Shown piece after piece: positions 1 through 64,000 of a stretch of DNA of 64,000 nucleotides. Numbering within the stretch: the stretch's first letter is position 1; every line of letters begins with the position of its first letter. Under the pieces are notes generated by a model, which saw only the letters and a list, made by a program, of their open reading frames with translations, did not search any database and was not told the DNA's origin. The stretch lies in NCBI GenBank assembly GCA_030265395.1, contig JARFYF010000002.1, positions 36,991,502-37,055,501 of the forward strand, read 5' to 3'. Both the position numbers and the translations under genes were made by a program. The DNA is from Rhina ancylostomus (lineage: Eukaryota).

Positions 1-221
1 AATAGAAACCGAATAACTCAAGCTCCCAGTACACAGTACTTCAGCAAGCATGAATAACCTAATCAAGTAAGAAGTAAGTTTGACCGAGCTGAGTCGTATT
101 TTGCACTGATTTCCATAGTGTACTGTACATAAGAGTGGAGGGGATGTTTGGAGTAGGGCTGCACAGTCATATAGAATGTGCTTTTCATATTTCTGCATTT
201 TGATTAATTGGCCAGCTTTTC

Positions 222-225
<4 letters not shown>

Positions 226-253
<28 letters not shown>

Positions 254-263
254 TGTGTGTGTG
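226..263. repeat. Compound (AG)n(TG)n microsatellite
   Basis: A run of AG dinucleotides followed by TG dinucleotides, read directly. Confidence 0.95.
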
Positions 264-2464
264 AGAAAATCAGCTACAACATTAAGTGTTTGCCCCAGGA
301 GTAAAAATGGAAAATAAAAATAGTATGTGAAGCAAAGCTGTCTTCTAAAGATCATTATCAATGCACACCATTCTTTCAAGGGGTAAAATGAACCTAAAAC
401 AAAGTTCTTGCTTGACTGGATGCTGCTGTATTCCCACTGGGATAGGGGATGGTCACTCCCTTTCATTCTTTTCAAGGTGTCCCTGATTTTTCAAACCATT
501 CTACACTAGGCTGCTTGGACTTTTTTTACATACCAAAGTCAGTGTCTCAAGTGTTTCTTTCTTTTAATCCCCTAAACTGCTGCTGTATGGACTCTTCCAG
601 AGTTGAATAATAGCTTTGCAAATGAGACTTTTTCACATTAAGCGGCTGCTGCTTATTTTTTTAACCACTTTTCACAGAAGCCTTCATCTCTGACGCTACA
701 GTCAATTATATTGTCACTAAAAGAAAACTGTTGACATTAATGTAAAGGTCCAAAAGGTAACAACAATCAATACCTATCCAGCAGCAGGAATACTGGCAAT
801 TTACTTAAACTGAGATAGATTAATTTAACAACTCAAGACTGGAGCATTTCAGCCTCAACAATTTTACTAGTTCTCCTTCATGCGGCTTAATTCATTTAAA
901 TAATGTACAAAATATTTCTACCTTGCTGGGCATCTTTTGAATCAACATCTCTGCATTTTTCTGCATACTTGCTATGAGCAGCCATACTAAGCTCTCCCTT
1001 TGACTACATTAGAACGTCATGCAACAGTAAAAGTGGACAGGATGCTCTTAGCATTAGTGCCATCTCACAGTGGGAATAAAGCTCAGTGGCAAGGGTACTG
1101 GCAGACCTAGGATGCTTCCAGTATTGATTCTTGATCTACCATAGTGTCACTGATTATGGCGGTGAGTGTGATGTAATCTGCTTCAGTGTTCCTAGGCTGG
1201 TGAGGAAAAAAGTGCATCCTTCCATAGTTTTAGCTGAGAGTGTGTACTAAACAGGCAGTGAACAATCATCCTAAAGTAAAATGGGATTAGTGTAGGATGA
1301 ATGTAAGTAGCTGCTTGATAGTTGACATGGTTTGGCGGGACAAAGAACTTGTTTCTGTATAACTATCTGAGTATTTTGGACTAAAGTGGTGAAAGAGCAG
1401 CTGTTCCAGTGGTGGGTTGCTGTAAGTAGTTGACAGTATGAACGACAATTATATCTTATTCAATTTTAAGCCCTGTGGAATGTTTGCTTTGTTCTTTTAT
1501 TGAAAACAAAGGGGAAGAGTGAATGAGCCCTTGGTTGGCAATTTTTCTGGTACCATTCAGTTTCTCCTTCGCTGAGGGTGAGATTACATTTTAATGGGTA
1601 TGGTAGCAATATTGTTCCAGTGGAACTACATAGACACCAAATTGGTGGTTTAGTAAAGTTACAGTGTGATGCTCATCATTAATTTTGATTTTTCTAATCT
1701 GTATTCTTTACTAAAAAACCAGGAACTCCGTGAACTTGGCTTATTGCAGTTTCCCTGGTCTGTACTGGGGGACGGGGGGGTTCTCACCTCAGCAAATGCA
1801 CCTGATAGTATTGACTTTATTAGTTAGTAATTGCCACATGATTTCAGTATGGATGGCAAGCATTTCATTGAAATCTTTTTTGAAAATCCTGCCTTCATGG
1901 GCAAATCAGTTTTCCTATCTACAATAGCATTTTGCATAGAGGTGGGCCAGTATTTCGGATACTTGGGAATTTCTTCACAAGATCAAATGCTTATGGGGGA
2001 GGGGATAGGTGGGGTGAAAAGCATTCTGAGTTCCAAGACATTTGCAAAAATTTCTCATTGTTTATGCCCAGCATATCTTCCTACTTAATCATAATTTTGC
2101 AGCCTGGGGAGGAGGAATAGCCTACAGGTCCTATAATCCTTTGCAATCAGACTACCCCCGCTTAAACCCAGCTGCTCCCATAATGCTTCAGGGCTTGGAG
2201 TTTGATTAGTTTCATGAAGTGTCTGAGAGTGCAGGCACATGTGGAGAGTTCCAGGTATGGTTAGAGGTATTCTCAGTGTATATTGCTGCACCCTGCCCGA
2301 GATAAATTCATCAGGCTTTGTTTCACTCTCCGTAGGTGCAGAATTCTTAACTATTTATTTTAAAATCAATAGCATGCTATTTTAAAGGTTTTAGTATTTT
2401 ACAAAATACTCTGTCTTGTAAGTCTCTCTCCTTGAGTCTGGTCACCCAGGGTATGTAGCCAAAA

Positions 2465-2665
2465 TCATTTTTTTTCCCCCAGGGTTGGGGTATCAAAAAT
2501 GAGAGGATACAGGTTTATGGTGAGAGGAAGGAATTTTAAAGGGGATATGAGGATGAGTTTTTACACAGAGATTGTTTGATATCCGGAATGCACTGCAAGA
2601 GGAGATGGTGGGCTCAGATACAATTACTGCGTGTAAGAGGCATTTAGACAGACACCTAAATAGCC
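2465..2665 (+). mobile_element. CR1-clade LINE 3' fragment
   Basis: 'agaggatacaggtttatggtgagaggaaggaattttaaaggggat...gcatttagacagacacctaaatag' matches the ORF2 C-terminal/3' region of the longer CR1 copies in this window. Confidence 0.75.
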
Positions 2666-2767
2666 AATGTTCTCGAAACCACTGAATAACAAAAAAGGAT
2701 GGCTTTGGCTTGTTGAGGGGGAACAATTATCACTCAGAGAGAAACTCAGGCACAGGTAAATGAGTGT

Positions 2768-2890
2768 GATTACTATGTTCCAGTTTGGAACCGAAGTGCT
2801 GTGTTCTGAGTACTGTGTTCCAGAATAATTACTGATGATTACAAAATGATTATGAAGAATGATTACAAAATGATTACTGTGTTCCAGAGA
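2768..2890. repeat. Short degenerate tandem repeat
   Basis: Recurring units 'tgattactrtgttccag' and 'atgattacaaaatgatta'. Confidence 0.6.
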
Positions 2891-3559
2891 TTGGAATCCA
2901 AGTCATGAGCTCCAGTTATATTGCCACCATCCTACCCTCACAGATGAAAATCTATGCCTTCCTCTCCTCATATAGTTGAGATCCTATCATTGATGTGCCT
3001 ACCTATTGAAAATATCTCTCCCTTTCTCTTTTCTTCATGTTCTTCCCCTTCAACTAATTTTCCATTTCCTATCCCTTTTCCTTGCTACTTTCCATTTTGC
3101 CTTCTCCTCCCTTAGCTCTCTCCTTGGCATCTCTCCGGGACCCACCCTCTCCAGATCTCCCCACTCTTGCACTCTTTACATCAAAAACCATTTGGTAAGG
3201 AGTCATCAAAAAAGGGGCATCTTGCTTTTCTCTAGTGTTATGATGGGACAGGCCACTGAGATGCCTCGTCACTTTTTGGACTTTCACATAAGCAGGATGT
3301 GATGAAGTCAATATCGTTACAGAGTGCTTTGCATCCAGTGTAGAACTGCTGTTATATATAAACAAACTCTCACAAGCTGTACTGAAGTTACGACCAGGTA
3401 CTTCATCCTCAGTTGGATGGGTGCTTATTCTTCATCTAAAATACTGTTCCAATGAGATCAATGGAGCTGAATTTCAGAAGCAAAACACAACCGATGGGTG
3501 CTACTACATCTGGACATCTAGCACACATGATCAAAGATAATTTCTAGGCAAACGTGTTT

Positions 3560-3875
3560 CAATGATGTTATTAGGGGAATAAATATTGGCTAGGACATCA
3601 GGGTTAATTTCCCTGCTGTTCTTTGAAATACTGCCAAGAGGCCCTCCACTCACACCTGACAAAGCAGACGGAGCTGTGGTTGATTGTCTCATCAAAACTA
3701 ATGGCACAACACTATCTCGTGTTTTAAATCCATCTGAGAAGGCAAAGAGAGCCTCAGCTTCCAATGGAAAGGTAGCACCCCCAATGGTGCAACATTCCTT
3801 CAGCACTGGTGGCCAAATCTACAATGCGGAGCTTGAACCTATATCCAACTGGCAGATATGAGAATGCTGCCAATA
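3560..3875 (-). mobile_element. DeuSINE (SacSINE1/AmnSINE1-like) remnant
   Basis: 'ggaataaatattggctaggacatcaggg...ccctgctgttctttgaaatactgcc...cacctgacaaagcagacggagctgtggttgattgtctcatc' is the reverse complement of the Deu central domain as I recall it. Confidence 0.7.
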
Positions 3876-4344
3876 AAAGAGGGCTGCTATCATGGTAGGA
3901 GGAATATTTCTAGTATTTATTATTTCAACAGCTGAGTAATATAAAAGGACTGTAAATTAATAATTGGCAAAAGATATTTCCTTTTCCTATCCTCAGGAGC
4001 TCTGTTATTTAATGTCTCCTGAGCATGCCAGGAGATGGGCTGTTGATACCAGTGACAAATCCCATCAGCAAGTAGCTCTACTGCAATCCAAACCAATTCC
4101 TGATGCCATTCTGTAGGCAGCTGAGACTGGAAGCTCAGCACTGCCTTGTTCTTGCCATGTAATTGGGTCGATAGTAAATCTGAAGTAATGTAGACTAGAC
4201 AAGACCGCTAAGTGGGCTTTCAAAGACCTCCACATTTCAGTTTATTATGCTTTCTTCTGAGAGGAAAAGGACAGCGAGCCTTAGAGCCATGAAAACATTT
4301 TGTGAATAAGAATGTGAATAAGCTGAATGAGTATGTGCCACCTC

Positions 4345-5065
4345 TTCACGCTTTATACTCCAGTAATATTTATCCTGCTGCAACACTTATCTTACAGTAA
4401 CATTTATACAGTTAGAATTTCTATTNNNNNNNNNNNNNNNNNNNNNNNNNNNNNNNNNNNNNNNNNNNNNNNNNNNNNNNNNNNNNNNNNNNNNNNNNNN
4501 NNNNNNNNNNNNNNNNNNNNNNNNNNNNNNNNNNNNNNNNNNNNNNNNTACACTCCAAAATGAAACAGACAATACTGCTTTTACTTCTCAAACCTAATAA
4601 GTCTGAAACCACAAAATTAATCATTGTATTTCAGAAAAAAATTACACTGCTGTAATATTTATCCTGTGATGTTTATAGTGTAATAAGATTATATCGCAGT
4701 AATATTTTATGTTGCAGTATGATTTTTACCATAAATACATCTTACAGTAATATTTATACTGCCATAATTTTTATACCGCTGTAATATTTGTATTGCAGTA
4801 AGATTTATTCTATTGCAAATATTGTAGTAGTAAGGACACTACAGTAATATTTAAGCTGTAGTAATATTGATCGCACACTAATCTTTGTATTCCAGCAATA
4901 TTTGTGCTGCAGTTATATTTTTATTGCATTAATATTGCTATCATGGCAATGTTTATCCAACACTAACCTACATCAGTAATATTTGTGCTGTGGCAGTGTT
5001 TATATTGCAGTGATGTTGGTACATTAGTAATATCTATTCCACAATAATATATATATTGCGGGGAT
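4345..5065. repeat. AT-rich degenerate minisatellite, unit about 18-20 nt (cagtaatatttatactg-like), containing an N gap
   Basis: Many variants of 'cagtaatattt' followed by 'tactg/attgca'. Confidence 0.75.
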
Positions 5066-6958
5066 GTTTGCTTCAATGCTGGCAGGATACTGAGCAAAAT
5101 AATGGTGCAATGGGACCAACCTCCAGTCATAAGCTGTAATGCTAAATACACTAGGCTTGAAATTTGCTTTCAAGCTGCTTTCCAATGCTGTTTGATCATG
5201 TTATTTTAATCAGAAAGGAATGTGAAAAATAGAGGTTGTTGCACTCTGACTTCAGATGGGGCTATATATTATCATTTAATTACTGACACAAACATTATTA
5301 TACTGTGCTGAGATAGCAGCACAATCATTTGAATTGTTTTGAGTGAACCCTTAACTGCACACTCTTTGTACCATTAATAAAAAAGAAACAGACCATGCCT
5401 GTGATTTTTGTTTTGAAAGCCATCTGTGGTTGATCTGTTGAAATTTTTGAAATCTGCAATAAGCAAGGGGGTTCTGCAGCTAACATTACAGAAGAGATGT
5501 AGGATATGCTTTCTAGTTGCTTTCTGAGCCGGGCAGTGTTACCTGACACTGCAACTGTAACTGGGAATCATATGAGAAGGAAACAGGGCAAGGAAAAGGA
5601 AAGTTAAAGTCAACAATAAAGTACAAGATAAAGAAGAAAGATTTTGGTCAATGTTATTCATGTTTTCTGTCTTTATAAAGATAAAGTTAATTTTAAAATG
5701 GATAGAAAGTTACTTGAGGTGGATTCATAACTTAAAATGTGTAAAGATTTATAATGGGGTAAAATTGTAAAATTATTCCTGTAACTGCCAGCACCAGTTC
5801 TGATAGCCACAAAGTGGATCTCTGCATGCACAGATGGCCTTTAATCCAGAAGGACAACGTTTAATTTCTGTGAATTTCTGCAGCTTCAAGATAGGTTACT
5901 GTTTTGTAGCAGTTTATATAATTCAGTGTGATTTATATAATTCACTGTGATTTACCCATTTGTATCACTTATGAATTATGATTCATTTGTCATTATATTG
6001 ACACATGCATATACAGTATACATCCTGACATTGTGTAAGCTAGAGAGGTTCAAAATTAATGGGATAGAAATTCCTGGCATTAGTTGATATATAATCATTA
6101 TTTGGGTTTTAGTGGAGTACTTGGCATTTATTTGTCCTGTTTCAAAATTCGAGTGAGGGTGGTTCTTGCCTAAATCCAAAGAATAAGCAGTACTGTTTGG
6201 GAGCCATCTGTCATAATACCCAGCATTTCCACTTTCATTTCCCTTTATATTTTAATGCAGTGATCCTTATCTTACTAACATTTCATATTGACGGGAATGG
6301 GGCCGTGTTTACTAATCTTCTGTAAATTAGTTCCTCCATTGGAATATTCTGTTCCTTAATTAGTGGCAAACTGCTACTCTGAAATTCATCTTGAATTGTG
6401 AAGGCATACAGTAGATAGCTCAGGTGATTTGCCTCGTTTCCCAGTATCTGGGACATAATACTAGAGCAACTGCTAGATGAAGGTCTCAATATGCAAAACC
6501 TGCAGTCCAAAGAAGAACCAAGAATTTTGAAGCTGCCACTGTTAAGCGTGTTGATGGACAATAAATGTTTTGTACATGTTAATTTTTATTCATAGCAATT
6601 GTTGGTTTGGCTGCACTTGGAGCATTGTGTGCCGTTTTGGTCATCATGCAAAAGGAAGGATGTGATTAAGCTAGAGAGGATGCAGAAAAGATTCACAGTA
6701 ATGTTGTCTGGATTGGAGAGCTTGTGTTATAAGGAGAGATTGCATAGGCTGGTTTTGCTTTCTCTGCAGTAAAAGGGGCTGAGAGGTGATCTTGTAGAGG
6801 TTTATAAAATTGTGAGGGGCATAGCTAGGGTAGATAGTCACAGTCTTTTTCCCAGGCTCCCAGGCCAGAGGAGTCGAAAACCAGAGGGCATAAGTGTAAT
6901 ACACAAAAAGTGCTGGAGGAACTCAGCAAGTCAGGCAGCATCCATGGAGGGAAATAAA

Positions 6959-6996
6959 CAGTCGACATTCCAGGCCAAGACCCTTTATCAGGACTG
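6959..6996 (-). ncRNA. Degenerate minimal hammerhead ribozyme motif (antisense copy)
   Basis: The reverse complement reads CAGTC CTGATAA A GGGT-CTTG-GCCT GGAA TGTC GACTG. Stem I is perfect, the core is mutated. Confidence 0.6.
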
Positions 6997-7106
6997 GAAA
7001 GGAAGAGGGCCAAAGCCCTCTCACCTGTACTTGCTTATCCCCTGCCTATGTGTACTCCTCCCCTTGCCCCCCGCCTTCTTATATTGGCTTCTGCCCTCTT
7101 CATTTC

Positions 7107-7144
7107 CAGTCCTGATGAAGGGTCTTGGCCTGAAACGTCGCCTG
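7107..7144 (+). ncRNA. Minimal type-I hammerhead ribozyme motif (PLE type)
   Basis: CAGTC CTGATGA A GGGT-CTTG-GCCT GAAA CGTC GCCTG. Intact CUGAUGA and GAAA core, stem II hairpin, palindromic ACGU stem III, GUC cleavage triplet, stem I with one mismatch. Confidence 0.75.
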
Positions 7145-8549
7145 TTTATTTCCCTCCATGGATGCTGCCTGACCTGCTGAGTTCCCCCAGCATTTTGTAT
7201 ATTGCTCCTGACTCCAGCATCTGCAGAATTTCTTCCATCTCAGGCATAGATGTAAGATGGGGAGGGGGAGATTTAAAGGGTATCTGAGGCGCAAGATTAT
7301 TACATAGAGAGTGGTGGGGACATGGAATGAGCCGCCAGAAGAGATGGTAGAGGCATGTACAAAAACAATGTTTAAAAGATATTTGGACAGGAGTATGTGT
7401 AGGAAAGCTTTAGTGGGATATGGGCCAAATGGGATTAGGTTAAATAGGCATTTTGGTTGGTATAGACAAATCGGGCCAAAGGGCCTGTTTCTGTGCTGTA
7501 TAACTCTATGAATCCATAAGAATATGGATTTAAGTTGGGAAATATCACTTGACATAAGTTAAATTATCTGTTGAGTTGGGGGGGGTGGGGGAAGGTAGGA
7601 ACTCTTTTCCTGTTTCTCTACTCTTTTTCCAGGTTGAAATAACCTTTTTTTTGTGGCTCTAGGTCAAATTTTGTTTGATAGTGCTCCTGTGAGGCACTTT
7701 GGAACACTTTTTAAAGTTGGAGGTGCTATATAAGAGCATGTAGTGGTTGCCGCTTTTTCATTGTATTCAATATAACACCAAGTCCCTTCACCAAGCTCAC
7801 TTTAGGTATTGGTGGTGGGGGGCGGGGGTGGTGGTAGAAGAGGGGAAGGTTTGCCAAACATTCATTCAAGGAGGCTTTAGATTTTAAGAAAACAATTTGC
7901 TGCAAAATGTTTCTGTACAGAGAAGTCCTTGCACAACAGTGCAGATCTAGTTGAGCGGCCATAAAGTGCCACGACAAGGATATACACAAAAATGCAATGA
8001 TGATACAAGAATCATCCTGTTAAAGGTTATATGGACCATTTATATAAAGGATCAGTGCCACACTGTACCTTAGAGTTAAATAGAGATTATTTCAGACTGC
8101 TAAGTGATTCAATTTGAGAGTGCATGTTGTGTGTAACAATGCAATTGCACAAATCACCCAGCATACAGCTACATTGCCAGTGCAGGTCTTCTTGGTAACT
8201 CTGTTAAGCAGATGCTTACACATACTTAGTTACAGGTGTAAGGCTAGTCAGCATTAACATTTCCTTTTTTTTAAATGTTTATGAAACTGACATATATTTT
8301 AGGAAAATTGCATAAAATCAAGACATTTCCTGCAGCATTGTAGGAGGAGTTTGACAGGAGCCTCTAAATCATGGTCAGGAGCTCCGTATAATGTACTTGC
8401 CGCATAGCCTGAGGGTCATTGGCAGCCCTTATCCTTTTTATCTGTGACTTGGTGGAAGTGCTATTCCATGGTCCTTGAACTTACAATCATAGTCCTTGCA
8501 GCTCTGAGACATTGCCATTCTAGGGGTTCAAAATAGAAGAAGAAAAATC

Positions 8550-8735
8550 ACAGGGGTGCTGGTAGAGGCAGATACATTAGGGACATTTAAGAGACACTTA
8601 AATAGGCACATGGATGATAGTAAAATGGAGGGGTATGTGGGAGGGAAGAGTTAGGTAGATCTTAGAGTAGGCTAAAAGGTTGGTGTAACATTGTGGGCCA
8701 ATGGGCCTGTACTGTGCTGTAATGTTCTATATTCT
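8550..8735 (+). mobile_element. CR1 LINE 3' end
   Basis: 'gtagaggcagatacattagggacatttaagagacac...gggcctgtactgtgctgtaatgttctatattct', the same tail as the copy ending at about 62172. Confidence 0.85.
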
Positions 8736-10732
8736 TCATTGGGTTCTCAAAATAGACTGGGAGAATTGGCGGTCATTGAAATGCTCACTACATTATAACT
8801 AAAATGGGCCATCGTACAGGATAGCACAGAGTGAAAGGGTGAGGGTAGTGCAGCGACATATAAGGCAGGCTCTTAGTGTGAACCCTGTCATGCTTCATAG
8901 AATAAAACAAATTGTGGCTGATTAAAACAGGACTGCCTTTTTTGATTGAAGGCTATGAACAGCTAATGTGATGTTATCACTGCAGAACGATATTGTCACA
9001 TGGTGAACAGGCAGTTGCAAGGACAAGAGAATAATTCTCCAGCTCTGAAACAGAATTACAGACTTTGCATATTATAAATAGAGGATACAGATTCAGATAT
9101 GTTTATCCAACGGGGAACCTGACTGAATAATGCATGTAAGCTGAGACAATATCATGTTGAGACCAAATGCTGGATAAAAATTCAGTTCAATAGATTTCAA
9201 TTATGTCATACACTTTTACATTTAAATATATATTTTTTGCACATTGAATAGATCAGAATATAAGGAAAAAGGGACAGGCATAGTATCCAGTAAGATAAAC
9301 CAGAAGTCTTTCATCGAGGGGGAGAAGGAGGGCAATGGAAAATTGAGGGCTCAGATTTGGTAATGGCCAATCCATAATGGGTACTTTATTGCTGGAACCA
9401 TACCCCTGATTTCCCAAGCTTTCCTCTCTGCAGAGGGCACTATACCACATCATCACTACTAGGAGGACTATGGCCATGAGGATTTCCTTTCATACTTTTT
9501 AAAATATTCCCCCCTATCTGGAAGATTTTGCTGTTTGGTTTCTCTGACCACAAGTGCCTCAGTGCAGCCCTTTTGGTGTGACTACTGGCAGAACAGCTGG
9601 CAAGTTGCATCTTGTTTTCATTCACACAAATGCACTTTTTATGTTAACAGCAACTACAACAAATTCAACACAACCAGAACATAATAAAAACAATTCAAGG
9701 CACTGCACGGGGTATTACTGAACAAACAAAACAATAAAACCTTCTATTTAAGTGGATCTTCAATGCAACAAAAACAACCTAAGATGCGCCACAGGAGTGT
9801 TATCATCTAAAATCATTCTGAACCCACTATGGAGATGAAGTGACAAGTGAACTGGCTACATCAAAAGTTTTTTGAGTGAATTATAGGATAAAAAAAAGAG
9901 GCAGAGAAATAGAGGTTTAGGAAGCAGATTCCAGTGATTAGAACCTTGGAAGCTGAAGATATAGCTGTCAATGATAAGTAATTAATTTCAGGGATGGGTT
10001 CAGAATTGGAGAACTATGTCACAGGTCCAGGGATAGAGGAAACTAGATAGGGCAAGACCATGGAGGTGCCAGAGTTGGTGAGCAAACACAAGGGCAATGA
10101 ATGATTGGAACCTGTGCTGACAAAATCTAGACTTAGGGATGTTGAGGCCACTGGTAGGATGTGCACTCTCTTCAAGCTCAGGGTGAAATTTCAGAGGGGT
10201 ACTTTGATCATCAACTTTGGCCAGAGAGCAGAATGCTGTCTCTCTGTGGTTTGTTCACCACTATTGTTGTGTTGCAGTGAATAAATGAAGGATCCTATGG
10301 ATGCTCACCAAAGAGTGATAGCAGGATTAGCGAGCAAATTCAAAAGTCTTCTGGTGAAGGCAAGTCCACAGTGCCATGATTCAAAGCTAATGGCACCCCA
10401 TTAGCAAAGGGACTGAAAACAAACGCTGATGATTTAGATGGAGGTACCACTTTGACGTAAAAGGGGTGGGGTTCATTTTTGAGGTCAGTTAAAGTTGTGG
10501 AGATATTCAGATTTTTACCCTCATCTGTACAGTGTTATATCTGACCCTGGTATACAAAGCCATATTATGGAATAGCATGTAAATGCATTTGAGGGATTTG
10601 GTGATGGATGAAATCCTGCTATTCATTTGGTAGGCTCCTGGTTTTGGAAGGCAAGTCAGGGGACAAAAAAATGCTGCTCAGAGTTATTTATACCCCATCA
10701 GTCAGCAAATTAGTACATATGCTTTTTATATG

Positions 10733-11930
10733 CCATAGAGTTACACAGCACAGGAACAGGCCTTTGGCACAGTTTGTCCATGCCGACCAAGTTGCCTACC
10801 TAAGCTTATTCCATTTGCCTGCATTTGGCCCATATCCTTCTAAACCCTTCCTCTCCACGTACCTGTATAAGTGTCTTTGAAATGTTGTAATCTTCCCCTC
10901 ACTCCTTAAACCTATGCCCTCCAGTTTTAGCGGCCCCTACCCTGGCGAAAAAGACTGACTATTCACCTTATCTATGCTCTTCACCATTTTATATACTTCT
11001 GTAAGGTCACCCCTCAGCCTCCTATAAATAAAACCCCAGCCTATTCAGTCTCTCTGTATAATTCAAGCCCTCCAGTCCTGTTAACATCTTTGTGATTTTT
11101 TTTCTGTACCCTTTCTAGCTTAAGGACATCCTTCTATAGCCAGGAGAGCAGAACAATACACGATACTCCAAATGCAGTCTCGCCAAAGTTTTGTACAGCT
11201 GTAACGTGACATCCTAACTCTTGTATTCAGTGCCCTGACCAATGAAGGCAAGCATACTAAATGCCTTTTTCAACCTATCTACATGTGTTGCTTCCAGGGA
11301 ACTATGTACTTGTACGTAGACTCAAGGACAGCTTCTATCCTGCTGTTATAAGACTCCTGAATGGTTCACTGAGGTACAATAAGACTGACTCGTGACCTCA
11401 CAGTCTACCTTGTTATGGCCTTGCACTTTATTGTCTGCCGGCACTGCACTTACTCTATAACTGTAACACTTTATTCTGCATTCTGTTATTGTTTTCCCTT
11501 GTGCTACCTCAATGCACTGTTGTAATGTATGGATGGCATGCAACACAAGGTTTTACAGTGTACATCGGTACATGTGACAATAATAAATTCCAATTGTATC
11601 CCTAGGTCTCTATAACACTCTCCAGGGCCCTACCACTTCCTGTGTAAGTCCTGTCCTGGTCATAAATACAACACATTGCATTTGTCCAAATTAAATTCCA
11701 TCTGCCATTCCTTTCTCAGTTGATCTAGATCCTGTCGCAATCTTAGATGATCTTCCTCACTGTCCTCTATGCCACCAATTTTGGTGTCATCTGCAATGTT
11801 GCCAACTATATCCTCATCTATGTTGTTAATATAGATGACAAACAACAGTGGACCTAGCACTGATCCCTGTGGCACACCGCTGGTCACAGGCCTCCAATCT
11901 GAAAAACAACCCTCCACTATTACCATCTGA
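10733..11930 (-). mobile_element. Internally deleted CR1 LINE with reverse transcriptase (RT) remnant
   Basis: ORF 11660-11926 contains VTSGVPQGSVLGPLLFVIYIN and ADDTKIGG. The 3' tail lies at about 10733-10900 on the minus strand. Confidence 0.9.
11317..11593 (+). mobile_element. Rex/Babar-like LINE 3' end nested in the CR1
   Basis: Encodes RLKDSFYPAVIRLLN and ends 'gtgacaataataaattccaa'. Flanked by a possible ttgtac/ttgtat TSD. Confidence 0.65.
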
Positions 11931-12749
11931 TATGATTAAATATCTCATGGAAGCTAAATAGATTTACTCACAAGGGGACTAGCAGTTTTGATTCTAATGG
12001 CAATATGGAGACACTGATATTATAATTGGTTAATTTGCCCTCAACTTCATTTGGAACCACTCTGAATATAGAACGTTGTTGACTACTATTTCAAATACTG
12101 TTTGTAATTCACCTTAATGTAAAAACATTGACTCTTTTAGAAGAAAGTAATGAGAAATTGCCACTGCCCAATCAGTTTATCCTATGTCCTTTGTACTTGT
12201 GCCAAATCCTGCAACTTTGCACCACTTCTCTAACTTTATGCCAAACTCATGCCTAATAATATGAAAATGATGAAACTGCTGTCTATTTTGAAAGGATCAC
12301 ATCATCACTATCACACAGTAATGTTATGAAAATTATAGCTCTTTCCGCCATCCACCTCATCTATCAGGAATTCAAAGAGGGAATCAGCCTTGAGGATATT
12401 GTGAAGTTAATTTTTCATCAGTCTGTGTTGCCAGTGTGCCCAAACACTCAATGGGTGGGTGATCTGAATATTGTAATCAGCCTAGAGAAAGTTACAACCA
12501 TAATTTAACAATAAGCTTCTTATTATACAGAAGCCACCAGTAGTGGCGCAGAGTTTAATTTTCGCTTTTCAGTCCCTTGAGATGCCTTAACCTCCATGTT
12601 TAATGTATACTCTAAGATAGTGTCATAAGATCGCAGAGTGAAGATAACAAAAACACGCTGAAGAAAAAAATCAGTGAATTTCTATCATTGTGTCTGTACA
12701 TTTTGTAGTTAAAATTTTGGGAAATTTGAAATCAGTGGGCATCAAAGGG

Positions 12750-12930
12750 AAAAACAATCCAGTGGTCGGAGTCATACCTCCACAAAGGAAGATGGTTGTG
12801 GTTGTTAGAGGTCAACCATTACAGCCTTAAGATTTAATTGTGGAAGTCCAAGGCCCATAAAAGCTTCATCAGTGACTTTCCTTCCATCATAAGGTCAAAA
12901 GTGGGGATGTTCACTCATAATTGCATAATG
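12750..12930 (+). mobile_element. Old CR1/L2-type RT fragment
   Basis: Degenerate coding for W-ESYL--RKMVVVV-GQ and FI-D-PSIIRS-VGMF. Confidence 0.65.
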
Positions 12931-13035
12931 TCCAGAGTCCTGAAGAAGGGGCCTGACCTGAAACATTGACTGCCTGCTTTTCTTCACGGATGCTTCCTGG
13001 CTTGCTGAGTTCCTCCAGCATCGTGGTGTTTTTCA
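12931..13035 (+). mobile_element. PLE terminal fragment with hammerhead-like motif
   Basis: AGTC CTGAAGA A GGGG-CCTG-ACCT GAAA CATT GACT, then 'ggatgcttcctggcttgctgagttcctccagca'. Confidence 0.75.
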
Positions 13036-13369
13036 TAACGTGCACTTCCCTTTGCAACTGTTCAACAAATGANNNNNNNNNNNNNNNNNNNNNNNNNNNN
13101 NNNNNNNNNNNNNNNNNNNNNNNNNNNNNNNNNNNNNNNNNNNNNNNNNNNNNNNNNNNNNNNNNNNNNNNNTTGATTTAGTAGCCAAATTTAATTGCTG
13201 AAATATTTCACCAGAAAGATATTATGTTAGGGTAATGTAAAATGAAATCTGAAGCAAACCGTCTCTTAAGTCACAGTAAGTCTGCCATTTGCAAGGGAGC
13301 TGGAGTAACGATACGGGCTGGCATGTTGCAAGGAGATGTAAAAATCCTAAACTACCATTCTTTTGTACA

Positions 13370-13560
13370 TAAGATTAGATTGGGGCCAGCAACATACATT
13401 GTTTCCTGACTCCTTAATCAGGTAACTCATCTCTTTAGTGCCAGTTCCTCATAGCCCTCAATTCCCTGATCTTTCATAAATTTATCTACTTCCTCTTTAA
13501 GTACTCCAGATGAACTAGCCTCCACAATCCTTCAGGGTAAACAATTTCAGAGATTATGCA
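13370..13560 (-). mobile_element. Old CR1 3' fragment
   Basis: 'aaatttatctacttcctctttaagtactcc...gcctccacaatccttcagggtaaacaatttcagagatt' is the reverse of the CR1 3' region. Confidence 0.55.
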
Positions 13561-14894
13561 GTTTTGTTTTAAAGATTTGAGGAGAGGAAGGGGGGGGTGG
13601 GGAGTGGGGGCTGAAGAGGAAAGTAAGTTATGATGTTCCTATGACTACACTTTGGAATGTCCTAAGTTTATGATATATGCTGCAAAACATGCAGTCTATT
13701 ATTTCTGAGCTAGACAGGCCAATAACATGACATTACATTATATAACTTTATATATGCTCATACCGCCACTTAGAGATGCAAGCAAATGTGTGAAGTGTTG
13801 GCACCACTCTCTAGCCTAGAAATTACACTCATTTTTGATAATAAATTAGTGTTTTGGGACACTCTAATGGTGCTTGTGAAAGTTGCAAAAAGAATGAATA
13901 CTTCACTTTCAAGTTAACAGAACATCATTGTCAAATTTGCCTGCATAAAGCTGCACTGAAACTGATGTAGTTGGCTTCAGCGCAGTGGTCCCTGTTGATT
14001 CTCACAGTTGGCAACATGTTACATGGAAAATATGATCTTTGCAGCCAATTCTTATGGGGATAAAGCACAAAACAGGGTGCAGTCTCCTTGCTGCAGGAGT
14101 GGTTCTGTGGAGATAATAACAATGTTGCAAGATGGTTAGCAGAGTGATCTCAAAAAGTCAGTAGAACCTGGACAAGCTGGTGAAGAAGAGTGTTTGTAAG
14201 AGCCGTGTTCTATGTGAGTCACAGGGACCCTCATTGACTACAGCCAGGTGTTTCCTGGTAGGAGGTTGCCAGGGATGTTTGCGTAAGATATTTGTATTAT
14301 CATTATAATAATGTTTGTACAGAAGAGGTCATTTGGCCCATTGGGCCAATGCCAGCTCACATTTTGTGTTTTTTTTAAAACTAGAAAGGTTTTGGGCAAG
14401 ATGTGGTTAATAGAAGCTGGTTATTCTGTAAGTAATTGTTTGTTACATAAATGTTGATGCCATTTGGGACAGTTTTATTCTGGAAAAAAGGGTGTAATGG
14501 AGAATGAAAATCTTATGAGAGGAATTTTCTGATGGGAGCTGAGCCACCCAGAAACTGCTCTGCTTCAGGATAAACCAGGTTTTATAACAGTAGATGTGTA
14601 TTTTTTTGGAGTTGAGTTCTATCCTGTTGTGTTTAATATATAATGGATAACACATTTTTATATTTTAGTGTAATGCTACTCCAATAGCACTTCCTGTTCT
14701 GTTTGATCAAAGCAATTATTACTGGCATAAGCTTTGATTATTTTAGTATTTGCATCAAGGTGGTTACATTGTTCTCCCATTATTAAGAGATTACATATAT
14801 TTTATCTTCCACTGTCATCGTTGTTTACTTATATCTTTGTAATTCCAACAATATCTTCAAAATAGATGGTTTTAAGATGGGTGATGATGTGGCA

Positions 14895-15330
14895 TAAGAA
14901 TGTATGAAGTAGAAGCAGGAATTGGCCATTCATTCCCTCATGCTTTCTCTCCCATTCAAAAAGATCTCAGCTGATCATCTTTATTGCAGCACCTGTACTA
15001 ACTGTATATCTCTTGATTCCTTTAATATCTCAAAAATCTATCAGTATCTGCCTTAAATAAATTAAACACCTGAGCCTCCACAGCATTCTTAGGTGGAGAA
15101 TTCCAAAGATTCACTACCCTCAGGTTGAAGAAACTTCTTCTCGCCTCTGTTATGATTGACTGATCCTTTACTTTGAGGCTGGGTTCCCTGGTTCTAGACA
15201 CCCCAGCCAGGGAAAACATCAGCTCTGCATCCATCTTGCTCAACTCTAACAATTCTGTATATTTCAATGAAATTGCATTTCATTCTTGCAACTTGAGTGC
15301 ATAGACCCAGGCTGCTTAATCTTTTCTCAT
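14895..15330 (-). mobile_element. CR1 3' fragment
   Basis: ORF 15022-15267 (MFSLAGVSRTREPSLK...RVVNLWNSPP...FKADTDRFL) is a typical CR1 ORF2 C-terminus. Confidence 0.85.
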
Positions 15331-16761
15331 GTGACAAACCTTTCCTTGTGTGACTACCAGTCTATAGGCTACTTGCCTTCTTTATGCTGTAATCAACACC
15401 ATCCCCATGTAGATGAGCAGAATCCTACTCACCAGCTGGAGCCCCACTGTGCCCCTATCTCTGTCATGCAGCATTCTGCTGTCAGTCACAAGTCTGAGAA
15501 CTCTCAGCCATTGGCAATCAACTTTCAGCTCAAGGATTTTGAAAAACAATGTTGAGTAATGAAGGGATAATTGATAGTCAAAATACATTGCTAATCTGTG
15601 TCAGATACAAAAGAGTAAACTTGATTCATTTGGGGAAAACCTGAAAAATGAAGCTGTAAAATTATTCCTTGAGAAGGATCTGAACGGCAGCAAAGGACTC
15701 GATTGTTGAAGATGTCTTAAGTTTCTCTGTTTATAGCTATTTTGAATTAAATGTTTCCAATAATGTTTCATTAAGAGTTTTGAAGAAATATGCCTTTGCA
15801 GCATGAATGAAATTCTCTCTATTGCCACCTTGTACCACTGCCATCCTGTGGCAGTCTCCCTTCGCGACTGTGAGTGGTTACAATTTGAAATCCACTGACT
15901 GAAAGGGTAGTAAAAGCAGATGCTGTGGTAACCTTCAAAACTGAATGGAATAAGTACTTGAAAATGAGAACATTGCCGGGCTATGGGAAAAGACCAGAGG
16001 AATATGACTAATTTTTCCTGAGGTGGCATAGCCACAAGGGCTTTTTTCTGTGGGGTGGGGGAGTATAAGCACATCTTTTTGGTATCTTCATCTCAATTGA
16101 GTAGTTCTTTTGTATCTTTCTGATTTATCCCAGAGCACTAAGTAGTTTACAATGCAGCTTGTTTTTACTCTCTCAGTTATTCAGAGGCTTCATTGCCAAT
16201 TTGTCTTGGTTCCCACTAAAAGCAATTAATACAAAAGCATTGGATAGGCAGCAGCTTTATTACACTCATGCACCTGTGGTTTCAATAGAAGCTGGGTGTT
16301 ACATAAATAAGCCATTGAAATAGGCAGCTAATACTAAGCAAATCAACACTGCAGTTGTTTGGTTAGGGGCGTGATGCTTAAAATTGCACAACTGCTATTA
16401 GTGACATTTAGAAGTATTTCTTTGATTCAGAAGAACCCTAACTTTCAGCAATCTGTTAACTGAACTTGGAATGCTTTTTTTTGTGGGATTTATCATTCTC
16501 AGAGAGTAAAAGATTGCCACCTTTTTTCCATCTAAGTGTTGCTCTTGACATCATTCATGGGCATGGTTTGCTGAGTTTGTTCACCATTTTTGGTGGAGTG
16601 TTTTTGCCACTTGACTTATGCTTTGCATCAGATTGGTCCCAGATTTCACCCGTATTCTGTGCTGAGCTTGCTGTTGTTAGGAGGAGCAGTGGTGTGGACT
16701 AGTTTCAGCATTTTGAGCAGAGACTGGGATAGTGTAATGAGAAAATACCCCCTCCAGATCT

Positions 16762-16830
16762 AGGGTCTTGACCCAAATCGTCAACTGTCCAGCTACCTCC
16801 ACGGCTGTTGAGTTCCTGCAGCATGTTTCC
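16762..16830 (+). mobile_element. Degenerate PLE terminal fragment
   Basis: 'agggtcttgacccaaatcgtcaactgtcc...gttgagttcctgcagca' keeps stem II and downstream sequence only. Confidence 0.55.
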
Positions 16831-19194
16831 AGAAAATCTTTGTTGCCCGAAGTGAAAAGATATTTTCTCTTCAATCAGTAAACTTTTATAGCAGCATTTG
16901 CTTTGCAGAAATGCTCACTGACTACATTTATAAGGTTACTGCCTCAGGTCATGTGAAAATGTGTGCGTGTGCATGTGTGTACACGTGAGACAGTGTATGT
17001 ATTTCTATTTTTATTTCAGCTTGATTTTTTTTCCCAGTTGCTTAATGGAGAATTTTACTTAATTTTTTTTGGTATCTGTGAAGTCTGGCATAACTCTGTG
17101 TGTATTAAGGTGATTGCCAAAATTCCAAATTTATAACACAGAGCAATGTTTACTGTGATTTGGGTACATTGGTCTTTCAGTCCAATAAAGTTTTCAGTTC
17201 CATTTTAATGTTCAGAAAATCCTGTGAAATTACTGAGATTGACTCCTGTGGTGTAGCATGACATTGCTTGTTTAGCCATTATCGGAGTGTTTTGGATATC
17301 ATTAATGAGGAATTGCAGAGTTTTATCAATACCTTAAAACTTGTATTTACATTCTGGTCTTAACATAAGAAATATAAAAGCATTCTACAGATGAAGAGAG
17401 GATACAAAAAGTGAAGGAAATGAGACAGTTACAGTAATGGGAAAGTTTATTTATGGAGAGCTTCAGAACCAGGTAAGGATGATGTAGCAGAGGGATTTGG
17501 AAGGACCACCACAGCTGAAGGATTGGTAGGAGCATGAGTTGAAGTAGATTAGTGCAGATTGTTTGCAAGATCATAAAACTTGGAGGAGATCAGAAAACCA
17601 GGTTAGGGATGATCAAAAAGAACTTTAACATGAAGATCAAGGATATTTGAACCTTTGTGATACAGGAAAGCAGCAATACATGGTGGGCAGGATTTTGAGG
17701 GAGGTCCAGGGCTTTGTATCGCATGCAGACTATGGATTGGATCTAGAGTTAGAAGCTCAGCTCAAGGTCAAGCACAATAGTAGGCGTTTGAACCTTGGAG
17801 TTAAGCAGCCTGGGATAGTAGCCTGCAGATGATCACAGAGGAGGAGGATTTCCCTCATTGGTTATCATGACACTGATTATTTCAGTACAGTGACAAAGTC
17901 AATTATTTTAACAGACAGATATAGTGATGAATTCTGACAATAACAAATTGATTATTTTCGTCATTAGTTGACATTCAGAAAAATTATTGAATTAAAAATC
18001 TGAATTGCTCTTAAACTTTGTTGGTTAACTTCCACCAGCCATTTCAACCATTAACAAACATTGCCAGAAACAACTCCATCTGTATCTGAGGATTGGTGGT
18101 TCTGGAATCCAAACACAATTGTCTTCAATCGGTTGCAGGCTTTGTGCTTGTTTTCTTTATAATGTGGTCTGTTTTGGAATTTTTTTGGTAAACCCAATCA
18201 TTTTCCAACTTCTGCCTTCCTGTAATTATCATTCCGGTAGGAAATACTCTGTTTCTGGCTGCTTTGGAATGATGCTCTTTACTTTGCGTTGATGAATGTT
18301 TAAAAACTCTCATGGAATGCAGCATGACTGTGCAATGCATTGTTTCTCCAGTTCGTTAATCTTTACTTCCTAGTTCTATTGCTAATGATCCAAAGTGAGG
18401 TGGGTGCATCTGGACCATTCTGTTCTCTGACTTCCATTTCAGGACTATAATATAAAATGCAGACCCCATGATTCCAGATAATATTTTCTGTGTCCAGCCT
18501 GTTGGTGTTTAGCCTGATGATTAGGAATAATCAAAAATAAATACCACATCCTGAAAGCTGGAGATAACATTGTGACAGCTCCATTGGTTGCCAACCATTT
18601 TCAGATTTTTGGAATTTTTAAATCTCTCTTTTGCATTCTGATGATTGTTGCAGGGTAAGTCCTGCTTTTTGATAATCCCTTCAAATGTTTTCTCTACTAG
18701 TGCAGCCAGTCACTGGAAGAACCAACTAACTGGCAACATCTTTATCTCAGTATTGAAGGAATTGATTTCAGAGTATGGAAAGCAATTAGAAATGGAAATC
18801 TTTGTGGTGCAACTCACGCTGTATTAGATAAAGTATTTTTATAACATTGTGTTTAAAATATGACACCAAGGGAACAGAACTCAGAGCAGAACAATAGAGA
18901 TTTTAAGCCTTCTGTGGCTGGAGATAATCAGCAAGAATGATTGGATCGGCAGAGCTCCAGATAGTCTCGGAATGTGCCATGGACCATTCTCGAACTTGTT
19001 GGTCCAAATCTTTTGGAAGCCCCCCTATTCCTCTTAAAACTAGTTTAATATAGTCTATAATCCCTGTATGTAATAGCTGAAGAAGCAAATCATATTGTTG
19101 AACTGCTTTATTTTTCATTTTACATTGTAGAACACAACTAATGAGATGCTGAGTTCTTTCAAATGACCACAAAGTAGGCAAGTAGAAAAAATGG

Positions 19195-19341
19195 TAAAAG
19201 GCGCATTGATGTAAGAAAAATGGAAGGTTATGGGCTGTGTAGGAGGGAAGGGTTAGGTTGATCATGGAGTAGGTTTACACAGGTCGGCACACCATTGTGG
19301 GCTGAAGGGCCCATACTGTGCTGTACTGTTCTATGTTCTAT
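19195..19341 (+). mobile_element. CR1 3' tail
   Basis: 'gggaagggttaggttgatc...gggctgaagggcccatactgtgctgtactgttctatgttctat'. Confidence 0.85.
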
Positions 19342-19449
19342 CTGAGAGTGGTCTCATTGATGAGAGTGACTGTTTAGCTGCTGACCACATTTCAGCAATG
19401 TGTTCCGGTCAGTTCCAAAGGCTAGTTTATTCAGCAAATTAAGAATTAA

Positions 19450-19801
19450 TATCAGAATCAGATTTATTATCACTGACTTATATGACGTGAAACTTGTTGT
19501 TTTGCAGCAGCAGTACAGTGCAAAGATATAAAATTATGATAAATTACAAAAACAGTGCAAAAAAAAAGTAGTGTTCATGGGTTCATGGACCGTTCAGAAA
19601 TCTGAAGGCAGAGGGGAAGAAGCTGTTCCTGAATCGTTGAGTGTGAGTCTTAGGGCTCCTGTACCTGCTCCCCGATGGGAGTAATGAGAAGAAGGTATGT
19701 CCTGAATGGGGATGGTCCTTAGTGATGGATGCCACCTTCTTGAGGCACTGCCTCTTGAAGATATCCTCAATGGTGGGGAGGGTTGTGCACGTGATGGAGC
19801 T
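19450..19801 (-). mobile_element. Rex/Babar-like LINE 3' fragment
   Basis: The minus strand encodes ASITKDHPHSGHTFFSLLPSGSRYRS..FRNSFFP and ends in a (TCTGAT)n-type tail ('atcagaatcaga' on +). Confidence 0.75.
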
Positions 19802-20881
19802 AGCTCTAGATGGAACTAGCCTTCAATAAAACATTTATTTTGTTTGAAAGGAATGGTTTTCTTGTTTCTTCTTGACCTATTGATAAAATCTAATTTGCAG
19901 AAACTGCTCATTTTGGAGCCTTACATTCTTTTGACTTCATTACCATCTTTTAATTACTGAACAATGCAAGCAATCTGTTCAAAGTATTTCATCTCTGATG
20001 CTAAATGGTAACTTTAGGGAGAAAAGCAGTTACACTCAGCATAGAAAGGGACCAGAATAATTGGTTTACTTTTAGGTAGGGCAGAATAAAATGAGAAGCT
20101 ATGTCTTTTAGCATAATTTTGTAAAAAATACAATTCTAATACATTGACTAATCATTTCACATTTTCAACTGTAAGTATGTTCTGTCCTTAGCTGCCCAAT
20201 TATTTGGTGGGGAACAATATTTTGGACATTTTTATTGCACTTTTTTCTGTGTAATACCCCTACTAACCAGGTATATTTGTGTTTTCTGACATGAAGATAA
20301 ATATGGGAGTTCAGATAATTAAGTATGTAAAAAAAAATATTAAAACAAAACATGTCATTATTGATCTACATAGTAGTGGGCCTGAAGAACGAGTGATACA
20401 AAGTTCAGCAAAAAATGTCAACTTATTTTAGTGACTTAATTTCTTTTGATAGAAAATTGATGATGAAGTTGTTTGCATGAAATTCCTTTATATGCTATTT
20501 TAACCTAATTATTTAAACAGGTTAATGACTGTGCTAAAATAAGAATGTTATGTGAATTAACAATAGTACATTCCCAAAGGAGATTAACCCCTTAGTGTTG
20601 AAGGGTTTCATGTTTTTTCTTGTATGAAATACTTGTTGCCATGATGTGTAAGGCATGGGGCAATGGATAATTGGGTCAGAGGAATATAAAATGTACTAAG
20701 CACCATTTGCAGAGCAAGTGGTTTCTAGCAGTGCCAGAACTGCCTTTGCTTCTCTGGAATGGAGTCTTTCACCGCAGACTGATAGCAGCAAGTGGGAAGC
20801 AGACAAAGAGGCTCTCTCTTGTGAAATTTAAAGTGCTCACTTCAAAATACGTGCAGGGAACCGTTTATGTACAAATGGACA

Positions 20882-23371
20882 GGGAAAGACAGTGGATAGG
20901 GAAGCAGATCCTAGGAAGGTGTGAGAATAACAGAGTCATTGTGATGGGGGATTTTAATTTCCCAAACATCGATTGGCATCTCCAAACAGTGAGGGGTTTG
21001 GATGGGGTGGAGTTTGTAGGTGTGTTCAGGAAGGGTTCTTAACAAAGTTTGTAGATAGATCTACAAGAGGAGAAGCTGTGCTTGATTTGATTCTGGGAAA
21101 CGAACCTGGTCAGGTGTCAGATCTCTTGGTGGGTGAACATTTTGGTGATAGTGATCATAATTCAATCTCCTTTACGTTAGCACTGGAGAGGGATAGGAAC
21201 AGACAGACTAGAAAGGTGTTTACTTGGAGGAAAGGGAATTATGAGGCTCTCAGGCAGGAAATTGGAAGATTAAATTGGGAACAGATTTTCTCTGGGAAAA
21301 GTACGGAAGAAATATGGCAAATATTCAGGGGATATCTGTGTGGAGTTCTGCATAGACATGTCCCGATGAGACAGGGGAGTCACGAGAGGATACAGGAACC
21401 GTGCTGTACGAAGACTATAATAAATCTAGTCAAAAGGAAAAGAAAAGCATACAAAAGGTACAGAGAGCTAGGTAATGCTAGAGATCTGGAACAGTACAAG
21501 GCTAAAAGGAAGGAACTTAACAAAGAGGTTAGGAGAGCCAGAAGGGGACGTGAGAAGGCCTTGGCGGGCAGGATTAAGGAAAACCCCAAGGCGTTCTACA
21601 AGTATGTGAAGAGTAAGGGGATGAGATGCGAAAGGATAGGGCCTATCAAGTGCAGCAGTGGGAAAGTGTATATGGATCCGGAAGAAATAGCGGAGGTACT
21701 TAATGAATACTTTAGGTCAGTATTCACTACGGACAAAGATCTGGGGGATTGTAGTGGGGACTTACAGCAGCCTGAAAAACTTGAGCAGCTAGAGATTAGA
21801 AAAGAGGTGGTGCTGAAACTTTTGGAAAGCATCAAGTTAGATAAGTCACTGGGACCGGATGAGCTGTACCTCAGGTTGCTGTGGGAGGCGAGGGAGGAGA
21901 TTGCGGAGCCTCTGACGATAATCTTTGCATTGTCGATGGAGATGGGAGAGGCTCCGGAAGATTGGAGGGTTGCGGATGTTGTTCCCTTATTCAAGAAGGG
22001 GAGTAGGGATAGCCCAGGGAACTATAGACCAGTGAGTCTTACCTCAGTGGTTGGTAAGCTGATGGAGAAGATCCCGAGAGGCAGGATTTATGAACATTTG
22101 GAGAGGTATAATATGATTAGGAATAGTCAGCATGGCTTTGTCAAGTGCAGGTCCTGCCTTATGAGCCTGATTGAATTTTTGAGGATGTGACTAAACACAC
22201 TGATGAAGGGAGAGCAGTAAATATAGTGTATATGGATTTCAGAAAGGCATTTGATAAGGTACACCATGCAAGGCTTATTGTGAAAGTAAGGAGGCATGGG
22301 ATCCAAGGAGACATTGCATTGTGGATCCAGGACTGGCTGGCCCACAGAAGGCAAAGAGTGGTTGTTGAAGGGCCGTATTCTGCATAGAGGTCTGTGACTA
22401 GCAGTGTGCCTCAGGGGTCTGTTCTGGGAACGTTAGTCTTTGTGATTTTTATTAACGACCTGGATGAGGAAGTGGAGGCATGAGTTAGTAAGTTTGCTGA
22501 TGACACAAAGGTTGGAATTGTTGTGGATAGTGTGGAGGGCTGTCAGAGGTTACAACGGGACATAGATAGAATGCAAAACTAGATTGAGAACTGGCAGATG
22601 GAGTTCACACTTATCTAAGTGTGAAGTGGTTCATCTTGGTAGGTCAAATATGATGGCATAATGTAGTATTAATGGTAAGACTCTTGGCAGTGTGAAGGAT
22701 CAGAGGGATCTTGGGGTCCCAGTACATAGGACGCTCAAAGCAGCTGCCCAGGTTGACTCTCTGCGTAAGTCCTTCATCAATCATGGAATGGAAGTTAGGA
22801 GCCGAGAGGAAATGTTAAAGCTGTGTAGGACACTGGACGGACCCCAATTGGAGTACTGTGCTCAGTTCTGGTCGCCTCACTACAGGAAAGATCTGAAAGC
22901 CATATAAAGGGTGCAGACGAGATTTACAAGGATGTTGCCTAGATTGGGGAGCATGCATGATGAGAACAGATGGAGTGAACTTGGCCTTTTCTCTTTGGAG
23001 CGATGGAGGATGAGGGGAGACCTGATAGAGGTGTATAAGATGATGAGAGGCATTGACCGTGTGGATAGTAAGAGGCTTTTACCCAGGGCAGAAATCGTTG
23101 CCACAAGAGGACACAGGTTTAAGGTATAAAGGAGATGTCAGGGGTACGCTCTTTACTTAGAGAGTGATGAGTGCATGGAATGGACTGCCGGCAACAGTGG
23201 TGGAAGCGGATACAATANNNNNNNNNNNNNNNNNNNNNNNNNNNNNNNNNNNNNNNNNNNNNNNNNNNNNNNNNNNNNNNNNNNNNNNNNNNNNNNNNNN
23301 NNNNNNNNNNNNNNNNNGGCTGAAGGGCCTGAATTGTGCTGTAGTTTTTACTATGTTTCTTTCTATGTTTC
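20882..23371 (+). mobile_element. 5'-truncated CR1 (HER1-like) LINE, ORF2 pseudogene (endonuclease end plus RT)
   Basis: MGDFNFPNIDW and SDHN (APE endonuclease), NYRPVSLTSVVGKLME, DFRKAFDKV, vPQGSVLG and FADDTK (RT). Frameshifts and stops present. (ATGTTTCT)n tail. 12-bp TSD TACAAATGGACA (20870-20881) and TATAAATGGACA (23372-23383). Confidence 0.95.
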
Positions 23372-23754
23372 TATAAATGGACATTATTTTGTTAAATCAT
23401 TCAGCCTAATCATCTTGTAGGGATGAAATGGCAAATAAAAGAATAAATTAAATGAAGTACTTTTCTCCTAATATAGAGGACTTTCTGTGTTAGAACTTTA
23501 TTGATAATCCTCACTATGAACATGCATTTTCATAATCGGTGAAATATCTGTGGTGGAGCCATTGTGTAGTTTAGTTTCATTTCCAGAAGTCTTAGTTCTA
23601 TTGACTTGTCTCGTATTATTAGTTCCTCCTGTTTTCCTCCACTATCTGTTTACCCTGGTTGCTATGTTAGTGACCAAAACTCCAATGACCTTTGACTCTG
23701 AATGAGAGGCAAGGTCGTGATCCATTCAAACTCAATGACATGTTGATATTGCTC

Positions 23755-23756
<2 letters not shown>

Positions 23757-23802
<46 letters not shown>
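23757..23802. repeat. (CA)n microsatellite
   Basis: Pure AC run. Confidence 0.97.
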
Positions 23803-23804
<2 letters not shown>

Positions 23805-26800
23805 CAAACAAAAANNNNNNNNNNTGCACAAACAGGGTTATTTTCTATCTTTTATAATTCATCTATTAAATGCTTGGATGAGGTTGCACAAAATACTGGT
23901 CAAAATATCAGCCTTATAGTTAACTGCAGATATGCAACATTAGCTGTTTTCATCATATCGACCATTTCTCATTGTTTTTCTCCTTTTAAGCTTCTTTCAT
24001 ACATCACTCGGTGGCTCAGAAAATACCGAAGGCTTCACTAACCTGTCTGTTATTTGCAAGTAGAGCACATCAGGACCAATTGACGGGAGGAGGGGGAGGC
24101 AATGATTGGGCTGGTGGGGGGATGTTGAAGGTGGGTTTGTGGTGGTTGCTTGTTAAATATTATTTTTGTTTTTAATGCATGACACCTATTGGATCTCTCC
24201 ACCCCTACACATGTCCCTGATCCTAAGAAAAACAGCTATTAAATCCATGAACTGTCACTGTGTCCATAATTCATATCTGATTATTCTGTTATTGATTTCC
24301 CTTCCATATCACCATTAGACCTCCTTTAGGAAAGAATAGTTTTCTTCCTGACCACAGAAAGAAAAGAAAGTCTACAGTGCAGTTAAATATTTCAAACTCT
24401 TAATCCAAAGTAGCTGTGGTAAAGGGCTAATAATTCAAAAGTCTGACCTCAAATTCGACCAGTGTGATTTGATAACTGGTGCATGAAGTGACCATAAGAG
24501 CTACCGTGTTGCACGCTTTGGCCAAGTTTACCACTAGTTTGTTCAAAATGCAGGTTGGAAAGAAGTTGTGAGAAAGAAGGCACATTTGTGTTTTCCAGTT
24601 GAGCATTTTCATTCTTTTGAAAAATAACAAATATTTTCTATGTAATTATTTTCAGTGTTGCTTTTAATACCCATTGAGGAATAGATTTGTTTTGGGGGTA
24701 AGATTTAAAATTAAAATGATAAAAGTTTGAAACAAGAAACTCACCATGTCTACTTCTGGTTTTAACAGAAGCAGATAAAGGCAGGCCTGGAAGTCTTCAG
24801 ATGAAGTTAGGAGCCAGATCTATCAGGTGGTTGTCTCACAACGGTTAGGAGTGGGTATGTTTCCTCTGAGTGTGACAGGCAAACGTGCAAACTCTACCTA
24901 ACACACGTCCACTACCTCCAAAATTCCAGACCCTACACCCTGAAAACAATATGATCAATGTCTTTGTGAGTACTAACCTCCAATCTCTTCACTCCTTAAC
25001 ATGCTGCTGCTGCTCCCCCTCCGACATTTCCCTTCCATCTCCCCTGTCTCTCTACAATATGTTTACCTCCAAAAATTATTTGATGTACTTCTTGAGTTGC
25101 AGGATTTCTCTTTCCTCTTCAAAGGCTGCCAATCAAGCTGGCTTCCAGTCAATGTATGTATTTTCTTTAAAAGCGTGCATCCACTGGAGTTAAAGTCCAC
25201 AGTGTTTCCCAATAGTAAGTAGCATTGCCATACCCTCAAGGCTTAATCTTGATGAGTACAGGAACTTTTTCTCAAATTATTACCCTCCACACTTGGTCAT
25301 TTAGAGGGGATTCTGAAATTGCTCTGTGGTGGTTAGTGTTAACTTGAGTAAAGGAAGCTTGCCCAATGTAGAAGATTTTCTTTCATTAACCTTGGATAAT
25401 CTATTTTTATCAAAAATCGATGAAAAGAAGCCATAAACTCTACCATTGAATTGGTTTATCTTGTGTTACTTGTGACAATTTCTTTATTGTGGTAATGCGA
25501 CATGTTTTGATTTATATTGATTTATGTGGATCTGATAATATGGTTAATTCTTACTAATTTCAAGAGTCATTCCCAATATTTCCCTCAATTCAACAGCCTT
25601 GATGGTAATCCTTGAAGCACCAATAATACTGCAGAATTTGTTTGCTGCATGATTCTTACTTTTTAATGCCAGCTTTTTTTTTGCTTCCATCATTTGGTAA
25701 TTATAAGGCAGTTAGTCACAGAATGACATGCCTGAAACTGGGAACTCAGTGGAGCAGGAAATCAACCCACCAATCTGTGGTTTAGTATATCACCGTATCA
25801 CCCCTAGGTGTGGACCTGCAGAAAAATATAAGAGGCACCAATGCAATCTATTTAACTTGAAAGAGCCTTATTTCTGTTCAGCAAGCTTTTCTGGTTTTGA
25901 CCATGTAGCATTTTGCTTGCTGTATTTCTTCTTTACTGTTGTAGAATGGGACCACATTTATGAGAAATATTGACCACTGCATTGAGGGCTCCCAGATTTG
26001 AGATAAAGAACCAGTGAAAGTCAGGATGGATAAAAAGCAGTAGATTAGAAATTAGATTGCATAGCCCTGAAAAAATCAGTGCATCTGATCCACTTATGAT
26101 TGCACCTAGAGTAAATCATGTTAGCCAACATTTCCTGGTGACATTATACAAATTATGAAGTTGGACCAGGCTAGTGGCACAAATCTTAAGCACTGAGATT
26201 TGTCAGCATTGCTGACTTTCGCTGAGTGTAGGCAGTCTTTGACTATACTCATGAGTCCACAATTATTTCCCCATTGACCTGAACCTTTTTTTAATTGGAA
26301 CCAGTTCCCATTTCCCCAATGTGCAGATGGTTGTGGATCGCTAGAAGAATTTTCTGATGGTGAATGTCAGTAGACATGACTTCTTCATCTGAGAGAGTCA
26401 GTTGTGCTGGATATTTTCAGTGCTGACACTACTCTGAAGGAAGAATCCTGGGGAACAAAGACTTCGTTCCACACACCATTGTACTGTCTAAACACAGTAG
26501 CTCAACACAGGTATAGGTGATCCACCAAATACCAATACAGCAGTGAAAAATGCTTTATATCTCAGAAGACTGAGATGTTGTTGCTTGAATCAGTCCAGTG
26601 GCATCCAGCTCTACATGTCCGGTAGCTGCAGAGACTTTGCCATAGTGTGCTTTATTCTGCATAACCTTTGCAATCAGAGGATGAGCAGAGCAACAAGATC
26701 AAGAAGAGCAGGAGAAAGAAGAAAAATACCAGTGGAATTTCCTTTTTTGGTAACCACACCCTCGGGTTCAAGTGAGTGGAAAAAGAAGGCATTATCTATA

Positions 26801-27257
26801 TATAAAAAAAACCTCTGTAATTAAGAGACAAAATCATGGTCCTAATGCAAATTGTGATACCAACCATATGTTAGGCAGGGAGGCCTATAGTGGTGTGAAA
26901 CTCACACAGACACATCATATGAGGGCATAAAGTTTGTTTCTGTAGCAGGTGGGTTTTCTCATTCCTGGAGAAGATACCTAGAGCCATTGCCATGCATTTC
27001 CTCTTGTGATGGTTCTGGTTGGTCTCCTGGCCCTGTTGGTGCACAGGATCTCCCTTGTGGCATGCATCTTGTTGACTTGTATGCCCCTTGAGTGATTCTA
27101 GTAACTCCCTACCTCTTTCCTGCAGTCTTTCTCTCCTTGGCTGCCGTAGAGTGTGTTGCTGCTCTCTACCTGGCGCATGGAGTTGAAATTGGTAGGTATC
27201 CAACAAAGTGTTGCAAACCAGATTTAATTGGGCTTGATCCCATCGAGAAACATATTG

Positions 27258-27336
27258 AAACAAGAGACTGCAGATGCTGGAATCTAGGTCAAAAAAACAA
27301 ACTGTGGAGGAGCTGAGTGGGTCAGGCAACATCCAC
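27258..27336 (-). mobile_element. PLE 3' terminal fragment
   Basis: 'gagactgcagatgctggaatct...gagctgagtgggtcaggcaacatcc' is the reverse complement of the PLE terminus. Confidence 0.7.
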
Positions 27337-28626
27337 TTGATGGAGAGCCAGTGTCACAGGAGAGTTTCATTCTTTCCTCCAATGATGTCCACAGAAATTA
27401 AGCTTCCAGGAAAGGACTTCTGACAATCATCAGGAAACTTTGCCTAAATTTTCTTCAAAAATATTCTATGGGAATTGAAGTCAACTGTAACCCCAGGATT
27501 CCAGTCATGTCTGGAATCAGCTGCCTGGGGATTGAGTTATAACATCTTTTTCACTAGAACCTGATCCTTGCTGTGCCAAAAAATCTTTCCCTGCTATTAT
27601 TGATTGCACTCTTTGATTTGGAGTGGTCTTGAAGACCATTCCTCTTAACTGGTGTGCAGGTAGACTATCCCATTAAAATTCAGTTTTGATCACCATTATT
27701 ATTATTGAAACTAATAGAAAGTAATCCAATTGCAACACCAGCTAAAATTTGGTATTAGTATTCCCAGTCACACCACGATGACTCAACTGTGTACAAACAT
27801 TGGTGATTGTAATGTATTGTGAGCATTAATAACGCAGCGCTTTAAACATTTCTAATATATATCAGCTCATGGAATTTTACAGTCTCTCAGATTGTTCATC
27901 AGTGTACTTTCAGAAGTAACGCCACAGTCATCAATCCTCTAGTGTCAATGGCATCACACTTGAAGGACAAGGTGTGCATTGGAACTCAGCCAGCCATGTA
28001 CAAGAAAAGCTCCACACACCAAGAGCTCAGGCACAATGACATTGTGAAAGTTTTCTGAGATAAAGGTTAATTCCAGAAGGATAGATCTTTGAACTTGCAT
28101 GGATTTGACAGGCTTTGTGCAGGATGTTTCAATAATGACTGAACATTATGTTCCAGGCACTCAGTGGATAGTGACTCTGATCGTGAATCCTTACTCATGC
28201 AGTTTTAAAAATTGTGGGTATCCCTTATGGATGTACAGCAAATGTATCTGTTGAAAATCACAACAAAACTGGAAGGTAGAAAAAAGATATCCAAAATTAA
28301 GCATTGAAGATGATAAATAATTAAATACTAACACAATCTGCAAACTTAAACTAGTATTCAGATAATGGCTGTAAATTGACAATTTGTTTATTTTGGGGTT
28401 TCATAGAGAGAGATAATAAGACTTATATTACAATGTTCATGATGTCAGTCTTCACAGCTGAAGGGGACCTATTAAAGAGTTGTCACTGATGTAATATAGG
28501 AAATGTGCCAGCAATTTGTTTTCCACAAGATCCCAGAGAACATAACAGAGACAATTGGATAATTGGCGAGAAATTTATCTTGAGTCAGTACCACTAAATG
28601 TTATAAATAGTACTTGTATGATATGG

Positions 28627-28825
28627 AAGAGACTCTAGGTGCTGGAATTTGGAGCAAAATATAAACTGCTGGAAGAGCTAAGTGGGTCAAGCAGTATCTG
28701 AGGAAGCAAAGTGTTGGTTAGCGTTAGGATCTGATGTAGGCGCTCAACCCGAAATGTTGACTGTCTCTTTGCCTCCACAGATGTTGCTTGATGCACTGAA
28801 TTGTGCCAACAGTTTATTTTTTTCT
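28627..28825. mobile_element. Inverted pair of PLE termini with a degenerate hammerhead (28731-28763)
   Basis: Minus-strand terminus at 28627-28725, then 'ctgatgtaggcgctcaacccgaaatgttgactg...cacagatgttgcttgatgcactgaattgtgccaacag'. Confidence 0.65.
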
Positions 28826-28979
28826 CCTAGCTGCTACATTCCACTTCACATATTCAGTTCCATTGACCTCAGTGGACCACATTTCGGAAATTGAGTAGAA
28901 TGTGCAGCCACTAATATATAGCATGTTTAGCATTACTGGGATTGAATTTCCAGGCAAATTAGTTTCAGTGACATGTACG

Positions 28980-29205
28980 CAGAAAATAGTGGAAATAATT
29001 AACAGGTCAGACAGTATATTTGAAAAGAGAAACAGAAATTATATTTCATGTTGATGACCTTTCATGAGATAACCCATCATTCAGCTCATTGGTCTTAAAT
29101 GATAGCCTTTTTGTTCTTGCAACATGGATGCTGCCTGACTTACTGAACATCTCCAACACTTAAAATTTTAATTTAAGATTCCAGCATCCCCAGTATTTTG
29201 TTCTG
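28980..29205. mobile_element. Older inverted PLE-terminus remnant
   Basis: 'aacaggtcagacagtat' on the left and 'gatgctgcctgacttactgaacatctccaacac...agattccagcatc' on the right. Confidence 0.5.
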
Positions 29206-30468
29206 TTTCTCATGAGCTGAAATTTGGGTATAATATTTTCAAGGACTTCCCAGCTCATCATCTTCAAATTGATGTAAAATTTTTTTTGCCATCAAGAGTT
29301 TAAAATCATAATCACATAAGAACAATACCCCCATTATTGGCTCATCACTCTCCCTGTTCTGCACTAAAGTTTAAACCTGGGATGTGTTCATTTCTGTGGA
29401 GAATCAGTTAAACCTATGGCCATCAAATCATTCAGAGCCAAGAATACTACTGCTGAGCCAAGCTTGACAGCATTGTTTCATTGCTACCTAATAACCATCG
29501 CTTTGTAGGAATAGTCCATTATTATGTGTTTACTCACATGCATCAAAGTTTAGAAGCAAGCAATGAGCAAACAAGGTACCATGAGTTAGTGTCAATATCT
29601 TCTTACTACAAAACTCTTAGCAAAACATTGGATATTCAAAGGTAGTCATTTTATTTCGAGGTTAGCTGGATATTTTTATAGTACAAAGGGCTGCTCAGTG
29701 ATTGAGCTAATATTTGTCTTATTATTTACAAATAAGATATGGATATTTAGTATTGATTACTTTTGTCAACACGTTTAAATGACGTCAACAGAATATTTTA
29801 CCAAATATTTCTTGCACACATTCCAATAGGCAGAGCTTGGCAGAAAGAAATGTTATATTTCTATAGAATATCATTTTGCAAACTAATATTGGTCTGCTGC
29901 ATTCTCTAATATTTTCTGCTTGTAACCTGATAGAATGTTGTATTTTGATATGGTATCCAATATTCTTGTTACTTTAGCTCTTAAATTTGAAGCGATTGTC
30001 AATTCTGAGCATGTATAGAATCAAGTTCAAATCCTGTAAGGTTTAGAATCCTATAGGTTTTTCCAGTAAAACCACAGTGAGGGATTTGTATTAATTTATT
30101 TTAGGGAGAAAAGAGATTCAGCTATTGGAATGTCGATGGGCAAACCACAACGAAGTGAGAGGATTTTGCTACTGACCTAAATCCTGGCATGAAGTGATTT
30201 ATTTTCCCTACATTAATGGTGAACACTGAGTCATCATAATGACCATTAATGAGCTGAAGGGGTGTTAGTTATAGGTGATGAATGCATCTTGTCTTGACTT
30301 CCAGCACCTTACCTAGTACATGAGCTATGCCCTGATTTGTACTATGTGACCATCTTTTCTTGTTTCTCATTTATTTTTCATGATGTTCTTAATGAAACCT
30401 GCGCTGAACTTTGACTGTATACCTCTGATGAAGAGGCTGACATTGAAATCGTGTATTTCCTTTTACAG

Positions 30469-30624
30469 CTTGTGGGTGGGGATTCTATAAATCATCATCA
30501 CAGGACCATCAATGTGCTCGCTGCCCAGCTCACAGTCACACAGACCGGGAAGGCTCCTCACGATGTGAATGTGAGGATGGCTACTACAGAGCCCTTACTG
30601 ACCCTCCCTCAGTACCTTGTACAA
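30469..30624 (+). CDS. EPHA7: Eph receptor internal exon, Cys-rich/EGF-like region (equivalent to EPHA7 exon 4)
   Basis: Acceptor tttccttttacag, donor A|gtaagt, 156 nt, phase 1-1. Translates (x)CGWGFYKSSSQDHQCARCPAHSHTDREGSSRCECEDGYYRALTDPPSVPCT(R), close to EPHA7 CGRGFYKSSSQDLQCSRCP...CECEDGYYRA as I recall it. Not shown in the ORF track. Confidence 0.93.
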
Positions 30625-31314
30625 GTAAGTTCAGTCATTTTCGCTTGTGCATCATGGTTTTCAGATATATCATGGATATTACTTCCTATTCAGCTAAAGG
30701 GCCTGATTTATGGCTAGTAATCCAGTTAATGGGTTATTCACTTTCCCAGTTCTAATTGTACATTACCTGAGGACAGAAGCAAGTGGTGTTTTTCCTATGT
30801 TCTTGCAAGCTTTAGAGACCAGCATAAATTCAACATTGCTGCATCCATTGAACAGAGGTGGGAAGACCATAGAGTTTGGTCCTGATGTCTAGTTTGATGC
30901 TGCATGTATCTGCATTTATCTGAGTGGGGACTCCAGGTGCCCAAGCCCAGCATGGAGATCATTTGGTATCAGTTCTTACTGAATTTACCACTTATTCTTT
31001 GAGTGGAGAGGAGGAGAGTGGGAGACAGGTCTTATTCTTCTGTGATGCATTATGCCAAGACCACCATATTTAATGTAAATTACAATGATTGCACTTGAAT
31101 AGGATATCTGGCCCATTCTCTGGAGAGCCAATATATCAGTTAATACGTTCCATAACCTAAAACACTTCCTAATAAAAGAAAAAAAATTACAATTGCCTTT
31201 TAGTGATTCATGTAGAGCTAAAAATATGATAATTCACATCATGGCCAGTTAACGAACATATCTGTATTTGATGGCTTGCCTTTAACTGATGATGTTTGTT
31301 TTCTGATTCCTAAG
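30625..31314 (+). other. EPHA7: 690-nt GT-AG intron
   Basis: gtaagt...ttttctgattcctaag. Splicing joins A+GA to give Arg and restores CTRPPSAP. Confidence 0.9.
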
Positions 31315-31650
31315 GACCTCCTTCTGCACCACAAAATCTCATTTATAACATAAACCAGACCACAGTGAATCTTGAGTGGGGCCCGCCAGCAGATACCGGA
31401 GGCCGAGACGATGTCACCTACAGGATAATGTGCAAACGATGCAGCTGGGAACAGGGCGAGTGCATGCCCTGTGGCAGCAGCATTGGCTTCATGCCTCAGC
31501 AGACCGGACTGGCAGATACATATGTGACTGTTGTAGACCTACTGGCCCACGCTAACTACACATTCGAGGTTGAAGCCGTGAATGGTGTCTCAGACCTGAG
31601 CCGCACCCAGAGGTTATTTGCAGCCGTCAGCATTACCACAAGTCAAGCAG
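31315..31650 (+). CDS. EPHA7: Eph receptor internal exon, first FN3 repeat (equivalent to EPHA7 exon 5)
   Basis: 336 nt, phase 1-1, donor CAG|gtgaga. Translates (R)PPSAPQNLIYNINQTTVNLEWGPPADTGGRDDVTYRIMCKRCSWEQGECMPCGSSIGFMPQQTGLADTYVTVVDLLAHANYTFEVEAVNGVSDLSRTQRLFAAVSITTSQA. CKRCSWEQGEC and QRLFAAVSITT point to EPHA7. Confidence 0.95.
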
Positions 31651-34600
31651 GTGAGATGGTGATCCAGTAAGGGTCAAAAATAGACTCATGCACAGTCTGT
31701 GTAATGATCAGTGTTATTTTGCACTCACAAATGAGGGGTTAGTAATTTCTCCTTACTCAGTTGTATTAAATACACAGCAAAGTAGTGGTTCCAAGTTTTA
31801 TTGAGCTTCTAAAATTTATCAGCTGCTGCTCTATTGCAAATGACTGTGGATGAATTTCCACTCTGTGCCATCTTCACAAAGCACTTACTGTTTATCTTTT
31901 GCTTAATCTCCAGAAACCTCTTCACAATTTAAACGTCTGCATTGCTTTTACTGGTTAATTCTTCTTTGCATCAATCACCCAGTGCCGAGCCTATAAATTT
32001 TGTATTATTTACTTGAAGGTCAATTTTAGGTGCAGCTGGTGGTTTTTGAATTCTAATTGCCATCAATCATAGTGTTTTTTGATACCTGAAATTAAGTCAG
32101 TTATTTTGAATATGAGGGTCCTTCAACTAACATGAAAAGAAAATAAGCGTTACTCTGATATTATGCCCGAATCCTCCTCAGCCCACTCATTTAAAAAAAA
32201 GAAGCTTCAGTTTCTCGGTCTCTCATAACTGTGAACCTCTCATAATCACTTTAGCAAATCACTTTTGAATCTTCCTACAATCATCACGAGCTCCTAAAGT
32301 AGCAGCAGGTGTACAATTTTGATACAAAAGCAGTAAGATGAACGCCACCTTCTTATCATTTAGACTCTCAGGGCCATTCTCATTTTGTAACTGTGTTGGC
32401 TTCTGCTCAATCCTCAGTGCTATCTGCAGAATTAAGAATCTGTCACTTGTATTTGTGAATATTCGATTTGCACCATCATTCACTGTGCAAAGTAACAATA
32501 GTTAAATCAATATATCGAGAAATTCTAGAGCCCTGGGTAAGTCTGGGTTAGATGATTGTGGCATCAACCTGCTGATGACAGTTTTGGTCGGTTTAACTTG
32601 TTAGTGTCTGAAGCCCAAACCTTGGGCACGATGGTACAGGCATTCTGGTTTCTCAGGAGTGAAAATGTGCCACTTGGGGAGAAAGGAATTGTAGTTGTTG
32701 GCCCAGTTGGGGCACAGGAAGGAGTCAGTGATCAGAAATCAGAAGGCGGGGATTGGGGGCAGCAATTAGGTTTGTGGATGGAGGAGTGTCGGGCAATGAC
32801 TGGGTAAGTGGTTAGAGGATTCTGGTGAAAATCAGGGCATCAGGTCTTCAGGAGGTAGAAGTGCAGATCAATGAATGGAGGATTTTATGCCAGTTCAATT
32901 GGAAGATAGTGGTGGCAGCTGTAGCTGGAGTGTGCTGACTGACACCAAACACTTGTAGTGTTCATCACCTTCAAAGTTCAAGATTGGATAGTCACTTTAA
33001 CATGTTTTTGGTAGAACATTCACTTGGAGACTTTTTTTACAGTTCTTCCTAATTTCTGAAGTATCTGCCTCTTGACAATTTCAAATTGTTTCAGTGTTTT
33101 TCTTTATTTACACAATTATTAAGCATAGTGACTATTAAAGTAGAAATGATGGATAGACACTTAATAATGTGTTTATATGACGTTCGTCTGTGAGCTGTTT
33201 AAATGAGAGAGTATTAACAACATTTGAAATTGAGTTTTAAAGCAGCTTTTCTGCTATTGGAGAATCACAGGTTAAACTGGAAATCCAATTTATAATCAAT
33301 TGGGAACAGCAAATGTTCATCACTGAAAATAGTTAATGTTGTTTATCTTAACTTCATTTAGTGAAGGAAGTTTGTAGTTTGCCAAGTGTTTGTACTTATT
33401 TATAGCACATAGAATTTGTGCTCTTATAAGGACAAAGCAGCCTTACTATTGCCTTCCAATGCAGCAGAAAGTTAACAGCCATTATATGCTGTAATGCTCC
33501 AATTGGTGTTCCATTAGATCTGCTGTCCTAGACATCACAGAAGAATTACTAGTTTACATAAAATAAATCATTCACAGTTCTGTTTTACATTTGTTTCTAA
33601 GGACACACTGCAAATGTAAACCATATTGAAATGCATCGATACGTATCAGAGAGTGTTGTAACTGTGACAAAGAAAGATACAACTATCTTTTGTCTTCACA
33701 ATCAATAAAAGATTGTAACAAGGTTTTTTGGATGGAAGCAACAGAGCTTTAAAAGCTGAGGCACCAAAACTATTTTTATAGTTCTTTTTCCTTCTAGTCT
33801 TAATTGTTTTAACAGATTTAGTTTGTTACAGGATATGGTCTGCTGCTTACATTAAATACAAATATAACTCTGTTGTCACCATAGGGATTGTATACTGGTT
33901 ATTCAAAACATGTAGCTCTTTGATCTTGCTATTTACCAGTTTGGTTTGAAAGTATTTAATCTTAGCCCATCACAACTCACTACAGATATGCAGTAATAGT
34001 GTGCTGGAGACCACCAGACTATTTTCAAAATGTCCTTGGCATGTGTAAGTAGTTTTAAGCCAATTTTCAGATATGTACTCTCCATAGCTTAGTCTCCCCA
34101 ACCTGAGCCAATGTGGGCTCAAGTCATCTCACTCTATCAGGCAGGACAAAGGGTTAGTGTTGTCTTGACAACTATTATTTGTATGGGTAATCCAAGTACC
34201 TATTTGGGCCACCAGAAAGAATACTGTCTCGTTAAAAAAACCAATGGAGGGCACCAGTGTAATCCACCCAAGGGTTTGTTTCAAGAGTTGTAAACACATG
34301 ATAAATAAAGCAGTGATCAGCATTTTTACAGTGCTGATTTGATTTATGTTGCTGAATGTCAAAATCAGGACCCTGGTCAATAATGGCATGATAGAATGTG
34401 CGCAGCTAAGGAAGCAGAGGATTTTTAACTGGCACAAGCTGATTTATCATTAAGCTAGCTCAGTGAAAATGTTTCTGGGCAGCCAAATGGAGATCAATTA
34501 ACTGCTAAGTCCATGGGAAAAAAATTAGCAACCTTGCTGCACTCCATTTGCCGAGAGGTCAAGCACTAAGAGAGAGATAATTGCTGTGAGCAAGCAGAAT

Positions 34601-36135
34601 GAATCAGGGATGAGCAGAAAGTGATGATGTATGTTCAGTGACAAGGTACGTGACAGAGATTTACGCCTGGGCCTGTGACTGCTAGTCTCGGCAAGGACAC
34701 AAGGACAAGAGAAGGAGACCTGTGAAAAACAATTAGTGCTTCTTCCAAGCAAGCAGTTCTTAATTAGCCATGGCATGTCAGCAACAGTATATTAGTGTCC
34801 CCAATTTTTTAAAAAATACTTCCCATTAATNNNNNNNNNNNNNNNNNNNNNNNNNNNNNNNNNNNNNNNNNNNNNATTCTCTACTTGTGTCACAGATACA
34901 TGAAACACAATGTTTTAAAAATATTAGAAGATGGCAGATTCAGTAACCCTTTATTGTATAGTCACTGAGGATAGTAATTAGGTTCCTAATTGATATAAAG
35001 GATGTAGAGTTCACACCTAACTTGATCTGCAATTAAAAGATGTATGGATCATCCATATTAATAATCTCAGCAATGAAAGCTCTTAACAAAATGGTATACA
35101 CTATTATTTGGGGTTGTAGAGGGGTAATACTGGCACTAGAGTGATAAGAAAAAACTTAAGGTCCATTGTCCCATTTTATTCCTACATATATTGGCCCTGA
35201 TGTTATCTTCAAATATTCTGCATAAACATGGTGCTTGATAAGGCTTTCTAAATCCCACACACAATTTATTTGTGATGATTCCAGGTGTTTAAGACAGTCT
35301 CAAGTATATGAATTACTAAGAAGAAATAGACAATATGGAAATAAGTCTGTTTAATGAAGCATCTTATTACCTTTTTGTGCTCTGGTAAAAAATAGTACAC
35401 CAAAAGGAACTAAGTTAGTCCCTGATACCCCATTATAGGCATAATTAATCACTAAAGCTATCTCTGAATCTAATGCCACTGGGAGAAAAAAATTCCTTCC
35501 TCTCTAATTTTAGTAAAAAGTGAGTGAGGACCAGGAAATGCCATTTTGCTACAAGCATTACAGAGGAGAAAAATTTATTGATGGGAGGAATTTCATTCCT
35601 GAATGTTGATGTGTATTAAGGCTGATATCCTCTGCATGGGAGCTAATATTTTGTGACTTCATGTTAAGTATATTAGTCACAATTATGTGTTTATAAGCAG
35701 NNNNNNNNNNNNNNNNNNNNNNNNNNNNNNNNNNNNNNNNNNNNNNNNNNNNNNNNNNNNNNNNNNNNNNNNNNNNNNNNNNNNNNNNNNNNNNNNNNNN
35801 NNNNNNNNNNNNNNNNNNNNNNNNNNNNNNNNNNNNNNNNNNNNNNNNNNNNNNNNNNNNNNNNNNNNNNNNNNNNNNNNNNNNNNNNNNNNNNNNNNNN
35901 NNNNNNNNNNNNNNNNNNNNNNNNNNNNNNNNNNNNNNNNNNNNNNNNNNNNNNNNNNNNNNNNNNNNNNNNNNNNNNNNNNNNNNNNNNNNNNNNNNNN
36001 NNNNNNNNNNNNNNNNNNNNNNNNNNNNNNNNNNNNNNNNNNNNNNNNNNNNNNNNNNNNNNNNNNNNNNNNNNNNNNNNNNNNNNNNNNNNNNNNNNNN
36101 NNNNNNNNNNNNNNNNNNNNNNNNNNNNNNNNNNN

Positions 36136-36185
36136 ACAGATGCTGCATGATCTGCTGAGTTCCACCGGCAGATTGTTTGTTGCTA
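36136..36185 (+). mobile_element. PLE terminal fragment next to a gap
   Basis: 'acagatgctgcatgatctgctgagttccaccggcagattg'. Confidence 0.6.
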
Positions 36186-37454
36186 TAAATCCCACAGAAC
36201 TGCTTTTAACAGCCAGTGAAACTGAATCTGCTGACAAGGCTGTCAAGCAGCTTAAAATCTTGTAAATATCTTTTACAATTTTTGTATTTTTTAAGCATTT
36301 TTTAATTTTAAACATTTTAAACATTTAAATACAATATTTGTATTTAAAATTTACCATTTTACAATCTCACACTCATAAACATTCAAAAACTATTTAAAAT
36401 TGAAACTTATATTAAACTATTTTCAAACTTGTTAACTTTTGTAAAAGAAGACCAAGGTTGCACCGCAGAACTGCCATAAAACGGCAGGCAGTTCAGCTTC
36501 CACAGATGGGTCCCATGAGGGGTGAGGTGTCTGGGTGCAGGCAGAATAATTGTGCCAATCAGACATGAGGAAGTTTGGAACTTTACATTTGGTCACTATT
36601 GTCTGGATGTCCAGAATCTCCAGGCATTTACTGTGGTAAAATCTAATAGCTGCGTGCAGAGTTGCCTGTTTTATTGTCAGGGGATATTTTAGTCATTATC
36701 TTTAATCCCAGATGTTGTTTGCTTGTTGAATAGCTGTGTTTTTTTTATTATATCGCATACTGCAAAAGAAGCAACATGCAATGATCTCAAAAAAAATTAA
36801 TGAATGTCACTGGTTCATTAGCTGTTGTGCCAGGTGTAAGAGTCCGGTTAGACATTAACTAATCCCTCAGAGGAAGTGTCTAAGTCCCACTCAAGTCTCA
36901 TTTTCTCGAGGCTGGGGAGGAAACGCTCGAGTGGTTTTTAATTGCACTACTTTGCTGACCTGGCAGTGTTATGCTTCCTGACTAGAGGTATAGTTTGTAT
37001 GTTTGTGAACGTGTATGTATGCTGGAGAGAGAAGTTAAATACGTGGGAAGAGGTGTTGTGTTCAAGCAGCTCACCTTTTTTTTACTGCCATGCATTCCTT
37101 TTCCCTACACTGACATTATTCTGGGCCTGTGCCCGGGTGATTCAGTGGATCAAAATGCATACCCTCAAAGGAAGATCTGCAAAGTTAATTTTAAGACTAT
37201 GTTGGTGTTAATTTTCCAAAAGTAATAAGCAAACTTAAAGAGACATCACAGCCTTTTAAAGTTTCTCTGAAACCAAGGTCAGCTAAACAATACAATTAAC
37301 TCATAAAGATACTTGATATCTTTACTTATGGAAAGAAAGGAACACTTTTTTTCAAGTGGTGAGATACACTTTTCAAAGAAATTCTGCACGATATTTAAAT
37401 AAGAATATATTCTGAGGATNNNNNNNNNNNNNNNNNNNNNNNNNNNNNNNTGCC

Positions 37455-38170
37455 CAGGAAAAGGCATTCAGGCCATCATTTCTGTGCTGGCCAAGAAAAG
37501 TTAATCCTGTTAAAACTGCTCTCTGAATCCTGGTCCATAAACTTGGAAATTACACCCCCTCAAACACACATCCAAATCATTTGTAAATGTATTGAGAGTT
37601 GTGTCCTCTACCACTATCTTTAACCACTGAGTTCCAGACCCCACCACTCTCTGGGTGAAAATACTACTGGACATTTTGAATAGAAACTGGCCCTTCAGCC
37701 GAACTCATCCATGCCGACCAAATTGCTTGCGTGAGCTAGTCTTCATTTGCCTGTATTTGGCCCAGATCCCTCTAAACCTTTTCTAACCACGCACCTGTCT
37801 AAATTCCTGTTAAATATTGAAATTGTTCTTGCCTCTACCACTTCCTCTGACAGTTCACACTGCCAGGCAGTAGAGGCAGGAACATACCCACCACCCTCTG
37901 TGTAGAAAAACTTGCCCCTCATGTCCCCTTTAAATTTTTCCCCTCTCACCTTAAATCTCTGTCTGCTAATTTTAGGCTCCCCTACCCTGGGAAAAGGACT
38001 GTGACCATTCACCCTATCTATGTCCGTCATGATTGTACATACCTCTATAAGATCAGTCTCCTACACTTAAGGGAAAAAAGTTGTAGCCCATCCAGTCTCT
38101 CCTTATAACCCAAGCCCTCCAGTCCCAGTTACATCCGTGTGATTCGTTTCTGCGCTCTTTCTGCCTTAAT
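37455..38170 (-). mobile_element. Two adjacent CR1 3' fragments
   Basis: ORF 37743-38030 (IDRVNGHSPFPRVGE...RFKVRGEKFKGDMRGKFF) plus an older tail at about 37455-37650. Confidence 0.85.
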
Positions 38171-38339
38171 CAGTAAATCATTTACTTTAATTTTGAAATG
38201 TAAACAAAAAATTCTTGAAATGCTAAGCAGGCCAGGGAGCATCTGTTAAGATAGAAAATTAATGTTAGTATAATTTCAGTGAAATTGTTTCTTCACATAT
38301 ATTGACTGTATCTAGTATTGTTCATCTTGGGTCAGACCT

Positions 38340-38593
38340 CTTTAGGGAATAAGTTAACCAAAACACCAAAGAAAACTTTCTTCCCCTTCCTTAAAAAGTA
38401 TTTGGGTTCTTTTCTACCTCTCTGAGGTGGTGGCTAAGCCTCAGATTAACATAGCAACATTGCTACTTTGGACAATGCTGCACTCTTCCAATACTGAACT
38501 GGATTGCTAGCTATATTATGTACTCAAGTCTCTCATGAGAAGCTTGATCTCATGATCTTTTGGTGAACAGGCAATCACATTGTCACTGAACTA
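38340..38593 (-). mobile_element. Degenerate DeuSINE
   Basis: 'agggaataagttaaccaaaacacc...gcctcagattaaca...gacaatgctgcactc...actcaagtctc' has the same layout as 3560-3875. Confidence 0.55.
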
Positions 38594-39649
38594 CTGTAGA
38601 ACTGTATTTATCTTATGCATCACAACAGGGTGAACTTTAACAACATGGCTGGGCTGCCACTCAGTGTTTCAAGAGCAATGCCAATTTACTCCTTGACGTA
38701 CTTAACTTGAAAACTACTCAGTGACATTAACATTCTTTGGTTATCTTTAACATCAATATGGCTTTAAATTTGAAAAGTTAAGTAGCAAACTAGCAGCCAG
38801 TAAGTCGAATCTGACATTTTTACTTTCTGTGGGTTCAGATGTAGCACTTGACAAGAAGAATTAGTCTGGCATAATTACATGCAAGGAAAGAAAATTGATC
38901 CAAAGTATAATCGAAACCAGTTTGTGTGCATTATGCCAGACAGATTTATCATTGTGTATTGATGGCTCCCAAGACAGAGGGACTTGCATTAGGAATGCGT
39001 TAGAATGCCTGAGTGCATGTACAAATGTGAGTACAATCTTTTTATGGCTCTACAAACAAACAATTACCATTTTGACTGAATGTGTGATGAAGTTTGACCA
39101 CAATATCCTCAAGCCTTGAGACCGTTGGTTTACCCACATGTACTCTCACCATTGCTGTTTGTGGGTTCTTAAATTCGGGTGGAATAAAACACAGAATATG
39201 CAGAGTATTACATGGGGAAACAAGAAGAACTCTAAATGATGCCTCTGGTTTATTTGCGGTTCTTCTTAGACTGCACGCATGCGTACCATTATACACACAT
39301 AATCAAATACATCATGCAGTGGTATCACACCTGTCTACATACGTTACACTACTTTCTCCTTTTAAAAGAGTGAAACTAGTTTAACAACATTTATAAATTT
39401 ACGAATTTAATCAATTCACTGGATTTTGAATTCTTTTTGATCATTATAAATGTCTTGAGGTTGCTTGTGTTGATTCAGGAGATCCAACAGATGTTGATGT
39501 TAGCATTCATCTCTTGAATCTTTGAAACTATGACTTCTAGAATCTCTTCGGTCACTGAGGTCAGATAATCTACATGAACCTTTTGCGAATCTCCCCACAA
39601 TACTTGCAAGGTAAACCTTCAAATCGTTTGTTTCCACAATCTCAATACC

Positions 39650-40620
39650 ATTTTCTCATCTCCAACCTGCTAAGTGGTATCAGCATGCAGACGTTATCAT
39701 CTAATCGGAACCTTTTCTCTTCATAGTATGTGTCGAGATGTTTGCTTTGCTTCAACTGCCTTTCTTCCACCTTCCCTTCCATCCACCTTCCCTTCTGGAT
39801 TTTGCTGAACTTGACCAAGTCATGTTCACACTCTGGCTCTTCTGTGCATGATTTCTGCAGGAGTGCAGTGTCAGTCTGTAACTCAGAAAAACATCTGCAA
39901 GTTGATGCAAGAAGGCCTGATTTGTCTTGTATGATTTATTCCTTCAGTGTCTCTTTCACCGTACATTGTGATCCATCTATTTGAGGTTGGATGATTAGAA
40001 GATATGAAGCAATGTTTGATCCCATTTGATTTCACAAACTGTTCAAATTTAAGTGATGGACTAGTATTCCAAATAATCTTCTCAGGAAGACCATGTGTCA
40101 TGAAACTGGGTCTGATTCTTCTGTGCTGGGATTGCATGACCCCAAATGCCTTATCTTAATCTATTTCAAAATAACTGCCCACTAGCACCAGAGAGTTAGC
40201 CATACTTTTCTCTCAGTAGTTTGTGACACATTAGAATGGCTTTTTCAGCCACTACCACAACTGAAGTGTCACTTTCCATGGAAACAATCTGCAGTCTTGG
40301 CAGCTGTATGTTTACAGGCTAGCCCTTATGCGCCTTTATCTTTATTGGGTCCATATACCACAGCTATGGCACAGCTTTGTGGGACGAAGGGCCTGAATTG
40401 TGCCGTAGTTTTTTTTTCTAGTTTTTCTAATGTATAAAGCTATGACCTGCTGCTTTAATGGAAGCAATGCCCAAATGTTCCAAGTCAAATTTCTCTGTTA
40501 GTCCACTTTGTAGCCCTTTGATTATAACTTTTCTGTGACCCCCCCCTATAATGAAGCCCTGAGATGTATATAATTCACAAAATCTGTTTGAATTAGTTTA
40601 GCCACTCAAAGTATATTCTT
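39650..40620 (-). mobile_element. Gypsy-type LTR retrotransposon integrase remnant
   Basis: ORF 39883-40137 contains THGLPEKII and FEQFVKSNGIKHCFISSNHPTSN, resembling the integrase core HGLPE..SDNG..F..NGI.H...PYHP.SNG. Heavily decayed. Confidence 0.7.
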
Positions 40621-40844
40621 AAAATTGCTTTAAAACTGGATCCTTCTGCATTAATGTTGCCATCTCAACTGCTGTTACATGAAGATAACCCTCTGCTTCC
40701 TGTAGGATATATATTGCATTCCCATTATTTACAAGAGTGTCTTTGAGCACCAATCTTGGTACTATATCTGAATGCACAAGATACTGCATTTACTGTGGCC
40801 CTTCTGCTTGGATGCACAACTACCTACCATATTACCTACCGAAC

Positions 40845-41203
40845 ATTGAAAAGCCTGGAGAGAGTGGATGTAGGGAAGATATTTCCAGTCGTGTGAGAGT
40901 CCAGGACCAGAGGGCACAGCCTCAGAATAAAAGAATATCCCTTTAGAGCAGAGAAGAGGAGGAATTTCTTTCACCAGTGGGTGGAGAATCTGTGGAATTC
41001 ATTGCCACAGACGGCTGTGGAGGCCAAGTCATTGGGTATATTTAAAGCAGAGGTTAATAGGTTCTTGATTGGTAAGGGAGTTGAAGGTTATGGGGAGAAA
41101 GCAGGAGAATGGGGTTGAGAGGGAAAATAAATCAGTCATGATTGAATGTTAGAACAGACTTGATGGGCTGAATGGCCTAATTCTGCTACTTTCTCTTATG
41201 GTC
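40845..41203 (+). mobile_element. CR1 3' fragment
   Basis: 'gaccagagggcacagcctcagaata...gaatctgtggaattcattgccacag...gggctgaatggcctaattctgct'. Confidence 0.88.
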
Positions 41204-42042
41204 ACAACAGGGGAAGGAGGAAGAGAGAAAGTAAATTTTTAAGGTGACAATGGGAGCAATGCCAGAACAAGTATTTTAATTTTCTCATTGAAATATCTAC
41301 AGTGGTCTCTTTAAGAGAATCATTATGGAATAAAAGGAAGCCAGTGAATCAGGCCTATTCAGTCTCTTTGCCCTGCTCTTTCCCCATTTCCCTACAAATT
41401 ACTTCCCCTCTACTGCTGTTCGAATTCCCTTTTGAAAGCCGTGGTTAACTGTTGTTTCCATTACCCCTACGGGCACTGAGTTCCAGATACTAACAGGATT
41501 TTAATTAGAAACACTATTAGCAATTGGTAATACAATTATTTATTTTACATTGACATATGATATGTGAGGATCTCAGCCCATTTGTCATTAATCAATGTTC
41601 TCGTCTGCTGGTAGGAAAACTAGGATTCAGAAATCAGGGGTTATTTTGCTGTACTGGTAAGTCCTAAAGCAACCACTCTCAATGGACACGACTGCTGCAA
41701 GTAGTCAAGCTGTGAATGGGCTGACATCGTATGCCAGGAGTAGTGAAATGACTAAAGGAGCTGGAATCCCATTTCTCCACTAACATATTGTGGCAGCGGA
41801 TGTGCTCATCACATTTGAGTGATTGGGGACGTCTCCAAAGAAGATAGAAAACCTGCAGAATGTGATGATATCTGCTTTACTGTTGCAATGGAGAAGAAAC
41901 CAAGTTTCTCTTCAATGGCAAACTCCATGCTGGTGACTGAACTAAGGACTTGAACACTGGAGCAAAACATATTCACCCTATCATAAAGGCTTTCTTCCTC
42001 AGTGGAGGCCACAACATTTGCTCATTACGTATGTGCACTTTA

Positions 42043-42298
42043 GGGTAGCACAGTAGTGTAGCGGTTAGTGTAACGCTATTTCAGCACCAGCGATCAGGGT
42101 TCAATTCCTGCCGCTGTCTGTAAGGAGTTTGTATGTTCTCCCTGAGTCTGCTTGGGTTTCCTCTGGGTGCTCCGGTTCACTCGCACATTTCAAAGACATG
42201 TGGGTAGGTTAACATGGGTTTAAATGGGGGGTGCGGACTCGTTGGGCCAGAAGAGCCTGTTACTGCGCTGTATAAATCAAGTTTTTAAACGTTTAAAA
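42043..42298 (+). mobile_element. tRNA-derived V-SINE (HE1-like)
   Basis: A box TAGTGTAGCGG (42054-42064), B box GGTTCAATTCC (42098-42108), V-domain 'ggagtttgtatgttctccc..gggtttcctctgggtgctccggtt' and a CR1-like tail. Confidence 0.88.
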
Positions 42299-42395
42299 CA
42301 CCACTGAAGCCTTTTCCGAGATTAGATGTGTCATGATAAAATGTAATAAAATGAAACCAGCTAAAAACTACTACTCTTTTTCTGTTTTAATCAAG

Positions 42396-43317
42396 TCATT
42401 GGAGGACTTTCTAACGCTCAGTTAAGCACGTCCAGAGCAATACATAACGGAAAGCAAAATGCTGACAGTAGTTCAACCACAGCGCCCAGTGCACCAAACA
42501 GCAGAGAGTCCAGAAGATTGACCAACACAGTGAACATGGAATCCAACAGAGTGCACAGCAATCAAAGCATGGGGTACAGTACAAAAAAAAGCACATCTAG
42601 CACAGCATCCAGCACAGCAAACACAGAATTCAGAACAGCAACCAGCATATCAAGTGCAGTAACCTGTGTAATGGTATGTGCCACAGAGCCCAACACAATG
42701 CCCAGCACTCCAACGACACAGTACAGCACAACGATGACAATAACCACAGAGTGCATCATACCAGCAACAACAACTACAGAAACCAGCACATTGACAACAG
42801 ACTCCATTTCTCCAAGCACCTTGACTACAGAGTTCACCACATCAGCTGTCACATCAACTACAGAGCTCAGCACACCCACCACATCAAACACAGTGGACAG
42901 CACACCGACAAGCACATCGACCATGGAGACCAGTACATCGACCACAGTTTCCAGCACACCCACCAGCACATTGACTACAGCATCCATTACTCCAACCACC
43001 CTGCGAACATCAACAACAGTGACTAGCACACCCACCAGCACATCACCCACAGAAACCAGCACATTCATCAGCACATGGACAACTGTGTCCAGCACACCCA
43101 CTAGCACATGGACCACAGTGTCCAGCACACCGACCACAGAGACAAGGGCGTCAACCAGCACATCGATCACAGTGTCCAGCACACCCACCAGCGCAATGAC
43201 CACAGAAACCAGCACATGGACCACAAAAACCAGCACATCGATGACAGAGTCCATTAATCCCACCCTGCCGACATCGACCACAGTGACCAGCACACCGACC
43301 AGCACGTCAACCACAGT
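42396..43317 (+). repeat. Thr/Ser-rich codon-phased repeat, candidate mucin-like exon (3' end hidden in a gap)
   Basis: Units such as ACC AGC ACA / TCG ACC ACA / GTG keep the frame open from 42365 to the gap at 43318. Preceded by CTACTCTTTTTCTGTTTTAATCAAG. The repeat is certain, exon status is not. Confidence 0.6.
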
Positions 43318-43417
43318 NNNNNNNNNNNNNNNNNNNNNNNNNNNNNNNNNNNNNNNNNNNNNNNNNNNNNNNNNNNNNNNNNNNNNNNNNNNNNNNNNNN
43401 NNNNNNNNNNNNNNNNN

Positions 43418-43606
43418 TCAGGGTTCAATTCCTGCCGCTGTCTGTAAGGAGTTTGTTTGTTCTCCCCGTGACTCTGTGGGTTTCCTCTGGGTGCTCTGGT
43501 TTCCTCCCATGTTCCAAAGATGTACAGGTTAGTAGGTTAACATGGGTGTAATTGGGCTAGAAGGGCCTGTTACCGTGTTGTATAAATAAAGTTTAAAGTT
43601 TAAAAA
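43418..43606 (+). mobile_element. V-SINE (HE1-like), 5' end in gap
   Basis: B box gggttcaattcc, V-domain and tail close to 42043-42298. Confidence 0.88.
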
Positions 43607-44899
43607 ATGTCAAACATGTGTAGCATTTTGAAGGCTGCCAGTGCATCAGCCATAGCGACCTTGTGCATGGGCAGGACTGGTACACCGCAGCAGCCATTTC
43701 AAACTGCGTTGAGTTCTTGAAAATCATGTAGCACATAAAGGAAAGAATGCACTATGAAAATGAATTTCTAGATGAAGTGCTGTGCTGTACATGGGAAAAC
43801 AAGCTCATTGTTTGGATCATCGTATATATTGGTGTAAATATAGCACGTGGTATTGTTTCTGATAAATTGTTCCAGACAGCAATGTTAGTTGGGAGTTGTT
43901 AACTTCAAAAAAGCACGTCCTATGGATAACACTGCCTCTTGGTTGCATATGCAGGTAATGGCACAAAAAACCTGGAGCCATTGCAGCAGTATTATTGCCA
44001 TCAGAGTTTTAGCTAAGCCATTTTGTTTTTTTGTAACAGTTAAAATCATGATATTTCAAAAGTGTTTCCAAGTTGTGATATTATGAAAACTTTGTATCAG
44101 GAGATAAGAGTCAAAAGTCTTCAGAAAACATTTTGTTAAATAGTTATATCATGAGAATAATGAGTTTGAATTGCTTGTATTGGTTAGCTGCAATTTCTGG
44201 GCTTTCCCTTGATTGAAAGGTCCACATTTGGAATGCAATCTATATCCGAAGGTGGCTGACTTGCATCAGTCAGTACAAAGCAGCAATTTCAGTTCTATTA
44301 TCCACTAGTTAGAGAGGTTGTCTAGAATGGTAAAAAAACAAATTAGGAACACTGAATTGCAAACACTTTAAGGAGAGGAAATAATACATCCTGACAAAAA
44401 GAACATTGCGAGTTCAGTACTTCTTGAAAAAGTTGCTTGCTTTATGGAACGGATTGGGATTGGATTATGGAGTAAAGGTAATGAAACACAGTTTTGCGCT
44501 AGGCATAATAATTCAATAAAACTTCAATACATCTTGAATCAAGCTTAATAAGGAACTGTCACCACAATGAAACTTTGTGCACACAAAAATAAAAACTATC
44601 TTGAAAAAGGAATTTGGAAAGTTCGTTTTAAGAAGCTCAGATACTTTCATAGTCTTAAGATTCTTCACAGTCTCTAATTTTTACACATGCTACACTGAAG
44701 TTCAGGTGCTATATTTCATTGCTGTTTACATTTAAATTTCATCATTTTTTTTACATCTTACTGACACCAATTTTCTGCTATCTAAAGGATTTTATTCCAA
44801 ATTTTAGTCTTCAGACTTAGAGTTCAGGATTGTCCTTTTAGAATTTAACTGAAAATAACTTGGGGACTTGACTTGCAGGAGTGTTATAAAATAAATGAC

Positions 44900-45360
44900 C
44901 TTTATTTTAGGAGGATGATCAAGATCTGGGAGAGGGTGTAGAAAAGATGTATACCACAGGATAAGAGACTTGGGTTATGAATGGAGGAACTAGAATTGCT
45001 CTCTTTGGAACAGGGAAGGTTAAAGGGAGATTCAGTTGAGATGTTCAAAGGCATTTTTGTTGCAACTTGTACAAATAAGTTGTATCCAGTATCTGAAAGG
45101 TCACTCACCAGAGAAGATAAATTTAAAGTGATTGACAAATGACTTGGGCAACTTTAGAAATGCATGTTTCTTTATGCTGCAATTTATTGTCACCTACGAA
45201 GCACTGCAAGGTGGTTGAAGCAGGCTGAATAACAATTTTCATAAGGGAATAAGTGCAATATGGGGGGAAAATATGGAGCAATGGGGAAAGAGCAACAGAG
45301 CTCTATAAAACACTGGCATTGGCAGGATGGGCTCAGTGGCCTCTTCTGGGACGTATTATT
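44900..45360 (+). mobile_element. Old CR1 3' fragment
   Basis: 'ctgggagagggtgtagaaaagatgtatacca...ctctttggaacagggaaggttaaagggaga...gatgggctcagtggcct'. Confidence 0.65.
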
Positions 45361-45565
45361 TGGATTTTGTTCTTTGGCAAGTATACATTTTTGAAGCAAA
45401 TGCTAAGTTATTATCAAAAATGCTGCTAAACCTGAATTATTTTCTTGGGTAAAGGGAAAAGGGTGACCTCCAATGTTTGACGGTGTTTCACTATATGACT
45501 TTAAACTGCTCTGCATCAAGAGTTTAAGAAGTATCTTGGAAAGCTTTAGACAAAATGGAACAAGG

Positions 45566-46348
45566 GGAACATCTGAAAATCGTAACTATTTAATTGAGCT
45601 GCACTGCTTCTGTTCTTGGATAAATTATCTCCCTCTGCTCTCCAGGTGGCCTTAGTAGTGCAGATCCAGGAAGTGGAACATAATGAGGTTCCTCTTTTTG
45701 ATCTGGAGCTCTGATGTGAGTGGCATTCGGTGATGTTTTCTGCGAGGTTCACAATATATTGGTTCTTGAGCCCAAGTGTGATGTCCCTGCAGTCAAGTAA
45801 TTCACCAACTCTAATATCAGCTCAACTTCTACTTAAGTTATCTATCAAATGGAATCATACTTTGGCACTTGCAAGAAGAGGAAAAACAGGGGAAGAAGCT
45901 GTTCCTGAAACATTGAGTGTGGGTCTTCAGGCTCCTGTACCTCCTCCCCCATGGCAGTAATGAGAAGAGGGCATGTCCTGGAAGGTGAGGGTCCTTAATG
46001 ATGGATGCTGCCTTCTTGAGGCGGAACATCTGAAAATCGTAAATATTTAATTGAGCTGTACTGCTTCTGTTCTTGGACAAATTATCTCCCTCTGATGCTC
46101 TCCAGGTGGCCTTAGTAGCGCAGATCCAGGAAGTGGAACATAATGAGGTTCCTCTTTTGGATCTGGAGCTCTGATGTGATTGGCATTCAGTGATGTTTTC
46201 TGCGAGGTTCACAATATATTGGTTCCTGACCCCAAGTGTGATGTCCCTGCAGTCAAGTAATTTACCAACTCTAATGTCAATTCAACTTCTACTTAAGTTA
46301 TCTATCAAATGGAATCATACTTTAGCACTTGCAAGAGGGGGAAAAACA
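45566..46348 (+). repeat. Direct duplication, 45566-45888 and 46023-46348, about 95% identical
   Basis: Manual alignment gives about 16 substitutions and one 3-nt indel. Confidence 0.95.
45889..46022 (-). mobile_element. Rex/Babar-like LINE fragment between the duplicates
   Basis: The minus strand encodes LKKAASIIKDPHLPGHALFSLLPWGRRYRSLKTHTQCFRNSFFP, same family as 19450-19801. Confidence 0.8.
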
Positions 46349-46969
46349 AATGGGAAAAGTCATAAATCCAGTATAACTCAATTTTTTTTAAACATCAGCA
46401 GTATTTTATTTTTACATTGAAATCATATGTTGAAATATAATTTGACATCTATTAAAATGAAGTCTTGAATTTTTTAAGAGCATAAAATACATTTAATTAT
46501 CGTGTGGTACTAATAATATTATCACAGAATGAGCTTGCTGTGGAAAAAATATGTGGCAATTCCTGTTTAATATTGGAAGAATGGGCCACATATCTGGCTT
46601 AGTGACAGTAACTGAACTACTGATCACGTTTGATATTGGTCACTGGTAATCCCACTATATTAGTGAGTGAATGATATACATTGATAAAGATGGGGAGATC
46701 ATTTTGTGGGTTAAGGTTTTCTGAGATACTACATCATGCATATACCCACTTCATGAGAATAATAGTCTGTCCTTTTGAAAGAAACACCCCAAATGTTTAC
46801 TGCATTATTACTTGCATTTGCCCCTCTCGCTAACATCCCACTGCACACTCGGACAATTCTTTCAATTAGTGTAGATTTCATAAAACAGTATTGAAGCACA
46901 AAAGGTGGTTGTTTCACCCACTCAATCCACCACATTTCTATTCTCCATCAGTTCCATTCTCCCACTCCA

Positions 46970-47430
46970 TCCCTATAGCCCACAAATTATTTTCCCTCAT
47001 CTATTAATTCCTTTTCAAAAGCCTTGATTGACTTTTTTCACCATGAGAAGCAATGAGTTTCAAATCATTGTTCTTGTAGTGCTTTTAAAACAAAATCTAC
47101 TCACACCCCTCTTGTCTCACTTCAGTTTAAATCTGTGTCCCCAGACATTGAATTATATGACTAAAAGGAGCAGTTTCTCTCTATTTGCCATATGTAAGCT
47201 CATTATAATCTTTTACACCTCTATCAAATCTTCTGCAAGCCTTTACTCCAAGAAGAACAGCTCCAGCTTCTCTCGTCTAACTTTGTAGCTGATACCCCTT
47301 ATCCCTGCAATCATTCCAGTAAATCTACTCTCTAGAACCTTCATATTCTTTCAGAAGTGCAGTTGTCAGAATTGGAAGCAACAGGCTGGTTGTAGCCCAG
47401 TCAATGTTTACAAAGGTTCAACATAACCTC
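46970..47430 (-). mobile_element. Old CR1 3' fragment
   Basis: 'ttttacacctctatcaaatc...ccaagaagaacagctccagcttctc...cagaattggaagcaaca'. Confidence 0.65.
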
Positions 47431-49734
47431 TAAGTCATGTGTGCCGAATACCCTTTCTCAATTGCAGCTCTTGACTCAATAAACCACCTGCCAACACCAG
47501 TCACCTCTCCTGACTGCAGTAACTCTAGTGATTGAGGAGGTCTTACTTTAACTCCGCTAGCCATAAACAATTGTGATTGCAGTTCCCCTTTGACCTAAGA
47601 CTCAAGTTTCACACTACTCCCTACCTACAGAGTTCAGCATATTTCCCTCCTTCTGTAGCTGTTTGATACAATTTCTGAATTACATTTTCAGGTGGTCAAA
47701 TACAGTTGGAGTTACACATTTTACTTCAATAAAGGTAAAAGTGGGAAGTCAGTTTCAATTGCAATGGGGCTCATTCTAGGTGGGGAATGAAAATTTAAAA
47801 AAAATCCCAGTTTCTGCACTCTGTTCATATCTACAGCTTTCATGTAGCAGTTTTGATTATTTGCAGATCTTTCTGAAGGTTTTCTTCGAACAGCTACTGA
47901 CTCAAAAGTTTTTGACTACTTAAAATCTATTTTACAATGGTATTCTGAATATTAGTGTTCTGGATGGTCAAAAACCATGTGGGTGACAATCGTGTCTTCC
48001 TCTGTTCCCTCGGCTTGTTCATTTCACACAGCCTTGGTTCAGTCAGAGCATACTGAGGTGATAAACTTCTTGGACTGCAAACTGTGTCCTGTACAGCTGA
48101 CCAGCCCCATTAAGGTAGGTGGTTAGTCACTCTTCCTACTGGTATTGCTATAGTGTTTGACCGGACCTCTGTTTGCATTTTGTTAGAACTTAACAGAAAA
48201 TAAAACTATGGTAAATAGGAACCGAGGGTTTGCTGCATGTTGTTACACGAGGAATTGACTGGCTCCACTTNNNNNNNNNNNNNNNNNNNNNNNNNNNNNN
48301 NNNNNNNNNNNNNNNNNNNNNNNNNNNNNNNNNNNNNNNNNNNNNNNNNNNNNNNNNNNNNNNNNNNNNNCACTTCGAAATCTGCAGTGTGACTGGTCTA
48401 TAAGTAGGAATCCAGGATTTTTTGTAGAGCTGAGTTCCATTCAATCAGAAAAATAGTCACTTCAAGCAAAACAAAAAAAGGATAATTTTACTCAAATGCT
48501 GAGCTGTTTGAGCAAAAAGGATATTGTCTCTTTAATCTGTAAGCATTATTCACTGGGGAGACACAATCATATTGATTTATCACTCCTGTTTTGATGGACA
48601 CATTTTCAATAATATAGCACTAAATGGTGTCGAATGATTCAGTAATCTAGAACCCCCTGGCTGACTGCTTCTGCTCCTGCTCACCTCTTTCCTAAGCGAA
48701 GTTGTGGACTGCTTTTGCACAAACATTTATTTTAGTAGTTTTACATTACCTCATCCTTTCTCTCTGCTTTTAAAGTGTGTTTCAGTGAAGTAATTTGATG
48801 AGCACTGTCCAGCATAATTCAATTCAACAGCTGCAGAAACTGCCATGCTCTCACAAGGGAAAGTCCTGCCTGTGTTAACCTGTAGCTTTTTTTTAAACGG
48901 TTTTTGATTTATCTGTCACCTGATCCATCAGCAATGAATAATTTTCATGGAGGGTGCACTTTAATTACTTTCCCATTTAACTTGCATTATCATTCCCTAT
49001 CTTGGTAATTAATCTCCCCTCGTATCCAATTTCGGCCTTTATTGCTGGCAGACGGGCCCCCTGAATCGTGTGTGCTCGAGCAGGCGCTTGAGTGTTATTT
49101 AACGGAGAGGTTTTCAAACAAGTTTTCACTTCATTAAAGTGCTCAAATCAGCGTATCTCCAGTTTGTTGGGGTGACAACTCTCTGGCATCTCCTAAAGTA
49201 CACATATGACTGGCACTGTGTGGCTACTTTTGAGCATCTTAGCTACCATTCAGAGTTCCTTTCAGAAGGTAATGGTGTTTACTGTTATCACTAATGTTCT
49301 CTCACAACATTGACAGGCAATCAATCTGTTTTCCAGCTCTTAATGTTTAATGAATTTGACTCCATGTGCTCTAATTATGCAGTTTGTTATTATTTAAATT
49401 CAGACTTTAACTCACATAAACATTTTTCAGTGATATTTTTAAACCTGTTGGTATATTGTATGCATATTTAGAATAATTTCCTTCCAAACTAGCCAGCTGC
49501 TATTGTTTTGTTGATGCATTGTAGAGATGAGAGTTAAATGGCCAGATTAAGGAAATTGGTTCCATTCAGTTTGATTTGGTTTGAAAGAATACCCACCTAA
49601 TTAAATCCTAATCTGAAGGGTGTTCATCATGCATAGTTCAAGGCATATCCTAATAATGAGATATCAGTGTTCAAATGAAGGCATTCACCAATTCAGCAGG
49701 GTTGGTGAAGTGTCCCAGTTGAGTGTCACCTGCA

Positions 49735-51626
49735 TATACCTGAACTTCAATTTCTCTTGTGTCCTCGTGTCTCAACTCCACTTTGCCCCCCATGGTTCAG
49801 TCCCTTCCCACCTATATCCATGGCACTTCGTATGCCCTCCCCCACTTCAATAACTTCCGGTTCCCCGACCCTGACTGCTTCATTTTCATCATGGGCATCC
49901 AGTTCCATCCCCTACCAGGAAGGCTTCAAGTCTGTCCGCTTCTTTCTTGATAGCAGATCCAACCAGTTCCCCTCCACCACCAACCTTCTCCATCTGGCAG
50001 AACTGATACTCGCCCTCAACAACTCTTTTGATTCCTCCCACTTTCCCCAGATCAAAGATGTAGCTATGGGCATTCACGTGGGCCCCAGCTATGCCTGTCT
50101 TTTTGTTGGCTACATGGAACAATTCATGTTTCAAACCTACAGCAGTAATACTCCCTGACTCTTTCTCCATTACATTGACAACTGCACTGGGGCTGTTTCC
50201 TGCACCCATGCGGAGCTCATCAATTTCATCAACTTCGCCACCAACTTCCACCCAGCCCTCAAATTCACTTGGTCCATCTTCAACACTTCTCTCTCCTTTC
50301 TTGGTCTCTCTGTCTCCATCTCTGGAGACCAGATTATCTACCAACATCTTTTACAAACTCACTGACTCCTGCTGTTACCCTGACTACACCTCTTAACACC
50401 CTGTCACTCGCAAGGATACTATTCCCTTCTCTCCGTTCCTCCATCTACCCTGCATCTGTTCTCATGATGAGGCTTTCCACTTCAGGATATCTGAGATGTC
50501 CTCTTTTTCTTCAGAAAACTGAGACCCCCCCCCCCCGCTATCAAGNNNNNNNNNNNNNNNNNNNNNNNNNNNNNNNNNNNNNNNNNNNNNNNNNNNNNNN
50601 NNNNNNNNNNNNNNNNNNNNNNNNNNNNNNNNNNNNNNNNNNNNNNNNNNNNNNNNNNNNNNNNNNNNNNNNNNNNNNNNNNNNNNNNNNNNNNNNNNNN
50701 NNNNNNNNNNNNNNNNNNNNNNNNNNNNNNNNNNNNNNNNNNNNNNNNNNNNNNNNNNNNNNNNNNNNNNNNNNNNNNNNNNNNNNNNNNNNNNNNNNNN
50801 NNNNNNNNNNNNNNNNNNNNNNNNNNNNNNNNNNNNNNNNNNNNNNNNNNNNNNNNNNNNNNNNNNNNNNNNNNNNNNNNNNNNNNNNNNNNNNNNNNNN
50901 NNNNNNNNNNNNNNNNNNNNNNNNNNNNNNNNNNNNNNNNNNNNNNNNNNNNNNNNNNNNNNNNNNNNNNNNNNNNNNNNNNNNNNNNNNNNNNNNNNNN
51001 NNNNNNNNNNNNNNNNNNNNNNNNNNNNNNNNNNNNNNNNNNNNNNNNNNNNNNNNNNNNNNNNNNNNNNNNNNNNNNNNNNNNNNNNNNNNNNNNNNNN
51101 NNNNNNNNNNNNNNNNNNNNNNNNNNNNNNNNNNNNNNNNNNNNNNNNNNNNNNNNNNNNNNNNNNNNNNNNNNNNNNNNNNNNNNNNNNNNNNNNNNNN
51201 NNNNNNNNNNNNNNNNNNNNNNNNNNNNNNNNNNNNNNNNNTCATCCCTCTGGCCCCTTTGCCCCTTCTCTTTCCCCTCCCTTGCCCTCACGACCTGTTC
51301 ATCACCCACACCTTCCTCCCTCTGGTTCCCCACCTCCTTCCCTTTATTCCATGGTCTACTGTCCTCTTTTATCAGATGACATCTTCTTCAGCCCTTTGCC
51401 TCTTCCACCTATCACCTCCCAGCTTCTCACACTATTCCCACTTCCCCCCCTTCCCCACCTGCATAGCATCCCCCTCTCATCTGGATTCACCTATCACTCG
51501 CCAGCTTCTGCCCTCTTTCTTTCCAGTCGTGATGAAGGATCTCGGCCCGAAACGTCGACTGTTCATTTCCCTCCGTGGATGTGCCTGACCTGCTGAGTTC
51601 TTCCAGCATTTTGTGCGTGTTGCTTC
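49735..51626 (+). mobile_element. Penelope-like element, RT pseudogene plus 3' terminus (gap 50546-51241)
   Basis: PMVQSLPTYI, SIPYQEG, LAELILALNNSFDSSHFPQIKDVAMGIHVGPSYACLFVGYMEQ, YIDN (for YIDD) and FYKLTDS are PLE RT motifs, broken by frameshifts. The terminus carries a hammerhead motif. Confidence 0.88.
51524..51561 (+). ncRNA. Minimal hammerhead motif with one core substitution
   Basis: CAGTC GTGATGA A GGAT-CTCG-GCCC GAAA CGTC GACTG. Perfect stem I and ACGU palindrome, C3 changed to G, one mismatch in stem II. Confidence 0.7.
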
Positions 51627-51714
51627 AGTTTCTCTTAACTGCTTCGTACTGTTGAAATATATGAAAAATTTAACTTGCATTTCTCTAGTACCTGTCATAA
51701 ACTCATGATGTCCC

Positions 51715-51985
51715 TGAGCACTTTGCACCCAAAGATGTACCTCTGAAATGCAGTCCCTATTATAATGCAAGAAATACATCAGTCAAAAAGGAGACTGCAA
51801 TGTCTGTATTCAACAAACAAATAATCTGCTTTAGAGTTGGTGATTTACCAGGACAATGGAAGAATTCTGATGTCCAACTCATACACAGATGGCTGCATAA
51901 AAACAAGGATTTGCTATATCCAGTGCCCACTTGCCAAAATGGCAGCACAACAAGTTGAATTCCACACTGGTCCTTTTGCCTGAAG
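51715..51985 (-). mobile_element. Degenerate DeuSINE-like remnant
   Basis: 'gcactttgcacccaaagatgtacctctgaaatgcagtccctattataatgcaagaaa...accaggacaatggaagaattc'. Confidence 0.45.
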
Positions 51986-53224
51986 ATTTGGCTGTGCAGA
52001 GGCTATAACTGCTCCCAAAAAAGAGATCAATAGATTTCTGGATATTGAAGAGATCACAGTATCAGGAAAGGGCAGGTAAATAGTGGTTAAGGAAGAAGGT
52101 CAGTCACGATCAATGAATGACAGACTTGGCGCTTGGGACTGAATAATCCCAATCCTATTCCTATTTCTTATGTTATTATAAATGGGAAAGCTCTCTGTGC
52201 AAAGCAAGTGAGCACAAATGATACTTGTGCTGAATAATGTGTTATTGAAACTTTACCCAAGCAGTTGTTGTTTTTAAGTTGAGACTTGCCATAGACTGAT
52301 CTGTCAGCTTCCTTGAAATCAAACTGTTAGCCGATTCCATCAAAACAGCCAGGTTTGGGTGGCTTTGACTTTGGTCCAGCAAAGTGCTCACACTGTGCCC
52401 ATGAGTAGTGTAGCACGTTTAATGCGGTTCACAGGTTCCCACTTGAGAGGGAGGGTTAGGAAGGCTCTGTGATAAAGCAGTCAACTGTTTCACAGATTAA
52501 GAAAAGGTAATTTGAGCTAGTTTAGGTCAGCTTTAGATACTTTCATAATTGCTGCAATCAAAGGAGGGGAATCCAAATAATTATTATGTGTATATAACTA
52601 GGAAAAAAATAGTTTGCCTGGTATTAATTTAACAAATAAATAAATGCACATATTTATGAATTTTAGATGTCACATAGACAGTACTGTAACAGGCAGTTAT
52701 AATTCTGTGAACAGCAAAGAAATAAATTCACATACTGCTTTATTTCAAATCATATTTCAATCCTGATACCAACCATCCATCTGAAAAACCCTTATTTCCC
52801 CTTTGGGCTTATAGGGTAAATTTTATGAAGTAGTCCATTAATTTTAATGGATGAGAAATTGGCAGGCTATAAATCGAGCTGGATGGCCATATTGGAGATA
52901 TGTGCTCCAATTGCACAAAGCACCATCCCAAACCATAAAATTTACTGTGCTGCATTTTTTAAAAAAATGGAAAGCAGTTAAAGTGTACAATAACACATAA
53001 AGAATGGGTTTCAGTGATGCTTCACATATTACAACAATTTAGCTTTTACAGACACTGGCAAGTGCAACATTAGGGAATGTCCTCAGTATATGCTCATGTT
53101 TGTTATGTTAGCAGTAAGGTTGCTAACCTTCTGCCTATGCTTATCATTATGACAAGAAGGAGGCCATTCAATCCATCTGGTCCATGCCAACTCTGAGCAG
53201 AACAATCCCATTCCCCCTGTTAGA

Positions 53225-54780
53225 ACCATAGATTAATGATACAGCACAGAACCAGGCCCTTCAGACATATGTACATGCTGATCATCAAGTACCCATTTAT
53301 ATTATTCCCATTTGCGAGCACTTGGTGTGTAGCCTTCTATGTCTTAATTATACAAGTGCTCACCTGGATACTTCTTAAATGTTTTGGAAGTACCTGCATC
53401 TACACCTTATCAGGCAGTGTATTCCAGATTGCAACCACCTTCTAGGTGAAAACATTTTTCCTCAGATCCCCTATAACCTTTTTCCTCATCTTAAACCTAT
53501 GTCCTATGGTGTTAGACATCTGCCTTGTGGAAACGTTTGTCATGGTTCATCCTTTCCATATTTGTCATAGTTTTGTACATCTCTATCAGGTCCCCACTCA
53601 GCATTCTCTACTTTGTGGAAACCAAGCCCACTCTCTCCAGTCTCTCCTCATAACTGAGATGTTCCATCCCAGACAACACCCTGGTAAATCTCCTCTGCAG
53701 CCCCTCTGGTGCAATCACATGCTTTCTATAGTGTGGCATCCAAAAACTGCACACAGTAGTCCACAGAACATAGAATATTACAGCACAGTACAGGCACTTC
53801 GACGCACAATGTTGTGCTGACATTTTATCTTGCTCTAAGATCTATGTAACCCTTCCCTCCCACATAGCCCTCCATTTTTCTATCATTCATGTGGCTTTCT
53901 AAAAGTCTTTTAAATGTCCCTAATTTATCTGTGTCCACAACCTCTGCTGGCAGTGTGTTCCACGCACCCACCATTCCCTGTATTTAAATAAAAAACTTGC
54001 CTCTGACATCACCCCCTACACCTTCCTCCAACTGTACCCTAACCAGAATTTTATAAAGTCTTTCNNNNNNNNNNNNNNNNNNNNNNNNNNNNNNNNNNNN
54101 NNNNNNNNNNNNNNNNNNNNNNNNNNNNNNNNNNNNNNNNNNNNNNNNNNNNNNNNNNNNNNNNACCCTAACCAGAATTTTATAAAGTCTTTCCATGACC
54201 TCTATTAATCAGGCCATATAATATAATAGCATAAAGGCCAGCATCCCGCTTGCCTTCTTCACCATCTTTGCTACCTGTGCTGCCATCTTTAGGGATATAT
54301 GGACTTGCACAACGATGTTCCTCTGTTTCTCAGTACTCCCTAGGGGTCTACCATTCAAAGTGTGGCTCCCACTCTTATTTGACACCCCCCCCAAAGTTCA
54401 TCACCTCAGACTTATTGGGATTAAGTTCCACCTGCCATTGTTCTGCCCAACTTGCTAGCTGCTCAATATCATTCTGTGACCAAAGACTATCCTCCTCATC
54501 ATCAACAGCACCATCAATTTTTGTGTCATACCTCCTGCATTCATATCCAAAATCATTCATGAACATGATGAACAGTAAGGGACCCAGTATCAATTTTTGT
54601 GGTATATCAGTGGTCACAGGCTTCCAATCACAAAAGCAGCCCCTCCACCATCACCATCTTTCTCCTATGAGCCAGTCAACTTTGGATCCAGTTTGCCACC
54701 TTGCCTTAGATACCATGGGCCCTAACCTTTTGAACCAGCCTTCCATATGGGACCTTGTCAAAGACCTTATTTAAGTCCTA
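53225..54780 (-). mobile_element. CR1 LINE (RT to 3' end) with a younger CR1 tail nested at about 53765-54064
   Basis: Minus ORFs give PQKLILGPLL..MND..YDTKIDG, QVHISLKMAAQVAKMVKKASGMLAF and FWMPHYRKHV..LQRRFTRVL. A second tail 'agaacatagaa' appears at 53766. Confidence 0.88.
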
Positions 54781-55015
54781 TTATTTTCCTGCCCACTTAA
54801 ATTTATCNNNNNNNNNNNNNNNNNNNNNNNNNNNNNNNNNNNNNNNNNNNNNNNNNNNNNNNNNNNNNNNNNNNNNNNNNNNNNNNNNNNNNNNNNNNNN
54901 NNNNNNNNNNNNNNNNNNNNNNNNNNNNNNNNNNNNNNNNNNNNNNNNNNNNNNNNNNNNNNNNNNNNNNNNNNNNNNNNNNNNNNNNNNNNNNNNNNNN
55001 NNNNNNNNNNNNNNN

Positions 55016-55056
55016 TGCTCCAGATTTCAGCATCTGCAGTTCACTTGTGTAATCTT
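55016..55056 (+). mobile_element. PLE extreme 3' end next to a gap
   Basis: 'tgctccagatttcagcatctgcagt', compare 7203-7230. Confidence 0.55.
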
Positions 55057-55060
55057 CAAG

Positions 55061-55221
55061 TACATCTTTAGGATGTGAAAGGAAACCGGAGTGCCTGGGG
55101 GAAACTCGCATGGTTATAGGAAGAACGTGCAAACTCCGCGTAGACAGCATCTGCAAAGTCAGAGTTGAACCCAGGTCAATTATGAGGCAGCAGCACTAAC
55201 TGCTGTGACATCACTGTGCAC
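55061..55221 (-). mobile_element. V-SINE
   Basis: 'ggaaaccggagtgcctgggggaaactcgca...gaacgtgcaaactcc' is the reverse V-domain, followed by the reversed tRNA-like head. Confidence 0.8.
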
Positions 55222-58200
55222 GTGTAGTTCCTTTGCTTTAATATACCTGAAGCCTTTCCTCTGCGAGAAATAACTTTTCACCTGTTGGTTGCTTGCTTAT
55301 GTTCAAACCCCAGTCCAGAATTTTATCCAAAGATAAGATTGAGGATTGGGCTGCAGAGGCTCAAAAGCTACCAATGTACTTACCTGTAAACCTTGTCCAG
55401 AGATTGAATTATGATAACGATCATTTATGATCCAGGTCTCTTCAATTAGCTTCCTGTGAGTTTGTCTTCAGACGTTTTAAAGACCCTCTAGTTTCTGATT
55501 CCCAAAGGCTCACCTACGTTGATGGGAGGGCTATTGAGAGGGGTGCTTTAGCTTTGCTCACTGATTTAAAGGCGGTCTTCAAAGCAGAGAACTCTTCCCT
55601 TGCCACTGGGTGGGTAAACTTTTGCTCCTTTTTTAATCTGTGGTACCATGCAGTGGAATCAACTGGACAATGGTAATACCTTCTATTTGCGTTTGGTAAA
55701 AACTGCCACTGGCCATTTGAAACAAATATTCCCTTTGAATGTCAGTGCAATATTCTGAGCTCCTTTCTCCACAGAATCCCATGCTTCTGCTTCAGGTGAC
55801 TAAGCTAGTGGCCACTCTCTCTTCTTACGAGTAACTTCATAGGATGCCAAACACCCCCAGAGGCAAATTTGTTTCCAATAAATCAACAGCTCATTCTTAC
55901 CATTTGCAAACAACCCTTAAATTTGGAGAAAGTGCCAAATGTGAATTTAACCATGGTCACTGTATTCAACTGTATAAAACCCCTCGATGGTGCTTTTTAA
56001 TTCATGACCTCGACCAGCTAGCAGGACAAGGGCAGCAAAAGTATGGGAACACCACCACCTGGAAGTTGCCCTCCAAGCCACACATCATCTTGACTTGGAC
56101 GTATATCACCGTTCCTNNNNNNNNNNNNNNNNNNNNNNNNNNNNNNNNNNNNNNNNNNNNNNNNNNNNNNNNNNNNNNNNNNNNNNNNNNNNNNNNNNNN
56201 NNNNNNNNNNNNNNNNNNNNNNNNNNNNNNNNNNNNNNNNNNNNNNNNNNNNNNNNNNNNNNNNNNNNNNNNNNNNNNNNNNNNNNNNNNNNNNNNNNNN
56301 NNNNNNNNNNNNNNNNNNNNNNNNNNNNNNNNNNNNNNNNNNNNNNNNNNNNNNNNNNNNNNNNNNNNNTGATATTAGGCCTCTAAAGGTGATCAAATTT
56401 GTCAGTTTAAAGTGAAAACTCAACACCCATTGTAGTTATTTTGCAGCCAGAGAAGATGTAGAGTAGCAATGTACCTTCTTGAGGTGCTTTCATTCAAACA
56501 ATAACAGAGGACTGTTTTTCCTTTGGTTTCAGACCAACCTAGTCTCAGTCATTCAGGGAAACTAATTTAATTCCCTGCCAGAGGGCTCCATATTTTTAAA
56601 TGATTTTGTGACCCTTTTGCTTTTATCCTGAAAACACTGATAATTGTACACAGAGCAAATTTTGAACTTCTATGATGCAAGTGCAGGGGAGTGCATCCTC
56701 AGTGCTCAGGATGTGTTCTCAGGAATGAGAATGCTCATGGAATCAGTGTTAAAAGGGGTCATTATGGCATTATGTACAGAGAGAGATGTATTACTGACAG
56801 CAGTGCTGTGTTGGGAACACAATGTGAGCCCCTACCATCTATGCTGCTGTACCAGAAACCGCTCATGAATCGACCCATAAAATGCCCCATGACTTATGGT
56901 GGAGAGGCTGAAGATGGGCCAAGGCGGGTAGTGCAGTCACTCAGCACTGCAAGTAGGACTTAGGGTTGTACCCTGGCTTATACTGTGAGGGTGGGCCATT
57001 ACTGGGCAGCACTTATTCTTCCAAATCGTACCTGGGAGAGGCACAGATCACCAGCTTTTGAATGTGATGGAAGCTGCTATCTCCCCACCTCTTTCTTTGG
57101 CTGCACAGCTGGTTTGGGAAGAGTGCTGAGTTCACAGGTGGCCTATGTTATTAAGGGAACACCAACATTTGTGTCAGGATCCCAGCACAGCAACATGTAG
57201 CGTGAGCAGACATCTTTTTAAAATATAGTGGGGTTACAAACCAGTGAGCGCTTGGACTCCAAACCAAGAGCTGTAATGAATCAGCGCTCTGTAGGGTAGC
57301 CCTAAGCAGGAGTACCAGTGTAATAGGCTCGATGTGTCAAAGGGATGGTGAACCGAATAGTTTCTGAGTCCTCTCTCTGGTTCTGTAATAAGCAAGACAA
57401 AGGACAGCTCTGTTATGCAGCAATAGAACATTTTTCTTTTCACCTTGATTATAACCCCACACTCCAGCTGTTTTCCTGGTGTTGGCAGCTCTGTCACGTA
57501 CTGCAGATTTTGCAGGTTTGCAATCTGTGCTTGCCTATCAGTGGGGAAAAAAAATGTAATTGTTTGAGTGTGATGTTTATCGTAAGATAGTCTGATCTAC
57601 ATAGATACTCATGAGCTAAACAATGCCTGTATCTCTGTGGATGCCTTAATACTGTTGTTTAGTTCTAATTCAAGGAGACTGCAATTTATAAAACAACTCA
57701 AAGTGTTAATCCTGTTATATGCATTTACATTCTCTAACAGCAGGTGACCCATAAAACTGTACCTATTGGACTGCTGCTGGGATTATGTCCGGCAGTGTAA
57801 ATGCTGGGACATGGCTCAATGACACTGGTCTCCCTTTAAAATATCCTAAAATAGTGCCAATCTTAATATAGCTATTACATCATTAACATATGCATACATT
57901 CTCATTGTCCTGGAAGTCATGGTGAGACCTCGACATGTGTTTGCTTTACGCTAAATAAATGTGCTCTGTTTCAAGGAAATCACTTTGCAGCTATGTGCAG
58001 ATGTTGAGAGCTGGTGAAGAAAGACATCTGCGCTCTGGCTAGGTGCCATTTGAAGTGATGTGTGTGTATATGAAAATGTTTCATTTGTTGCAGTGAATAT
58101 GCTGATACTTGTGTGCAAATCAAAACAAATCAACAGCAGCCAATTTATATGTCTTGTACCATATGGAGGATTTTTTGCTTTCAGGCTTTTACATTTAGAA

Positions 58201-58466
58201 TAAACAGCTTTTCATGTTGGAAGGAACATTATTGGGTTATTTGTGTTTGTGTTAATGGCTCAGATTTTGCTGGCTTCCATGCAGAACTGCCAGCATATAC
58301 CCTTGTAAGTATTGGTAAAAATGGGATTCCCAGCTGAATCCAGCCATCCCAGAATACTGGCTGAACTCTGCCCATGATTTCCTGACTGTCCTCTATTACT
58401 GGGTTCTGCCTGTAAGCACACTGCTCAACATTTGTCCTGGGGTATCTATACTTGCATAAGTTTGAA

Positions 58467-59618
58467 CTTCTATTATTTTGTGGTGTGGCTGTAGAAGTAC
58501 ACTGAGCTTACAGTTTGATAGAAAGCAGTGAGCTGCCAAACCAGTTGTTCTTAAACAGAGAGCCAGTAATTGCCCACAGGAAAGCTTAGAATTAATTTGG
58601 GTAGGGTATTTGTGGCACCAGGGGAAGGTAGTTAGCTGATCTCCTCCCCTCCAATAACCCAGTGAGAGGCAGCGTGGAACATCTGCTTAGCAGTGTTAGG
58701 CAGAACTGAAAAAAAGGCCCAAATCCAGAAATAATTTGATCCTCCTGTTTTGGGTAGAAATATGAAGAAGATTTGAGCTTGCACCCTGGCAATCACACTG
58801 GTAGACCTGGTATAAAAATGTGAATGTAGGTGATATCCAGAAAGGCTCCTGTAAAACAACAGTCCATTTTAAAAAAATCACAGTGCATAATCCTGGGTCA
58901 TTAAAATGCTTGGTGACTGAGAAGGTGTAACAGAGCATATGGAACTGGTTCCTGGTGGCCTTACAATGAAGGCCCAACATTTTAATCAACTCACTCTGAA
59001 GGACTCTTAATCACCCTCTCCCCTTCCCCATGATGAACATTATTTAACATTTCAAATTCCCGATCTCATACTTCAAAACAAGCTTTGTAATGTACAAACT
59101 GAAGAGTTCATTTACTTATAGAAGTGTAAGGATAGATCTCTCAATGGCACCATGTTGGTGAATGAAACATGAAACTCAATTTACCATTCATTTAATAATG
59201 TCAGGATAATTGGCCAAAGAGTTCCATAAAGAAGTGAAATTCCATACCAAGATTTTAAATGCTTAGATTTCTCATGTTAGCTTAGTGAGAAATTAAGATT
59301 TCTTCAGAACCTAAGTCTTCTGGTTTTCCCAAATGAATCAGTTGGGTCTCCCTTTGACAGCTGTCTACCTGACTATAACTGGATTGCTTTACGTTACCTA
59401 AATGTGGGGATTAGGCCCATTATGTACAGCTCAACACACAGCCAGAGACTGCAACAAAGCTGCAAAGCATCAAGCTGTTCACATGCCACTATATTCCAAA
59501 TGAACAAACTTGAAAAGCTTATCATAGTCATCTGAACCCAATGATAGGTTGCTGCCTGCAACCACGCTGATCTTCTATTATTTTGTGGTGTGGCTGTTGA
59601 AGTACACTGAGCTTACAG
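58467..59618 (+). repeat. 47-bp direct repeat, 58467-58513 and 59572-59618 (46/47 identical)
   Basis: cttctattattttgtggtgtggctgt[a/t]gaagtacactgagcttacag occurs twice, 1105 bp apart. Confidence 0.95.
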
Positions 59619-61159
59619 GGTGAGTAGATAATGGAGGACAAAATGTTTCTGGAATGATAGGTACATGCAAACATGTTGCTGACCAAACGTGCAGCAGTAT
59701 TCTCAGATTATCTGAAAGTTTAAAAATTTAGTGGCTTTTTCCTCCACATTGACCATAGTTGCATTATATGGAATAATTCGGAATGGTGTGACATTGGATC
59801 ACATATATTTGATTGTGGTGATGTTCCGCAATCTGAAGTGAATATAGTGACAGTATACTGTGCAAAGTTATTCTGGTAACACAGCTGTGCAATTCTAATN
59901 NNNNNNNNNTTATACTGTGCAAATCCAATCATGAAGGTATTATGCCGTGTGAAGTGAATATGGTGATCTGTGATGCGAATCTGATTGCAGTAATACTAGA
60001 TCACATCTCTCACTGCACTAATATTGCATTACATCAGTTAGACCATTGTAATATTGTATTGAGACAATCAGTTTGAGATGATACACCATCTTATTTAGGT
60101 GGTTGTAACAGTTTACCACCTCAATCAATTTGTTAGGGGTATTGTATCATGTGAATGGGATTATGTTGATGTGTTCATTAACCAGGTTGTGGTGAAATTA
60201 TCTGAATTGTATGATGATGATCTAGAGAGTCCTGAGCTGGGGAGACCGGGCTTTGTGCATCAGTGAATAATGTTAATCCTCTAATAAACTGTTTGGCCTC
60301 TAATTAACCTAATCAAGTGGCCTTGTGCCTGTTTTACAATTCCACCCCTGAAAAATAAGCCCCATTTATTTCATAATGGGCCTCTGCAGATTGAAAGTAG
60401 ACTTTTGCTCTGTGATATTGGACTGGTCTGTACCATAGAATAGACCTGCTCATACCAGTTTCCTTCCCGGTCACACTCTAAGGCAGCATTGTATACTTGA
60501 ATGTGCCTTTCATCGCTAAAAGATTCCAATTATTTTCAGGAAGCTATAAAACTTTTATCTTTTAACCTGTGAGTAACTAGTGTTCAATCAATCTTGACTT
60601 CAAGAACATAACTCAGTATATGTACTCTTCAGGTGTGACTAATTCTTTGGCCTCTGTGTGTGAACACATGTGCATACTTTGCTTCTGAACATATATTGTA
60701 CATTTGGAAGTAGACTTATTTTGCAGAGATTTGATCAGGTTGAAGTAGTCAGAGTATTTTATGTGTTTCATTTCCTGTAAAGACCTATAAGAGAGTGACA
60801 ATGAAAATGAACTTCTGATGTGTTTTGATCCCATACAGTATTTCATTACAACGTTACCTAGATTAATAGTCAGTGGTACAACGTACTCACCAGTCATAAA
60901 TGACATAAATTTCCTTCTGTCTGGCCCCTGTTTCTGAAGTCAGAATTGCTGTGTATATTAGCCAGAATATACTTTAAAAAAACTGAGATGTTTTGGCTTT
61001 CGAACAAGATGAGTTTGTAATACATTTTGTATTTTTGTTACAGGCTCAGGCTAATTTTTACAACCATGACTGGTGTCACTGCAATTAGCATGGCAGAACA
61101 AATTGCAGTAATGTAAATGCAGCCCAACAAAATTCAATGCAAAGATGAGGCACCAAGTA

Positions 61160-62450
61160 ATAGTAATTTATTTTAGAACCTTGGCCAGACCACATCTGGA
61201 GGACTGTGTAGAGCTTTGAGCAACACACCACAAGGAAGAAGGTTCCATTGCAGATTTACCCTTAATTATACCAGGGCTTAAAAGGTTCAGATATAAGGAC
61301 ACGTTACATAAATCTAACTCTAACTCTCAGTCCTTTTGCACAGAACATTAAGAGTGATCTTATTGAACTGCTTAAAACTTTAAAAAAAGAAACTTTTTTA
61401 GAAAAAGAGAAACTATTTGAATTTGAAGGCAGAATACAAGGTTAATGGCAGCACTCTCAGCAGTGTGGAGGAACAGGGACCTTGGGGTCCACATCCATAG
61501 ATCCCTCAAGGTTACCGCGCAGGTCGATAGGGTTGTTAAGAAGGCGTATGGAGTGTTGGCCTTCACTAGTCGGGGGATTGAGTTCAAGAGCCGCGAGGTG
61601 ACGTTGCAGCTCTATAGAACTCTGGTCAGACCACACTTGGAGTATTGTGTTCAGTTCTGGTTGACTCATTATAGAAAGGATGTGGAAGCTTTAGAGAGGG
61701 TGCAGAGGAGATTTACCAGGATGTTGCCTGGATTGGAGAGCNNNNNNNNNNNNNNNNNNNNNNNNNNNNNNNNNNNNNNNNNNNNNNNNNNNNNNNNNNN
61801 NNNNNNNNNNNNNNNNNNNNNNNNNNNNNNNNNNNNNNNNNNNNNNNNNNNNNNNNNNNNNNNNNNNNNNNNNNNNNNNNNNNNNNNNNNNNNNNNNNNN
61901 NNNNNNNNNNNNNNNNNNNNNNNNNNNNNNNNNNNNNNNNNNNNNNNNNNNNNNNNNNNNNNNNNNNNNNNNNNNNNNNNNNNNNNNNNNNNNNNNNNNN
62001 NNNNNNNNNNNNNNNNNNNNNGGACATTTAAGAGACTCAAACACATGAATAATAGAGAAATGGCAGGGGGCTATGTGGGAGGGAAGGGTTAGATAGATCT
62101 TAGAGCAGGATAAAATGTCGGCACAGCATTGTGGCCAAAGGCCTGTACTGTGCTGTAATGTTCTATGTTCTATTGCTTCTCTTGCGGAATCAAGACCACA
62201 GGGCTATAACCTTAAAATTGTTGGCCCATTTGGGGACAAAATCAAAAAGCACCTCTCCACACAAAGATTTAGTACAAATCTAGAGTTGTATTCCTTCAGA
62301 TATGTATTGATGCTGAGGCAATTGGAATTTTCAAAAATATCAAGACGTGATATTACAAGGCACAGGCATTAGGGGCAAATCAGCAATCATCTCTGGAAAT
62401 GAAAGAGTCGGCAAAAGGAGCTGAAGGATCCACTTCTGTCTCTAATATTT
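61160..62450 (+). mobile_element. Old CR1 fragment split by a younger CR1 (about 61417-62172)
   Basis: The younger copy encodes RDLGVHIHRSLK...LYRTLVRPHLEYCVQFW...LERVQRRFTRMLPGLE and ends in a (atgttct)n tail. Degenerate CR1 sequence continues on both sides. Confidence 0.88.
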
Positions 62451-64000
62451 GCTACTTTCGTATTGACACTTGCTATCAGTTACAAGTTCTTAACTTGATG
62501 GAGATTATTTGGAAGTTTAAAGAAAGGGTTTTCAAATACCAAAAAGAGCTTGTTGTTCTTAAACTGAGTTACTTGAGTAATATATGTGAAAGACTTCCTT
62601 ACTTCTTGGCAGTTTGTTATCAGTTGATTTAAATATTTAAATTGCATATTTAAATATTTAATTTGCATTGGGCAACAACATTGCACAAATCTATCTAAAA
62701 ATTTAGCAAGTGATTTTTTTTGTAAGTTACACTTTGTCATGTTTTTAAATGGGCTAATAGCTTTTTAAAGTATAAGAGAACAGAATAATATTTGGCCATT
62801 TGACACCCGAGTATTAACTGTTCCCTATGAAATTAAAAGAAGAACAGTTTTCTGATAAGCCACTTGCCTTGGGCTTGGTTTTGCTATTGGTGGAAGACCA
62901 TGGAAGATTTTGATCAGCATACATTAGATTCCTCAGTCTGACATTTTAACATTGATGAAAGTACAATAAATGCAAATCAACCAAATTATACATTTAAAGA
63001 GATGGGGTTGAGTGCTTACAAAATCACTATCCACAGACTGTGCAAATGTATATTTTTTTGTTGTTGACTAATTTAAAAAAAACACAAAATATAACAAGGG
63101 TTTCTTCTCATATTAAAACAAATGAATAGAAATGTGCAAACTGGTGGGAAGAGAATTGGAAAGTCACCAGAATTAAGTATTTCACCACTTTCCTTACTGT
63201 TATCTTTCCCAGTAATTGGAAAATGCTGAAAATACCAAAAGTACACAAAAGGCTTCTCAGTAAATGTTACATTTTGGTTTCACTCCCTCACCAATACATT
63301 AATGAACAATTATAAACTTGAATTATGAACTCATTTTCTCTTTTTATGATGATAACTACTTTTCATTTCAGTATTTTTCATTTTTATATGCACATCCAGA
63401 ACACCTGATTTTTTTATATAAGTTAATGTTTCTTTTATTAGTTTTAAAATGTTATTGGTCATTTTCCCTGCCCTGTTCTGTGAAGAACTATAGCCATTAA
63501 TAATATCAATTAAATTTCTGTTTTCTACTATTTATATTAGAAATCATGCATTGATGACATTGATGAATGTCTGACTACTTATATCACATTCTTTGCTCTA
63601 TCTTACTGCAGTCAACAAACTGTTTTTACTCTATTAAGTAATCAAGACAGGATTTTGATACATTAGCCATATTTATTGAACTGACTTATGATCTTTTCAG
63701 GTTGAGAGTTAGACCATCTTAAATTCTCGTTATTTGGTTTTACTTTCTTATACATTTTTCTTCTTTGTGGTATGTGGTCCTGTACTGGGGATATATATAT
63801 CAATCGAAAGTTGTGGAGGAAATTCCTGCAACAGGAAGTTTCTGACCACAGGAAATATTTGCAACAGGAAATCACTGTCCACAATTGCATTACTTAATCA
63901 ATTAGCCTCTCTGATGGCAGCCCTGTTCCTAGCACTCCCTGAGTGAGTGAAGAACACTAGCTGTCGATTTGCTTTAAATTTATGAAATTGACCCCAATTG

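Follow-up and report, generated by a model that had tools for sequence, protein, structure and literature searches.

Minimal hammerhead ribozymes within the repeats of Penelope-like elements (PLEs) have already been published (Cervera and de la Pena 2014, PMC4209133), and the accessible part of that work describes thousands of such motifs per vertebrate genome, mostly as solo copies and in some cases as opposite-strand pairs. These minimal PLE hammerheads are reported there to be inactive as monomers and weak as dimers, with which the available sections of a later review agree (PMC6765202). For the EN+ PLEs of the Neptune and Nematis type, the text of Craig et al. 2021 that is at hand (PMC8557442) gives a CX2-5CXXC linker between the RT and the GIY-YIG nuclease, and lists an inverted 5'-truncated copy accompanied by a one-sided tail of 30-40 nt as typical of such elements. 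In vitro work that includes PAc, an Anolis element of the Poseidon clade, shows both strands being primed, with two start sites at the borders of the tail, and in the sections available to us hammerhead mutants are described as having had no effect on PLE insertion in vitro (PMC11167929). Hammerheads that are conserved across species and active are also described, in the part of PMC3088659 consulted, from introns of the amniote genes C10orf118 and RECK, and the available text of a 2026 preprint (10.64898/2026.07.22.740005) reports retrozymes in one chondrichthyan together with cleavage in one of nine Xenopus dimer elements. We found no publication on the ray PLE hammerhead family described here in a literature whose coverage is thin for subscription journals; the accessible text of PMC4209133 names neither sharks nor rays, though its supplements may list motifs from them.

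The locus considered here, at positions 7107-7144 of a 64,000-nucleotide window from Rhina ancylostomus (the whole stretch of DNA that was analysed), resembles the minimal PLE hammerheads, as far as the accessible text of PMC4209133 describes them, in its type I layout with a 5-bp stem I, an unpaired base before stem II, a palindromic 15.2-16.2 segment and the lack of a stem III loop, and its family likewise consists mostly of solo copies of truncated PLEs, with opposite-strand pairs 100-700 nt apart. Stem II has 4 bp here vs 7-8 bp in the Schistosoma families, and the 7107 copy itself has a G-U pair at 10.1-11.1 and differs from the minimal PLE form in a stem I mismatch. The order RT-linker-GIY-YIG, the 5' inverted copy, the tail at one end and the hammerhead near the 3' end are shared with Neptune and Nematis in the described portion of PMC8557442, whereas retention of only the last 225 nt and 118 nt, and insertion into a LINE and not a (TA)n repeat, set the locus apart. 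The two RT start sites recorded for PAc in the available part of PMC11167929 fit a pair of arms of which one is tailed and the other tail-less, although PAc belongs to another clade and its motif overlaps the ORF start. An intronic location is held in common with the C10orf118 and RECK hammerheads; unlike these (PMC3088659, in the part available), the 7107 copy has decayed, comes from a repeat present in many copies and has only a minimal stem III.

Results

The motif at 7107-7144, on the forward strand, is a minimal type-I hammerhead in which every strictly conserved core letter is present. The 5' strand of stem I (7107-7111) leads into the C3-A9 box (7112-7118), an extra A (9a, 7119), a 4-bp stem II (7120-7131) and the G12-A15.1 box (7132-7135); U16.1 is present, C17 is position 7139, and stem III is the palindromic ACGU alone (7135-7138). 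All of the segments expected of a minimal type-I PLE hammerhead (C3-A9, G12-A14, A15.1-U16.1 and H17) are found, and the unpaired A7119 between A9 and 10.1 is an A in 30/30 sampled copies as well. The first-pass annotation had read an intact core, a predicted site after C7139 and a stem III reduced to ACGU, and each of these readings was confirmed at its position. Pair 10.1-11.1 is G-U in this copy instead of G-C (G-C in 18/30 sampled copies, G-U in 8/30), and stem I has a U.C mismatch at its second pair (7110/7141), leaving the 7107 copy with no unbroken 4-5-bp stem I. A fully paired stem I occurs in 10/30 family copies, and since family-typical copies retain the stem that is broken here, we regard the 7107 copy as a decayed member of its family.

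The host gene was identified from an exon at 31314-31652 that is 99% identical to P0121, annotated as ephrin type-A receptor 7 of a sawfish, with all top matches coming from sharks and rays. When P0121 was mapped to the window and to 200 kb of adjacent sequence, the motif fell, in sense orientation, within a 62.5-kb EphA7 intron that runs from the ligand-binding-domain exon, which ends 32 kb before the window start, to the exon at 30468-30623 (forward strand, aa 279-330 of P0121), the first exon downstream of the motif. The exon at 31317-31652 (forward strand) encodes aa 332-443 of P0121 in the fibronectin III domain. The earlier claim that the motif is sense to an Eph gene is borne out by this map, the gene being EphA7. 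A second family copy at 51524 lies in a later 95-kb EphA7 intron, 44.4 kb downstream of the motif with two exons between; by analogy with the human gene we take the two introns to be introns 3 and 5. The match to the ligand-binding-domain exon (G000:C2:36958626-36959205) is split into two segments that differ in frame and are separated by about 100 nt, possibly because of an assembly gap.

Other sequence in the window includes a Thr/Ser-rich open frame built of 12-, 21- and 33-nt repeat units at 42365-43447, located in an EphA7 intron; its borders are formed by a 103-nt direct repeat (at 42094 and 43418) and an assembly gap. The remains of a LINE, in which 410 aa are open and RVT_1 matches weakly, lie at 20958-23150, a tandem duplication of about 460 nt with 95% identity at 45566-46348, and a degenerate 17-nt tandem array at 4342-5074.

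Taken as a single copy, the motif gives no signal above background. The two core boxes by themselves match twice in the window vs 2.03 matches expected, which is chance level; the 38-mer folds no better than its shuffles (z 0.07); and the Rfam comparison that had been proposed as a check returned no hammerhead model match, either for the whole window or for 7060-7200 alone. The reality of the motif rests on its genome-wide family. The genome contains 1,908 exact occurrences of a 15-letter core pattern (961 forward, 947 reverse) vs 3 of the reversed control pattern, and 24,184 exact copies of a 20-nt motif that follows shortly after it in the element 3' end. The 30 sampled copies show that family-typical members form stem I, stem II, the 9a base and the 15.2-16.2 palindrome. 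The first reading of the motif as a minimal type-I hammerhead of a Penelope-like element is supported both by this family and by its position behind an RT, described below.

The same numbers caution against reading function into an intact core. Core-intact copies occur at 0.87 per Mb, or in about one 64-kb window in 18 (~0.06 expected per window) without any selection, and with 1,908 such copies genome-wide an intact core is no sign of function. The C at position 1.2 of the 7107 copy is rare: A occupies this position in 30/30 copies chosen by the core only, and genome-wide A is found in 821 copies vs C in 7, the 7107 copy being one of those 7. When 30 copies were chosen by the 3' motif only, 6 matched the core pattern (stem II of one of these lacks 4 nt), and many of the 30 were truncated within or behind the hammerhead motif. 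Fourteen copies, of which 4 came from the window and 10 from the 30 sampled loci, were aligned and gave 89% pairing and a covariation of 0.129 vs 0.134 in shuffled alignments, with nothing above the shuffles; because 14 copies of one family are too closely related, we consider this test uninformative.

Leaving the 5' core free in the search yielded 2,668 matching copies vs 54 in the control, among which 821 are canonical, 372 carry U4A and 312 carry A9C. In a small sample (10 U4A, 8 A9C and 51 canonical copies) each variant travels with its own downstream letters, and so the U4A copies (for example L187 and L190) and the A9C copies (L203 and L207) look like sister subfamilies that spread with altered cores. 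Changes to the core are generally held to cripple hammerhead activity. Some natural hammerhead core variants do cleave, according to the available part of PMC3088659. One further locus, L047 (G000:C1:16526393-16529420), contains two core-intact motifs on the same strand 637 nt apart, the sole such pair among the loci scanned, and appears from this arrangement to be a better candidate for dimer cleavage than the 7107 copy.

The identity of the parent element was pursued through 20 extended RT loci. In 11/20 of these a same-strand motif follows the RT anchor at a distance of 1.6-1.95 kb, in 4/20 it is farther off, and in 5/20 none was found downstream (gaps or truncation), which places the motif in the PLE terminal repeat. 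RVT_1 scored above cut-off in one of five frames tried. Family copies align to P0014 and P0016 through the nuclease end, including a GIY-YIG-type segment, and relatives carry PF00078 and in some cases also PF01541, indicating an RT with a C-terminal GIY-YIG nuclease. A CX4CX2C linker, conforming to CX2-5CXXC, was seen in the translations of L091, L096, L099 and L104. These features suggest that the source element was a Neptune-type PLE (Neptune or Nematis layout), the clade being read from the linker motif and not from a tree. The 20 extended RT loci, all of them 5'-truncated or gapped, yielded no full-length element preceded by a pLTR.

Within the window, a longer relic of the family (49750-51620, forward strand) comprises an RT remnant, an assembly gap and a 3' end with a motif that carries C3G. 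The remnant itself, at 49753-50507 on the forward strand, is a broken PLE RT matched by tblastn with P0014 (E 3e-54) in three frames and followed by the gap; Pfam gave no match over this segment. The hammerhead copy of this relic, at 51524-51561 (forward strand), belongs to the same family as the 7107 copy and has C3G at 51529 and an A.C mismatch in stem II. The other core-intact copy in the gene region, at 12935-12972 on the forward strand, lies in the same intron as the 7107 copy and represents another subfamily, with A at N7 (the one free core position), a non-palindromic stem III and a G.A mismatch in stem II. Other ends of the PLE family, either older or truncated, were seen at 16751-16850, 27270-27340, 28661-28815, 29123-29170 and 36136-36184, and that at 28661-28815 looks like another fold-back pair.

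The motif sits inside a 343-nt head-to-head stump at 6900-7242. Its forward arm (7018-7242, 225 nt, forward strand) is a 5'-truncated PLE 3' end that carries the motif; the part preceding the motif, 7018-7106, matches pre-motif sequence in 9/20 RT-bearing loci, and a tail of about 35 nt (about 7208-7242) is present on this arm only. Ends of family copies cluster near 7195-7210 and 7225-7244. The inverted arm (6900-7017, 118 nt, reverse strand) is a second, tail-less copy of the PLE 3' end whose own motif, at 6959-6996 on the reverse strand, has G8A, A13G and an altered 15.2. The segment 6907-7017 is 91% complementary to 7086-7196 over 111 bp and lies 68 nt upstream of it. Target-site duplications of 13 nt flank the stump at 6887-6899 and 7243-7255 (forward strand; 11/13 identical), as judged from two uninterrupted copies of the host repeat (L010 and L045) that overlap the flanks by 13 nt and contain this segment once. 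The interrupted host repeat is an older dispersed LINE fragment (6600-7510, forward strand) whose flanks match adjoining parts of other copies; by its translation we take it to resemble CR1. The combination of an inverted truncated copy and a one-sided tail at 6900-7242 is that of EN+ PLEs of the Neptune and Nematis type. Fold-backs like this stump are common in the family, an upstream inverted arm being present in 4/30 core-intact copies. The layout of non-LTR retrozymes, in which head-to-tail units each carry a hammerhead, was not seen here; given the head-to-head arms, and two same-strand core-intact motifs within 3 kb at only 1/60 loci scanned (some loci repeated), we rejected a retrozyme reading.

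The capacity of the 7107 copy to cleave is probably compromised by its stem I and, according to fold predictions, by its surroundings. The C at 1.2 (7141) is a private change that disrupts the second stem I pair, beside the cut site. A modelled homodimer of the 7107 copy folds at -4.5 kcal/mol vs -14.7 and -19.3 kcal/mol for the natural intact copies L036 and L035, values of which the comparison alone is meaningful, as all dimer folds were less stable than alternative pairings and the model leaves the core unscored. Transcription reaches the inverted arm before the motif, which is predicted to be buried in a 111-bp hairpin: for 33 of its 38 nt the predicted probability of pairing with this arm is P >= 0.99, that of stems I and II is P 0.0000, and the stump folds with z -22. 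Forcing stems I and II would cost 63 kcal/mol, or 52 kcal/mol if the transcript ends at 7150, vs 9.7 kcal/mol without the inverted arm. The active fold is predicted to be inaccessible in the transcript by models that leave aside proteins, helicases and tertiary contacts.

The first-pass annotation had proposed that the 7107 copy could cleave when paired with 51524-51561 on the same transcript. Dimers work reciprocally, the core of one copy cutting the site of the other, and so the 51524 core matters for C7139. This core has C3G, a change that eliminated the activity of an Anolis PLE hammerhead in vitro (PMC11167929, in the sections available), and the copy is 44.4 kb and two exons away. With the roles exchanged, the 7107 core as enzyme strand would pair without mismatch in stem I to the 51524 site. 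With 12935 as partner, four pairs would be broken. The 264 kb around the gene (7.6% N) were searched for a sense partner and gave 38 matches, 2 of them core-intact (7107 and 12935), and no good partner was found there, 12935 fitting badly. On account of the stem I mismatch, the predicted hairpin and the C3G partner two exons away, cleavage of the EphA7 pre-mRNA by the 7107 copy appears unlikely, and the proposed cleavage through pairing with 51524 is not supported by these results.

We also looked for traces of selection. The arms differ at 10/111 positions, or about 4-5% per arm, a divergence at which by our own arithmetic the 15-letter core survives roughly half the time. Judged by eye, 6 differences fall on the inverted arm and 3 on the forward arm, with 1 unclear; three core letters were lost on the inverted arm and none on the forward arm. 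This asymmetry is a weak, non-significant point in favour of a working sense motif, and selection on the sense arm was rejected on the same ground, 6 vs 3 not being significant. The two core-intact copies of the gene region share the sense orientation (2/2), and across the coding span the 33 matches of any state divide into 20 sense and 13 antisense, so that EphA7 shows, in this small sample, no depletion of the sense strand.

Discussion

We are highly confident that the motif at 7107-7144 was inherited as the minimal hammerhead that a Neptune-type PLE carries in its 3' end, that it now sits in an EphA7 intron within the head-to-head stump of such an element, and that it likely does not cut, as it is predicted to be buried in a hairpin with its own inverted arm. 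The stump would go back to short stretches of reverse transcription that began at two start sites of the element RNA, with both strands of the nicked target as primers; start sites at the borders of the tail would yield one tailed and one tail-less arm. Thereafter the stump would have decayed neutrally, each arm changing by about 4-5%. While it was part of the source element, the motif probably had weak activity as a dimer in tandem transcripts. Transcription of the intron would produce the inverted arm first, and the emerging motif would pair with it, the likely product at the RNA level being a 111-bp intronic double strand rather than a ribozyme.

That the motif merely matches a hammerhead core by chance can practically be dismissed, even though its core boxes occur at chance level in the window, Rfam gave no match and 14 aligned copies show no covariation above shuffles, since copies across the family have stems I and II, the 9a base (30/30), a G-C or G-U pair at 10.1-11.1 (26/30) and the 15.2-16.2 palindrome, which are the very extras listed for minimal PLE hammerheads in the accessible text of PMC4209133, and the motif stands at the expected place in a PLE. 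Hairpins of this kind get edited, and it is conceivable, if improbable, that the stump matters to its host not as a ribozyme but as an intronic double-stranded RNA hairpin, either an editing substrate or a splicing modifier: its 111-bp arms are 91% complementary and fold with a z of -22. Against such a role, the nearest mapped exons lie at distances of 23 kb and 39 kb, the family has many such fold-backs, and the differences between the arms do not look compensatory.

A very unlikely reading is that the 7107 copy cleaves, or helps to cleave, EphA7 pre-mRNA as a dimer with 51524, 12935 or element RNA in trans, perhaps assisted by a PLE protein. Its complete core, palindromic ACGU and sense orientation would suit this role, as would the perfect stem I that its core could form with the 51524 site; some dimer activity of PLE hammerheads (PMC4209133) and protein assistance to one of them (PMC11167929) are reported in the available parts of these papers. 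Set against this are the predicted hairpin with its own inverted arm, a stem I mismatch whenever 7139 is the substrate, the C3G core of 51524 two exons away and the four broken pairs with 12935; moreover, even intact PLE motifs cleave poorly in vitro in the described part of PMC4209133, and eight of nine Xenopus dimer elements did not cleave, as given in the accessible text of 10.64898/2026.07.22.740005. The mismatch, the predicted hairpin and the defective partner also led us to reject a co-opted intronic ribozyme. What remains is a real and inherited but probably inactive hammerhead in a PLE stump.

It is highly improbable that this PLE-derived hammerhead cuts EphA7 pre-mRNA in vivo, with proteins opening the hairpin and the motif pairing with element RNA in trans or with a second intronic copy; if it did, PLE stumps scattered throughout shark and ray genomes would act as conditional sites for cutting introns. 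The single 7107 copy is otherwise of little import, being transposon debris of a published kind. Its lesson is that an intact core is insufficient evidence of a working hammerhead, and that stem I, the local fold and the partner core need checking too. The more than 800 copies with an intact core and inner stem I, together with the putative U4A and A9C subfamilies, offer modestly useful natural material for asking whether PLEs need their hammerhead to move.
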